Shown here: positions 1-64,000 of the stretch, piece by piece | Layout: every line of letters begins with the position of its first letter | Position numbering within the stretch: position 1 is the first letter of the stretch | NCBI GenBank assembly: GCA_965645245.1 | Contig: OZ287084.1 | Coordinates: 992,001-1,056,000, forward strand | DNA from: Massalongia carnosa | Lineage: Eukaryota | Direction: 5' to 3' | DNA length: 64,000 nt | Notes under the pieces: model-generated | The model's database searches: none | Told to the model about the DNA's origin: nothing | The model's input: only the letters and a program-made list of their open reading frames with translations | Made by a program: the position numbers and the translations under genes

Positions 1-428
1 TAATCTTTCTTGGCGGCATCTGATAACCTTTTATCTCCATGCATTTGCAGTTGGCGTATTGATCTGATGCATTGCAGCTGGCGTTGTATTATAAACTTTC
101 TCTTATAGAGATTTGTGGTTTGGGAATCGGAATTGGATGGGATAGGATGCGAGAACAGGCTTCAGATGGTTTTATTTGTGAACGGGAAGACCATTGAGGG
201 TCAAAAGAGTATATGCATCAGCCCTGTCATTGAGTAGCTAGAACCTTTCTGAAAAACGAGTTATTGGAGTGAAGGGGATGAATCATTCCCTAGTATGTCT
301 GAAGCCTCTGAATGCGTCCTGTATATATCCCTATACTTAGGTAAGGACATAAATGAAGCAGGCTAAATTGTTTCCTCTCTTCCAAGCAAGCAAATCGAAC
401 TCTGAAAGTAATGAGGGATGCTTTCTAT

Positions 429-1982
429 CTACCTTGCTCGCCCGCCTCCGATGTCCTGGCCCAGCTGTAATACACGCATACTTATTAGCGAAGGGGAGTT
501 TTCATCGTGGACCGCTTTAATAGTGCCAGGGTATAGTAGGAAGAAAGGGAAAGACAGTGGCGGTTAAGATGGATAAACCGGCTTCCTCTAGTGAGCAAGA
601 CAAAAGGGGTATAAGCTTATGAGAAAAAGAAAGAACCCCGAAGGAGAATATTAAGAAGAAGCGGCCACGTACCCGATAACCACCAATCTTCTCCCACTCA
701 ACCTTCTGCCTCGTAATTGGCAAGTGCCTCCTGAGCGCCTTAAACTCTCCCTCGCTAAGGCTCGAGAACCCCCGGTTCAGCTGCTCATGGTATTTGTTCT
801 CCGTAGCCGCGATGGTTCTTGCAATCGCGGTAGCGGTTGCGGTGTTCGTCATGGATGAAGAACAAGAAGGAGAAATGGTAGTTGAGGGGAGGGATTTGGA
901 GGTTATAAGGCGGACATTACCGTCTTCGTAGTAGTGAACGTCACAATTTAGGGTTCCAGCGAGGGAAGAAGTCGTAGGGGTGAAGTGATAGGTTGTCCGG
1001 AAACGGCCGTTCCTGTAACATTAGGTTAGAGTTGCTGTGATGGACATTGAGAATTTGTGAGCCGGATAGGGGGAAGGAGGGGGGAACTGATTTCAAGAGA
1101 GAAAGAAGGGAAGGAGAATCACCAGAAATTCGAGGGAGAGTATTTGTTGGCTACGAGGAGAAGAACGATGGTCGAGTCGGAGGATGTGGGAACCACGGCG
1201 ATGGTGGAAGAGGGGTAGTGTTCGCGTGAGTGCGCGGAGAAGGATTTATGGAGATTGGTTCTGTGAGGAAAAAGAAAGGATTTTAGAGAATAATTTGATT
1301 TCTTTCAAGGATTCTTTGCGAGAAAGGGCCAAGAGAAGGATACGGAAGAACTATTTAGACAAGATAGGTGGGAACGTACATGAGGTCGAGATGCTGCGAG
1401 TTCAGGGTGTAAGGCTGCACCGCCGACGCTTTCTGCATTCTATGGTTAACCACTGCTACCGCTTGTCGTTGGGCCGGCCAGGTAGCTCAAATCTTACCTG
1501 GGAGATGTGGTCGAACGCAAAAGAGCTTCTGCTCTCAACATCGTAATACCTACCCTCGCCTAGCGAGTTATACGAACTGACGAGGACCTATACCCCCCAT
1601 TCCTCGTCAGCCCCTGCCAACATGCGATGCTCCCCGACTGCCAAGGCAAACCCATCACTAACGCTTTTGCCACTCCCAGGTAGCTTGACAGTTGTCAACT
1701 GCTCCTCATTGTACCTTTGAAAGGCGGGCCTGGAGGATTCGAGAAGAGTGGGGTCATCAGTGATGAGGGTTTTAACATCTAAAGAGCGCGTTAGTTCCGC
1801 TGGTGATTTTGACTTCAAAGCAGAATCTCAAGATTGGCCTGATATACCTGCTACGACATCGGCGAGCTGGTGGGTTGTAAGATAGGGATCTGCGCTATGA
1901 ATTCTTGGAGGGGAATACCTACCTCGCCAGGTGGTGCGCCTTCCACAAATGCAGAGACGGCTGCGACGTTGGCAGAAGTCAT
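429..1982 (-). CDS. CAP1: F-actin capping protein subunit alpha (multi-exon)
   Basis: Spliced translation: MTSANVAAVSAFVEGAPPGE|LADVV.., DVKTLITDDPTLL..RYNEEQLTTVKLPG, VDVHYYEDGNVRL, ENKYHEQLNRGFSSLSEGEFKALRRHLPITRQKVEWEKIGGYR|LGQDIGGGRAR*. These are typical CapZ-alpha motifs. GT..AG introns. Confidence 0.95.
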
Positions 1983-2311
1983 TTCAAGACTGACTGAATG
2001 CAGTAAGATAGGGCGGCTGCATCTGCCGAACTTGGAAGGAATTTAGGGAGGATGGAAATGAGTAGGAGTTTGGGTGGTACTGCAGCCTTTGCCGATGAGA
2101 TTACAGAGGACCATACACAAGCGCACATTTACACTTCATTATAGTTCAGGCACAGCTTGCATAATTTCACTTGTTTATATAAAGTTTAAGAACATATTCT
2201 TCATATTGAATGTCAGATATACCATTCAGCATAACTGCCATAAAACAAGGGTATCTTGAAATCACAACAAGTCGTACAGAAGCCGCCAGCGTGAAGAAGT
2301 TATCAACAAAT

Positions 2312-4464
2312 TCATTCGATACTCATATTCATCAGCCCGTCATGCGTATCATTCATTCCCTGGAATCCGATTCGCTTCGAATGGCCGGTAGATCCACTTG
2401 CACTGCTGGCACTACCTCCGCTGCTCACTCTTTCGCCGATGATCTGAACGTTGGGAGTTTCTCGGCTGCTCTTTGGCTGTATGCCCCACCACCCACTGTC
2501 TCGTTGGTGCGGCGACTGAGGGAGAATCGGGCTGTTCTGTAGACTCATGCCGGGGGAGACGGCTCGGCGCTTGAAGTAATTAGGGTCAAAATCATCATCC
2601 CGCATACGTTTGTTGCCCTTCCGAGTCAGTTCGACGGAAGCCGATAAGGTTTGAGGCGCGAACGTTTGAGATCCTACTGGTTGATGAGTCTTTAGATGGC
2701 TTTGTTGTGGGGTTGAGGATTGAATCGACGATAGTGGAGTATCCATGCTGACATCGTCACTAATACCGGAAGAACTGCCACGAGGAATCGCGATTGGCGG
2801 TGGGGTCCTCATCCGTTCATCAAAGGTATTCCAGAAGCTCAGACCACCAGAGTTTCTAATCGCATGGCTTGTGAATGTGCTTGAAGAAGAACGTCTGCTT
2901 GCAGACAATTCGCCACTCATTATCAAATCCTCGGCATTGTATTCTAGAGTGTCAGATTGGCTGGGTGCGTCGGTGTGAAGGTTTGGAGAAGATGCCGTAG
3001 TTGTTGGCTGTGAAGGCACCAAACTTGGCTCTCCCTCGGCATCGCTTTCGCGCACCTGTCGAATGACTTCTGCTTCACGGCGGACCTCTGTATCAACAGG
3101 AGCACCTTCTTCTTGAAGTGCAGCTTGAATCCGTGCGAAGTTCTTTGATTTTGGCTAAAAATAAGAGCCAGTTAACGGTTGTCAAAGAATAGCACAAACA
3201 AGTCCCTTTGGAATCGAATGAGATGTATACGTACCAACATGTTGCCTCTTCTGTTCACCGCCCTCTTTATGACATTTCTACGTCCGTCGATGGTTGGCGT
3301 CACGGGTGTAGGCACGCTGTTATAATCGTTAGGGCTTGCCCGAGCATTCTCAGCCCCATCGCTTCCCTCGCAGTCAGAAAGCTGAAGATCGTTAGTGCCA
3401 AGGCTCAAACTCTGTCGTCTTGAATCCATATTCTTCTTCGTGGGTTCCCTTGATAAAAAGGCCCCGCCTAAACTGCTCTCAATACTTTTAAGAAGGGGTG
3501 ATGATGGCGGTCCAGGGCCATGCATTAAACTCTGGGCACTGGCGCTAGAACTCTTCCTACTTCGTTCTTTCTTATTGAATCGAGCGCGTTGGAAACTCAT
3601 CAACTTAGCCGCAGCAGGTGAAAACCCACCTATACCGTCACCACCTGGGCTCGATATTATAGCCGAACCAAAAGGATTCATCGTTCCATTCCCAGCCTTA
3701 TAAGCCTGAGGCGTCATGTGAATCGTATCTTCATCTTCATCATGACACATCATATCATCATCATCGGACGAGGTACTACCAGAATCATAATCCATCAAAT
3801 TTGCACTTCCAACGGAGCTTGATATTGCCGATTTGTCCGTACATGCCATGGTAGACCAGAGCGAATTTAGTACGCTACCCGGGGAATCTGGAATATTTGC
3901 AATATTTAATGGGTTGAAAAGACTTTTGCGTGGTATCATTATGCCCCGGCCACCTATAGTAGGCGATGAATCAGGCGAGGATTGTTCCGCGAGAGTGGAA
4001 TGATGCAGATTTGTGCAGGCCCGGGAAAAATCCAAGCCCCGCGACCGACGAGGGAGAACAGACGACGGAGTTGCATAGGTGGTCGACGAGTCGAGTATTG
4101 GTGACAAAGGCACGCGCTTGGTTAAATTAGCCGTGCTTGTGCTGCTGATATCCCTCGGTGGCATCTGCAAACTTAGACCACGATTAAGGACATTCGGTCG
4201 TCTGGGTGTGACTGGACTTGGAGAAAGATGAATGTCATCCTTGGATCTTGGCAAGGGCTCTGTGATTGATGGAGAGGGCGAGAGTACGGATCTGATTTCA
4301 TGCGAAGAGCGCGGTCTTGCTTTTGGGGTATCTAGTCCATAGATCGAAGCGTCGTATCCGTGGCTTCCGTTTTGAACGTTGTGAGGTTCCTGTCCTGTTT
4401 GGAGATAGCTGGGTAATTGACTTCGCGGCGCTTTCACACGCGCAGTAAGTTCCTCATCTGCCAT
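2312..4464 (-). CDS. Conserved fungal hypothetical Ser-rich protein (2 exons)
   Basis: ORFs 3172..4590 and 2312..3055 join via an intron at ~3155-3233 (RRGNML|PKSKNFARIQAALQEEGAPVDTEVRREAEVIRQVRE). Probable ATG at 4464. Contains LPRRSRGLDFSRACTNLHHSTLAE and FKRRAVSPGMS blocks. Confidence 0.75.
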
Positions 4465-4754
4465 GAAATCGCAATTTAAGGCGCCTTTCAAGCCAAGAGC
4501 ATGAAGAGAAATCAAGATATATAAAAGGCTACAATATGGGCATGGATTTACACATGGAAATTTTTTCTTGAGAAGGGCTGTGCACTGCAATATTCTCCTA
4601 GACGCGGGAATTTGTTCTTTTGTAGGCGCTAGTTATTTATACATAGCCGCGTTACATACCAAGTTAACGCCGAATACTTTTCGCATATAAACGTAGTTCT
4701 GCCAATTCGGCTATGGATACCACACGGATTTTCTGATCGGAAGCACTAGGATCA

Positions 4755-6386
4755 ATGGAGAGCATAGACGATATACCATGTCTCATCTCTACTCAGAAAA
4801 CCTTGGTTGATTTTCTGTCGCACGAATCCAATGCTCCAATAAACCCTAACATCTCTGTTCTAAAGAATGCTGAATCAAGCCTTCATTGGACTCTTCCAAA
4901 TTACGGCCTTGGTGTAATGGAGACTACAAACCACTTGCTTGAAAAAATCGCCCCTGCACTGAACCAAGCAAGCCTTTCGCCCAATTATTATGGCTTTGTG
5001 ACCGGTGGCCTGTCTCCGGCAGCTCGAGTAGCCGATAGCGTGGTTTCATTCTATGACCAGAATGTGCAAGTCCACCTACCAGACCAGACAATCGCTACTA
5101 CTGTAGAAGATAGAGCCTTGGTGCTGTTGATGGATCTTCTGCAGTTTGATAGCAAGAATTGGCCTGGGAGAACGTTTACCACGGGGGCCACAAGTAGCAA
5201 TGTTTTAGGTCTAGCTTGTGCCCGGGAACATGTCATTAATCTAGCTGTAAAGCGACGAAGACAGGCATCCGATGGCCAAAGCACTGAAACACTCGAGACT
5301 GTCGGAGAGAGCGGGTTAAATGCAGCTTGCCGTGCTGCAGGCATTGACGAAGTCCAAATTCTGACTACTTTTCCTCATTCTTCGTTAAAAAAGGCTTCTA
5401 GTGTCCTTGGCTTTGGCCGCTCCTCTGTTCAAGACGTTGGGAAAGTGCAAGATTTCCTAGCGTTTGATCTAGAAAAAACCGAAGCGATGCTGAAGCGTAA
5501 AAACACATCCTCCATTCTGGTTATTTCCTGTGGTGAAGTCAACACTGGATTCTTCGCCACTCATAGCGTGAAGGAGGTCGAAGCCTTGAGGTCGCTCTGC
5601 GATGAGTACGGTGCTTGGATACACGTTGACGCAGGTGATTTTTGTGTCCTTCAAGTTCGTGCTCTAAGGTTCTTTCTCATGGAAGCTAACTAGACTTTCC
5701 GCATAGCTTTTGGTTTGTTTGCCAGGCTTCTTGAAAGGTCGCCAGGTTTTGAAAATATCTATAGTGGCACCGTGGGGTTGGAGTTGGCAGACTCAATTAC
5801 CGGCGACGGACACAAGCTCTTGAACGTGCCGTACGATTGTGGATTCTTCTTTTGTCGTCATGAAAATCTCGCTCAACAAGTCTTTCAGAATCCTAGCGCG
5901 GCTTACCTTAGTTCAGGTGATGCAAGTCCCGAGGCTATTCCATCGCCGCTTAATGTTGGCATGGAAAATTCTCGACGCTTTAGAGGGCTGCCTGTCTATG
6001 CTACGCTTATCTCTTATGGCCGCATCGGCTACAGAGAGATGCTGGAAAGACAGATCCGGTTAGCTCGTGGCGTTGCTGCATACCTTCTCCAGCATCCGGC
6101 TTTTGAGCTCTTGCCGATACGTACCGCTAAGCATGCCAACATTGAGCCAGAAATTTTCATCGTTGTTCTATTCCGGGCTAAAGACCCAATGCTGAACCTT
6201 GAGCTTGTACAAAGAATCAATACGACATCCAAGATATATGTATCAGGGACTATATGGAATTACCAGGCGGCAAGCCGCATTGCAGTTTCCAATTGGCAAG
6301 CGGATCTGGAACGTGATCTTAAGATAATTAAATCTGTACTTGAAAAGATTTTAGACGATTGGATACGGGAGCATCCAATCACATAA
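4755..6386 (+). CDS. Group II pyridoxal-phosphate-dependent decarboxylase (aromatic amino acid/glutamate decarboxylase family)
   Basis: WIHVDA|AFG across an intron at ~5635-5707; ADSITGDGHKLLNVPYDCG (PLP lysine motif); ENSRRFRGLPVY. Confidence 0.9.
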
Positions 6387-6501
6387 TCGGCATGAAGAAA
6401 CATACCTTATGAAAACTCCAATCTTCGCACTTAACAAAGCACACCAGAACTTTTTGAATTCGCAGGCAGGGCTCAATAGAACATGCACATATGGTGTATC
6501 A

Positions 6502-8917
6502 TTAACGGCGTCTATGAGCACCTCCAGTCTCACCGCTTCGATCCGTCATGCTAACCACCTCCCCAATTCCTGCCTCCTCTTGTTCATCCTCGAGTGCTGT
6601 AATCTCCTCTCTACAGTCCCACCATGTAGTCTCCGCTAGTTCAAACGCAACCTTCCTTAATTCTTTGACCGATCGATCAATCGAGCCATCTTTTTGACGC
6701 AGGCTCTCCAGCACCAGCTCCTGCCACGGACTCGTAGTCCTTGCAAAGAAATCTCGCAAAATCTCAAATGGCCTTGGGTGGGGGCGATCGTCGGTTTCTT
6801 TGGGTTCTAGCTCTTCCTCGACTTCTAGAGCTTGCTCGGGTACAGGAGTCTCCTTGACGGTTATAGATGCCCCGGTCTCGGATGGAGGCAGTAGGACACC
6901 CATAGAAGTGTCTCCGTCCATATCATCTTCTTCAGAATCATCCTCATCGTTGCTATCTAGCTCACTTTCTTCCCCCTCGCTACCCTGCCAGTTCTCCAAC
7001 TCTCTTCTGTAAATCTCTTGCACCCCATCAAGTTTTCCAAGGTCAATTGCCCACATCTCGTCGAAGGTGTATTCTCGATCATCATGTTCATATGTTCCGC
7101 CAAAAATGTACAGCACGTCGTCCTGCACCGCTAGCTGCGCGTTGAACCGTGGATGTGGCATATTCATGAGTATCGGCTTTACGAGTTTTACCGGATCAAC
7201 ATCGATATCCATTGCAACGCCCCTATCCGTGGGTTCCGCTACCGCAAGCGACCCTTTGGTTTCCAGCGCCGCCAAGTTTCGTAGAAGTTCCGCCTCATCT
7301 GCTTTCCCTCTACCTCTCCTTGCCCCACCGCGATCTTCCGCGGGTTTTCTGGGAGCGGCCCTGGCACGCCTTAATGTCAGCTGGAAATATCGATTTCGTT
7401 CGATGTTCCATGCAAAAAGCGTGTCGAAAAACTCGCTATCGATTCCTTCTTCGCTTTCCTCCACGTCGTGCACACCACCAAATAAGATACCACGGCCTTT
7501 ATGGTAAGCCATCGTGGCTCCCGCTCGTGGTGGATTTGGTGCATTCGCCGGTTTCTTTCGGCGCTCCCACCGTACGGCCAGGGGACTTGTTAGGGGACTT
7601 GTTCCTGCCGCATCGGACGGGGGCTGCGAGATCCGTAGGAACCATGTGTCTTGATGGACGGTAGGCTTAAAGATAGACCGAAGACCTTGATTTCTCCCCT
7701 TATTCTGCTTTCCTGCCAGTATGGTAGACTTTATACGTGAATAGCCACCGCATATGACAGCCCCTGCTTCATGGGGATGAAACGAGAATGACGACCGAGC
7801 ATCAGGTTTCTGGGTGGCTGGAGGCTGCGTTGGGTTATGCCAAACGAAGTTTTGACAGTCATATATCCATAGATCCTGAAGGTACTTTGTCTGCTGGGAA
7901 GTGTCTTGAAACCCTCCAAACAACAGGATATAATTCTGAGTGAGCCGTTAGACAACCGTATGAGAATATTCAATGATAACAGCTTGCCTTAAAATAAGTC
8001 ATTCGATGCCCACTTCTTGCAGGCGGCCCTTGACCTTTGCATTCGATTCTCGTCCACTCTCTGGACGAAGTATCTAGCCTCCAAAAATCATTATAGTGGT
8101 AAAAGGTACCCTGTTTGGGAGATGAAAATTCTCCTATTGACAGCGCTATAAGTCATCATAGATTTATCGAGAGTTCAACAGGCTAAGAAAGCCACGGCGT
8201 ACCCCCAAACAGGTAAATGCCTCCAGAGTTCCCCCCTCGACACCAAGCATGACCGCTCCTAGGTAATGGGCTATTCGGACTCGTCACCTTTCGCCATTCA
8301 TCTTTGTCAATAAGATATATGTAGAGATCATTATAAAATGTAGCAAGAGCTCCGTTGAAGTATTCGCCCCCGAAAAGAAATAGTTCCTTGCTACTTGAAG
8401 GAGACCCAATCAACGTAGCTGATGAACGCGGGGATGGCGGCTCACAGAATATCTCGGTGACTTTCAGGAATTGCGCTTGCTATGAATTCGTAACGTCAGT
8501 GGTATCTTGCAAGTCTTATTATTCGTAATATTCCAGTGTAGTTCAATGTATAAGGAATGCAACGAAGGTTTTTCATGCTGTCTTGCATAGCTTTAGAAGA
8601 GATATTGAAGACGCAGTCCAAGTAATGATCGATTACCTTAACTCTAAAGCTAAAGCCCAATTATCTGGAAAAAGGAACAATTTAGGAAACAAGGGAGGGA
8701 AAGTGTTTTTGTGGAGAACATAGTCATGAAGCATATCATAACAAACCTTATTCGCGTACTCCTCGAGAACGGACTCTATATCAATATCCTCTTCATCACT
8801 ATCATCTGTCCCTTTTGACTTTATCTTTTTATCTTTTTGGGCTGCTTTCTTGTTCTGTTTCACAGCAACACGGGCCTTGTGCTCGGCGGTTTTGGTTTTT
8901 TTGTCTTTCTTTCCCAT
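6502..8917 (-). CDS. KEL3: Kelch repeat protein, KEL3/KLHDC4-like (multi-exon)
   Basis: Basic N-terminus MGKKDKKTK; kelch blades LFLFGGEYFNG, PRSGH, LFGGFQDT..YLQDLWIYD, YIFGGTYE; acidic stretch; C-terminal PHPRPFEILRDFFART domain. Confidence 0.85.
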
Positions 8918-9176
8918 GACTGAATCTTCTCTGGTTAAGTCTTATTCGACTTCGAGTTATCAGAAGTGATGAGATTATTAGGGTTCGGTACATCCTCGGG
9001 ATATAATGACGGTGGCAACAAGGATGTGATCACGCGATCACGTGAAATTATCCTTACAAGTCGCGTCCCACTCACGTCTCAGTAGAACCGTAAGTCCATC
9101 GAAGGTGTTGGATACTAAATCGTTCTTCCTCGATTTTCAATGGCTGCTTCTTGTCAAGTGGTCGTCCCCGGATCTC

Positions 9177-12100
9177 ATGACGGTCCATAATCTTAAAGAA
9201 CATTTAAAATGGCTTGTTACCTCCAACCCTGTTAAACCACCCCCTCTAGGTCTCACAGCTTCTTCCGCCGAAGCTGGCAATACAGGTACTGTTGTGGATG
9301 GAATACCCTATGCACCGAACCTTCAAGTGGAAAATATTGTGCCCGATGTCCGGGCAAATGAAGTGGATCATCACAATTTTAGAGAGAGCCAGCCAGAAAT
9401 TCCAAGTCCTTTATCTCATTCAACAAGCTACGCGGAAACTGGCATTATGGCACGACTGCAATCAGCACCCAGGTCTGGGACCAAGTCACGACTATTAAGT
9501 CAAATGATGACAGCTCCATTACGAACACCCAGAGCTTCACAGAGCCAGACGCCTAGTGCCTCGCTCCAGAATCGATTCGACCAAGGAACTTCAGGTATTT
9601 TTCCTTATACAAAAGCTCTTTCGAACTGCTCAGCTGATCATTCAGGCCGCCCAAGGACTGTCAAGGCTGTGGAGCAGAAAAAGTACCAGTTACAAACTCC
9701 AGCAACCTCTACAGCAAGAGAACGACTTATTAGTACTGGCACCTCAGTTGACCTATCCGGGGAAGTAGAACTGCAAAATTCTTCAAGCGCTGAGGAAGTA
9801 TTTGGCGAGTCCCGACAAATATGGAGAGAGGACAGCGCAGCCCGCAAGGAGCCTTTAAGCAAAATAGGTAAGAAGAGGAAAAGCGAGGAACTCGAGGTGG
9901 GGGTAGTCGATGGTATCCATACGCCACATCTATCTCAAAGTAGCTTCATTGCTGTCGACGCATATCCAGACGAAGCTCCACCACCATACTCTAGAATATT
10001 CCCAGAATCATTCCCTCCAAACTCCAGGACGACGGATCAAAGCTCAAGTCAACGTATTAGGCCAGAAACTCATAAAACAAATTTAAATCAATCCAGCCCA
10101 CCCAGTAAAAGAACTAAGCATGTTCCAAAAAATCCACAAACTCCGCGTCGAGAGGCCATGCCACTATTGCGAGAGCTACGCCAAGCAGGTCTGAATGTTC
10201 CAGTTGAGTCCAGATATGCTAAATCTGTATTTTGTGGTGAAGCTGTTAAGCCAGAAAACACCATCGCAGACTCAGAAGACGAGGGCTCAGAGGTGGAACT
10301 CGAAGAATCCGCTGAAGCCCCAAACATGGATGATGTAATTACTGTTAAAGAAGATATTGGCGAAACTATCTACCCCGTGCTGCCCAAGATTGCGGCTACG
10401 ACTGGGATGAATCCAAGCCGTGTAAGATTCGAGACTGGACGTGCACTTGATACGGCTACTACTAAGGCTGAGCTCAATCCTAGCGCATCTTGTTTTACAA
10501 GGACCTCAAGTGACCCGTCTCCTTTCCAACACGATTCGCCAACCAAATTGGCTTCCGAGCAGGTTCGACAGCAGCACAAATCATCTGATTCGTTGGGTAA
10601 TATAGCACGAGGACTTACAAATAAGGAGCGGGATTCAGTCAACTGCTTTATGAACCTACCACCTTACTGTGTTGAGAATTACCGTGGTAGTCTACACCTT
10701 GCTCGTACCTCCAACGCCGAGAAACTATATATCTGTCTCGTCGAAGGAGGTATAGGTAGCCCCGAAATGCAGCAAGAAAGCGCATCTCTAAAAGTTAAGA
10801 TTGATGCTTTGGATATTCTAATTAGGCTCAAGAATGATTATGTCAAAGTTAACCGACACAAGGAGGAGTTGAAAAGACGGATCATTACAGCAATCCAAGA
10901 TGATCAAGATTTATCGACATACGCTCAGGATTTGGCTAAGAGTAAAGCTATTGCGGAAGATCTCTTAAAAATCGAGCTACAGATATCAAATTCTTTGGCT
11001 AAGGCTGCTCTTCCTCTGACAGATGCTCAGCCGCTGTCTTACAGCCACGCTTCGAAAATTCCTGATTCCACCGACAATTCCGATAAACGATCAACGCTTC
11101 TGGTACAAGCTACGCAGAATCCTCAACAATACCAAAATCTCCGTGCTCCTGAGAAACGGGTGTCATTGGCACATGCCCCAGCGACGACCCAATATGTTCA
11201 GCAAACGCAGGTTCTAGATACTAGTCCTCGCACTCCAAAGAAACTGGCGCAAACAAATTTCTCGCAAATTCAGAGGAGCCCTCTTCGTACTTATACTTCT
11301 TCACCACGGACGAAAGACGTAAATGCGTATTTTTCTCCATCCAAGCGGAAACCGCGATTCGAAGAGCCCGTTACTGACGCCAAGACTCGTCAACGTCTAG
11401 ACATTGACATGGTTAAGCCTTCAATTGGCTCTCAGCCAAAGCATTCCCATCAAATTGTAGAAGAATACGATCTGGAGGAAGAAACATTTTCCGCTAATAT
11501 GGCTAGCCCTCTCCAGGCATTCGTAGACGAAGACGACTATGGACACGATGTAGATGACGAAGAAATGCTTGAAGTAACAGAGGAGTTTGAGAGTCGTAGC
11601 CTTCTACCATCTGCTGGATATGGCGCGGAACGACGTCAAGTCTTCGCTGAAACGACTGGGAACGTTATTCGGCTAGAAAAACCAAAGTCTCGTTCTTCGC
11701 AAACCAATGCAGCCGCTCAGGCTTCTCATATGCAGCATGTATGGTCGCGAGATGTCAAAGCGGCAATGAAAGAACGGTTTCACCTACGCGGGTTTCGCCC
11801 AAACCAGCTAGAAGCCATAAACGCTACATTAAGTGGCAAGGATACATTCGTCCTAATGCCCACTGGTGGAGGAAAGTCTCTGTGCTATCAATTACCGTCC
11901 ATCATAAAATCAGGCAAGACACGTGGAGTCACCGTGGTGATATCTCCACTTCTTAGCCTAATGCAAGACCAGGTTGCTCACCTTCAAAACCTCAAGATTC
12001 AGGCGCTTCTTATTAACAGCGAGGTGACTACGGAACATCGAAGACTTGTAATGGAAAGCCTTCGAGACCCTCAAGTAGAGAAATATATCCAGCTTCTCTA

Positions 12101-14653
12101 CATCACGCCAGAAATGCTTAGCAAAAGCCAGGCGATTATAAGCGCGTTTCGTGACCTATACCAGCGGCAGAAGCTGGCCAGAATTGTCATTGATGAAGCC
12201 CATTGTGTTAGCCAGTGGGGTCACGACTTTCGGCCAGACTATAAGCTTCTAGGACAGGTTCGAGGCCAGTTCAAAGGGGTTCCAGTTATGGCATTGACTG
12301 CTACTGCCACCGAAAACGTCAAAGTCGATGTGATCCACAATCTCGGAATCGAGAATTGCGAGGTTCTCACACAGAGTTTCAACCGCCCAAACCTAACTTA
12401 CGATGTACGGAGCAAAGGGAAGGGAAAGGAAGTACTGGATGATATCGTTACCACAATTAAAACCCTTTATAAAAACCAATCTGGCATTATCTACTGTCTT
12501 TCTCGTAAAAACTGCGAGAGCATTGCGGAAAAGCTTCGAAATGAGCACCACATTATGGCCTATCATTATCATGCTGGCATGGATCCTGGGGAAAAAACAT
12601 CAGTTCAGAAGCAGTGGCAAGCGGGCATATATCACGTCATTGTGGCTACTATCGCATTTGGTATGGGCATCGATAAGCCTGATGTGCGTTTTGTCATTCA
12701 TCATACAATACCAAAAAGCTTGGAAGGTTATTACCAAGAGACAGGCCGTGCAGGACGGGATGGCAAGCGTTCCGGGTGCTACTTGTACTACGGATATCAA
12801 GACATAAATGCCCTGAAACGGATGATAGATGACGGAGAAGGAAGCTGGGAACAGAAAGAGCGACAGCGCCAAATGCTAAGAAATATGTTTAGTTTTTGCG
12901 AAAACAGAAGCGATTGTCGAAGGGTGCAAGTTTTGAACTATTTTAATGAATCTTACAACCGGGAAGATTGCAACGGAGCATGCGATAATTGCAATTCAAA
13001 ATGCAGTTTTGAAAGCCAAGATTTTAGTAAGTTCGCCATAGCTGCAATTACCCTTGTAAAAAAGATAGAGCAAGATAGTGTGACTCTGCTGCATTGCGTG
13101 GACGTATTCCGAGGGGGCAAGACCAAAAAGATAACAAGTCTAAAACATTCTATTTTGGAAGAGTACGGGGCTGGCTCACAACTGGAAAGAGGGGACGTCG
13201 AACGACTTTTTTATCGACTCCTTAGCGAAGATGCTCTAGCAGAAGAAAACAAGGTCAACAAGGGAGGCTTTGCTACGAATTACCTACACGTAGGTATTGG
13301 AGATCGTATTATACCCTAAATGCTTGCTGATGCCGGCCGTCTAGCTCGGTAAAAACTGGGGTGACTTTATCAAAGGTCGAAGGAAGGTAAAGATACAGAT
13401 ACGTGTTTCGCCAAACGGCAAGAAAACGGCTTCGAAACAGCCTATTAAAAATAGAGGCACTGGAGTGGCCGCATCGAAACAAGAAAACCCTTTATCAACT
13501 AATATTTCTTCACCTATCCAAGCAGCTTCTCGGCGCCGGATCGCTCAATATAGCAGAACTGCTCCTGCAGCTAATTTAAGCTTAAACGGCTACACTCGTG
13601 ACGGTTTTGTGATTAGTGACAGAGACGCTGATTCTTTGGACGAACTAAACGCCGACTCCGAGGATGCGTTTGAGGATGTTCGCGAAGCTGGGAAACCACG
13701 TAAATCGAAGAAGAGGGATTTAGGGCCGCCCATCACGATTGACAAAAAACTTGAAAGATTGAATCCAACGCATAGAATGGTAGTAGAAGACTTTATAATT
13801 CAGGCAAAGCAAGAAAGCGCACATGTTCGTCTCTGACCGAAAAGGGTTTCTTCCATTCATATGATCAAGACATCTTGGCTGACTATCCGCAGATCCTGAT
13901 ATCCAGGAATCTCAGGGCACACCCTTTCACCGATACTGTCCTCCGAGAAATGGCAATTAACTTCCCAAAAGGTAAGCGAAACATTTGTACTATTAACTGG
14001 TCCACCTACTTATGGGAATTTAGATGAAAGGGAAATGCTAGAGATCCCAGGTATCGATCCCGACAAGGTCCAGCGTTACTGTAAAAGGTTTCTGAAGCTC
14101 ATCCGGCATTCTCAACAAGGCTATGAAGCCATGATGCAGCAACAAGAAGACCATCCGCAAGATCCCAACCATGAAAACGTCATTATCATCAGTAGCGAAG
14201 ATGAGTCTGCGGATGATGATCAACAGGACGACCCTGGAGACGAGAATGGCTCCCAAGAGGAGCGAAGCGCATATTTCCAGGCTGCACCTGAAGTAGATGC
14301 TTTCAATGCACGATGTAGGTCTTATGCCAGACCTTGTGCGTCATGATGTCTCTGATGGTATCTGGGTAGTCTCACAACTTCAAAGTGTGGCTGCTGCACC
14401 GCCTCATGCGCAATCGCAACCCCAGGAATTCAAGGGCCGCACTTTAGGTCGAGGCAGTAGCGGCCGGGGTAGATACAAGCGGTACTCGCGAAAACTCTCT
14501 GCCGGAGCCGCCCAGAGCAAGGCACCAGCAAAGTATACGAAGAACCAGCTAGCAAATGGCAGAACAAGCGATAACTACTCGGGCGGAGGTTCGTCTAGAC
14601 AGGGCAAAGGTGGTCAGGGATTTGGAGGGGGGATCGGCATGATGCCAATATGA
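9177..14653 (+). CDS. SGS1: RecQ-family DNA helicase (Sgs1/BLM orthologue; multi-exon at the 3' end)
   Basis: FRPNQLEAIN, MPTGGGKSLCYQLP, DEAHCVSQWGHDFRPDY, ATIAFGMGIDKPDVRFV, YYQETGRAGRDG, Zn-binding CRR..CDNC, RQC and HRDC-like (IPGID) region. Start MTVHNLKEHLKWL at 9177. Confidence 0.95.
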
Positions 14654-16274
14654 TTATGACATGCTCGCGCATTTGCATAAGCTTATTCCATTGAACATGT
14701 CGGTTCTTTATATACTAAATTTGGTTGGAGCTTGGCGTCGCTGCTGGCTGTTGGGACTTTTGGATTCTTGCGCCGTTTTCTGTACTGATATCCTTGGTAC
14801 GCGCTTTCTAGCGTTCAATTACCATTACTTGCTGCTACCATAGTTGACAGGTTTCATCAAATGAACCCTTGTGGACTGCTGCGAATAGGGAAAGCTAGAG
14901 CACTTGTCGTAAGCTCAAGTCAAGAAGGGGATACCGACCAACACCGCCTGGGAGCTTTACTACACTAAAGAGGTCGCTTTAAGCGTAAATAGGGTAAACG
15001 CTATCGCACACGAACTAACTGGTCTAAGGCTTAGCACGGGGCTACGCTCGCGTCAATATTTGTTGGAGCCGAAAGTTTTCTGATTCAACGTTTTGGAACG
15101 ACCGAGCAAACAAATGAGAAGCACACTGGCACGTCAACAATGAGGCCACTGCATCGTGACTCTATCTCCATGTTTCTAGCCGCCAGCAATACAATAATAA
15201 TCTTCGCACTGCCTAAGAGGCCGCCAGGTGATGTGATACGTCTTTCCCAAAACTATTGTCTTACATTTTACCAAATACCTATCTACCAAGGCTTTCATGA
15301 ACCAAACCCTCTAGTGGTGTGTTATATTAGGTAGTTATGCATTATTATCCTTGGGAGAGGAAGTCAGGATGGCCAAGAATGACAAACAGTTAAAACCCAG
15401 TGCCCCGGAAGGGTTTGAAACTCATCCGCCCCAGTCTATGGAGATGGTCAATCTCGACCTGATCAGCTTCCTTACAAGCTTGTAGGTCGTAATGTTACTC
15501 TATGAATGGCATTTCATTATGTACCTATGCATAGGCTGTATGACAAACCTAGGCGGAGAGCGGTCGATCGGCACATTTCATTTGTTTATGATGACTGTTA
15601 TGGATTTTGGCAGTTCGCATCTCCGGTCAGAGAACGCATTTGATGCACTTTCAATGGAAGACCTTAAAACCTGGGAATCATATTAGAAAAGAAGTACTCG
15701 GTTCCCCAAGGGCCTGGGTACTTCGTCTAACGTTTCCACGTGAGTAGGGTGTTGCTTGGCAGGAGCTTCGAACGGGATACGTAAGAGATGTGAAGTATCG
15801 CTGCAACCGCAGCCACCGAGTCGAGATGTTCGAGTACGTCGCCAATGGAGTATATCTAACTGCAGTGCAGAATGGTTAGTATCTTAGGTAAGGTATGAAG
15901 CAGAAACCCCCCCGCTGTAGAAAGATTTCCTCTTGCGGTAGCCTCTCTTCTCACCTCCTGAGAAGGTTTTTCGGATAGCACCCTACAGGATTTTTTGGCA
16001 GTTCAACGAGAATCTTGATATCAGTAATCTATCTCTAAACTACAAGTCTCACCTTTCTAACGTCCAGGTTGTAACTTTCCTTCCTTTTGATAACGACCGT
16101 TTTCCCTTCCTCCATTGCGTGCCATAGGCGAGGGAAGGGCAAGTGCCCGTCAAGAAGCTAGCGTGCAAAATATTTCACTCTCACCTTCCCCCAAAAGCCT
16201 TCAAGTGGCAAAACCCCCAAAGATCGGGCAACTGCAAAAATCGACAACACCGACAACATGTAACGAAATTTGAT

Positions 16275-19200
16275 ATGCCACACTCGCAGCATTCGGTCAG
16301 GATGGACCAATCTTCCACCCCTTCAGCCGTAGCCAAAGAGAACACATCTGAGCCTTCGAGCTCAAGCGTTCAAGATGATGTCTACCACTTGCGGAATCCT
16401 TCGCTTCGCAGCATGTTGAAAACCAGCATCGAGACAGAAGATGTCGGCCAATTCTCTAGAAGGCCCAGCCAGCTTCCGCTACCTACCAAGCCGACACTAC
16501 CATTCCCGCCTGCTGCAGATCACCAGCAAATGGGCCGTCGAAGCTTTGCTAGACAGTATGCTGAAAACGAAGTTGATGGGGCCCGGAGCTCTAATTACCC
16601 GTATCCTACTTCCACCACTTCGAGTAGCGTTACTTCTTTTCACCAGACTCAGAGCCGGCAGTCGTATCGAGCATCCTCTCAAGATCCCACCGATCAGGAA
16701 GAACGCTCTTACTCGATAAGCCAGAGCTCCGTTATCAATCATGGTCGGTCTGATACTCGACTGCATGCCATCAACAGGCTTCAGGAACAGGGAGACTTGC
16801 GAGGATCGAGACCTCGCTCACCTTATGCATACCCAACGAGACTGAAGCGTCCTGGGTATCGACCATCTTCACCAGCCCTCATCGAACTCCACAGAGAAGC
16901 CCAGGGAGCTAACCAAGGCAGTCTTCGAGGAATTGAATCTCGAACTACATCTCCAAGGTACACATCTGCTATGAGAAGGGCCCTACCAACTTGGCAGCAA
17001 GGATACAATCAATTAGATCCGTCGTTTCGACATCATCAAACATCACCTGCGACGAGATATAGCCGCACACGCCCGTCTCCTCCGTCATCCCCTCGAATAC
17101 CAACACCAGGCTCATTGTTGAGCCTTAATCAAAACTCTTCCACATCTCGAGAATCATTAGCTCCTGTATCAGCAAGAAGTGGTTGGACCAGCGGACGATC
17201 AATTTCCTCCTCGCCTGTATTCTACGATTATACAGAGAACTTTGGGGAGGAGAATAATCTCCAAGAGTCTATGGTACCTGTGGCCGAGGGCGTTGTACCA
17301 GAAAAGGCGGAAGCTGATATTGAGGCGAGTCCAAGTCGGCTAAGTTTGCCTGGATCGCCGAGTTATAATGAAGTTCCTTCACGGAGGAATGGAGAGACAT
17401 TGGCAGTTTCCGAACCTTTGTCGAGTCCTAATCGGAGAACCTGGAGCCATCTACCTAGGTGGGATGCTGTGAAGAGTTATGATTATACAATCAAAACTGC
17501 CTCGGCTGATGAAGGACAAATAACACTAGCTAGCCAGAAGCAATATAGGAGGAAAACAAAGTCCTTTATTGCAGAAAGCCCTAGATACGGCGGATGGAAT
17601 GGGGCTTCGATGGCTTCGCCTAGAAATACTAAAACCCAGCGACGGAGCTTTGCGGGTATGAACGGTGCAACGGCCTCTGTGGCTCCAACCCCCCGTTCAG
17701 CCTCATCAAGCGAATCAATGTATTCCGTTCAGTCTTCATCATGTCCAGATCCTCTTAGCTTAAGGTTACGGTCAGAGAACGTAACCCTGGAACAGATCCC
17801 TTCCGAAAAGCCAGAAATCGAACACGTGGGTATCCAGGAACAAATTCTGAGTACAAAAAGCGATGGCCAACTTTCCCAGGAATCAGTAGCCCCAGGCGCA
17901 ACATCATTTGATCAATGGTCTGACAGCGAACAGTCGCAAATCTATGCTCCCAAACCAGAGCGATCTCTGTCATCGCCTAGCCATCGAGATAGGTTTAGTC
18001 GCATTTTTGATATAGAAGAAGGATCGCCGGATAGCTTTCGTGATGATAGAGCAAAGAGCCAGATATCCAAGTATCGGGCTCCTGAACGGCACATGAAGGA
18101 AAGAAGAATCGAAAATTCTGAGGCCACAAACACATCATTACTGCCCCCAGAGATACTATTGATGGATCCACCAAAAGTAGCTCTCGCCCTGAGACGGACT
18201 AACATCAACCAGGACGTAGAAGATGGGCAGGTAAAAAATAGCACGCCTAAAGAATCGAGCATTTTCAAGAGCATTAGTACGAGCGATCACTCGCCATTGG
18301 GAACGAGGACAAAACGAATGACGATAGCATCATGCATTTCAGCATCGTCTATCCCCATAAGGAACCCTGAATTAGTGCAACCAGAACTGTCATTGCCTAG
18401 CTCGCCATCTCAGCCGGCTACCTTGGATGTCGTTGAGTTTGATGGCTCCACAAGGAACTCTGATCCCAGTGGTATGACCCTTGCGGGAAGCAATGGTATC
18501 GGTCCGAAGAAGGCGAACCTGCTTCTATCGCAACCCAGCACCGCTTCGTTGGTATCATGTTCGCCTCTTCTTGCGTTTAACCCGGAACCGCTACCATTTT
18601 CTTTTGCGCCTTTGTTCCCCACTGAAACAAGTGACCTTCTAGCAGCGCACGCTGATGGTGGAGAGCTATCTACTGAAATAGATAATGGAGGTGAGGACAT
18701 TGAGGAGAAGGAATCTCCAAGAAAACCCAACGATAGCGCGTGGCACCCCAAGGATTCTATAGAATCATTGCCCACTTCACGTCCATGGAACCTGGACACT
18801 AGCTATCCATGGACCGATCAACCTCCGGATCTTGGAGTTACTATGCCACAGCCGGAAGAAGACCCGCAGCAAAATGCGAATAAAACTCCACGTTTCAAAA
18901 TGAGACTTCAAAGGGCCTCGTCATCAACGGCAGGGTCCTCCAAACTTACTAAACAACGACCTTCTCTTGAAATTTCAGTTGCTCGGAAACCCAGGGGTCA
19001 TCGTCCAAGTGTTAGCATTACCCAAACAAATAGCAGCCATGCCAGTCAGTTTCCGTCAAGATACTCCAGTAATTTCAATAGTCCTCTCGCGAGCTCTATA
19101 GTCTGCCCAAGCATCAAACTTGTGCCTCCAACACCTGCTCTTAACATCGAAGTTCGAAGCTATTTTTCTGATGACAGCTCACAGATGCCACCAAAGGGCA

Positions 19201-19526
19201 GTTTGAGGAAGCGTCTTTCGCAGCTCAAAGCTATTGCCGTGAGAGCGGGTTCATCTGAAGACGTTACAGACATTACCGACGTTGATCGAGGAGTTTTGAG
19301 CTCGGCCATGGGCAAATCAAGAGCGAGCGGTCGTAGTAGTCGGCAGGAAGCTACCCCATCAGAGCGCATGTACAACCTAAGGCATATGAAATGGAGAATT
19401 GTGGAAAAAGTCCGAGATTGGTTTCACCGTGGGGAGGAGAAATTTCGCCAGTGGGGAGGAAAGCTGACGTCTAAAGGATTGAAGGAGCACGCAGTAAGCA
19501 ACACCGAGCAGTATTCCGGAGGTTGA
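16275..19526 (+). CDS. Large Ser/Pro/Arg-rich, probably disordered hypothetical protein
   Basis: Open for over 1080 codons. Short conserved-looking blocks SMLKTSIETEDVGQFS, RPRSPYAYPTRLKRPGYRPSSP, YDYTENF, RPWNLDTSYPW. Start uncertain. Confidence 0.7.
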   Translation: MPHSQHSVRMDQSSTPSAVAKENTSEPSSSSVQDDVYHLRNPSLRSMLKTSIETEDVGQFSRRPSQLPLPTKPTLPFPPAADHQQMGRRSFARQYAENEVDGARSSNYPYPTSTTSSSVTSFHQTQSRQSYRASSQDPTDQEERSYSISQSSVINHGRSDTRLHAINRLQEQGDLRGSRPRSPYAYPTRLKRPGYRPSSPALIELHREAQGANQGSLRGIESRTTSPRYTSAMRRALPTWQQGYNQLDPSFRHHQTSPATRYSRTRPSPPSSPRIPTPGSLLSLNQNSSTSRESLAPVSARSGWTSGRSISSSPVFYDYTENFGEENNLQESMVPVAEGVVPEKAEADIEASPSRLSLPGSPSYNEVPSRRNGETLAVSEPLSSPNRRTWSHLPRWDAVKSYDYTIKTASADEGQITLASQKQYRRKTKSFIAESPRYGGWNGASMASPRNTKTQRRSFAGMNGATASVAPTPRSASSSESMYSVQSSSCPDPLSLRLRSENVTLEQIPSEKPEIEHVGIQEQILSTKSDGQLSQESVAPGATSFDQWSDSEQSQIYAPKPERSLSSPSHRDRFSRIFDIEEGSPDSFRDDRAKSQISKYRAPERHMKERRIENSEATNTSLLPPEILLMDPPKVALALRRTNINQDVEDGQVKNSTPKESSIFKSISTSDHSPLGTRTKRMTIASCISASSIPIRNPELVQPELSLPSSPSQPATLDVVEFDGSTRNSDPSGMTLAGSNGIGPKKANLLLSQPSTASLVSCSPLLAFNPEPLPFSFAPLFPTETSDLLAAHADGGELSTEIDNGGEDIEEKESPRKPNDSAWHPKDSIESLPTSRPWNLDTSYPWTDQPPDLGVTMPQPEEDPQQNANKTPRFKMRLQRASSSTAGSSKLTKQRPSLEISVARKPRGHRPSVSITQTNSSHASQFPSRYSSNFNSPLASSIVCPSIKLVPPTPALNIEVRSYFSDDSSQMPPKGSLRKRLSQLKAIAVRAGSSEDVTDITDVDRGVLSSAMGKSRASGRSSRQEATPSERMYNLRHMKWRIVEKVRDWFHRGEEKFRQWGGKLTSKGLKEHAVSNTEQYSGG

Positions 19527-21229
19527 GACAAAATCGCGTCAACAGCCTGACGTATGCTGTTTGCATCGTCTTTGCCTTTCTGAGCTACGGTATCACGTGT
19601 GCTGTAGCTAAGCGAGATGCACGCTACTTTGGTCCTTTTGGGGAAAGACAAACAATAGCATTCCCATCGAAATCCTTACCTGAAAAGGGAGGGTCTTTGC
19701 GTTGCTCTGCTGTCAATGGGTTAATGTTTAATTATCGGGGTTGTTGCAGGAGGTTTTCATGTTTGCAAAAGATTTTGAAAGAGCTCCGACAAACCGCAAA
19801 CAGCAGAAACTTATTAGCATGTATCTTGTGGCATATTTCTACACCAGCGCTTATTCGTATCGAGGGGTAAGCGAGTTTTCTTGTCTGAATACAGACACAC
19901 TCGTAGGACAGACGCTAAGGGGATGGTTAGCTTAAACTTGAAAAATAAAGGGAGGCAGTGAAGAGGAACGTGAATCGCTTTATTCTCGATAGAAACCATC
20001 TATGTATGCAGCTTTGCGCATGTTTTGCGACTTTTTTTTTCTTTTCAAAAAGACTCCAATGCCATCGTTCCCCTTTTCTCAACATTCTTGGCTGGTGGAA
20101 TCCATGCCTGCCTGCCCAGCCCTTTTCCCCGCCCCTGAGATCTCTCATTTAGAGTTGAAACCAACTACGTCCAGGCGTACCCTGACATTTTAACATGTAA
20201 GCTAGATTCTAGCTAGGTGGTTAGGTACAGAAAAGAGCGCCTAGTTTCCATTCCACTTCCCGGACAAACCTTAATTATTTACCTAGGCCAAACGAGAATC
20301 TAGGATGGAGAAGAAACGCAAAACGAACCGAAAGACCGAAAGAAAGAAAGACTCATCGAGATTGCCAACAGCCCTCCCAAACCCGCCATTAAGCGTCAGT
20401 TTACTTGATTGTTGCGTTCCATTTCCATTTCCCATTCTCTTACCCCAATCTAACTATCTATCTATCCAACCCCCCCCCCCTCCTTTCCTACCCTGCCCTA
20501 CCAACCAGTTCGCTCAGCTACAACTACTGGGTAGGTATGTTACTTATCTACATGTAGTATGTACCAGCCAGCTCCTACGTTGGGTTAGTTATGTATCTAT
20601 CCTAACCTGGAAACCGACCTATCGTGTCTCGTTGAAGGTTAGGGCGAATCCGTTCCCCGAAGTCGGTGAATGAGTGACTGAGTGACTATTTCATTCATTT
20701 CGATGTCTACATTTCCTGAGGGAAGGTTGGTGGTTGCTTGTGGGGATGAGACGATGGGACGAATTAGGGGGGTGGAAGGGAGATTTTAGGTTAGATAGTA
20801 GCGTTTTAGAGGGGGAGGTTTACATTTGTGAAGAATTTGAGACTAGGAAGTCGACGTTTCTTGTCTTTTCATTTCTTGAGGGGTTTAAGTCCGTTAATCG
20901 TCTTAAACCCTGATATTTTTGGATTTTCAATACAATTTGTAGAGTTACACCAAAATGGGAAAACTTAAAATAGCATGAGTGGATCCTATAAGGGGAAAGC
21001 CAAAGGGTTGAGGAGGCCTGGCCAAGCTGTGGAACGGGTTGCGGGCTTTCAAAAAGGGTAGACTAAGGGAGGGGTTTTGAAAATTAAAGGATCCGAAGAA
21101 TGGATGTCTGCCAAGGTGGTCAGGGGGCTATTCGTTTTTACCGAATGTAATGTGCTGTGCGGGTGTTGGTTTAACATTTTCAGTTTTTAGGTAAAAAAGC
21201 GTTTATGGACGGATACAACCTCAGGTTCT

Positions 21230-23563
21230 CTAGAATACCTACGACGGCAATTAGCATCATATTTTGGATTTAAAAAGTACTAGATGTCTATGGAAAAAAG
21301 AACAAGCAAACTCACCGCGCCCCCGATTATGAAAACTCTCTCCTCCTCTCGCCTTGCCCACTGCACAACCTTGTTCGCGCTTTGGGCTATTGCATTCCGG
21401 TTCGCATGCGCGCCAGCAACACAATAGAGTTCGAACTGTGGTGTCCCCCACGCAAGGGAGGTTGCGTCGCGGCTGACGCAATGATGCACTTTGAGATGAG
21501 CGTTCTTGGCGTGCACGCTTGCATGTAGGATGTGGTAGAGGGATAGAAGTCTGAAACGATCGGCCAAATGGGAGCAGGTAAGCCAGGTTTCATTTTCCAA
21601 TGTATTGATGGGATAATGAGGATCACGACGAACCTTCTGCGGGCTAAAAGGGTGGTGAAGTGTGGTTCGTAGGAAGGCATAGTGAACTGGACGTTTGCAC
21701 GGGATTTATAGAGAAAGTGGCGGAGGACGGTCCCGGGAATTATATCCGTGGGCGTAGGACGGCCGCGGCGGACGGCAGATTTGATGACGGTCATACTGTT
21801 ATTTGCTTCAAGTTCCTGCAAAATCGGTAAATATCGTTCTGCTGTGCTTAGAAGGATTCCAGGAACAACTAACCTCTACCACTGCATCTCGCATCGCTCG
21901 TAAGTCGTAAAAGCTCTCCTTGTTTGCGCTGATCAGAAGAACAGCTACTTCATCATGGTTTCCAGACCACCTGGAATTCTCGGGCGCTTCCTCCGCATCG
22001 GTTTTCTGGGATTCCATGTAGCTAACGTACATGTAGAGGTATCCATTCTTGTTGAACCCCGGCAGGCATATAGGGATCCAGTTCTCGCCACCCCCAGCTT
22101 TGATGCCTTCGGCCTCGAAGAGCATATTAAATATGAGCTGCAAATCACCAGGGTGTAACGAGTGTCTCCTCGGCCGAACTACGCTGACAAGTCTGCCGCC
22201 CGCAACAATGAGCCCATATAAAAGGCTGTCGCAGCGCTTTTGAAGCATAGTATTGTTAATGACCTGTCGATAGGCTTTACGAATCTTGAGGCATTCAAGG
22301 GCGGATAGGAGGGTTGGTGGCGATCCTCGGGTGAACGTGTCGGCTAGTGCAGAGAGTAAGGGCTCAGTGCCTTGCAAAGGACGCCTTAAATCTGTAGACG
22401 GCCGGCTCGAGAATAGATGATTGAGGGTAGGTAACGTCAAGGTTGAGAGGATCTGCATGTAAAGTGCTTCAAGCTGAACGCGGAGTTGTGCATCATTCTC
22501 TCCAAGTTTACTGATTGCAACAAGATACAAAGGCCCCTGAGCCATGATCACAAATCTGACACCTCCCGCGGTGAACCCCTTTAACTGGTCATGAGCGCCC
22601 TCGTAGAAGGAGATGATGGTTTGGATGATGCCTATGTAACCAGATATCAAGGTGTCATCTCCATGACGATTATAGATGGGCTTTCCGGCGGACGAAAGAA
22701 TGAGAAAGTGTTTCCTTTTTGATCTCCAAAGCGATAGAAGTTCCTCTTCCGAAACGATTGAGCAATAGCATAATAAAGTTGAGTTGACTCATACCTTCGT
22801 TTTCCCTTTCTGACTTGAGCTCTCTAAGTTCATCAAATTCCTGATCAAAGTCCGCAGTGATCGTATTATCCTCGTAACTCATGGAATCAAACGGATCGGG
22901 TCTTTCCACCTGAGAACCAAGCAACTTCCAAGCAGGGCTCCACTGAGATGCCTCAAGGACATCACCAAGAAGGCTTTCTGCATCCCCACCCACTTCTAAG
23001 CTTGGAGCGTAGCTTCTCACACTTGTAGAATCATCGCCTTCGCTGTCATTTCGCCATTTTAATTTCCTTATGCTCCCGAAACCCCCAAAAGATTTACCCG
23101 ATGAAGCTGACGGAGCAGATACAGGAAAAGTTTCTAAAGAGCCATCCTGGTGGGACTGAGCATGGATATCAAGGACCGATAGAGCTGTGGTGGTGGAAGA
23201 CTGAAGGTTCGGTCGTGCATGCTTGTTGGGTCGTGGCAGACTACCCTCTGGGTGAAGAAGGTCTAGATTTCCTGACCTCCGTACCAGCGGTGAACGAAGT
23301 CCTTCATCTATAACTGTACTTTGAAAATCAATGTCAGAGATATCGTTCACCCCTAACGTCGATCCAGCACTGGCTTCGCTCCTGCTACTGTCGGCCTTGC
23401 ATTCGGCCGGTGGCGGAACTAGTTCTGTAGAAGCTCTGTTTCTATCAGGTTTGTCTCTGGCATTTTCCAAACCTGAACTTTGAGGGCTTCCCAAAGGCAT
23501 TAAGCCAATATACAACAACGAGTAGGCGGGGAAGTTAAGGAACTGCTTCTCCCTAGGCGCCAT
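21230..23563 (-). CDS. MON1: Vacuolar fusion protein Mon1 (Rab7/Ypt7 GEF subunit; multi-exon)
   Basis: [105 protein letters not shown] with a terminal 9-nt coding exon at 21230-21238. True start uncertain. Confidence 0.92.
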
Positions 23564-23731
23564 AGACGCTTAACTACCGAGCTAGCCGTATGCACTAGCT
23601 AGATTAGGCGGCACCAGCTTGAGTAGGCTCCAACAATTATCAGACAGTTTCTTTGTGAACTTGAGAAGATCCTTGTCTGGATAACATGATGAAGAGAGCG
23701 TTTATTTTGTTTTATTTTTGACTGCTTCAGT

Positions 23732-26700
23732 ATGGCCATCGAAGCAAGCCATCTTCAGGAAGCTTCGTCCCCGGCGCGCTCTGGCAGGCCGTCGCCCAGC
23801 TACGCTCGAGGTAGAGGCGGCGGAGATGATGGTATAAATGATGGTCTATTTTCGTAATATCAGTGCTAAAAACTTCTGTGTTAACGGATAGGATCGAACA
23901 GAAAAGACAAAAACTATCGTCGATACGCCTCGGGGATAGAGAGAGCACTATTTCTGTTTGATACGACATTGCAAGAATGGGCAGACTACATATCTTTCCT
24001 AGGACGTCTACTCAAGGTAGTGATAGATGATTAACTCATCAGAATATTAGCTGACAGCGAATGACAAGGCTCTTCAAGCTAGGCCAACCAGTAGCCCTGA
24101 TATCCCACATAAACTCGTGATTGCAAAGCGGCTAGCACAATGCTTGAATCCCGCTTTACCTTCAGGCGTGCATCAAAAGGCTTTGGAAGTTTATGGTTAC
24201 ATATTCTCTGTTTTGAGTGTTCGTACTTCCTAGTTACTACGGTAGATCCATCGTGACTGAATAGCAGAGGAGTAGAGCGATGGCCTTGGGAAAGATTTGC
24301 CTCTCTATCTTCCTGGATTGTCACCCACTTTGTCATTCGCATCGCTTTCTGTGAAGCCGACCCTTCTATCCTTGTTCGAGTCATTTATCCTAGGCGTAGA
24401 TCCGATCAGTTTGCGGCCAGCATTGAAAGCTATCGTACTAGCGCTTCTTCCGGGTTTGGAAGAGGAAACTAGTGAGGAATTTGACCGTACCTACAACATC
24501 CTCAGCAAACTCAAGTCGATTTCAGGCCAAGGCTATGGGCATGAGAACAACATCGGAAATATTTCAAAAGGTCAATACTTTTGGCAATGCCTATTCTTGG
24601 CTTCAATCACGAGTCCGAGCCGACGGCAAGGAGCTTTATCATATCTTGTTCGCGATCTGCCGAATTTGGGGGCTCCAGTTTCTGGGCCTGGTCAAAAAGG
24701 TCAAAAAGAAAGTAATGACTCTCGCGAAGAACATCTATCGCCTGCAATGGAAGCCGTTGCCTCACCAGAGCCAGGACTTCTCATTAGGTGTTTTGCTGCT
24801 GGGTTGCGCGATGAACAACTCCTGATTCAAAGGGGTTTCTTGGACCTACTTGTGACTCATCTACCATTACACTCCGCTGTTCTTCAAGTGAAAGTCACAC
24901 CAGCGGACCGCGAAAGGCTTATTGCCGCTGCAGTCTCAGTCGTAGCTCGGAGGGAAATGAGTTTGAATCGAAGGCTATGGTCGTGGTTCCTTGGGCCAGA
25001 TCTGACAGTTCAGAGACGTGACAGCGCTCCCCATTCCCCGGATTACGTTGACGATAATCAGAGGATTCACTTAAAGCGTGTGCAACCTGATTATTTTGAG
25101 CGTTATGGCCTTGATGCATTGGTCTCGAGTATTAAAAAAATGCTCATCAACGATTCCTTGACGGCCGCCGAAAAGGCTCGACCCTTTCGGATTTGCTTAT
25201 CTCTCATGGATCGATGGGAAATAGGAGGCTTAGTAGTTCCCCATATTTTTCTAGCAGCACTAGAAAGTGTTTGGCGGTATCACAAAGCTACGGCTTCAAA
25301 AGAATCTTCTATCGAAGTTCTTCGCAGTGCTAATGTATTCTTTGATGGAGTTGAAAGTGGTCTCATTTGGGGCGAAATCAATAAGATGCTACTTCTCGCC
25401 CTGCAGGTGGATGAGTCTGCCATACTAGTTGCCAACGACCGTCTTGATTTAGCGCTTTTCATTATCACCAAGTTTAATATAAGAGAAGATGAGATGCTTC
25501 ATGTTCACATTCCAATTGCGGCAGTTCACTTGCTGGTCTGCCTGCGAAGCCGCCAGTGTCAGCCATTGATCTGGTCTAATGTGATGTATGGAGATATTTA
25601 TCGGAAAGCGCTAACGGTCTGTTCCCATCTTGTCGAACTTATCCCCGAAAAAGCCTTCGCTATTGAGCATTCTAAAGAGAATCCAAAGGTTTTGTGGGCT
25701 CCTGAAAGTGATGGACCTCGCCATATGGAGATACTGGACGCTATTGCCCTATTCTACCGGCAACAGGGGAGTTTGGATGCATCTCAACGACCCATGTCAG
25801 CCAAAGACATGGGTGGGTTTCTACTGCAAAATGCGACTCAAATGGTAATTCAAGATCTGGGCTGTATGGAGCGCGTAACCTGTGTGGAAATAGAGCTCTC
25901 AATACTAGAAAAGCTCATTCGCAAAATTCACAACCTTGAAGCAATAAACTGGGAAAAGGCGTTGTCGATAATTGTGGAATCATCCAAATCCCGGTCAGCT
26001 AAGATCAAATACCCTCTACCATTTCAATCCATCTCAACAATTATCTCTGCGCTTGAGATCATTAAGCTTGCAATGCCAATAAAAACATGGCAAGCCGACT
26101 ATCGTGTTCGAAAGATTATACCAGATCTGATAAATAATATATGGCCTCATCTGTCACCCTCGACGCCGCAGTATAATGTCGAAGCTGCACGCTGTATTTT
26201 ACGAATTCAAAGAGTCTCTCCGGAGAAGCAGCTTATTGAGGGTTCAATCACGTCTCTCATGGTTTGTGGCGAGACTGCCAATCGTATATCGGGCACAGAC
26301 GTCGAGGCAGCACGTCGATTCATTACACTTTGGGCGCACAGTGTCTCTACCATTAACGGCTCGCTAGATCGACGCTGGAGCCCTCAATACAGAGCGGAGT
26401 CAAAAAACCGAACTACAGATCAAGCACTCAATGATACAATCATCTTAGCACGACCACTATTACTTCTTCTAGATTCTCTATTCGAGCCAAAATCCGAAAT
26501 GTACCTTTTTATCAGCAGCTGGATAGGATCTCTCCCGAACTTGCAGATGTAAGTAGAGGATTGAATTCAAGGATCGAGCCCTAGCTAATCAACGTTTCTG
26601 AAGAATAATCAATTTTATTTTACAACGTTTGCAGGGCCTTGGATTCAAGTTGCATCCGACAAGTACAATCTCTCTAGATAAGATCAGGGATACCGAAGAT

Positions 26701-29670
26701 TCGGATAAAATATTAATCAATACAGATGAAATTCTGTATTATCTTCAGACACTCTCCAACTTAGTGCTGTGTTCAAAAGGCAATATCTGGTTATCTTTCG
26801 CTAGGCAACTAGCCGCTAACGATGAAAGTGTAGACGATTCAAGCCATCAGATCTATCCTACAGACGAGGCCAAGGGTGTGACAGGCCAGACACAACTGAC
26901 TAGAATATGCTTAGATATTTTTCGCAGGCATAGACAGGATCTAAGGAGCGTCGGTGATCATAGCTCCTTACTGTGTAGGGCTGCGGCGATCTTGCTGAAG
27001 CAACTAATAGTTGGACTTTCGTCGGCTTTTGTTCAGGAACCAGAAATGGAGATCTCAGTTATCGAGACACTTTCGTGGTCTGTAAAAAACTCTGACGTGC
27101 TACTTCAGACGCATCTTATGGATTTGGTATTAGTCACATTGAGAGTACGGTTGGCAAACATGGAGGTTGCTTATGCACCTGCACATCGAAGGACTACCTC
27201 GCTGGAGAACGTCAAAGGTTTCGCTCGACAGTCATTCTCCATGCCAAGGGTTGAGAAGGATCCAGCAGTTCAAACCCTACCGCCACCTCCTCCGGTTCTG
27301 TTGGAATGTCTAATGTTAGGATTGAGCTCACCGAGTACGCACCCAGTACTTGATTATTGGATTGAATTTCTTAATAAGTGTCTACCATTCTACGCCGGTA
27401 ACGAATTTCAAATATTGATGCCGCTTGTCAGTTGTTTCACTAAAAGTTTGGATTCGGTTTTCAAAGATATCCAAGCTAAGTTTGAAGAGTCTTATCTGGG
27501 CCCTCTTACTACTATTGAACCACCAACTACATTTATCACCTTACTCAACGGTCTTGAACAAGCTCTTGCTAGCGCACACGATCAGCTGATTCGTACCGAT
27601 GTTGGGAATCCGGCGGTGAAGTCTCCAGAACAAATCCAAGGCTTCTTTGGAACTATGGTATCAGGCGTCTTCGCACCAGAAACTCCAAGGTCAAGAACTA
27701 TGACGGCGAACAATCGGTTGACCGTTCTTCTCTGTTTCAAAGATGCAGTCTGCTTAGGCTTGAAAATCTGGTCTTGGGGCGATGGTCGTGTTGAAGTCTC
27801 ATCAAGAAATCTTGGAATGTCAGCTTCGTTCAGCCATACGTCTCTTCGTATGAAGAATCGCACACGTAGGATTCTTGAACATCTCTTCGCCGCAGAAGCT
27901 TTAGAGTGTCTTGAGACTCTGATTGAATCTTGGTGCAAATCGGAGGCGGAAGGGAGTGTAGCGCATTCGTCTACTGTCTTTCATTTATTGCATGCGTTAG
28001 ATGGATCGAGGCCAAGAAACACCATTCCAGCAATATTCAATGCAATATACAGTCGTACAAATCCGAACGCATTGGATCCAGTTCGGAAATCCACCCTGAC
28101 AACCGATCTATCTGACATCAGTCTAGCTGGATTTCTTGTTGCATATACGCGGTCATTGGAAGATGACGCTATGGATGAGATTTGGACAGATTGTATGACT
28201 TTTCTGAGAGACGTGCTGGCAAACCCACTACCTCATAGGCAAACCCTGCCAAAGCTGCTTGAGTTCACTGCTATACTAGGCGAGAAGGTAGACAACACTA
28301 ATTTTGGGGAGCAACGTAGAATGCGAAGAGATTTGGGGGTAAGCAACTACTAAGCTCAGCGTTCCCCCATGACAAACTGACTATCCTAGGATCTCTTCGT
28401 TCGAGTTCTTGCAGCTACATTTACAACCAGACCTCTGGGGTTTTCGCTTGATGCTTCACCGGCCGTCGTTGCAGAGAAAACCTCCAGCGACTCTTTACAA
28501 TCACTTGATCTCCGCAAGAGTTTGGTATCTGACGATGTCGTGGCTATACTAGCTTCAATACTTCCCAGTATTTCAAAGATTCTAGTTGACTCTGATCGAA
28601 TTACTGCTGCTGCGACAACCGTGTCAACACATGTACTGGCGCCCACGTTTCGATGGAAATCTTATCCTCAAAATGTAATGCAAAGCACACTTGACATATT
28701 GTATGCAATGTCAAGAATACCCGAAGCATCAAAGATTTGGAGAAAGGATGTTGCTGAGGCCTTTAACGATTCTAGATTCTTCTGTGCTAGCTCTCTAGGT
28801 CTGGCGGAGCATGGATGGTTGCCAGTATTACGGCAATGGGCTTTATTGGATAAAGATCGGATGCCAGAATTTTTGGCTCGGTTGTCATCGCCCACGTCCG
28901 CGGGCATCATGTTTGGAGTCGGTGCTTCATCTGCACGATTGGAAGCTGATCGTAAAACCCAACTCAACCTTCGGCGGATGGTGTTGCTTTTCCTCGCCTC
29001 TGCCGAGGACACCTTTGTCGCCAACCTCTCGAGTATCCAAGAAAAGCTTGTAGAATTAATGACCGCGACGGCTGCTTCATCTCCGTCTTCTGCAACACGA
29101 GCTGAGATCTTCATGCTGTTACGTTCACTGGTATTGAAGGTCTCGCCAGTACACTTGGCGTCATATTGGCCTATCATCAATTCCGAGCTCTATGATGCAA
29201 TATCGTCTTTATTTTCTGACGGCACCCATGATACATATGACATACATTGCGTCCTACAGGCGTGTAAGCTTCTTGAGACTCTGCTCGTCATTGCTCCCGA
29301 TGATTTCCAGATGAGAGAATGGCTTTTTATAACCGATACAATTGATGCTGTCTACCGACCTCCAGAGTGGGACCCTATAGCTCTAGTTGATGAATTAGCC
29401 GAGGATCTGGACTCTAAAGCCGGCCTTTCACATAACGCGACAACTCCGCTTCCTACCACCACACATGATGGCAAACGCAAGCCCCTTCTAACCCAGGGAA
29501 TCGTGAAAGGTGTGCCCAAGGAAGATCTCGTCAACCGTGTGCTGCGTCCATTCTTCCGACAGTTGAGCATCAACTCTTTTGAGAGTGTATATGGAATGGA
29601 ACCCCCTGATTGGAAGTTTTGTTGCGAGGACCTTCTGGTCGATGTATTTGACGAGAGTACGATCGTGTAA
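23732..29670 (+). CDS. DOP1: Dopey family protein (Golgi/endosome trafficking; multi-exon)
   Basis: Dopey N-terminus [84 protein letters not shown]; C-terminal ARLEADRKTQLNLRR and EWLFITDTIDAVY. Confidence 0.93.
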
Positions 29671-31323
29671 CGGCAAACGGAGTAAGAAAGGTTACCTTGA
29701 TTAGTGACTGACGGCATAGAGTCTCGACGGCTATCTGAATCAATGGCAATTTTAGTGGCAAACGCACACTCTCACTAACTTTATGTGCATATTTTGTAAA
29801 GTAGAATGATCTGCGCTTTATACATCCCCGGATGATAATGTTTGTTTCTACAGCCGCAGACCACCGCTATGACCTGTAGATTGCATTGAACCCTTAACAT
29901 TATGCCATTCCAAAGCAAGCTCTAACACAAATTGTATCCAGGGGCTCGACTATGCACTCCACTTTAGTGCTGCGTCAATCGGCCCTCAAACGAGTATAAA
30001 TATCGTTATATTCCTCAGCTGCCAATAATTGAGGTTTCAAAATAGCATTAACGTAACACGAAATTCCTGATCGTGCTAGCTAAGCTTACAGTTGTTGATC
30101 ACCGGGTTCACTGGGTACCTTGGGTTGGTTCATTTCAATGGCTAAAGAGAGCAATAAGCAACTGTCACAAGTGTTTTTCCTTCGGAAATACAATATATTT
30201 CTTCTTGAGTTGTCCCTAATCTTACAAGTATAACAAGCCTGTCGTAGGGATATGTAAGATCCGACGTCTTACTGAACATCTTGTGAGGGCGAAGGAATGG
30301 ATGGGTATTTGGGGTAGAATATCAAATTACACCAGTTGGAGCGACTTGATGCCTCATCTTGAAAGATATTGACCAAGGTGTTTTCAAGAAGAGGATGGGT
30401 GAAACAGGGCGCTATTATGATGCGATTCTTAGTGGGCATTTCATACTTAACGCGCCCAGAAGTCTGCCCGTCCGCTTCCTGCTCAGGAACACGAGTACAG
30501 GAAGTTCAGATGAACGGACGCACGCATATCGCAAACTCGTTTTGATGGCTTCAGGCCGCCGTTAACGTGTTTTCGATGTTTGAGTTATTAAAATTTGTGT
30601 ACTTCGAAGACAAGTGACGGGAATGGAGACAGGAGCCGTCCTAAATTCCATTTCATCAATGCTTAACCTTTTCCACTGAAGATCTCTATCAATTTTGTGA
30701 CTTCCTCACGTTGTGCTGTTCACTTCATCTCAATACTTCAGGCACTGACTTTATGCCGCCGCTACCTGGTTGGCGCTCAGCTATGCTGATGCTTAACTTT
30801 GTTGCGGATGCGTTATTGGCTGTGGAACGAGAAAAGGCTTTATCAAATCTGTACGGCCGCTTTGAAAAGTGGATGCATTAGGAAAGACCTTTTAGTCTTG
30901 AGCTTCGTCTCACCCTGGAGACAATGGAGAGGAACAACGCCAACAGCTCAATAATAGCCCTTTCTCCCTTTATTCTCTTCACCGTTTCAGCCTTTGACTG
31001 AACTACTATTAGGCCTCCCCTGGTTTGGCTTGTCAGTACTAGTTAGTCTTTCGCCCTACACGAAATGTTTCTAAACAATCTAATCTAAAAACGGAGCAAA
31101 CCGAATTCTAGCCCTTGGACGGCACAAGTCAACCTTGCAGTGTCCTATATACATGAGCCAAATAGAGGCATAGGTTTCAACAACCTTGTATCTGCATGAT
31201 ATGGATAGACATATTAGTCATTTACTGCTGACTCTGCTCCCCCGAATCTGCATGTAATATATCAGCCAGTTCCCTAGGCGCTATCATTGACCTATATCCA
31301 AGAGCACCCCTTCATCAATCAAT

Positions 31324-32706
31324 ATGTCATGGCTTACAAGCCATATTTTCCTTGCTTTTATTTTCTTATGGATTCCCACTATAGTTGCCACTCCATTTCC
31401 ACAATATTTCAGTTCATCTGAAGATTTGCTCCCAGCGAATTTGGCATCCGCTCCTTTAGCTGGAGTCAGTACGGAGCCTGATTCTACAAGTTCAGGTCGC
31501 CTGAATCATGTGGCTGCTCTTCCCTTTGATGGTTCCATGGTCTTAGACAGCTCGACCAATTCCCTCAATATTCTATCTGACCCATCTGTTATATTTGCCT
31601 CTCTATACGAACAGCAAGCTTCGCTTCCAAGTGCTCAAAGAAATCTACTCGAGCCAGGCGGGTCAAGCGCTGTGTCCAACTCGAATATCATTCCATCCGG
31701 TCAAGTCGACTTTACAGGTAATTCAGACAGTACAGTTGCGCCTCTTAACTCTGACCCCCAGGCCCAATCTACCTGGACCGAGGTAACACAATCATTCCAT
31801 CTGAACACCCCAAATCCGTTGTCTTACTCGAATACCCAGGATCAAACAAATACTTCAAAGGTAGCACTTAACCCAGGGATCCCACAAGACTCACAGGATC
31901 TAGCCATCGGCGATGACGAAGGCATAGGTTTACCTCTCCCGTCGGTTGGTGAACCTTCGGGAAGCGCCTCCCAAGATGACAACCCCCAATACCAACGTCT
32001 CGAGGATTTCGTCCCATTATTAGAGAAGCCTCGTTGCGAGGACGGAAAACACAACTTTTGCTGTGAAAAACCGGCCCCATGGAAACAAGGAAATGGTCCC
32101 CCTATAAATTTTGATCTCCATGTCAAGACACGAAGAGACTGTGCTGTATGTAGGTTATCTACCCTCATAACCCTTACTCTCTGTTCCCAACATCTACTTA
32201 GCCAGAGATCATACATTAGTTAGGTCTAATCAATCTGCTCACAGGGCGCATAAGCTGTCCGCACAAGGAAAATAACTTTTGTTGTGATTGCATAGATCCA
32301 GTAGGTACCTCCTCGCCTGCAAACGACGGAGAAATCGCCGCTTGAGCGTCCGTGAAGCGCAAACGCTGGTACTAAGAAATTTTAGAAAGGCCGAGGGTGG
32401 GCATATGGGTGCGAGAACCCCTTTTTCAAGGGCCTTGGAGACAAGGTTCCAGACCCGATAGCGGCACCGCAGCCTCAGCCAGCTCCACCTGGCTCCAAGC
32501 GAGAATTATCATCTCAGGGTGGAGAAAAACCGCGCAAGGGAAATCTAGCTAGGCCCGGTGGAAGAGGGGGGTCTGACCAGGGATACCCCTCATATGGGCA
32601 AAGGAGGCCAGGGAGCGACAATGGGAGACCCAAATTTGATGAAACTTGTGAGCCGGAATGGTTGTGGAATACTTATAGAATTGGGAAGCCTCCCAAAACC
32701 CATTGA
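31324..32706 (+). CDS. Secreted Ser-rich protein with C-terminal Cys-rich domain, paralogue A (3 exons)
   Basis: Signal-peptide-like MSWLTSHIFLAFIFLWIPTIVA|TPFPQ. Spliced Cys domain KPRCEDGKHNFCC..RRDCAV|WRISCPHKENNFCCDCIDP|KGRGWAYGCENPF..KR..TCEPEWL..TH*. Confidence 0.75.
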
Positions 32707-33729
32707 CGCTGGTAAATTCACCTTCTCGTCGTGAGCATATTTGATAGTTATGCTTGGACCGAGTTTGTACACCACAGTGCTCTCTACAAACGAGCTTTGA
32801 GGTTGATTACCTTCCCCACTTACTCACATGAAAAGCATGCCTTTACTGTCATGGTGTGGCGAAGATGCAGCTAGAGAAAGATTTAATTGGGCCTAAGCCC
32901 AGGTTATTAGAAACAGCCATCTGGGGGGTTCATACGAGTTCCTATCTCAGATCCCGATCATGTTTGTTGCGACATTGCACGCACGGATCTGCTGACCCTG
33001 TTCGCATTGCCAGAAGCAAAAGCAAGCGGTCCGTCAACGAGAATTGACGGAAACCCATCTTGAGATGTTACCTAAATTATCGTCCGTTGCGCACGGGAAG
33101 CCTAAGCCTAAGTACGCTTCATGGAACTCACGGTCCTGTTTGTGCTCCGGAAACATTGCCGTGGAGGTGGAGCCTAGAGGACTATACCGTGCACTTAACG
33201 CAGGAACGGGAGGAGCCCAAACGGCTCGTTTGGCTTAATGTTGTTTCGGTCGAGGACGGGAAACACGAGTACACGGGCTATGAACTCCGACTCAGCCTCT
33301 TTGTCCACAATGATTCCTGGTGCTTTGTTGAGATAAATAAATGGCAAAGTGGTAAATCACACATACATTGGTTTCATAGTTATCCATGTCTATTGTTATC
33401 GGATTTTTAGGAATCCAAATTCCTTTTGAACTTTTCTCAACATTTCGTTGCGCCACAAAAAAACCCCAAAACTTTCCTATGGGATCACTCAAGCAACTTG
33501 CTTTATCATGTTGTCATGGCAAATGAACGAGCGTAAATAATACCTGTTGCCCTTGAGTCTGCTAAGTGAATCTCTGGTGATAACATGCACACATACTCCT
33601 CAAACTCCGAACCGCTGTTATAGCGATAGTCACGATAATCAACCCGTTGGGGCACGAGATCCGTGTCAAATCTTTTTAAATAGAAAACAAATCTATCGCC
33701 TGTATTTTTAATTTTAAAGAAATCCTAAC

Positions 33730-34924
33730 ATGTTGTTCCATTTTCTTATATTTGCGTGGCTTCGCACGATATTTGCCAACCCTTTCCCACAGGGTTTCAA
33801 TCAGCCAGCGTTGGCTCTCGCAGATGACTCGGCCAGCTCTGGAGGTTTCAGTCTGCAAACTACGGATCCAGTAGCCGTGAGTGAAGCCTTTTCAAGTTCT
33901 TCAGATCTCTTACCTCTAGCCAACCCAGACTCGGAGGGTCCTGGCAACCCTGTTCCGGGCAGCTCGAGCAACCTAGTAGATTTCACCAGCGGGATAGACG
34001 GCCCACACTCGTCCAATATCGAAACCACTTTTGCGCTCTCCGAAAATCAATTCACCGAGGCGAATGTTTCGCCCAGCGATACTTTGAATGTCAAGGATGA
34101 CAGCTTAACTGGATCATCCACTTCAGGCGCTGACTCAGTTGATCCACTCGATCTCTTTGGGCCATCATATGGTTCAAATGCCCTGCTTCAATCATATGGA
34201 TCCACCACTCCTGCTGATACGATCAGCCACTCTGCAGATCTGGCACTGGATGACGATGAAAGCACAAGCCTCTGGACTATCCCCAGCTGGGGGATGCCGC
34301 GGACTACTTCGCCCGAGCCAGACGTAGTCCCGGACCTGGGGGCTCTACTACTTCCCCAAATGAAGAAACCTCGGTGCAAAGACGGAACATATAACATGTG
34401 CTGCAAAAAGGGTCCCCCTAACCCTAAGACTGTAGCTAGAAATGTAAATATACGACGAGAGTGTTATCTTTGTGAGTATTCATCTTTTAATCTATCGTCC
34501 TCCTATTTCCATTGCCTGGTCTCCCTTCGTCGGTGAATCTTCAAAGTGACAATGGCTGATCGAACATCTCAAATCTCTCTCTGGAGGGGGCACCAGTGTT
34601 CTGGGCTGTGAATGGATTCCCAACAACTTCTGTTGCGCCTGTAAAACCTTGGTGAGAATCCCTTTGCGCTCAAGTAGTCGAGGATGTTAACCGAACCCCA
34701 CGGTGAAGAAACGCGTGGGATTCGACTGTTCGAATCCCTTTTACGAAAATTTCCCGTATCCCGGCACTCCTCCCGGTCCCATCGACCCAGAACCACACCC
34801 TCAGCCGGACGCCGGTGGACAAAAGCGCAAAAGGCAAGGGCGAAGGGGGGAGGGAAGACCCACGCACCCGTCGACCTGCCCTAAAGAGTTTTTGGATGAA
34901 TACAATCAGAGGTTTAGCGAGTAG
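33730..34924 (+). CDS. Secreted Ser-rich protein with C-terminal Cys-rich domain, paralogue B (3 exons)
   Basis: Signal-peptide-like MLFHFLIFAWLRTIFA|NPFPQ. KPRCKDGTYNMCC..RRECYL|..GCEWIPNNFCCACKTL|KRVGFDCSNPF..KR..TCPKEFL..SE*. Introns at positions equivalent to paralogue A. Confidence 0.75.
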
Positions 34925-35646
34925 CTAGCACCCTTGGATAATCAACCGGAGAAGCTTGTTTTGCAGATTCTGTAAGGTAATAAAATTAAAAACAGAGAGT
35001 CTCGCATGGCCGAGAAATCCAGCAATTCTCAACCGCGGTGGCATAGCATAGTATACAACAGCATGTCTCTAAAATGAAATTTTGGCATCGACCAACCTCG
35101 TCCTGCTCCACTGTACCTATCCGAGGCGTAGTTATCCAATTGCAAAACCCAACTCGCAGTCCAAACAAACCAGTCTTCTTTCATTCAAACCGCACACCAA
35201 ATATTTGCCCCGACCCATCGCCGAAGAAAGGAATCGGGAAAGATCCCCCAAAAATCACCTTACGCCTCCCCTTTTTCCCCTCGTGTTTCGAGATTCTCCT
35301 GTCGACATGACGTTTTTTCTTTCTCTCTTTTCTCTCTCTCACCTGCTTGATAGTTGACTAATTACTAACCACACCAGCCACAACCGTTCGTTCGGTTGTG
35401 CAAGACAGCGCAAAAGGCGCATTTGGAAAGAAAGAAAAACTGACATGTGCTGAGTGAGGGTTGAAATGTGAGGAGAATTGGATGTGGTAAAGTTGTACGC
35501 AATACGGTGAGGAATAGATAGGTAGGTACACTCTGAGTCACGGGATTAGCACTACTAAGTGGATTTTCCCCACCTATTTCTCCATTCTACCCCGTAATAA
35601 GGTGTCACATACTTCCTTTTTTGTTTAGATAGACATGAGATAAACA

Positions 35647-36280
35647 GCACAGAACGCATCAAGGAACGCTGGGACTCCAAATGGAAGACGTACCAGAACC
35701 GCATTCCCCGCCCGACAGAGGCACAGCTGGGATCTCTCAGTAGGACGAGACTGAAGATTCACAACAACCTGATGAAAGCGGAAAGCGCGCTAACCACGCA
35801 AATCCGCACCGAAAAAATAGGCTTGGCAAACTTCCTGTTCAATCTTCGGGTACCGGGTGTTATGACCCGGGACTGCTCGTGCGGATGGCAGAAGCAGACA
35901 GCCAAACACATTATTCTACATTGCAGGCTAATCGACGGCAGATACGAAGTGCTAAAACAAATAGGCACCAACGACTATCGAACGATCATGAGCTCGTCGA
36001 AAATGTTGAAAAAACTAACCACATGGATAATAAAAGCAAATTTGCTGACCCAATTTTCACTAGCATCGCAACTGTTATACGAGTGATAAATCTCATTTTG
36101 TCAAGGATTTCACAGAACATCGAGCGAAGAATGCAGTCCAGAAACGGAACACGTTTGGGATAATGGCGCAGTCTGCATGGTTTTTATCCCTTTAAAAGGT
36201 TTTCCCTGTAAGAATAAGTAGATAGCCCGCATGGGCCGGCCTTCGGCCGGTGTCAGATCGGTACAAGAATCAATCATCAT
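35647..36280 (+). mobile_element. 5'-truncated LINE (Tad1-like) retrocopy
   Basis: Encodes only the ORF2 C-terminus (KAESALTTQIRTEKIGL..CSCGWQKQTAKHIILHC), then a 3' UTR with a GC hairpin and an AATCAATCATCAT tail. Flanked by the 13-bp TSD CATGAGATAAACA (35634-35646 and 36281-36293). Confidence 0.92.
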
Positions 36281-38325
36281 CATGAGATAAACATCTACTT
36301 ATCAAACCAACTTTCTAACTCTTGGCATTTTGCATGGCTTATATATTTATTCATCACTGCTTAGTTTCTAACAACTACCTTGCATCAACGTACGGACCTT
36401 TTAGTTCTCTTACCTTTTATATACCCTTGTTGGGCTATGATGCTGCAGACTTATTCCTCTTATCGTTCATATCCTTTTTGCACTTCACTTTGATTCTTTA
36501 GCTTCAGTCTTTACGCAGTGATGAGGATACGCGTCTTGTAAGAGTTCGTTATGTATGCATAGATCTACCTACTTGATTTATTCGAGCATCATAGAGGTTT
36601 GCCATCTGTTTATTGATTATTCAATTGCTTCAGAAGAGTTTAGCATTTTAAGATCATATTTTTCTTACTGCAATATTGCATTTCATTACTTTAACCAAAT
36701 TTTGTTATTTGGATTGCAGAGCTTTTAATGTTATCTTCTTTAACATTATTTCTCCCAGGCAATATATTTTATGAACGAGTTACGACATCGAAGCGAAGGC
36801 TTGTTGAAACCAAAATAGACAGATGTTGATAAGCTATGGAGTTGTGTGGCTACATATGCTCCATAAATTAGCGCGAGATTAGTGAGCATAGAACTTTCCT
36901 GCCTCAACAAACGCAGCTGTGAGCTGGAATAATGGCAAAACCCGCTTTTGTGCTCGAAAGAAAGTGGAGACAGACCTCACGATATCGGAGGGCGATTCAG
37001 GAATGGACTTGATACATCGGGAGGGACATGGGCCGCGGTCTGAAGCATTGGAAAAAATGCTTTTTGTAAGATGAAGTCTTGGTGCGAAGGTATCGGGCTT
37101 GAGAGTGCGACCGTTCAGCTCGTAAGAACGAACACCCCCGGCATACCCATCCCAAAGGTTATCCATGCGTGAGCTTCATAGATCATTCCTCACTATGAAG
37201 CGTGTTACCGGCTAAGCGTTACAAGATGCTTTGGCTTCAACTTTCGCCAACCCAAAAGAGACGAGTTACCGATGATATTGCACAACTCTGCTGTACACTC
37301 ACATCAATAGCATAACTCACCTTGGAGAGTGCTACCAAGCGTGGCGTACTCGAACCCTTCCTTATAGCGCGTGCCGAGCAGTCTTATCCTTCGTGGAAAC
37401 CTAGACCTTTCGGTCGGTTTCCTCTCGTAGAACTCTCTATTTATCCCTCAAACCGATTGACATCGATCGACACTAGCCTGTCCGATATTGAAACTTCCTT
37501 GCATTTCTATCACGCTGATCTTGGGCTAGGCAGTATTATGAGTTTTGACGATGGAGCGTCAATGGAATATTGGATTGAAAATCTGCAAACTTCCAACCGG
37601 CTTTCTACGTTGCCTTTAAACCTATAACTCACCTAGGCTGTTAACTGTATTCGTTCATCGAAGGCATAAATAAAGCGAAAGACATGGAGCGAACTGCTCA
37701 AAAAAACTTGACGAGGAAAGGTTATGAGATGAGTGTTGTTCACTTCACTTGGGTCAAGGCATGGAAATAAGACGGGTGGAGCATTCTCCTTAGACATCTG
37801 CTCGATATTAATTCACGGAGGTATCCTGGAGCTAAATAGGTACTCCATTGATAAATCTGCTTTCCTACTTTGTAAACGAACGTAGAATGGCCTTTTAAAC
37901 CCAAGCACCACCCGACTAATCGTTACTCCGCTCGGTTCAAAGTAGACCTCATGAATTATATCAGGCCTTTTTATAGGCTAGCCATTCGCATACCGAAAGT
38001 CAGGCAGAACTAGGACGAAAAGGGGCTCGCTCTGATCAGTTGGGGTTAGCGCATCACAGATCGCCGAAACCGACATCCGCTCACGTGTCGCTTGACCTCC
38101 TGTTCCATATTTGGAGGAGCTTACGGAGTAGTCTCTACGCTGTACACAACAGCTCTTTCATCACCGCCACTCTTTTACCTTCTACGTACCAACACAACAA
38201 TAACAACACAACACCACACATACCCCCAATCTCAACTCTCGTTCAACTCCTCGTAATCCGTCCTTCTCTCACAAATCACCTACAAAATCCCACCAACCAA
38301 ACCCCCAACCCCCCCCCCCGAGATC

Positions 38326-39409
38326 ATGGCATCGAGACTCCTTGCCCCCTCCATTCGCCTTTCCACAACCGCCACTTCGCCTCTCCTTAGACAATCCGCT
38401 CGATCGTTCCAAGCGTCGAGCCGTCGGCTAGAAACTCCATCTGCCGCATTACCACTACGAAGGCCGATCGGGGCGTTCAGAGGAGGGTGAGTTTGTCACG
38501 ATCTTCATCGCCACCTACATTCTGCTCCCTTCCACGCACTAGCCTGATGCATCTGTCGCGTCTTGCTTTTGGTACCTTTTCGCCAAGTCAAGCGGGCTAA
38601 CGTATCCTCCTCGCCGCTACCGCCAGCTTCTTTGGTTTCCTCCTCGGTTCCACACTCGCCGGCGCAGGCGTCTACTACTACATCCTGAACGAGTACAAAG
38701 TGTCCAACGAGCTGTTGACCGAAGACATCTACGTACGTTATTGCATATAGATCAGAGTCTCGACGTTGGTCTTGAACGCCTTTCTTGCTTCGCGCTGCAT
38801 TAGCACTGCATTGCATTTTGCCATGGAGGGCATCAGCGCTGTCTGCTGCTTTTTCCTCTGCTTTACTACTATTCATGATGGTTGGTGATTGTTTGCGAAT
38901 GGGGTGATACTGTACTATTGTTACACCTCTCTACAGGCGGGCTCTTGTTACCTTTTATACGGGCCAGTCCACGCGCAAGGGATAGATTTCGGAGCGCTTT
39001 AAACTTATGTTTTTGCACTAGAGGAAAGCAGCGATAGAAGTTTTGTTGCCAGCAGGCCGGGGTGGAGCATTCGAATCGCGATAGATCTCTTATTCGTTCT
39101 CACAAGCCGAGAACAAAAAAAAGTCATTAATAGAACGGGACTTTGTTTATCATTTTCACCCAAACCTTCCATTTCATCTCGCCATCTCCTATTCCATTCA
39201 AAACAACCCAGCTTTTTCTTCTTTTCTCTTCTTCTGTTCTTTCTATTTTCAACCTTCAAACCTAGGTACCCAAAACAAAAACGCTGATCTCTCCCCCTCT
39301 TCTCCCCGCTCCCACGCCTTAGGCCCTCCAAGCCGCCGTCCAGAGAATCCACACCTACGTCCTAACCCTCGAGGAAAAGGTCGACGCCCTCCAGACGAAG
39401 AAATCGTGA
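38326..39409 (+). CDS. Small conserved fungal membrane protein with mitochondrial-presequence-like N-terminus (3 exons)
   Basis: MASRLLAPSIRLSTTATSPLLRQSARSFQASSRRL..RPIGAFRGG|FFGFLLGSTLAGAGVYYYILNEYKVSNELLTEDIY|ALQAAVQRIHTYVLTLEEKVDALQTKKS*. GT-AG introns; one TM helix followed by a coiled coil. Confidence 0.85.
38840..39118 (+). ncRNA. Candidate intron-encoded structured RNA (H/ACA-snoRNA-like layout)
   Basis: Lies in a 590-nt intron (38733-39322). Long helix 38845-38859 with 39020-39032, ANANNA box ATAGAA at 39034-39039, a second hairpin, then ACA at 39113-39115. Confidence 0.35.
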
Positions 39410-40367
39410 AAAATCGCACATTAAGCGTCGCGTGTGGTCAATGAATGAAATATGTGGGGGAGGGAAGGAAGGAGGTTTAAAGAGCGGTTTTTTTCTTCTT
39501 ACGGGGTCTGATGCGCGGGAAACAGAGAAAATGGGGGGGGTTATGGATGGGAGTTTTCCCCCTTGGAGGGGATGGAGTTGGAGACGGAGACGAGATAGGT
39601 ATGTAAGCTAGCTCTTTGTCCGAGAGAAGTGAATGGATGGATGTCAAGCTGTTTTTGGTCCGTCTTAGGATTGAAGGGTTACGGGAGATGTGGTGTGATG
39701 TGTGCTTGTTTATGGGGAATGTGTGTACGGAATACATACATACATACGTACGTTGGTTCCGACGTATCTTGAGGGGGATTCATGCGTGTATGGGGAAGTG
39801 TGGTATTGTAGTGACCAATGAGCCGACGAGTCTCGATCAGGGAGTGAGATTTCTTGCAAGAACCCGGGGGGGGGGGATCGTTTTTCGTTTTCTCTCTCTC
39901 TTTTTGATTTCGTTTCTGTTTATCTAATTTTCTCGAGGTCTTTCCCGTTGCCTTTAGCTTCTTCTTTATATCCGTTTTATCTAATTCGTTTAGTCTATCG
40001 ATTTGGAAATATAGCTAGGTACAGAGAATCGATAGATAGATAGATAGACGGGTAGACATATACATATCATTATCAATGGTGTGATGTGTACATTAATAAA
40101 CAGCTCGACTTCTCGGGGAGGGGCCTTGCAAATATGCAAGCGTCATTTCTCCTCTTTATATTCCATCTCCACGTACTCACTCATTCATTACTCATTCTCT
40201 CTGCCTCGATCTTCGATAGCTAGCTAGGCCTTCCCGATGACTCTTTAACTCCTCTCGCCTTCCTCCCACCCTGTCTCTCTCCAACGTCGTCCAGCTTCAC
40301 CGGGACTCGAGAGCCTGAAAAAAACAAAAAAAACAAACACAAAAAAGCCGCCGGTGTCCTCCCCAGA

Positions 40368-43300
40368 CTAGTTCCGTTTGAGACTTTCGCCGCCTACGCC
40401 ACCGGCACGTTTGGTCCCGCTGGCACGCTTGTATTTTCGGGGGTCTGTTGGGTTTGTGAGAAATGTTGGGGGGGGGGGCGGCGCAAGGATTAGGTAGGTA
40501 GATATGATATTGGCAGGCAGGCAGGGTGTGGGAGAGGTTGGAGGATAGAGAAATAGGGGATACAAGATGTATGTATATAAGAAGTAAGAGGGGGAGATAC
40601 GGCTCGAGATGTGAAAGAAAGATGCAAAGAATGCCCGCGTACCTTTCCGCGACATGCGCGCTTTATCCCTCGTGCCCTTGCCCCCCTCCCAGAACCCGCT
40701 GCCCTTCTTAGCCACCAGCACCGAATGGCAGACTTGGCAGTCTTCCGGGCGGTAGTTTTGCTCGCGTGAGCAGAATCCGCTGTTTCCAGACACGTAATCA
40801 ATGAACAAGTTTTGGGGTTGAGGAAAAGGGGGAAAGGGTGGATGGATGGACATTGGAGAGGAGAGGAAGCTTACCAGATCATGCGGTTTGCATGCTCGTT
40901 TGGGTGGTCGCTTTCGAGGTCGTGGCATCTGGACGGGCGGGGTGTTACATGGTTTTCAAGAACCGGATGTGGTGAGAACTTAGGGTTTGTGGGGGTTACA
41001 CCGCGAGCAGAAGGGAGGGAGAGACAAGGAGAGATGATGTAACGCTCACTTGTCGCACGCAAACACTTGGGAGCAGCAGCTGAACCTAGAATGGAAACCG
41101 ACTCGGGAAGAAACCATTAGTTTAGGTGAACGCTGGTCGGATTCGAAGCTTGTGGAGCGCGATGCGCGACCAAGGGAGCGTACCTGAACCAACGGTAACT
41201 CTTGCTGTAATGGGCGCAACGACCACGCCGTGGAAGCTCTTCCCCGGCAACTATACCTAGCTTCTCTTTGGGCTGGAAAGAAAGGGAGGAGTCAGTTAAC
41301 CGCGTCGAGTATCAGTGGGAGGAGGCTACTTTTTTTCTAGGTGGAGCACGGTTCGCTCTCACTAGATAGAATTGCAAGTTAACTTGATTTCCTTGAAGAT
41401 ACCTCGAATCCTTCAACGGGTGGCCGGGGAAGGTTTTGTAAACAGGGGCCCGGAGGTTCAATACGTACCTGCAGCGGTGCTTACTAGCAAAAACTTGACT
41501 TCGGGTATCTTAAAACCTAAGCCACACGTCAGTATGCACTTTCGATAAACGTTTAGTCGTAAACCGGGCCCACATACTCATCTTCTTGTGACATTCTCGG
41601 CATACTGCGGTTGATGAATCCCCCCTGACGGAAACGACCCCTGGGATGGGATACGATGTTGAGCATTCCGAGCACGTAGGGATGAAATGGCTGAATACTT
41701 AGTGCTAAGAGGTGTATTGATTCGATAAATCGAAAATCTTACCTTGGCAGCATATCCACCACTGTGCATCCATCCAGGTCTAAGTAGCCCGCGCGGACAC
41801 AATGGGCGTGCATCAGCTCCCTTCGGTAACCTACACAACTTATGAGTTTTTTATTTACCACCGAACACGTATCAATCCTAACCTATGTTTAATTTGTTTG
41901 CACATTTCTTGCAGGACTCCGAACGACTCCCTGGATGATCTGCGTTGCCACTATTTCGGAGATTGCTCACGTTCATGGTGTCCCTGCAACGCTCGCATTT
42001 GATCGTAACGCAAAGTGAGATGAGCTCGAGGACCTCGATGCTATAGAGTTCGAGAAAGGGAAAAGAGAGCAGTACGCCACGCTCTGGACCTGACGGCGCT
42101 GATTCAGGGGCTAGATCGGTTGCATTCTCTTCATCTATCCCATCGCTGAACTCGTCCCCTGAGCCAGACGAATCTGAATTTTCGTGACCAGTGCCGTCTG
42201 CTTCGTCATTCAAAGCCCATTCCGGGGGTCTGGGGATAACTTTGATATGGGGGTGGTCATCATCTTCGAGCAAGGCTGCGGATACCTTGGTTGCCTGCGA
42301 GGCAGTGATGTCCATGCTTCCCATCTCGGAAATATCTGGCTTATTGATATCGGCTTCCTCTCTTGGCTCTGTGGCTAGGATATGCATATCCATGACCAGC
42401 GAATTCACATGGGCCATGAGACTCCTTGTCCGAAACTCTTTGGCTCTTCGCTCGAAGCCTATTTCCGCTGTTCGTGAAGCATCTCTAGACACTCCGAGCA
42501 ACTCAACTCTACAATGTTCCAGTGGGTAAAGCATCGGAACAAACAGTCTCACCGTCTTTACAGCTTGCAATGGGACAGGGAGCTCTCTCATTTTCCGTGG
42601 CTCTATCGGAAGGGTATAAGCTATCCCGTCAGCAGACTTGGAGAACAGCGGAAGTCGCCCTAAGCGGGCTTCTAGCTGACGAGTTTCGGTCGCGCGACGG
42701 GCCTCAGCTGCAGATCTCTGCTCACTCGAGTATAGCTGAGGTTTCAGCTCTTGGAAAGGCTTTGCCGTGGCCGATACAGCCGATTGAGGCTTTTGCCCGG
42801 TTTCCCGCGTCCGCTCGGGGTTCTTGACGGCGGGATTGTTGCGGATGATTTTCACCGTCTCGACTTTTTGTTCGCCGAGTAAAGACTCAAGCTGCTTGTC
42901 CAGGGAGTTCATCAACCCTAGCAGAGTCGCGGGCGACGACGTCTCCGCCAGATGGGTAAACCTGCGTTCCACGTTGATCTGGTAGCCTCGGTCCATTTCT
43001 TTGTTCTTGACCTCGAGGGATGGCATTCCACCCTGTGGATAGGTTGAAGGCACGTGAAGCACGCACTCGAGTCCGACCATCTCAAAGGGAAAGTCAGGGT
43101 CCGACGGGACCATTTGGAACGCAAAATTCGTGCCATCCTCCTCAGCCTTCTCGATGGGAGCGAAGCGGCGGCGTAACTGCCGGATCTGGAATTCCCTTGG
43201 GTCTTCCACCTGCGCACGCGATACGGGCTTTGGGACCACTAAGTCACTCCGGACAGGCGGCGCCACGTACTGACGGCCTTCCTGCACCGGCACCGATGGA

Positions 43301-43812
43301 CCTTGGCTGATGGGTTTCTACGGGCCCTTCAACATGAGTATCGCCCATGTCCACTCACCTCCAATCTTTCGACTCACATGCTGAGGACGATCCTTCGGTT
43401 GCGGCGCATTGCCCGGGCTGTTTACTCGGGACTGATCGTGAATCCAGGGACACGCATCGCCATTCAGGCAGCCTAGAGTGTGTGTAAATAGTCATGAGAC
43501 GCGCTAGAGGTCAAGGCAACTCCTTAGGTGCAGAAGCCAGTTTGCCAATGAAAAAACAATATGATCATCCAAACGACACCACCCACGCAAACCCAATCAC
43601 ACCCAAACGCCTCCATTTTCATGAGGCTGCAGCGGAGACATAACGCGACAGGAAAAGCGACCAATTGCCGTACCTCGTCTGGTCGCAAAGAAGCGACAGT
43701 GAAATTGCTTCTTCGGTGGCGTAGAAGACGAATCTTTTTAGGGGGGGGCACACCGTTCGTCAGCGTGACCGGTTCCTTAGTTTCTGCCAACGCATCACAT
43801 CTTACCATCCAT
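40368..43812 (-). CDS. CCCH + CHY-type zinc-finger protein (multi-exon)
   Basis: MD|DSSSTPPKKQFHCRFFATRR|GCLNGDACPWIH (CCCH); central PSDPDFPFEM domain; C-terminal GEELPRRGRCAHYSKSYRWFR|FSCC..CHDLESDHPNEHANRMI|CGFCSREQNYRPEDCQVC..FWEGGKGTRDKARMSRK|DPRKYKR (CHY). Confidence 0.88.
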
Positions 43813-44770
43813 CGCAACTGGAGCGTGTTCTTCCATTCTCTATCAATCAGATTTTCCGCGTAAGAAATGCGATGGAATCAAGAAGGATGGAAGCTTTCAA
43901 AGCCGGGCGTCCAATGAGTGAGCTCACCTCTCTTGCTCAGAAAGTGGGATGGTGAAGTCAGACGGGGAGGGGTTCGAATTCGAGATTGGGTGGGGGATTG
44001 TGATTTTCCTCTTTCAGTCGTCGAATTATACGTGGTACTCGGTACATGTGTTTTTGAAAAGCACCATCATTGACTCATCCAACGCTAGTCCCATCAATCA
44101 TCACCCCCACGCTTGCTCTGTGATACTTGCCCCTTTTGCTTTCTCTCGCTTCTCGTCGGATGACTCATACGCTCGCACTGAGGCTCACGCAGCGACTCAC
44201 GCCTGGACTCTCCATCCCGCGCGCTGATATCAGTTTCAACGCAGGGGCGGCGGGGAGGATGCACATTCCACGCACGATCGTAGTTTCTTTCCATCCATGG
44301 GGAAAAGCAGTACTTCTGCACATAATGTTGAATCCTTTGCAACGTCATCACAGAGTACACCCTCCGCATCGTCTGTATGTTCCACAGACGTTCACCCAGC
44401 CGGTGACATCGTGCTACGCCGTACCGGGTACGTCATTAACCACGTCGGACCCTTGATTTGTTGTTCGTACAGAGCATAGAGTACAATTAAATGTTGGTCT
44501 GACGACGAAAAAAAGAAAAGGAGCTTTCCCCTCTCTCTTCCTCGCTCCCTCCACCCCCATCATCTCTAGCCTCTCTCCCGCCCTACAACACCCCCTTAAC
44601 TAACCCTAGCTGTTGCTGCTCGAGTAACTCGGTCAGCAAATCGTTCACCTTGTCCACTATGATGTACAGAGGTACGGAGCACTACGTCAAGTACCGAGTA
44701 CGGCGTACCTCTTGTCATCGATCCCCACCTTCCGCATCCATCGATCCCATCACTTTCTCCTTTTGGTGCT

Positions 44771-44800
44771 CCGTACTCGGTACTCGGTACTCGGTACTCG
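44771..44800 (+). repeat. GTACTCG heptamer tandem repeat (x4)
   Basis: ccGTACTCG GTACTCG GTACTCG GTACTCG read directly. Confidence 0.85.
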
Positions 44801-47107
44801 AAATTTGACACTTGAAATTCGACACTCGAAACTCACTAACCCCCTGCTCTCCCTCGTTCCCCCCTCTCTCTCCCTTACAGAGTACCTCGGTACTCGTACA
44901 GAGTGCTCCGCGTCACGTTCACACTCCCCCTCCACCTCCCCTTCCATCCGCCCTACCACCCGCACCCAAGGCGCCGCGCTTCCGGTCTCGGCACCCCCCC
45001 TTCCTCCTAATCTCCCGACGAAAAAGCCATGTCCAGTTTTTTGTAGGTAATGTATGCATGCGTGCATGGGCGCATGCATCTCACACTCATGCATGCATCT
45101 CGGTTCCAACAAAATCAGTGAGACTCGCGGCTGTTGGTTGGGTCGGTTCGTTGGGCGTCGGTCTTTGCCCTTCCTGGGATTATAGCTTGAAAAGCTTAAG
45201 CATGTTCCAAATATGACAAGAAGCTGACCCGATGGAAATAACGGAGGGATGGTAGTACGTACGGAGTACGTACTCCGTACCTTCAGTGATGCGGTTTCAA
45301 ACTCGTTGTGCAAAAACGACATTCGTCCGGTTTCGGCTAAATTCCTACCTTACTGAGTTGCTTGCATATATCTACAACTTTCTCAGATGGTGTGGTTACA
45401 TACAACACGAATCCCATTCATGACAACGGTAACGACAACGACATCGACAACGAAACCAGAGAGATTGATCGCAAGCACAATCGGAATGATGCTCCCCCTT
45501 CCTCCCTCCTTCATGCAAATCATCTTTCGTCATGCTCGCGTGCAGATATCAAATATCAGAGATCCCTAGTTACTCGTAGTTATCTAAGATAACGAAACGA
45601 TAGAGCTCCAACCACCCAAACGGAAGCTCGAGTTCATGCTGCGCTGCCCTGCGCTGCGCTGAACTAACCGACTGACTGACTGACCGACCTCCAGTTCGTA
45701 ATTAGCTGTCTCGTCAGCTCTTCCCGCCCGGGTCGCACACGTACGCGTACCAACCTACCATGCTATAGCTAAAGTGCCCTGATATAACCGTTTCCTTCCC
45801 GATAGAGCTTTTCGTAACCCCCCAAAAGAAACAAGGGTACATGATATAACAATAAGTTCTCGTTGCTTCGGTTTCAAATGTAGATACCTAGATAAGTTCA
45901 ATGTATCTTTCTCTTGCCCAACCTCCTTTCAACCTCCCCCCCCCCTTTATCCTATGCACGCGCGTACGTATGCAACGTTTTGAACAGCACATAATACATA
46001 ACTGAGAAAGGTAATTTCTGCCTTTGCTCAACATCCATCCATCCATCCATCCATCTATCAGTTATTTCATCAATTCATCCACCAATCAAACATGAAATAA
46101 ATAAATAAAGGGGGCATAAGACTCGCGGAGTATGTATATGAAAAACACTAAAATACTTCTATAGATATAGGGCACCTAAAGTACCTAAAACAACCCACCC
46201 ACACACAAATAGTTAAGCAGTTCGGCGCAAAAACCTCCATAAACAAATCAAAATGTATATGAAAGCAAACTCGCAAAAAAGAAAATTGCAAAAAGAGAGA
46301 TGGTGATGTTGATGGTGATGCAGAGGAGAAGGAGAGGACATACGTATGTACCTCGGTATTCGGTAACGATTGAATAAATAAAAAAGTAATCAACCAAGCC
46401 CATACGGAATCAAAGAGTAAAAGAAAGGTATATAAGTAGGACTCTGCAGAGTGATTGAAATTAGAATCGTCATCATTTTCTCAAAGCGTTTGAGATTAGG
46501 GTGCATTTGTAGCGGTTCAAAAGGAGCAACCGACTATACACTACCAGTAACTAGTAGTAGCTAAGGCAAGGTAGATAAATACCTCGTTAAGTGGTTCCAG
46601 GAAACCTCTGAAGCTAGCTGCATACATGTCTTGAGGGAGAGACCGAAACAAGGTAGGAAGATAGAGTGAGGGAGAAACGGAAACCACCCCATCAATGCCA
46701 ATTGCACCCTTTCCCTCCACCCCACCTCGGCACGAAAGCGGGTCTCAACAAGCCAACAAACATAACCTTGCGTCAACCATGGTCTGTTCGGGGCCTAGAG
46801 CAAGAGTTGTGGTATCATAACAAAAAAGAAAAAGAAAGGATATCAATGCGAACAGCACATTGAAACAGCCGTCCGCTGATTTTCAATTGCCAGCGCCTGA
46901 AGGTAAAAACGGACCACGCTTCTGCGCCTATGTGACAGGGCCTTTCCATGTGCAAAAGCTCCGATGCTACCCCGCTGCGCTATGTGGTTGAATGCACCAT
47001 AGAATCCCGCTAAAGCCAGAATGCAAGAAAATTTATGTGCTGCGAAAGTATGTGCAGCAGATTGACAATAACGGCCGACATATCGCCAGTTTCGAGTTGA
47101 TCACAAA

Positions 47108-48813
47108 CTACCATCCAGCCTGGTGGTACTCTCCAAGCCCATGGTCGAAATAATGATTCCATGAATTGTTCCTGGAGCCGTCCCTGGAAAGTTGAGCCGT
47201 CTTTTGACCTGGATATTCCTCAAGGTTCGTAACGTCATGAGCGGTGTGTCTTCGTTTTAAAACCGCATTGGCAGTGATGCTCTTTTGTTGCCGCTCCCAA
47301 AGCAGATGCTTCCTTAGAGATTCGGTGAGTTCGGTGGCCAACATGTTCCGGCGTGTCGTTCGGGGTGACAGAGCCGGAGGATGTGTGTTGGAAGTCGTCA
47401 TGATGATGGGTTTGGAGGATGTCATCTTAGAACCATACATTGTGATCGGATCCTGTTCTTCGTGTGAAGTGCCGGTTGATGGACCATTACGCACAATGGT
47501 TCGTGCTCGTTGAAGAGCAGGCGATGATCTAGATGCCTGGGTGGCGAATTCGGTGGCTCGATCAGATTGGTTCATAAGAGTTGTAAGTAGTGATCTCCGC
47601 GATACAAGATTTGGTTTGGAGTCTACTCGTTTGAAGAGGTTTTTGTCGTTGCCCACCGTTTCACCGCTGTCTGAAACGGAGTCTTCCCAATCTGATCCAT
47701 CATCGTCCTCCTCTTCATCTTCTTCGTTAGCACTTTCAGGCGCATCTTCTTCGTCATCTGACTCGAAAACCTCCTCATCAGCAAGTGATCGGTGGTTGAT
47801 GGTTCGCAAATCAACTTCGTCTCGAAAAGAAGTCTGTTTCTTTGAGTTTAAAGGTCGTTTGAGGCCAGCTGTTAGTGAGCTTTGATGGGGTTTACACGCC
47901 ATTTGATCGTCAAAGGAGCTGTCTTCTTCGCCTGAAGAGCCACCAAGCAAGAACATGCCTCCTGGCTTGGACTCCTCGGCCTTTGCGTGGAGAGATACTT
48001 TGGTAGGGATCGGAGAAGGTGCTAAATGGGTATGCGAGCGCAACGAGGACGAAATATGGTTTGGCGAAAAGCCACGTACAACGCTGTGGCAAATGGAAAC
48101 CTCGGCGCTTGTGTCAGACCCTAATCTTGGCGCTGTGCTGTTGTCACTCTCAACGCTACTCATTGGCGCTGTTGAGGAGGACGACTCGGAAGAGTGGAGA
48201 GGCACATGCACAGTCGGTGAAGCTGGCCGAGGTGTTATGTCGGTAGACGGTAAAATAGTTGGGACTGCGTCGGCTATTGTTGGCGATAATGGCTCCAAAC
48301 CCTGTTTCTCCTTGATCGAGTAGACCATCTTCTCCAGACCCAACGACGTTATATGCTTCTCTCTCCCTCTACTCCTGCCTTGCATAGAGCTGAAATCCCG
48401 TGACAAATGGGACTTGATGTTGACAGGCGCTGTTCGTTGGTGGTCCTTGACGTCTCCTGTCAGATCCGACGCGATTGAGTCAACACTCGCTGAGAGCTCC
48501 GGGATATCTTTGCTTCGAGGTCGTGATCGTGAAAAATCAATGGCCGGTGTAGTCGCCAGGAGAGGTTGTGACTCGCAGCAGAGCGTTTCTCGGTTCCATA
48601 TCCGCCAGCTTAAGTTCTCAAGCCGACGACCATTTTCCATTGACTCTGCACATTTAGAGAAGACTATCAACACGGTTAAGGTTGTGAATGCCGGAGTGAC
48701 AAGATATGCTCACCTGTCCACATGCCGAATAGATTCTCCACGTTCCTAGTGTCGACCTTATGCATTTTGCCAGCATCGACCGAAAGCATCGGCGTTGCCA
48801 ATCTGATCGGCAT
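47108..48813 (-). CDS. DUF1752/DUF3295 protein (Mks1-like regulator; 2 exons)
   Basis: MPIRLATPMLSVD..VENLFGMWT|VFSKCAESMENGRRLENLSWRIWNRE (DUF1752); FKRVDSKPNLVSRRSLLT, SPRTTRRNMLATELTESLRKHLLWERQQK, YHQAGW (DUF3295 C-terminus). Confidence 0.88.
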
Positions 48814-51800
48814 TGTGTCAGAGTGCAGGCGCCGAAAATTGTGAGTTGCCCACAAGGTCTTTGGACAGCTCCGAGCAAGTTCAAATAGTAAGGTTGTTTA
48901 TCCAACAGCTGGTGGGGTAGGTAGGATGATCGTGTCCACGAGGAGGGTGTTGACCGAGGTACACTCCTCTCTTCCGAATATTCGCGAAACTTAGATTACT
49001 ATGTAAGTAGGATGTATGAGTAATGAGCAATTGGCGAAAAGAGATTCGGCAGATGGATAACGAGGTCGTAGATGATGGTTTAGTAGATGTGTTTGAAGAT
49101 GTTAAAAGTGATCTGTGGAGAATTTGACGAAGGATAGTTGTATTGATGAGCGACTGAGAAAAGTGTTGTCATAAGTGTTGATTGATTGTCGGGTGCTGGT
49201 TTTTCTGGAAGAAAACGAAAAAGGCGGGTGGTCGAGACGTTTTTGTCTCCTAGGATCGAAAAACGGATGGATCGGGACAAGGGCGAATTAGAACTCGAGT
49301 TTCGGGGGATCCAAAATATAATACGAAGTAATAACTAAGATAATAGAATGATAAATACTCCAACAGGTAGTGTGGGTACAGATAGTAGGCAAGGGATGTA
49401 CTCTGTACTTGCTGAGATAGGGATTAATAAGTCGAAGTTGCCTCAAGGTGCGTGGCTACATGTGTGGTGTATGGTGTGTCTTCTCCGTGGTGTTATTGCC
49501 GCTTGCTGCACGCACGCCGCGATTACGCCGGTGCGTAAAAGGCGCTGACCGATGCTGACGCAATTGTAATTGCTGTTTGGACATATGTTGGAAGGAATAC
49601 TTCTTTGAAACTTGTTTAACAAGATGTCCAGAATGCTTTATCAATGGATCAAGGGTAAACAGTCTACCAGTACTCTGTATATATTCACTTGGTGGGTTGG
49701 GGGAAACATCACTAGTGCTTTCGCACACTCGGCCGATTTACGTTGAGATCCGGGTATTACTGCCTTGCCCGATTCTCTCTAGATCCTCCTTTTGAGCTGA
49801 GGAAACAGGCACGAAGGAAGATTCTGATCACAGAGTTTGAGGCTAACTACGGGGAAGAGGTAAAAGGTGGAACGGCGGTAAGATTTCTTCTCAGGTTCAG
49901 CAGCGAAGTGGTACCCTTTCCAATCTGATAGGACGATTCTTAGGTCTCTCCTAGGTCACTTCTTGCCGGGTGCGAAGCCGCTTGCACCGGCCGCTGGAGC
50001 CACGCCAGGGGTATGGGGAGACGTAGAAGTTGACAGAAGTGGAAAGCGCTCTCCTTACCTCGAAGTCAAAAACGATCCATTTTCTACCTCGTCCTCGTGA
50101 AGGGGAGTACTGCACTTCCCAGACCACTCAAGGGGTTAGGAGAGAACAAGTTACAAGGATATACGCTTTCTTTCGTCCCTGAACGCAGAGGGGGTCGAAG
50201 GCATGATGCGTGTGGACGATATAGGGGCTCTTCTGGTCATCACGTATTCGATAGTTGTAAAACAACTCATCATATCAATCTACCTACGTAGACTACCTCG
50301 TGAGGGAACGTGATAGAAAAACCCCCACACTTGCTGACGTCCCACGGATAAGGTGTCCCAAATCACGAGCAAGTCAGTCACACACCCGTGAACACGGCAG
50401 TGTGATAAGCCACACAACGCCACCAGCTAGATTCATCCCTGGTCCTTTCTCACTTTGACATCATCCCTGCACAATGATATGTCACATGCCAAATGATGTT
50501 TTGAGCGCTTGTGCACGAAGGCTGAATGTGAACAAGCAGAATCGAGGAATGAGGTATAATGGTCGATGCGAGTAAGACAGTTCAACGATAGGAAAAAGGT
50601 ATTCTCATTCTTGATTTTATTCCAGTGTACTGTTCAAACCAACCCTCAATTACGAGATGACAACTTTGATAATACAGCATACGGAGTCCCTTAATTGCCA
50701 CGCGAACGCATCCATTCCATCAGGCTAGTTCGAGTTATCTTGACACCCAACCAAAAGTCCAAATAGCCAAACAACAACAGGTTATGGCTGAGACATCTGT
50801 AACGGAAATAATGTTTAAATCTTAATATCAATAAACGTTGCGTTTGGGATTCGTTAACTACTCGAAAAGAGGAATGGCGATCAAGAAACTTGGTGACATG
50901 GACACAGTTACATTTGTGGGAGTGTACTTAGCTATTCTCATAATGGGCATTCATATCTATGTCATTGGGTCCCAAGATTTCCGACTGGCTGAAGCTTGAT
51001 CGTGAATTACGATAGCGAGTCGCAAGATGCATTTGCATTGACGACCCCATTGGCATGGTGGTCTCATCATCTTAAGAACTTAACAAGTAGCGTTAGCATA
51101 CGCTCTGTCCTTAAGCATTTCTCACATCCGTGAGTCAGACACGCGCGACATCGCTCAGGCCGAGTGAGTTAGAAGTCTGAAATGAATGACAGCCTGACCA
51201 AAATCGCTTATGCGTGCAATCTGTAATTGGTAAGAGTGGTGGTGTTGCAGCGTGCCAGACGGTCGCATAGATCGACAACATCTCATGTGACGATTTCTCG
51301 GTCATCGACCTCCATTCTTGCGAACCACCGATGCTCCGCCGCTCAAGAAAAGAAGGCTGTGCGATGTGTGATATTACATAGGACAGCGTGGTTGGAACGT
51401 GACACGAGGCAGAAATACGGACTACAACTTACTGTTGGACTCGACTTGCTACAGAACTATTCTGTACATTTGTCTGTCATTCTATGTTACCACTTCTTTT
51501 TCACCCGCTTTCTTCAGGTCAGCGGTTCATCTGTGCGCTGTCAGCCCTTCTTGCGATCACGGATATAACCCCCACGATCAGCGCAGTTGGTAAGTTTCAG
51601 CATACAGTTCAATGGGTTATGTCTACGAAAGATACACTCGTGTTGACCTAAGTTTTCCCATCAGCTGAAGAGCCTACTGATTTCGGCATTCTTATGTCAG
51701 CCACGCGATCATGATTAAGGCAAATTCCACATTAAGGTGAACACTTTGCATGCCGTACATGATGACATTCGCTTGCTGGGACACAAGGCGTGCCTTCACC

Positions 51801-52259
51801 TGCGCCTGGAAATGAGCCAGCTTAGACTAAGGGAGTGTTTGGGAAGGGACGGGGAAACGCGGAAGATGTCTCCCGAGATCCTAGGAGGAAATCCTGCTTT
51901 GTCCTAATTCCCATGGATCCAACTTAAAAGTCACTTCCATCAATTGAATGAATCTGGGGAAACAGGGCTCGGGTGCATGATCGACGAAAACCGCGCCTCC
52001 AAGTTCCCACTCTGCACCTACCCATCCGTAAAAGATCTACAGACTTGGTTATGCAGAGGCTCGCCTAAACCCTTGTCCAAGAAAGACATCGAAGGTCAGT
52101 ACCGCTGTCATTTGTTGCACATCAACAGCGGTGAATATTTGACTTCTCACCGCTGCTTGTTTGCCGCTGAGCTGTGATCATTCAGCTTGGAAGGGCCCTC
52201 ATACAATAGTACCCAGGAGCCCACATGAGTATCCAATATTCTACGGAGAACTCTGTACT

Positions 52260-52920
52260 GTGTAACACTTCCATTATGCGTGACCCCTGCACAGGCTTCA
52301 AATGCTTTCCTCTGGACCCTCGTTGCTGGGTCAGTCAAAATTAACCTGTTGTCTGATCATCAATTATCCCTACCGCGACCATTAGCATAATGTCCGACCG
52401 GCAACCAAGTCAGGTTCCTAGGCCCTATCGAATAGACTCGTGGCCTTCTTAGTCCCGACTCCACGTTGTGTTTCGGTCCGTGCCAGCCATTTCCTTCCCC
52501 TTAACTCAACCTGACGGTACCTCTAAGTCACGTTCCCTAGCGCCGCCATGCCAAGATACCGGACATCGGATGGCCGGGTCCTTCCTTCCTTACCGTAAAG
52601 TGCACATTTGGAATCCTGAAAGTCACGCCTAGTTTCTTAGGGGTGACGGACTATCGGGTTCTCGGATCCACGAGGGAATTATTCCGAAACGGTCCGTTCG
52701 GACTGATCAAGGCAGGGCTCGGCCCACGAGTAGAGACACTAGATTTCTGTGCTGGATTATCATCACCTGCTTCGGATCGGTTTCAGATGGTTTAAGGCTG
52801 TAATATTACGGGACTGTGCGATCGTCAAAGAAATCTCATGCAATTCATTCGATGAGTCATGCGTCCGAACTAGATTGCGGTACTGATAGATGTAGATTAA
52901 CTACACAAGAAATTATCATG
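52260..52920 (+). ncRNA. ORF-less hairpin-rich sequence, copy 1 of a putative structured RNA/element family
   Basis: Hairpins such as GTCACGCCTAG..TTAGGGGTGAC and CCGAAACGGTCCGTTCGG. Colinear short motifs shared with 57317-58026 (-). Boundaries approximate. Confidence 0.45.
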
Positions 52921-53385
52921 AAAAAAAAACTAACAATAAAACGGTAACTTTTCTTATGAAAATTATAAACAATTGTAGATCATGATTGCATTATCTTGAT
53001 TTCCAGTTTATTTTATGCTTCTCAAGCTTCGAACAATAATACATTGAAGTATATCTGATTTCGTCTTATTAGTTTATCAATAAACTTTTCTCCGGAAGTA
53101 AAACTTATCTCATCCGAGGAAGAGATATCACAGTCGTCGACTAGTTTCATGAGTCTTTCTGAGACATTATTCTTGTCAAATAAGTTGATTGTCACAATAG
53201 GAGTTCAGAAACTCTATTCATATAATAGAAAAATATTTGACATGAAGTTTATTCGATCGAGTTATTCTGATTACTCGTTATGTTCGACGCTCGAATCCGA
53301 TTCGACGACATAATTCGAAATTTAAAGATAAAATTAGAAAATATCTTCGGAAATTGTTCAAATAGATATATGATTATGATTATAT

Positions 53386-56300
53386 AGATAGATAGATAGA
53401 TATATTCTTACGCCGATATGTCACCGGCCGAAGGCCGGCCCATGCGGGATGGACTACTATGCTACAAGAAAACCTTTAAGAGGAATAAAAACCCATTGCC
53501 AACGCTGCGCGTACGAGGTCCCAACGACCTCCAGCTGTGCTGCTCGTGTGCTTTTTCGATGAGTCCCTTGAATGAAAAGAAAATTATTGCTTGTATAGCA
53601 AGCTTGCCGATAAAGAAAATTGCGCCAAAACGCCAGCTTCGATAATCCATCTCGTTACCTGTTTCAATGTTTTGGATGTTTCGAGTATCGTACGATACTC
53701 GTTGGTATTTATACGCCGAAACAGCTCTTGTCTTCCCGTCATTAATGGGCAGTGCATGATTACGTGTTTGGCCGTTTGCTGGGGCCAACCACAGCTGCAG
53801 GCCGCCGTCGTCACGTTGGGAACTCGTCGTTTAAATAGAAAACTTGCCAGACCTATTTTTTCCGTGCGAATTTGGGTAGCTAACGCGCTTTCCGCTTTTG
53901 CCAGATTGTCGTGTATTTTGATTCATCCTTTGGTTAAAGAAGCGCGCTGTGCTTCGGTGGGAAAGGGTACGCGATCTTGATATGCTTTCCAGGTTGTCTG
54001 CCATTTCGTTTTGTAATGCGCTTTTGTGGCTTTCGTGTGAGCGCTGCGACTCATCCTGACTGCATTGGCTGTGAGCATGTGTTGCTCCGTAGGCGTGATC
54101 CAGGGTGGGTGCGGCGTTGGGGCTGCGGTGGGTATGGCGCTGATCACTATGTTTTTGGCCCATTCGTGCTTGAGCATTCCTGGGGTCGGTTTCAGCGATC
54201 TTTTCTTGCCCGCTTTTCCGCGCAACTTGCGTTCTATCTCCTTGCAGAAAGACGAGATGAGTCTCGTTTGCCCGGCGGTTCGTTGGCGATATCTCGCTTT
54301 GACTTGTAATTCTTCCAAATGCGATTCTATAGACGTCACGTGCGTTTCGGTTTCCAATACTGGAATCGGGGTGGCCCGAAATGCACCCGTTATTGTTCGC
54401 AAGCACTTGTTTTGCATGACCGCCAGCTTGCTCGTCGCGGCTTTGCTTTTCCCTATTTCTTTCGGTGTGTGCCATACGGCGGATGCGTAGGTCATTGCCG
54501 GACGAACGACCGCAATATAAACCTGTCTGGCCTTCGAGAACGAGGCTCCCCATGTGGACGCGGAGATCCTGGTCAGTGCACCCGATTGTTTCGTCAATTT
54601 TTCTTGAGTTTTCCGTACATGGGCTCCCCATCTCATTTTGGTGTCGATTTGTAGACCCAGCACCCTGATATCCGGTTTGGGTTCGATCGTTTTTGTGCTT
54701 ATCCTGATGGTGGCCGTCATGTCGAATTTTTTCGGATTTCTGGACAGATGAATAAGCTCGTATTTGCTCGGGGCAAACACGGAGCCGTGGCGTAAGGACC
54801 ATCTCTCGCATTCCTTGTGAATTCTTTCTAGCGTTCTGCAGTTTTCCTCGGTGCTTTTGCCGTATGCCAGAACGTTGACGTCGTCTGCGAAGCCCAGTGA
54901 GCTTGTATTCGTGCCTGGTCTTTGACATATTTCCAGTAGGTCTGCGTTGTAGAATAAATATAGAATCGGGGAAATGGGAGAGCCCTGGGGGATCCCTGTT
55001 CTCACATCGAATACGTCGGTGGTGCGTCGTTGGATCGTAAGCGTTGTCCTTCTTTCGCTCAAGAAGCTCTCGGTCCAATCGGTAATCCATTTGGGAATCT
55101 TTCTCTTTCGCAGATTGTGTATCAATCTTTGGTGAGATACGGTATCGAACGCTCCTGCTACGTCCATGCTGAGCAGTGTTGCCACCTTGTCGTTGCCCTG
55201 GCCCCAGACCGTGTGCACCTGTTCCGTGAGAAGTTCCAGTGCCGATTCGGTGGATCTTCCTCTACGAGCCCCCATCTGCATGTCGGGTAGCAGGTTGTTG
55301 CTCTCGGCCATGTGGGTGATTCTTCTTGCGATCACTGCTTCTAGTACCTTGCCCATTGTGTTCAATAACGCTATCGGTCGATAGGCTTTCGGGGTCGTGT
55401 AATCGTCTTTGCCCGGTTTTTTCAGCGTGATTGTGTTTGCGATTTTGAAGGCTCGAGGATGGTACGCGAGCGTTACGCAGGCCTGATACAGTGGGGTGAG
55501 TAGGTCCGTTAGCTTCTCGGCGCATGCTTTTAGGATTCTGTTGGAAATGCCGTCCGGTCCGGACGCCTTGTCCGCACTGAGTCGTTGGATGTTCGTAAGA
55601 ACCTCTTCTCTCGTTATTCTCTCTGGGCATTCGATTTCGGCGGGATAGAACGCTCCGGGTATGTCGCGTAGATCCGCCGGGGGCGGTGCTGGAAAGAAAG
55701 TGCTCTTAAGCATTTCGGATTTCTCTTCGAATGTGAACGCTTTTTGATCGTTGAATTCGAGCGATGGCATTTTCGGTACTTCGCGGCCTGCATTGCTCTT
55801 GTTTTTGGCCCATTTGGCGAGTTTCCAGATTCCCTGGGGCGATTCGGTGGCGCGGCTTATCTCTTTACGAAACGAGAGCGTTTTCGCTTTTTGAATTATC
55901 TTTTGTTTTTTGTCGTTCGCCTTCATGTACGCTATCCAATCTTCCCTGAGATGTGTGGCGCTCCATATTCTGCGCAGTCTGCGGGATTGCTTTGTGGCGT
56001 CGTTGCATTCGGGATTCCAAAAGGGTTTGGCGTGTGCGCTTGGTTTCGCCCACGGGACGGAAGCGGCGATCACCCGCTGAAGAAACTTCTGTATTGGCGT
56101 GAGTGTATTCGTCAATCTCCTCGCGCGAGCGTGGGTGACTCGTAGGGGGGGCGGTCTGCTCAGCCTCTCTTAGCTTTTCCATGTTCAGAAGCTTCCAGGC
56201 TCGGCGTTTAATGGGCGTAGGTATCTCGTAGCCTAGTAGGATGCGGGTAGATATCGGGATGTGATCTGACGATTGATTCAAGTCGGGTCTCGTCTTGCAA

Positions 56301-57316
56301 TGCTCTATTCTTTCTGCTAAGTATTCCGACATGAATACTAGATCTATGGTGCTGAACGACCCTCGAGCTTCCCACGTCACTGAGCCTTTGGGCAGTGTTA
56401 ACGATAGGTCGTGATTCTCTACTAGATCTAGCAGATGGTCGGCTGCGGTGTGTTGAGTGGGCCTCGTAGGGCCGTTCCAGAGCGGGTGGTGTAGATTGAA
56501 ATCGCCGATCACAACGTGTTCCGCCTCGGCGGCGAGTTGGCGACTCAATATCGGTATGGACGAAGGACTATCTATGGATGAATAGGAGATTGGAGAAGGA
56601 TTATACACGTTGTGTATATGCATTGTTTTCTCGTTTTCTTGTTCTTTGATTTTTATTTTCAGCGTGCATATGTCCGACGAGGGAAACTCAATCTCCCAGC
56701 TTTCCGGATCGATTTTTTCGTTAATATAGAAGCACACTCTCGTGTCGCCACCTGGGCGATACAGAAGATGGAATCCACTTTGAAAGGAACTAAGCGTGGT
56801 CGGGCCGTTGGGGTTGCGCCACGGCTCTTGAATCGCTATTACATCGTAATTTTGTACTCTCTGATCTGCTAATAACAGTATCATGGTTGTTACGCGGTCA
56901 TTTCTGACGTTGTACTGTAATATGTTGATAAAGTGTGTGTCCGTCATAGATCAGTTTCCATGTTTTCCGTTTGCGGGGGAATCGTTTTCGGTTCCACATT
57001 GAGGGGGACTTCGGGGGGAGAGGGAGGGGAGGGGGGAATCGTAGAGGGGGGGCGGGGGGGGGGATGGGTGGCTTCTGTCTCCGGCGCTGCTGATGCGGCG
57101 GGAGCTTGCTGCGCGGTTGCTACGTTTGGGGGTCTGCCCAGAGTTGGCTTGGCCATCGCTCTTTGCATATTGCTAGGTTTCATGATCTCGATGTCTTTCC
57201 ACGCTCCTCCTTGGACGGGGCCGGGAGGGGCGGAGGACCGGGGGTTGGGCGTGGTGGGTGAGGCAGCGGTAGCTACCTTTCTCTTCTTGTTCGTGATTAC
57301 TTTGTTTGGGCTAAGA
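53386..57316 (-). mobile_element. Tad1-like non-LTR retrotransposon (LINE), 5'-truncated within ORF1, mildly decayed
   Basis: ORF1 C-terminus (56944-~57316); APE endonuclease (LQYNV, IQEPW, IGDFNLHHPLW, STIDL, SDH); RT (YRPIALLNTMGKVLE, GIPQGSPISPILY, FADD); C-terminal CSCG..H..HC finger; 3' UTR hairpin and (ATCT)n tail. Confidence 0.95.
53584..56947 (-). pseudogene. LINE ORF2 (endonuclease-RT-Zn finger) with one frameshift (~56100) and one in-frame stop (53923-53925)
   Basis: ORFs 55865..56947, 53923..56115 and 53584..53814; the last two are in the same frame across a TGA. No RNase H domain visible. Confidence 0.9.
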
Positions 57317-58026
57317 ATGATAAAATAGAGTTGACATCTCCTTCGTGAAGTCTCTATCCCAGTTTTCGTTCGTCTCACTGGTGCGTTTTACGGCCCAAGA
57401 CTATTGATGAATTCTACGATTGGGGTGAACGACGTCCCTTTCGCCCAGGTCAAACCCAGTTTACTCCTTAAGCATATATCAAGGGCGAGTCTAGCCGTAG
57501 CCCATGCGCCGGCGAACCGACGGGTCTCGTTACGAGCGAGATAGACATTCCCTGCTCTATATACACCGACATGCGCATACTGTCCTCTCGGGCTATGCAG
57601 ACGGTCTCCGTACGGTGGCCGCCATTGCATACCACGCCTCACGGGTTTTTTACGCCCACTTCGCGTTATTCATAAAGGTCTCCCGTTTATGAACCGACCA
57701 TGTCTCGCAGGGATTTCGACCACTATACTCCTGACCAGGCAGTATAGTGTCGATTTTCCGTCCCTACTAACCAAAAGGAGTAGAGGACAACTCGGAGGGG
57801 TGCTCGTTTGAAATTCGTCTATTAGCTCAGGGCCTAGACTGTTATCAATTAACGGGTTCCTCGTATATTGCCCTCTTCTTGTCCCAAGGGTGTCCTATTT
57901 GATGACTAGGTTGCCTCCACCATCCCCGGTACGACTCCGGTTCGGGCCGTGTTGCTCACGGTAGCCATCAATCGGATGGTTTTCATAACCCAAATCCCTT
58001 GTATCGTGTAGGATGTGACCCTACAC
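57317..58026 (-). ncRNA. ORF-less hairpin-rich sequence, copy 2 of a putative structured RNA/element family
   Basis: Many hairpins (TTCATAAA..TTTATGAA, CACTATACT..AGTATAGTG, GTGTAGG..CCTACAC). TCCCTGC/GCAGGGA long-range helix. Motifs colinear with 52260-52920. Confidence 0.45.
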
Positions 58027-58132
58027 TATGTGTCTATATGTTTTATTTCTTTCAGCCGGAGGGCTCCGTGTTGTAGACGAAGGAGACCCGTGTGATAGAC
58101 ATAGCTGACCCGTGTCGTACGTCTTTAGCTCT

Positions 58133-58858
58133 CAGCCGCTGACTGCATGAAAGGACTTGAACCTTTAAGAGTATGACCGAACGTTGTTAACGAGGTCTAT
58201 GAAAATCTTATTAACGAGGTCTTCGAGAACAATATTAACGAAGTTCCGCTGAACTCTTTTCATTCGTTTTGTGATCCATCGAGGTCTACCCGTGTCAAAT
58301 CCACACCATGCCCGTGTCAAAATACATTATTTTCAGCTGATGACTGCTAGAAAGGACTTGAACCTCTAAAAATATGTACTCCGATATTAACGGGGTGCAG
58401 ATCTGTCTTAACGAGCCCCCGCAGAACCCCCTTCACAGGGACGTGTTATTGATTTGTGACTGTGTTTTTTGTGACTGTGTGTTTTGTGACTGTGTTTTTT
58501 GACTGTGTGTTTGTGACTGTATGTTTGTGACTGTGTGCTTTGTGACTGTGTGCTTTGTACAACATGTGATTGATGACTATGTGTTTTGTGACTCTGTGTT
58601 TTCCTCGATTTTATTTAACAGGCCGGGCCTATTAAATGGGATATTGTTATTCTGCTCCGAGATGGAGTTTTCTTGAGGTGACAGCATTCGCCCGGGTGCC
58701 TTTACGCGTTCTGTTGATCCCAGCTGATGACTGCATGGGGGGACTTGAACTCTCAGGAGCTAGAACGCGTGTCGACTGTGCCCGGGTGGGGGATGATGCG
58801 GCTCCTTTGGTCCACATCTTCTTTCAGCTGATGACTGCATGAAGGGACTTGAACCCTT
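58133..58858. repeat. Four dispersed copies of a 34-bp motif CAGCTGATGACTGCATGAAAGGACTTGAACC(TTT)
   Basis: Copies at 58133, 58334, 58721 and 58825. The minus strand reads RGTTCAAGTCC (B-box/T-loop consensus) in all four. Confidence 0.85.
58454..58601 (+). repeat. Minisatellite of ~13-15-bp TTTGTGACTGTGT(G)T units, about 9 copies
   Basis: Read directly. Confidence 0.9.
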
Positions 58859-59040
58859 AGAAGCATGGTGCAGGGACGCGCGCATTCTACCCCCCGGCGG
58901 TTGGCCTTCGTATCCTCTTCCGTACGTACGTCTGCGACGCGTGTGAACGCGTTAAATTAGCATTGTTTTGATGCGAAGAGATGGGAGCAAATCTATGTTT
59001 GACGGTCGCCCCACGGTGAGGCCTTTGGCGTCTCCGTGGT

Positions 59041-59188
59041 GAGGACCGATGGTGTAGAAGGAGGAGGACCGATGGTGTAGAAGGAGGAGGGCCGATGGTG
59101 TAGAAGGAGGAGGACCGATGGTGTAGAAGGAGGAGGGCCGATGGTGTAGAAGGAGGAGGACCGATGGTGTAGAAGGAGGAGGACCGAT
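59041..59188 (+). repeat. 23-bp minisatellite GAGGACCGATGGTGTAGAAGGAG, about 6.4 copies
   Basis: Units start at 59041, 59064, 59087, 59110, 59133, 59156 and 59179 (partial). Copies 3 and 5 carry a GGGCC variant. Confidence 0.95.
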
Positions 59189-59753
59189 CATTATGATTAT
59201 ATGATTATATAATAATATAGATATATATAATCGTGATGTTAAAAATGAAGAGTTGTTATATGTAAGATTTCAAGAAGCTGTCTTTCCGTCACAGGAGAAT
59301 AAAGACTTGACAAAGATGAAGAGCAGACTTCAGAGCGATTATTTTTGCTAAGACTCTGTACGAGTCATTGTTGAAATAGATATATGACTATGATTATATG
59401 ACTATGATAAAAATGATATGCTAGTGAAACGCAGCCACCTTGTGTATATTGCTATTCTAATGTTTGGGCAAAGTCCTGACCCTAGGGAGTGGCAGGACAC
59501 CGTTCGTGCGCCGTCCACGCAGGGTACGGAGCCGAATCGGGTAGGCTACGAGGTCCATGGACGCTGTAGATGCGAACCTTGGGGTCAAGACATACTCCCA
59601 AAACCCCAAAACCGTGTTCCTCGCAGAGGAAAGGGTTAGAGCGTGCGAAGTCTCGCGATGATGCGGCTGCGGTGTAGATGTGAAGAGAGTTCGGGTAAAG
59701 CGTGGGATGTTTGTGAGAAGGGTCCGTCGAGATGTATGTGAAAAATGTGATTT

Positions 59754-60770
59754 TCAGGCTCTGTGATGTCGTTTCGAGGCATTCCATATAATTGAAGGAT
59801 TTGTATGTATGTATAATCGGTAGGCGTCCGACTTCCAACGTCCTAGCAACTTGATTTCATCCTCGCTCAGGCCGGCGTTTTTCGCGGAAGTGGCGGCGCC
59901 TCTGCGAAAGGAGTGACCTGAATAATTTCCTTGGTATCCCTTGTCTTTTAAGACGTCTCGTAATGCTTTCGTGACGAGATTCCGCGTGAAGGCCTTTTTT
60001 GGATAGAATAAAGGTTGAGTGAGATCTGTGGGAAAGCGTTCGGTCAGATTTCTCAACGATCGAACTGGGCAGGCTTCGTCGTTGACAGCCGCTACTGTGA
60101 CTGTGACGCCTTGTCGGAAGAGGTCCGTCTTGGAGGCGGGGAGAGTCAGTTGTAATCTGTCCTCGCTCAGTAATAATGAATCTCTGGTTATGTGCCATTG
60201 GGCAAAGTCGTCTCCCCACATGTTTTCTTCCCATGTGAATTCTTCGATACGTAAAAAGGCCGCAAAGGCTAAGCAAAAGGCCGCGTGCAATGTGGCTCCT
60301 CTTAAGGAATTTTGGTCAAAAGTATTGACTATTTCTTTTAGGATGGACCGGGTTATAGGTCGACGTTCTCGTGGCTAGACAGCGGGGCGGAGCCGGCGTA
60401 TGCCTGCTACGATTCTTTCTAGTTGGGGATGATGAAATATATTTAATTCAGCCTTCGACGCGCCTCTTTCGACTTGATAATATCTGATGCTGCTTATGTA
60501 TTGTTTTATGGTTTTTGGATTAATTCCCCTATCGCCTAAATAGGCTGCCCAGTCGCATAATGATCGGATAGACGGAGGAAAAGAGACATGAGTCCATAAC
60601 GCGCAATATTCGGTGTAGCTTCATCGTGCCTGCTCATACGATGTCCTAGTCCCTGTAGCTAGGCCCCACCATAAATATCTCGCCGCTGAGTTTGACAATT
60701 CTTGATTTTGGAACCAGTGTTCCGGTGGTTCACCGGTTGTGCCCCGAGGGCTAATGCCATGTCCTGCAGT
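59754..60770 (-). pseudogene. Tyrosine recombinase of the YR retrotransposon (in-frame stops in the N-terminal half)
   Basis: R-K-HxxR-W-Y catalytic set in ORF 59754..60290. The upstream part (YLWWGLATGTRTSY..) is interrupted by stops. It overlaps the end of pol in a different frame. Confidence 0.9.
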
Positions 60771-62880
60771 AAAGGATAATTGTCAGCGATTTTGTTCCAT
60801 TGACCGCGGGAAAGCATATCTGCCAGAGTGTTTTCTCTTAATGAGATCCAATGTCATTCAATGACGATGTCATGTAATGCTAATAGCATGGCAATATCTC
60901 GCAGGGGCTTCATGGCCGGGCCACGTATGGAGCCGTTCCGTAGTCCATTTACGACCGCTTGATTGTCGCCATATATAACGAGTTTGGATCCTTTGAAAAT
61001 AGGTAACCATTTACGCAATGCGTGTAGTATAGTCATCATTTCTTTGACATTGATATGCTTTTTCATGTCTCTGGACGAGGTCCTTATCGAGAATACCTCG
61101 GCGGGTGAGACTAGAGATTCCTTTGAGTGTCCTTCGTCGATCATCCCGGTTATTTCGTGATGTGTCATGCGTGACGCGTTATATTCCCGGACGAGGTCCG
61201 ATGAATCCTTGATACCTCGAGCAGATGCAGCGAGAAGTTCTTTAGAATTTTCTTCGTCTGTCATCCCGGCCATCCGCATCGAAGACACCTCGGCAGACAC
61301 CTCCAGAAATTCGCTGTAACTTCCTTCTTCGGTTATCTCGGTTGTCCCGGATTTAAAGGTTCGCATTGCGATGTCCCCGGACGAGGTCCGTATGGCGGAC
61401 GTCCCGGCAGGTGTGACTAGGAATTCGCTGGAATTCTCGTCGTCTATCACCCCGACTATCCCCTGAGACTGCGTGACCCGGACATCTTGTATCCTTAACT
61501 CGTTATCTGAAGACGTCTCGAAAGAGGTTGAGTTCTTCTTCTTTGAAGGCATCCAATGAGGGGGTCTCGTGGGAGCACCCCGTCTTGGGAGAGATACCTC
61601 GGCAAATGCACGCTGTGTTTCGGTTGTCTCTAATATTTGTGAGTTTGAACGACGAGAAAGCGTGCCCGCTTTGGAGGAGTGTGGGGTTCGGTGCACCGAA
61701 TAGTACCCGCCCATTCCCCATGTTCCCGAAGCGTCTGTCCATAAACTTATCTCATCTCTAGTGTTCAAAGATCGCAAAATTTGAACGCCATTCCATCGGG
61801 GAAAGAAGTATTGCCACCATAATAGATCTAATCGCATGTCGCCGGCAATGCGGATCCGACTCGTGTCTTCGCCGAGGGCGGTAAATAGGCGGCGTAGAAA
61901 GGCTCTGCCTGGTTTGACCACTTTGGCCGCAATTGATAGAAACCCCAGAAGAGAACGTAATTCGTCTTTGATCATATAATGTTGCGTTAATGCGCTGTTG
62001 ACCCGCTCGATAGCTTTTTTTAGCTTGTCGGGAGGTAGACGGGCTTCCATGCGTTGGGTGTCTAGCGTTAACCCGAGAAAATCGCAGATGTGTCCCGTCT
62101 CTCCCTTTGATGCGTTTATTCGCATGCCCAACTCTTCGCACAACGTGTCGAACGCGGACTCGTAACGAGAAGCTTCCTCGCTGATCTTGACGATTGCGAG
62201 GAAGTCGTCTAAATAATGTAGGATTAGTCAGGTTTGAACGATTAACATCCAATTTATTCCCTTGGCAAAGAGATTGAAGATGAATGGAGAGGTACGAAGA
62301 CCGAATGAGAGGAAGATGTTCATTCAATACGAATTGTTTCATTGAAAACCTAGTAACCATCAGTCCGTTCTTGCGACGGGAATGTGCCGGAAGGCGTCCG
62401 CGAGGTCGCGTTTCACGAGATATGCTCCTCGTTCGACGTTAAGAAGAGCTTCTAATGCTTCATCAAATGATGTGTATTCTAGGGCGCCTCATTCAGCGGG
62501 AATGTGATAATTGACCGAGCCTTTGCGTGGATGAGACAAGTGATGAATTCTTCGCCATTTGTCATTGGGCTTGGGGACGAGGCCCAGCGGGGAGGACATA
62601 AAGTGAGACGGTGATTCCCCTACGGGTATCACTCGATGCTGTCGAATTTGTTTGTCTAGATCTTTGTATAACACTTCAGGTGCGTCTTTGGCCGAGGATA
62701 GTTCGGGCTTAAGATACGCTGTTTTGGTCCTGTGTAGCCAAGTCTTGCCCCGTATCGAATGATGTTAAGAATCGTCTTTTTGTAGACTCTATCTGGATGT
62801 TTCTCTAATCGTCATTTCCATCCCGCTGACTTAAGCGGGCACCGTACCTCGTCCGCATCTATCCGGTATGGAAAACCTTC
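60660..62880 (-). pseudogene. RT-RNase H (pol) of the YR retrotransposon, multiple stops and a frameshift
   Basis: YLDD at ~62204-62215; RNase H motifs in ORF 60854..62143; frameshift at ~62700. Confidence 0.9.
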
Positions 62881-62899
62881 GGAAATAGACGAGAGGGCG

Positions 62900-63833
62900 C
62901 TTGGGACGGATAGTCATGAGGTGGGCTTGCTTTGTTGTTGAGGATATGGATTTACACGCGTACGACAATCGCGTTGAGGATGATGACGTCCGCATGACGC
63001 GCACGCGTGACGAAAAGTGCAGTTGGTTGGGCATTCGTCACCGTTATTTTATCGTCTCCACGCTGCTATGCCGCGTTGATCGTCTTGACTTGATATGCGT
63101 TGAACGAGGGAGTTCGTGCTTTGTATTCGACGAAGATTGGAACCCGCGTTGTATTCGATTTTCCGACGAAGGTCTCGTTCTTCTAAACCTCTGTTCGGGG
63201 TCCGCCAACCGCGTGGATCATCTACGCCCTCTACAAGGCGGGCTTTGTGAAAGCCGAAGTGAAATTGACGAATTGATTCGAATGTGTATAGAAGAGACCA
63301 GTCTAGTAATTGATCAATGTAGACGTGCATTGCCACCTGCAGTTCCATTTGTGTGCCCGCGTGAGCGATGTGAATGACGATTGACAGTATAGGAGGAACG
63401 CGCGAAGAAGATGTGTGATTCCTCTTGCGTCCGAGGCCAGAGCATCCTCTTCCTGGTATTCCACCTCGGTTGATCCAATTCTTAAGTATTTGTTTTTGGG
63501 CTGAACTGACTCGTATTCGGTTGACAGCTTCATAATGTTTTCCACCTTGAACTTGTTGTCGCGGTTGTTTTTGAAGTGTTCCGTGTCCACCATTGGGAAT
63601 CTCGCTATCAGAGAATGAAATATAGGGGACGCACCCTCAGCATGAAATGTCGCGAACGTGCTCTGTCTCGCTGATAGTGTTAGAGGATTCGTGGGTTGGG
63701 TGGCTTCTGTGCGGGACGCCGCCGCCTCGTCTCTGAGGCGTTGTATTTCGCGTTCGAATTCCGCCTCCTCTTGTTCAATTTCCCTGCTGTTTGCTTCGGC
63801 TAGTAGTCTTTCGGCTTCCGCTCCGAGGGCCAC
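62900..63833 (-). pseudogene. Gag-like ORF1 of the YR retrotransposon
   Basis: Coiled coil; HLLRAFLLYCQ and YTFESIRQFHFGFH..DDPRGW blocks split by frameshifts; C-terminal CPTNCTFRHACASCGRHHPQRDC Zn-finger signature. The 5' part may extend further. Confidence 0.7.
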
Positions 63834-64000
63834 GCAACAGTCTGGTGGCGGGGTTACATCGGGGGAGGGGTGGCGTGAATCATTTTCAATTGTGGCTTCT
63901 CTGGAGTCTGGTTGGGATGTGACTCGGCCTGTTCGGCTGCGTGCGCCTCTGCCTCGACCACGATTGACGGGCGCGCCGCGAGGAGGATTCGTCTGGCGAT

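What the first reader, a model, noticed from the sequence alone, without database searches (positions are those of the whole stretch)
52260..58026. Two diverged copies of an unexplained ~650-700-nt structured non-coding sequence with colinear motifs
Seen: 52260-52920 (+) and 57317-58026 (-) have no credible ORF and many hairpins. In the same order they share CTACCGYGASCA (52370 / 57964), GGCAACCWAGTCA (52400 / 57915), CTAGGCCCT-N4-5-AATAGAC (52418 / 57837), TCCCT(A)GC (52534 / 57713), GCAGGG (52712 / 57555), TTAAGG (52792 / 57471), AATTCAT..AGTC.TG.G.CCG (52842 / 57413) and a terminal TTATCAT (52913 / 57323). Offsets from CTAGGCCCT are 116/124, 294/282, 374/366, 424/424 and 495/514. TCCCT(A)GC can pair with GCAGGG in both copies, while the intervening sequence is diverged but still forms hairpins. 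Inference: short conserved islands with conserved spacing and variable stems suggest a large structured RNA under selection, such as a ribozyme, a packaging or replication signal, or an IRES-like element. I could not match it to a family I know.
Basis: partly seen in the sequence, partly recalled or inferred. Interest (0 to 1): 0.8.

Follow-up and report, generated by a model that had tools for sequence, protein, structure and literature searches.

The report
Partner-swapping RNA hitchhiker on fungal LINEs
One of the two flagged stretches is the tail end of a 1.9-kb non-coding fungal repeat that spreads by fusing, always at the same last base, to the front of broken-off jumping genes and that swaps partners from one generation to the next, while the other stretch is single-copy DNA whose likeness to it may be chance.

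Summary
All eight motifs lie at the stated coordinates, but the stretches are not two copies of one rare RNA. Copy B (57311-58030, minus) is the 3' end of a 1.9-kb non-coding repeat with 69 exact 3' ends in this ascomycete genome. It ends exactly at CTTAG and is fused in sense to 5'-truncated LINEs of several families (once to a SINE-like repeat), inside one target-site duplication: the MINE/WEIRD architecture of Magnaporthe. No solo copy was found. Nine copies carry the private 5' flank of one locus that is itself a chimera, yet each has a different partner. So chimeras are source elements and the partner is exchanged exactly at the junction. Partners join at A|CCCG with U tolerated at +1 to +3, which fits an RNA guide pairing with LINE RNA better than cDNA microhomology. 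A cut-and-join at RNA level is most likely; catalysis by B's own 3' domain is inferred, not shown. Copy A (52260-52920, plus) is single-copy, folds no better than shuffles, is missed by three B covariance models at the matching places, and ranks at best in the top 1% of background tiles: homology unproven (about 25%). No Rfam, group I or convincing HDV match.

The parts
59190..59202 (.). upstream copy of the 13-bp target-site duplication of the whole chimera
   Evidence: same 13-mer here and at 53373-53385
59189..59189 (-). first base G of the element, where the repeat array has C; probably a copied cap (inference)
   Evidence: G before the first unit in 20 of 35 distinct starts
59041..59188 (-). 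5' array of 23-bp tandem units (about 6 here, 1 to over 20 in other copies); likely start region of transcription
58086..58867 (-). four modules, each with a tRNA T-arm/B-box-like hairpin (58844, 58740, 58353, 58152) followed by CAGTCATCAGCTG-like and ACACGGG/CCCGGGC words (58780, 58690, 58310, 58288, 58108, 58086); the CGGG words are candidate guides
   Evidence: B-box label recalled; guide role inferred
58450..58602 (-). short degenerate tandem repeat (ACACAGTCACAAA-like)
57311..58030 (-). copy B: 3' domain of the element, ending exactly in ...TTTTATCATTCTTAG
   Evidence: local folding z -4.1 at 57660-57780
57786..57853 (-). weak HDV-like descriptor match inside B (P1 6 of 7, no J1/2, 5-bp AU-rich P2); not at an element end
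   Evidence: no copy starts there
57545..57720 (-). multibranch domain closed by TCCCTGC/GCAGGGA
   Evidence: z -2.41, 3 of 200 shuffles as good
57307..57311 (-). junction G|CCCA between B and the LINE partner
53386..57310 (-). 5'-truncated Tad1-like LINE partner: ORF1 remnant (57309-56950), endonuclease frame (56950-55865), reverse transcriptase frame (56169-53923), 3' UTR and (TATC)n tail
   Evidence: (RVT_1 7e-32, Exo_endo_phos_2 2e-19); clade name Tad1 recalled
53373..53385 (.). downstream copy of the target-site duplication
52260..52920 (+). copy A: single-copy intergenic stretch followed by nine A; relation to B unproven

Best explanation
B is the 3' domain of a 1.9-kb non-autonomous retroelement that parasitises LINEs. 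Shown: copies are transcript copies (5' G, variable 5' ends, TSDs) fused at an invariant terminal G to the 3' part of a LINE, which supplies the tail that the LINE proteins recognise; chimeric loci are themselves sources, and their daughters carry new partners. Inferred: a capped Pol II transcript of a chimeric locus has its old partner removed exactly after the terminal G; the freed G end is joined to a LINE RNA cut at A|CCCG, the site being chosen by a short guide (5'-CGGG(U)-3') that pairs with the LINE RNA, G.U allowed; the fused RNA is then inserted by target-primed reverse transcription. The 700-nt domain positions the terminal G and probably the cut; whether it is itself the catalyst (a 3'-exon-exchange ribozyme, about 30%) or recruits host nuclease and ligase (about 25%) is open. 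A is most likely unrelated single-copy sequence (75%). Component odds: MINE/WEIRD-type element 0.95; chimeric sources with exact exchange 0.85; exchange at RNA level 0.55.
For: Invariant 3' end and varied partners: 62 junctions ending in TAG among 65 distinct ends; 70 exact end motifs genome-wide, 69 of them B ends. Partners range from 97% to about 30% RT identity to the window's LINE. TSDs enclose B plus LINE in the window and in L264, L265, L267, L269, L270. A 13-mer of one 5' flank occurs 10 times in the genome, always before B; the TSD of locus L264 (C9) lies inside that shared flank, with its second copy directly after L264's own LINE tail; eight daughters carry 184-584 nt and one 66 nt of it, none shares L264's partner, and L040 (=L264) and L011 are identical over 1.7 kb with different partners. 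Junction consensus: +1 C 48/64, +2 C 49/64, +3 C 32/64, +4 G 31/64, lost base -1 A 24/38. Non-C bases at +1..+3 are T in 37 of 63 (31% expected, p 9e-6), non-G at +4 is A in 14 of 33 (42% expected), G at -1 is 2 of 38 (p 0.015): the pattern of G.U wobble with an RNA guide, not of homology to the B end. RNA ligation before retrotransposition is shown for U6/L1 (PMC6789731).
Against: No known ribozyme fold was identified: no Rfam hit; group I descriptor fits equal those of shuffles (32 of 73 reach B's best score); the HDV-like match is weak and internal. The guide cannot be located: several GGG words score alike. Some C>T decay (1.9% per C) inflates T slightly. Only 38 of 64 junctions had a LINE reference for the lost bases, and 10 of 39 references differed from the junction in the first four bases, one of them (L061) suggesting a non-LINE C. 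No clean TSD was found for three of nine daughters and two gave only 9-bp matches. About 35 of the roughly 104 candidate copies lack the exact end motif; 16 matched pieces stopped short of it (three were later seen to resume after an insertion), so an unseen or unassembled solo gene is not excluded.
Confidence: 0.55

Rival explanations
1. Template switching during LINE reverse transcription (the published MINE model, adapted): the cDNA ending in CGGG jumps onto a B RNA trimmed to the G plus a few bases of its old partner, using 1-4 bases of microhomology. The B domain is only a protective end structure.
For: Source locus L264 itself begins CCCGG and its daughters match it at 1-4 of five bases; one junction has a C where the LINE has A (L061); model proposed in PMC2104539.
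Against: 16 of 64 junctions have a non-C first base, yet the register never slips; the wobble asymmetry and G depletion at -1 go against cDNA-RNA pairing.
Confidence: 0.3
2. A solo housekeeping-type RNA gene with a processed 3' end (U6-like) is ligated by a host ligase to LINE fragments made by a host nuclease; genomic copies are dead pseudogenes.
For: Precedent of U6/L1 (PMC6789731); WEIRD was read as a housekeeping RNA (PMC2104539).
Against: No solo copy among the junctions examined; a chimeric locus is a source; several subfamilies with their own 5' flanks.
Confidence: 0.1
3. One reading: A and B are remote homologues, conserved islands of one large structured RNA; A would be a relic of an older family or a host gene related to B.
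For: Motifs exact and colinear; top 1.1-3.4% of tiles with drift-limited HSP chains of two to five segments; both can form a 3-bp helix followed by 7 nt and AG around CTAGGCCCT, in shifted register; the gapped 16-mer is found only in B copies and A.
Against: Not significant after allowing for the window; no covariance-model hit at matching positions (one E 0.084 hit maps B's 5' domain onto A's 3' part); A folds like shuffles; no LINE partner, no TSD; a 13-copy variant changes the AGTC island in B.
Confidence: 0.25
4. The spliceosome makes or uses the junction: CTTAG is a 3' splice site.
For: The same 14-mer directly precedes an in-frame protein phosphatase coding stretch at C4, where it reads as an intron acceptor.
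Against: Copies start at variable capped-looking ends, not at GT; LINE bases before the junction are not AG (G at -1 in 2 of 38); no canonical branch site before the end (sequence).
Confidence: 0.05

Closest known systems
MINE elements of Magnaporthe grisea (WEIRD RNA + 5'-truncated MGL LINE or Mg-SINE; PMC2104539, parts 1-3 of 5 read)
   Same: Full-length non-coding 5' part, sense fusion to variably truncated LINE, TSD around the whole, no solo copy, one SINE-type partner, a C-rich junction motif (GCC*A/U there).
   Different: 1.9 kb against 1.1 kb; several LINE families instead of one; a chimeric locus is shown to be a source, whereas WEIRD was judged not a transposable element with its gene missing from the assembly; junction A|CCCG. 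Sequence homology to WEIRD could not be tested (supplements unreadable).
U6/LINE-1 chimeras of mammals (PMC6789731, abstract and Discussion part 1 read)
   Same: Complete small RNA joined to a variably truncated LINE; joining can occur at RNA level before insertion.
   Different: U6 comes from solo genes with a cyclic-phosphate end and the chimeras are considered dead ends; here the 5' partner regenerates from chimeras.
Group I intron 3'-splice-site chemistry (recalled)
   Same: Terminal G and a guide pairing with the first bases of the 3' partner would be the logic of omega-G and P10.
   Different: Base before the cut is A, not U; no group I core above chance.
HDV-like ribozymes at 5' ends of non-LTR elements such as L1Tc (PMC3185411, search listing only)
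   Same: A descriptor match exists in B.
   Different: It is internal, weak, and marks no copy end.

Membership tests
MINE/WEIRD-type chimeric retroelement | full-length non-coding 5' part with a fixed 3' end | tested here: met
   some copies are 5'-truncated
MINE/WEIRD-type chimeric retroelement | sense fusion to variably 5'-truncated LINE or SINE | tested here: met
MINE/WEIRD-type chimeric retroelement | one TSD around both parts | tested here: met
   window and five other loci
MINE/WEIRD-type chimeric retroelement | sequence homology to Magnaporthe WEIRD | not testable with these tools
   WEIRD sequence not available
MINE/WEIRD-type chimeric retroelement | RNA expressed | not testable with these tools
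   no RNA holder listed
MINE/WEIRD-type chimeric retroelement (copy A) | fused to a LINE, repeated, TSD | tested here: not met
Group I intron | P3-P4-P6-P7 core above chance | tested here: not met
   (descriptor written from recall); no Rfam hit
Group I intron | U before the cleaved bond | tested here: not met
   A in 24 of 38, T in 7
HDV-like ribozyme | nested double pseudoknot with 7-bp P1 and C75 motif | tested here: inconclusive
   weak match, 6 such hits in both strands of the window; A lacks a fitting upstream P1 and compact P2
HDV-like ribozyme | cleavage site marks the element's 5' end | tested here: not met
   none of 23 internal starts at 57853
Classical SINE | fixed LINE-derived 3' end | tested here: not met
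   partners vary
Telomerase RNA | template for the TTAGGG repeat, single copy | tested here: not met
   telomeres are TTAGGG; no template seen by eye in A or B; B is multicopy
Any Rfam family | covariance-model match | tested here: not met
   (one E 0.28 hit below gathering score)

The most novel reading that the evidence does not exclude
B is a catalytic RNA of an undescribed class that cuts off its old LINE partner and splices its terminal G onto new LINE mRNAs at guide-chosen A|CCCG sites, a protein-free parasite that hijacks the cis preference of any LINE family; A is a remote relative whose shared islands mark the catalytic core.
Probability: 0.25. Interest if true: 0.92.

Novelty: new variant of a known kind. 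Interest (0 to 1): 0.62.

Why it matters
The function and source gene of WEIRD-type RNAs have been open since the MINE papers, which took them for housekeeping RNAs copied by accident. This genome shows that such an element can breed from its own chimeras and exchange partners at one exact base with a sequence rule, which makes it a transposable element with a strategy unlike SINEs and makes the joining step directly testable in vitro. If the RNA does the chemistry, it is a natural trans-splicing ribozyme with a four-to-five-base guide. I found no paper stating partner exchange in searches; the library lacks most subscription journals.

Tried and rejected
B as the terminus of the neighbouring tyrosine-recombinase retrotransposon: rejected, other copies stop near 59190 and lack it. 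23-bp array as telomere repeat: telomeres are TTAGGG. Rfam: nothing. LINE RT in viral contigs: none. Other families in this genome: A-type motif with two mismatches gave 7 matches against 12 in the control. Expression: no RNA holder listed; only contigs were laid. Group I, hammerhead, HDV descriptors: chance level or weak. Tetraloop enrichment: none. Covariation among 60 B copies: no compensatory changes, mostly decay. Local folding of LINE RNA at junctions: no clear signal. TSD or poly(A)-retrocopy signs for A: no exact 10-mer duplication. Small ORFs around A: no Pfam match. Earlier findings by sequence and place: none.

Full report
Setting. The window is G000:C18:992001-1056000 of a 52-Mb, 25-contig genome with TTAGGG telomeres at seven of twelve contig ends examined and genes with AreA-like GATA, RecQ and Dopey domains. 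I read it as a filamentous ascomycete (inference).

Observation. The eight motif pairs are at the stated coordinates. B matches many loci at 97-99% (40 scored of 104 candidates); A matches only itself, as does the 1.5 kb before it, and contig depth over A equals that of unique flanks in three runs while depth over B is tens to hundreds of times higher (a poor measure of copy number). I tested A against B in several ways and report all. Shuffles: 11, 9, 6 and 50 of 200 as good; 97, 104 and 228 of 1000. Real tiles of this genome with B masked: 86-393 of 710 and 62-232 of 710. BLAST HSP chains on a random 700 of 1262 tiles (20 telomeric tiles dropped): 8-24 of 700 with drift limited to 80 and two to five segments, 15-120 of 700 without the limit. 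The best figure, 1.1%, means about two such tiles per window. nhmmer with 60 B copies does not list A. Covariance models of three B segments, filters off, do not hit A at the matching places; the 5' model has an E 0.084 hit on A's 3' part, out of order. A folds like its shuffles. In favour: the gapped 16-mer occurs exactly only in B copies and A, and both can form a 3-bp helix followed by seven bases and AG in shifted register. I put real homology at about 25%.

What B is. B is the last 720 nt of an element that runs from 59189 to 57311 on the minus strand. It opens with a 23-bp array of variable length, usually preceded by a G that the array does not encode (20 of 35 starts), which I read as a copied cap. 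Four modules with a tRNA T-arm/B-box-like hairpin follow (label recalled). It ends in TTTTATCATTCTTAG. The end motif occurs 70 times in the genome; one lies before a protein phosphatase coding stretch and has no B upstream. Of the distinct junctions held (63, four more), all for which the partner could be read continue into LINE ORF1, ORF2 or 3' sequence in sense, from families 97% to about 30% identical in RT to the window's LINE; L030 continues into a SINE-like repeat and L110 was too short to type directly. In the window a 13-bp duplication encloses B plus a LINE that starts inside ORF1. This is the architecture of Magnaporthe MINE elements (PMC2104539, parts 1-3 of 5 read; its four supplements could not be read, and hold the junction lists that bear on the comparison).

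Chimeras are sources. A tree of 53 of 62 copies (those over 1.5 kb; bootstrap not settled) shows subfamilies, each with several different partners; L040 and L011 are identical yet differ in partner. Ten copies share a 5' flank found nowhere else. At C9 (L264 = L040) a 12-bp duplication lies inside that flank and again directly after the locus's own LINE tail. So the flank beyond the duplication is host DNA of that locus. Nine other copies carry part of it: 584, 525, 340, 329, 227, 208, 184, 183 and 66 nt (one of them, L271, has a variant of the 13-mer); one further copy, L273, starts where L264 starts and is a sibling. Four daughters have their own 13-15-bp duplications placed after a LINE tail; three gave none and two only 9-bp matches. 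None has L264's partner. The transcript of a chimeric locus therefore loses its old partner and gains a new one at exactly the same base. A second subfamily with its own short flank behaves alike.

The junction rule. Among 64 distinct junctions the partner begins C 48, C 49, C 32, G 31; the LINE base lost before it is A in 24 of the 38 for which another LINE copy at 93% or better was at hand, G in 2. Non-C bases at the first three places are T in 37 of 63 against 31% expected; non-G at the fourth place is A at background rate. An RNA guide CGGG pairing with LINE RNA predicts this; a cDNA annealing to a CCCG tail on B predicts A enrichment at the fourth place and G at -1, neither seen. Decay of C to T (1.9% per C) explains only a few cases. 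B holds several CGGG/UGGG words, four in ACACGGG repeats; the data do not single one out.

Mechanism. Shown: retroposed chimeras, invariant end, several LINE families, chimeric source, sequence rule. Inferred: Pol II transcript, removal of the old partner after the G, guide-directed joining to cut LINE RNA, insertion by the LINE proteins that follow the LINE tail (established cis preference). RNA ligation before insertion is documented for U6/L1 (PMC6789731, abstract and first part of the Discussion). I give RNA-level exchange 0.55, split between catalysis by B (0.3) and host enzymes (0.25); template switching 0.3; a hidden solo gene 0.1; spliceosome 0.05. No known ribozyme was identified: Rfam is blank, a group I descriptor fits shuffles as well, hammerhead cores are incomplete, and an HDV-like match at 57853-57786 is weak, internal and marks no copy start. 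Descriptors were written from recall. Earlier notes of this scan describe HDV-headed modules fused to LINEs in other fungal genomes; they prompted the HDV test and are not support.

Comparison and novelty. It works like MINE/WEIRD and meets its architectural tests; sequence kinship is untested. It differs from the published reading, which held WEIRD to be no transposable element and its gene to be missing from the assembly. Passages of PMC3978060 add only stress-induced MINE transcripts; passages of bioRxiv 10.1101/2025.02.02.635956 discuss spliceosomal trans-splicing of mammalian L1 chimeras, which does not fit here. Searches returned no paper on partner exchange.

Noticed in passing
window 59750-63930 (minus): Broken tyrosine-recombinase retrotransposon (gag-like, RT, RNase H, YR frames). 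Its YR frame has 151 matches in the genome (150 of 283 candidates scored), dozens identical and open. PMC3783388 (passages) found a single remnant Ngaro element in Ascomycota.
   Followed up: partly
window 51590-52386 (plus): Intron-like signals (GTAAGT 51590, GTCAGT 52096 and 52331 with branch-like words and YAG) and a short open frame near 51980-52095; A may be the 3' part of a spliced Pol II transcript. No Pfam match.
   Followed up: partly
L030 2274-3200: B fused to a SINE-like repeat with short tandem units and two LINE-type tails, like the WEIRD-MgSINE chimera.
   Followed up: no
L279 around 2564 (G000:C4:1477050): The 14-mer that ends B also precedes a protein phosphatase coding stretch, apparently as an intron acceptor; probably chance.
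   Followed up: partly
L126 / L274 / L280 (G000:C21 about 1009000-1022000): An older B copy, 87-90% identical, with a 54-nt replacement and a large insertion; seen as single-copy contigs in all three runs.
   Followed up: partly
window 53353-53385 and 59367-59399: 33-bp repeat (94%) on both sides of the chimera, outside the TSD, in AT-rich decayed repeat DNA.
   Followed up: no
loci L063-L124: Many B copies are interrupted by later insertions beginning TG, likely LTR elements.
   Followed up: no
window 35754-36270: A second, diverged LINE 3' end (67% to 53404-53919) on the plus strand.
   Followed up: no
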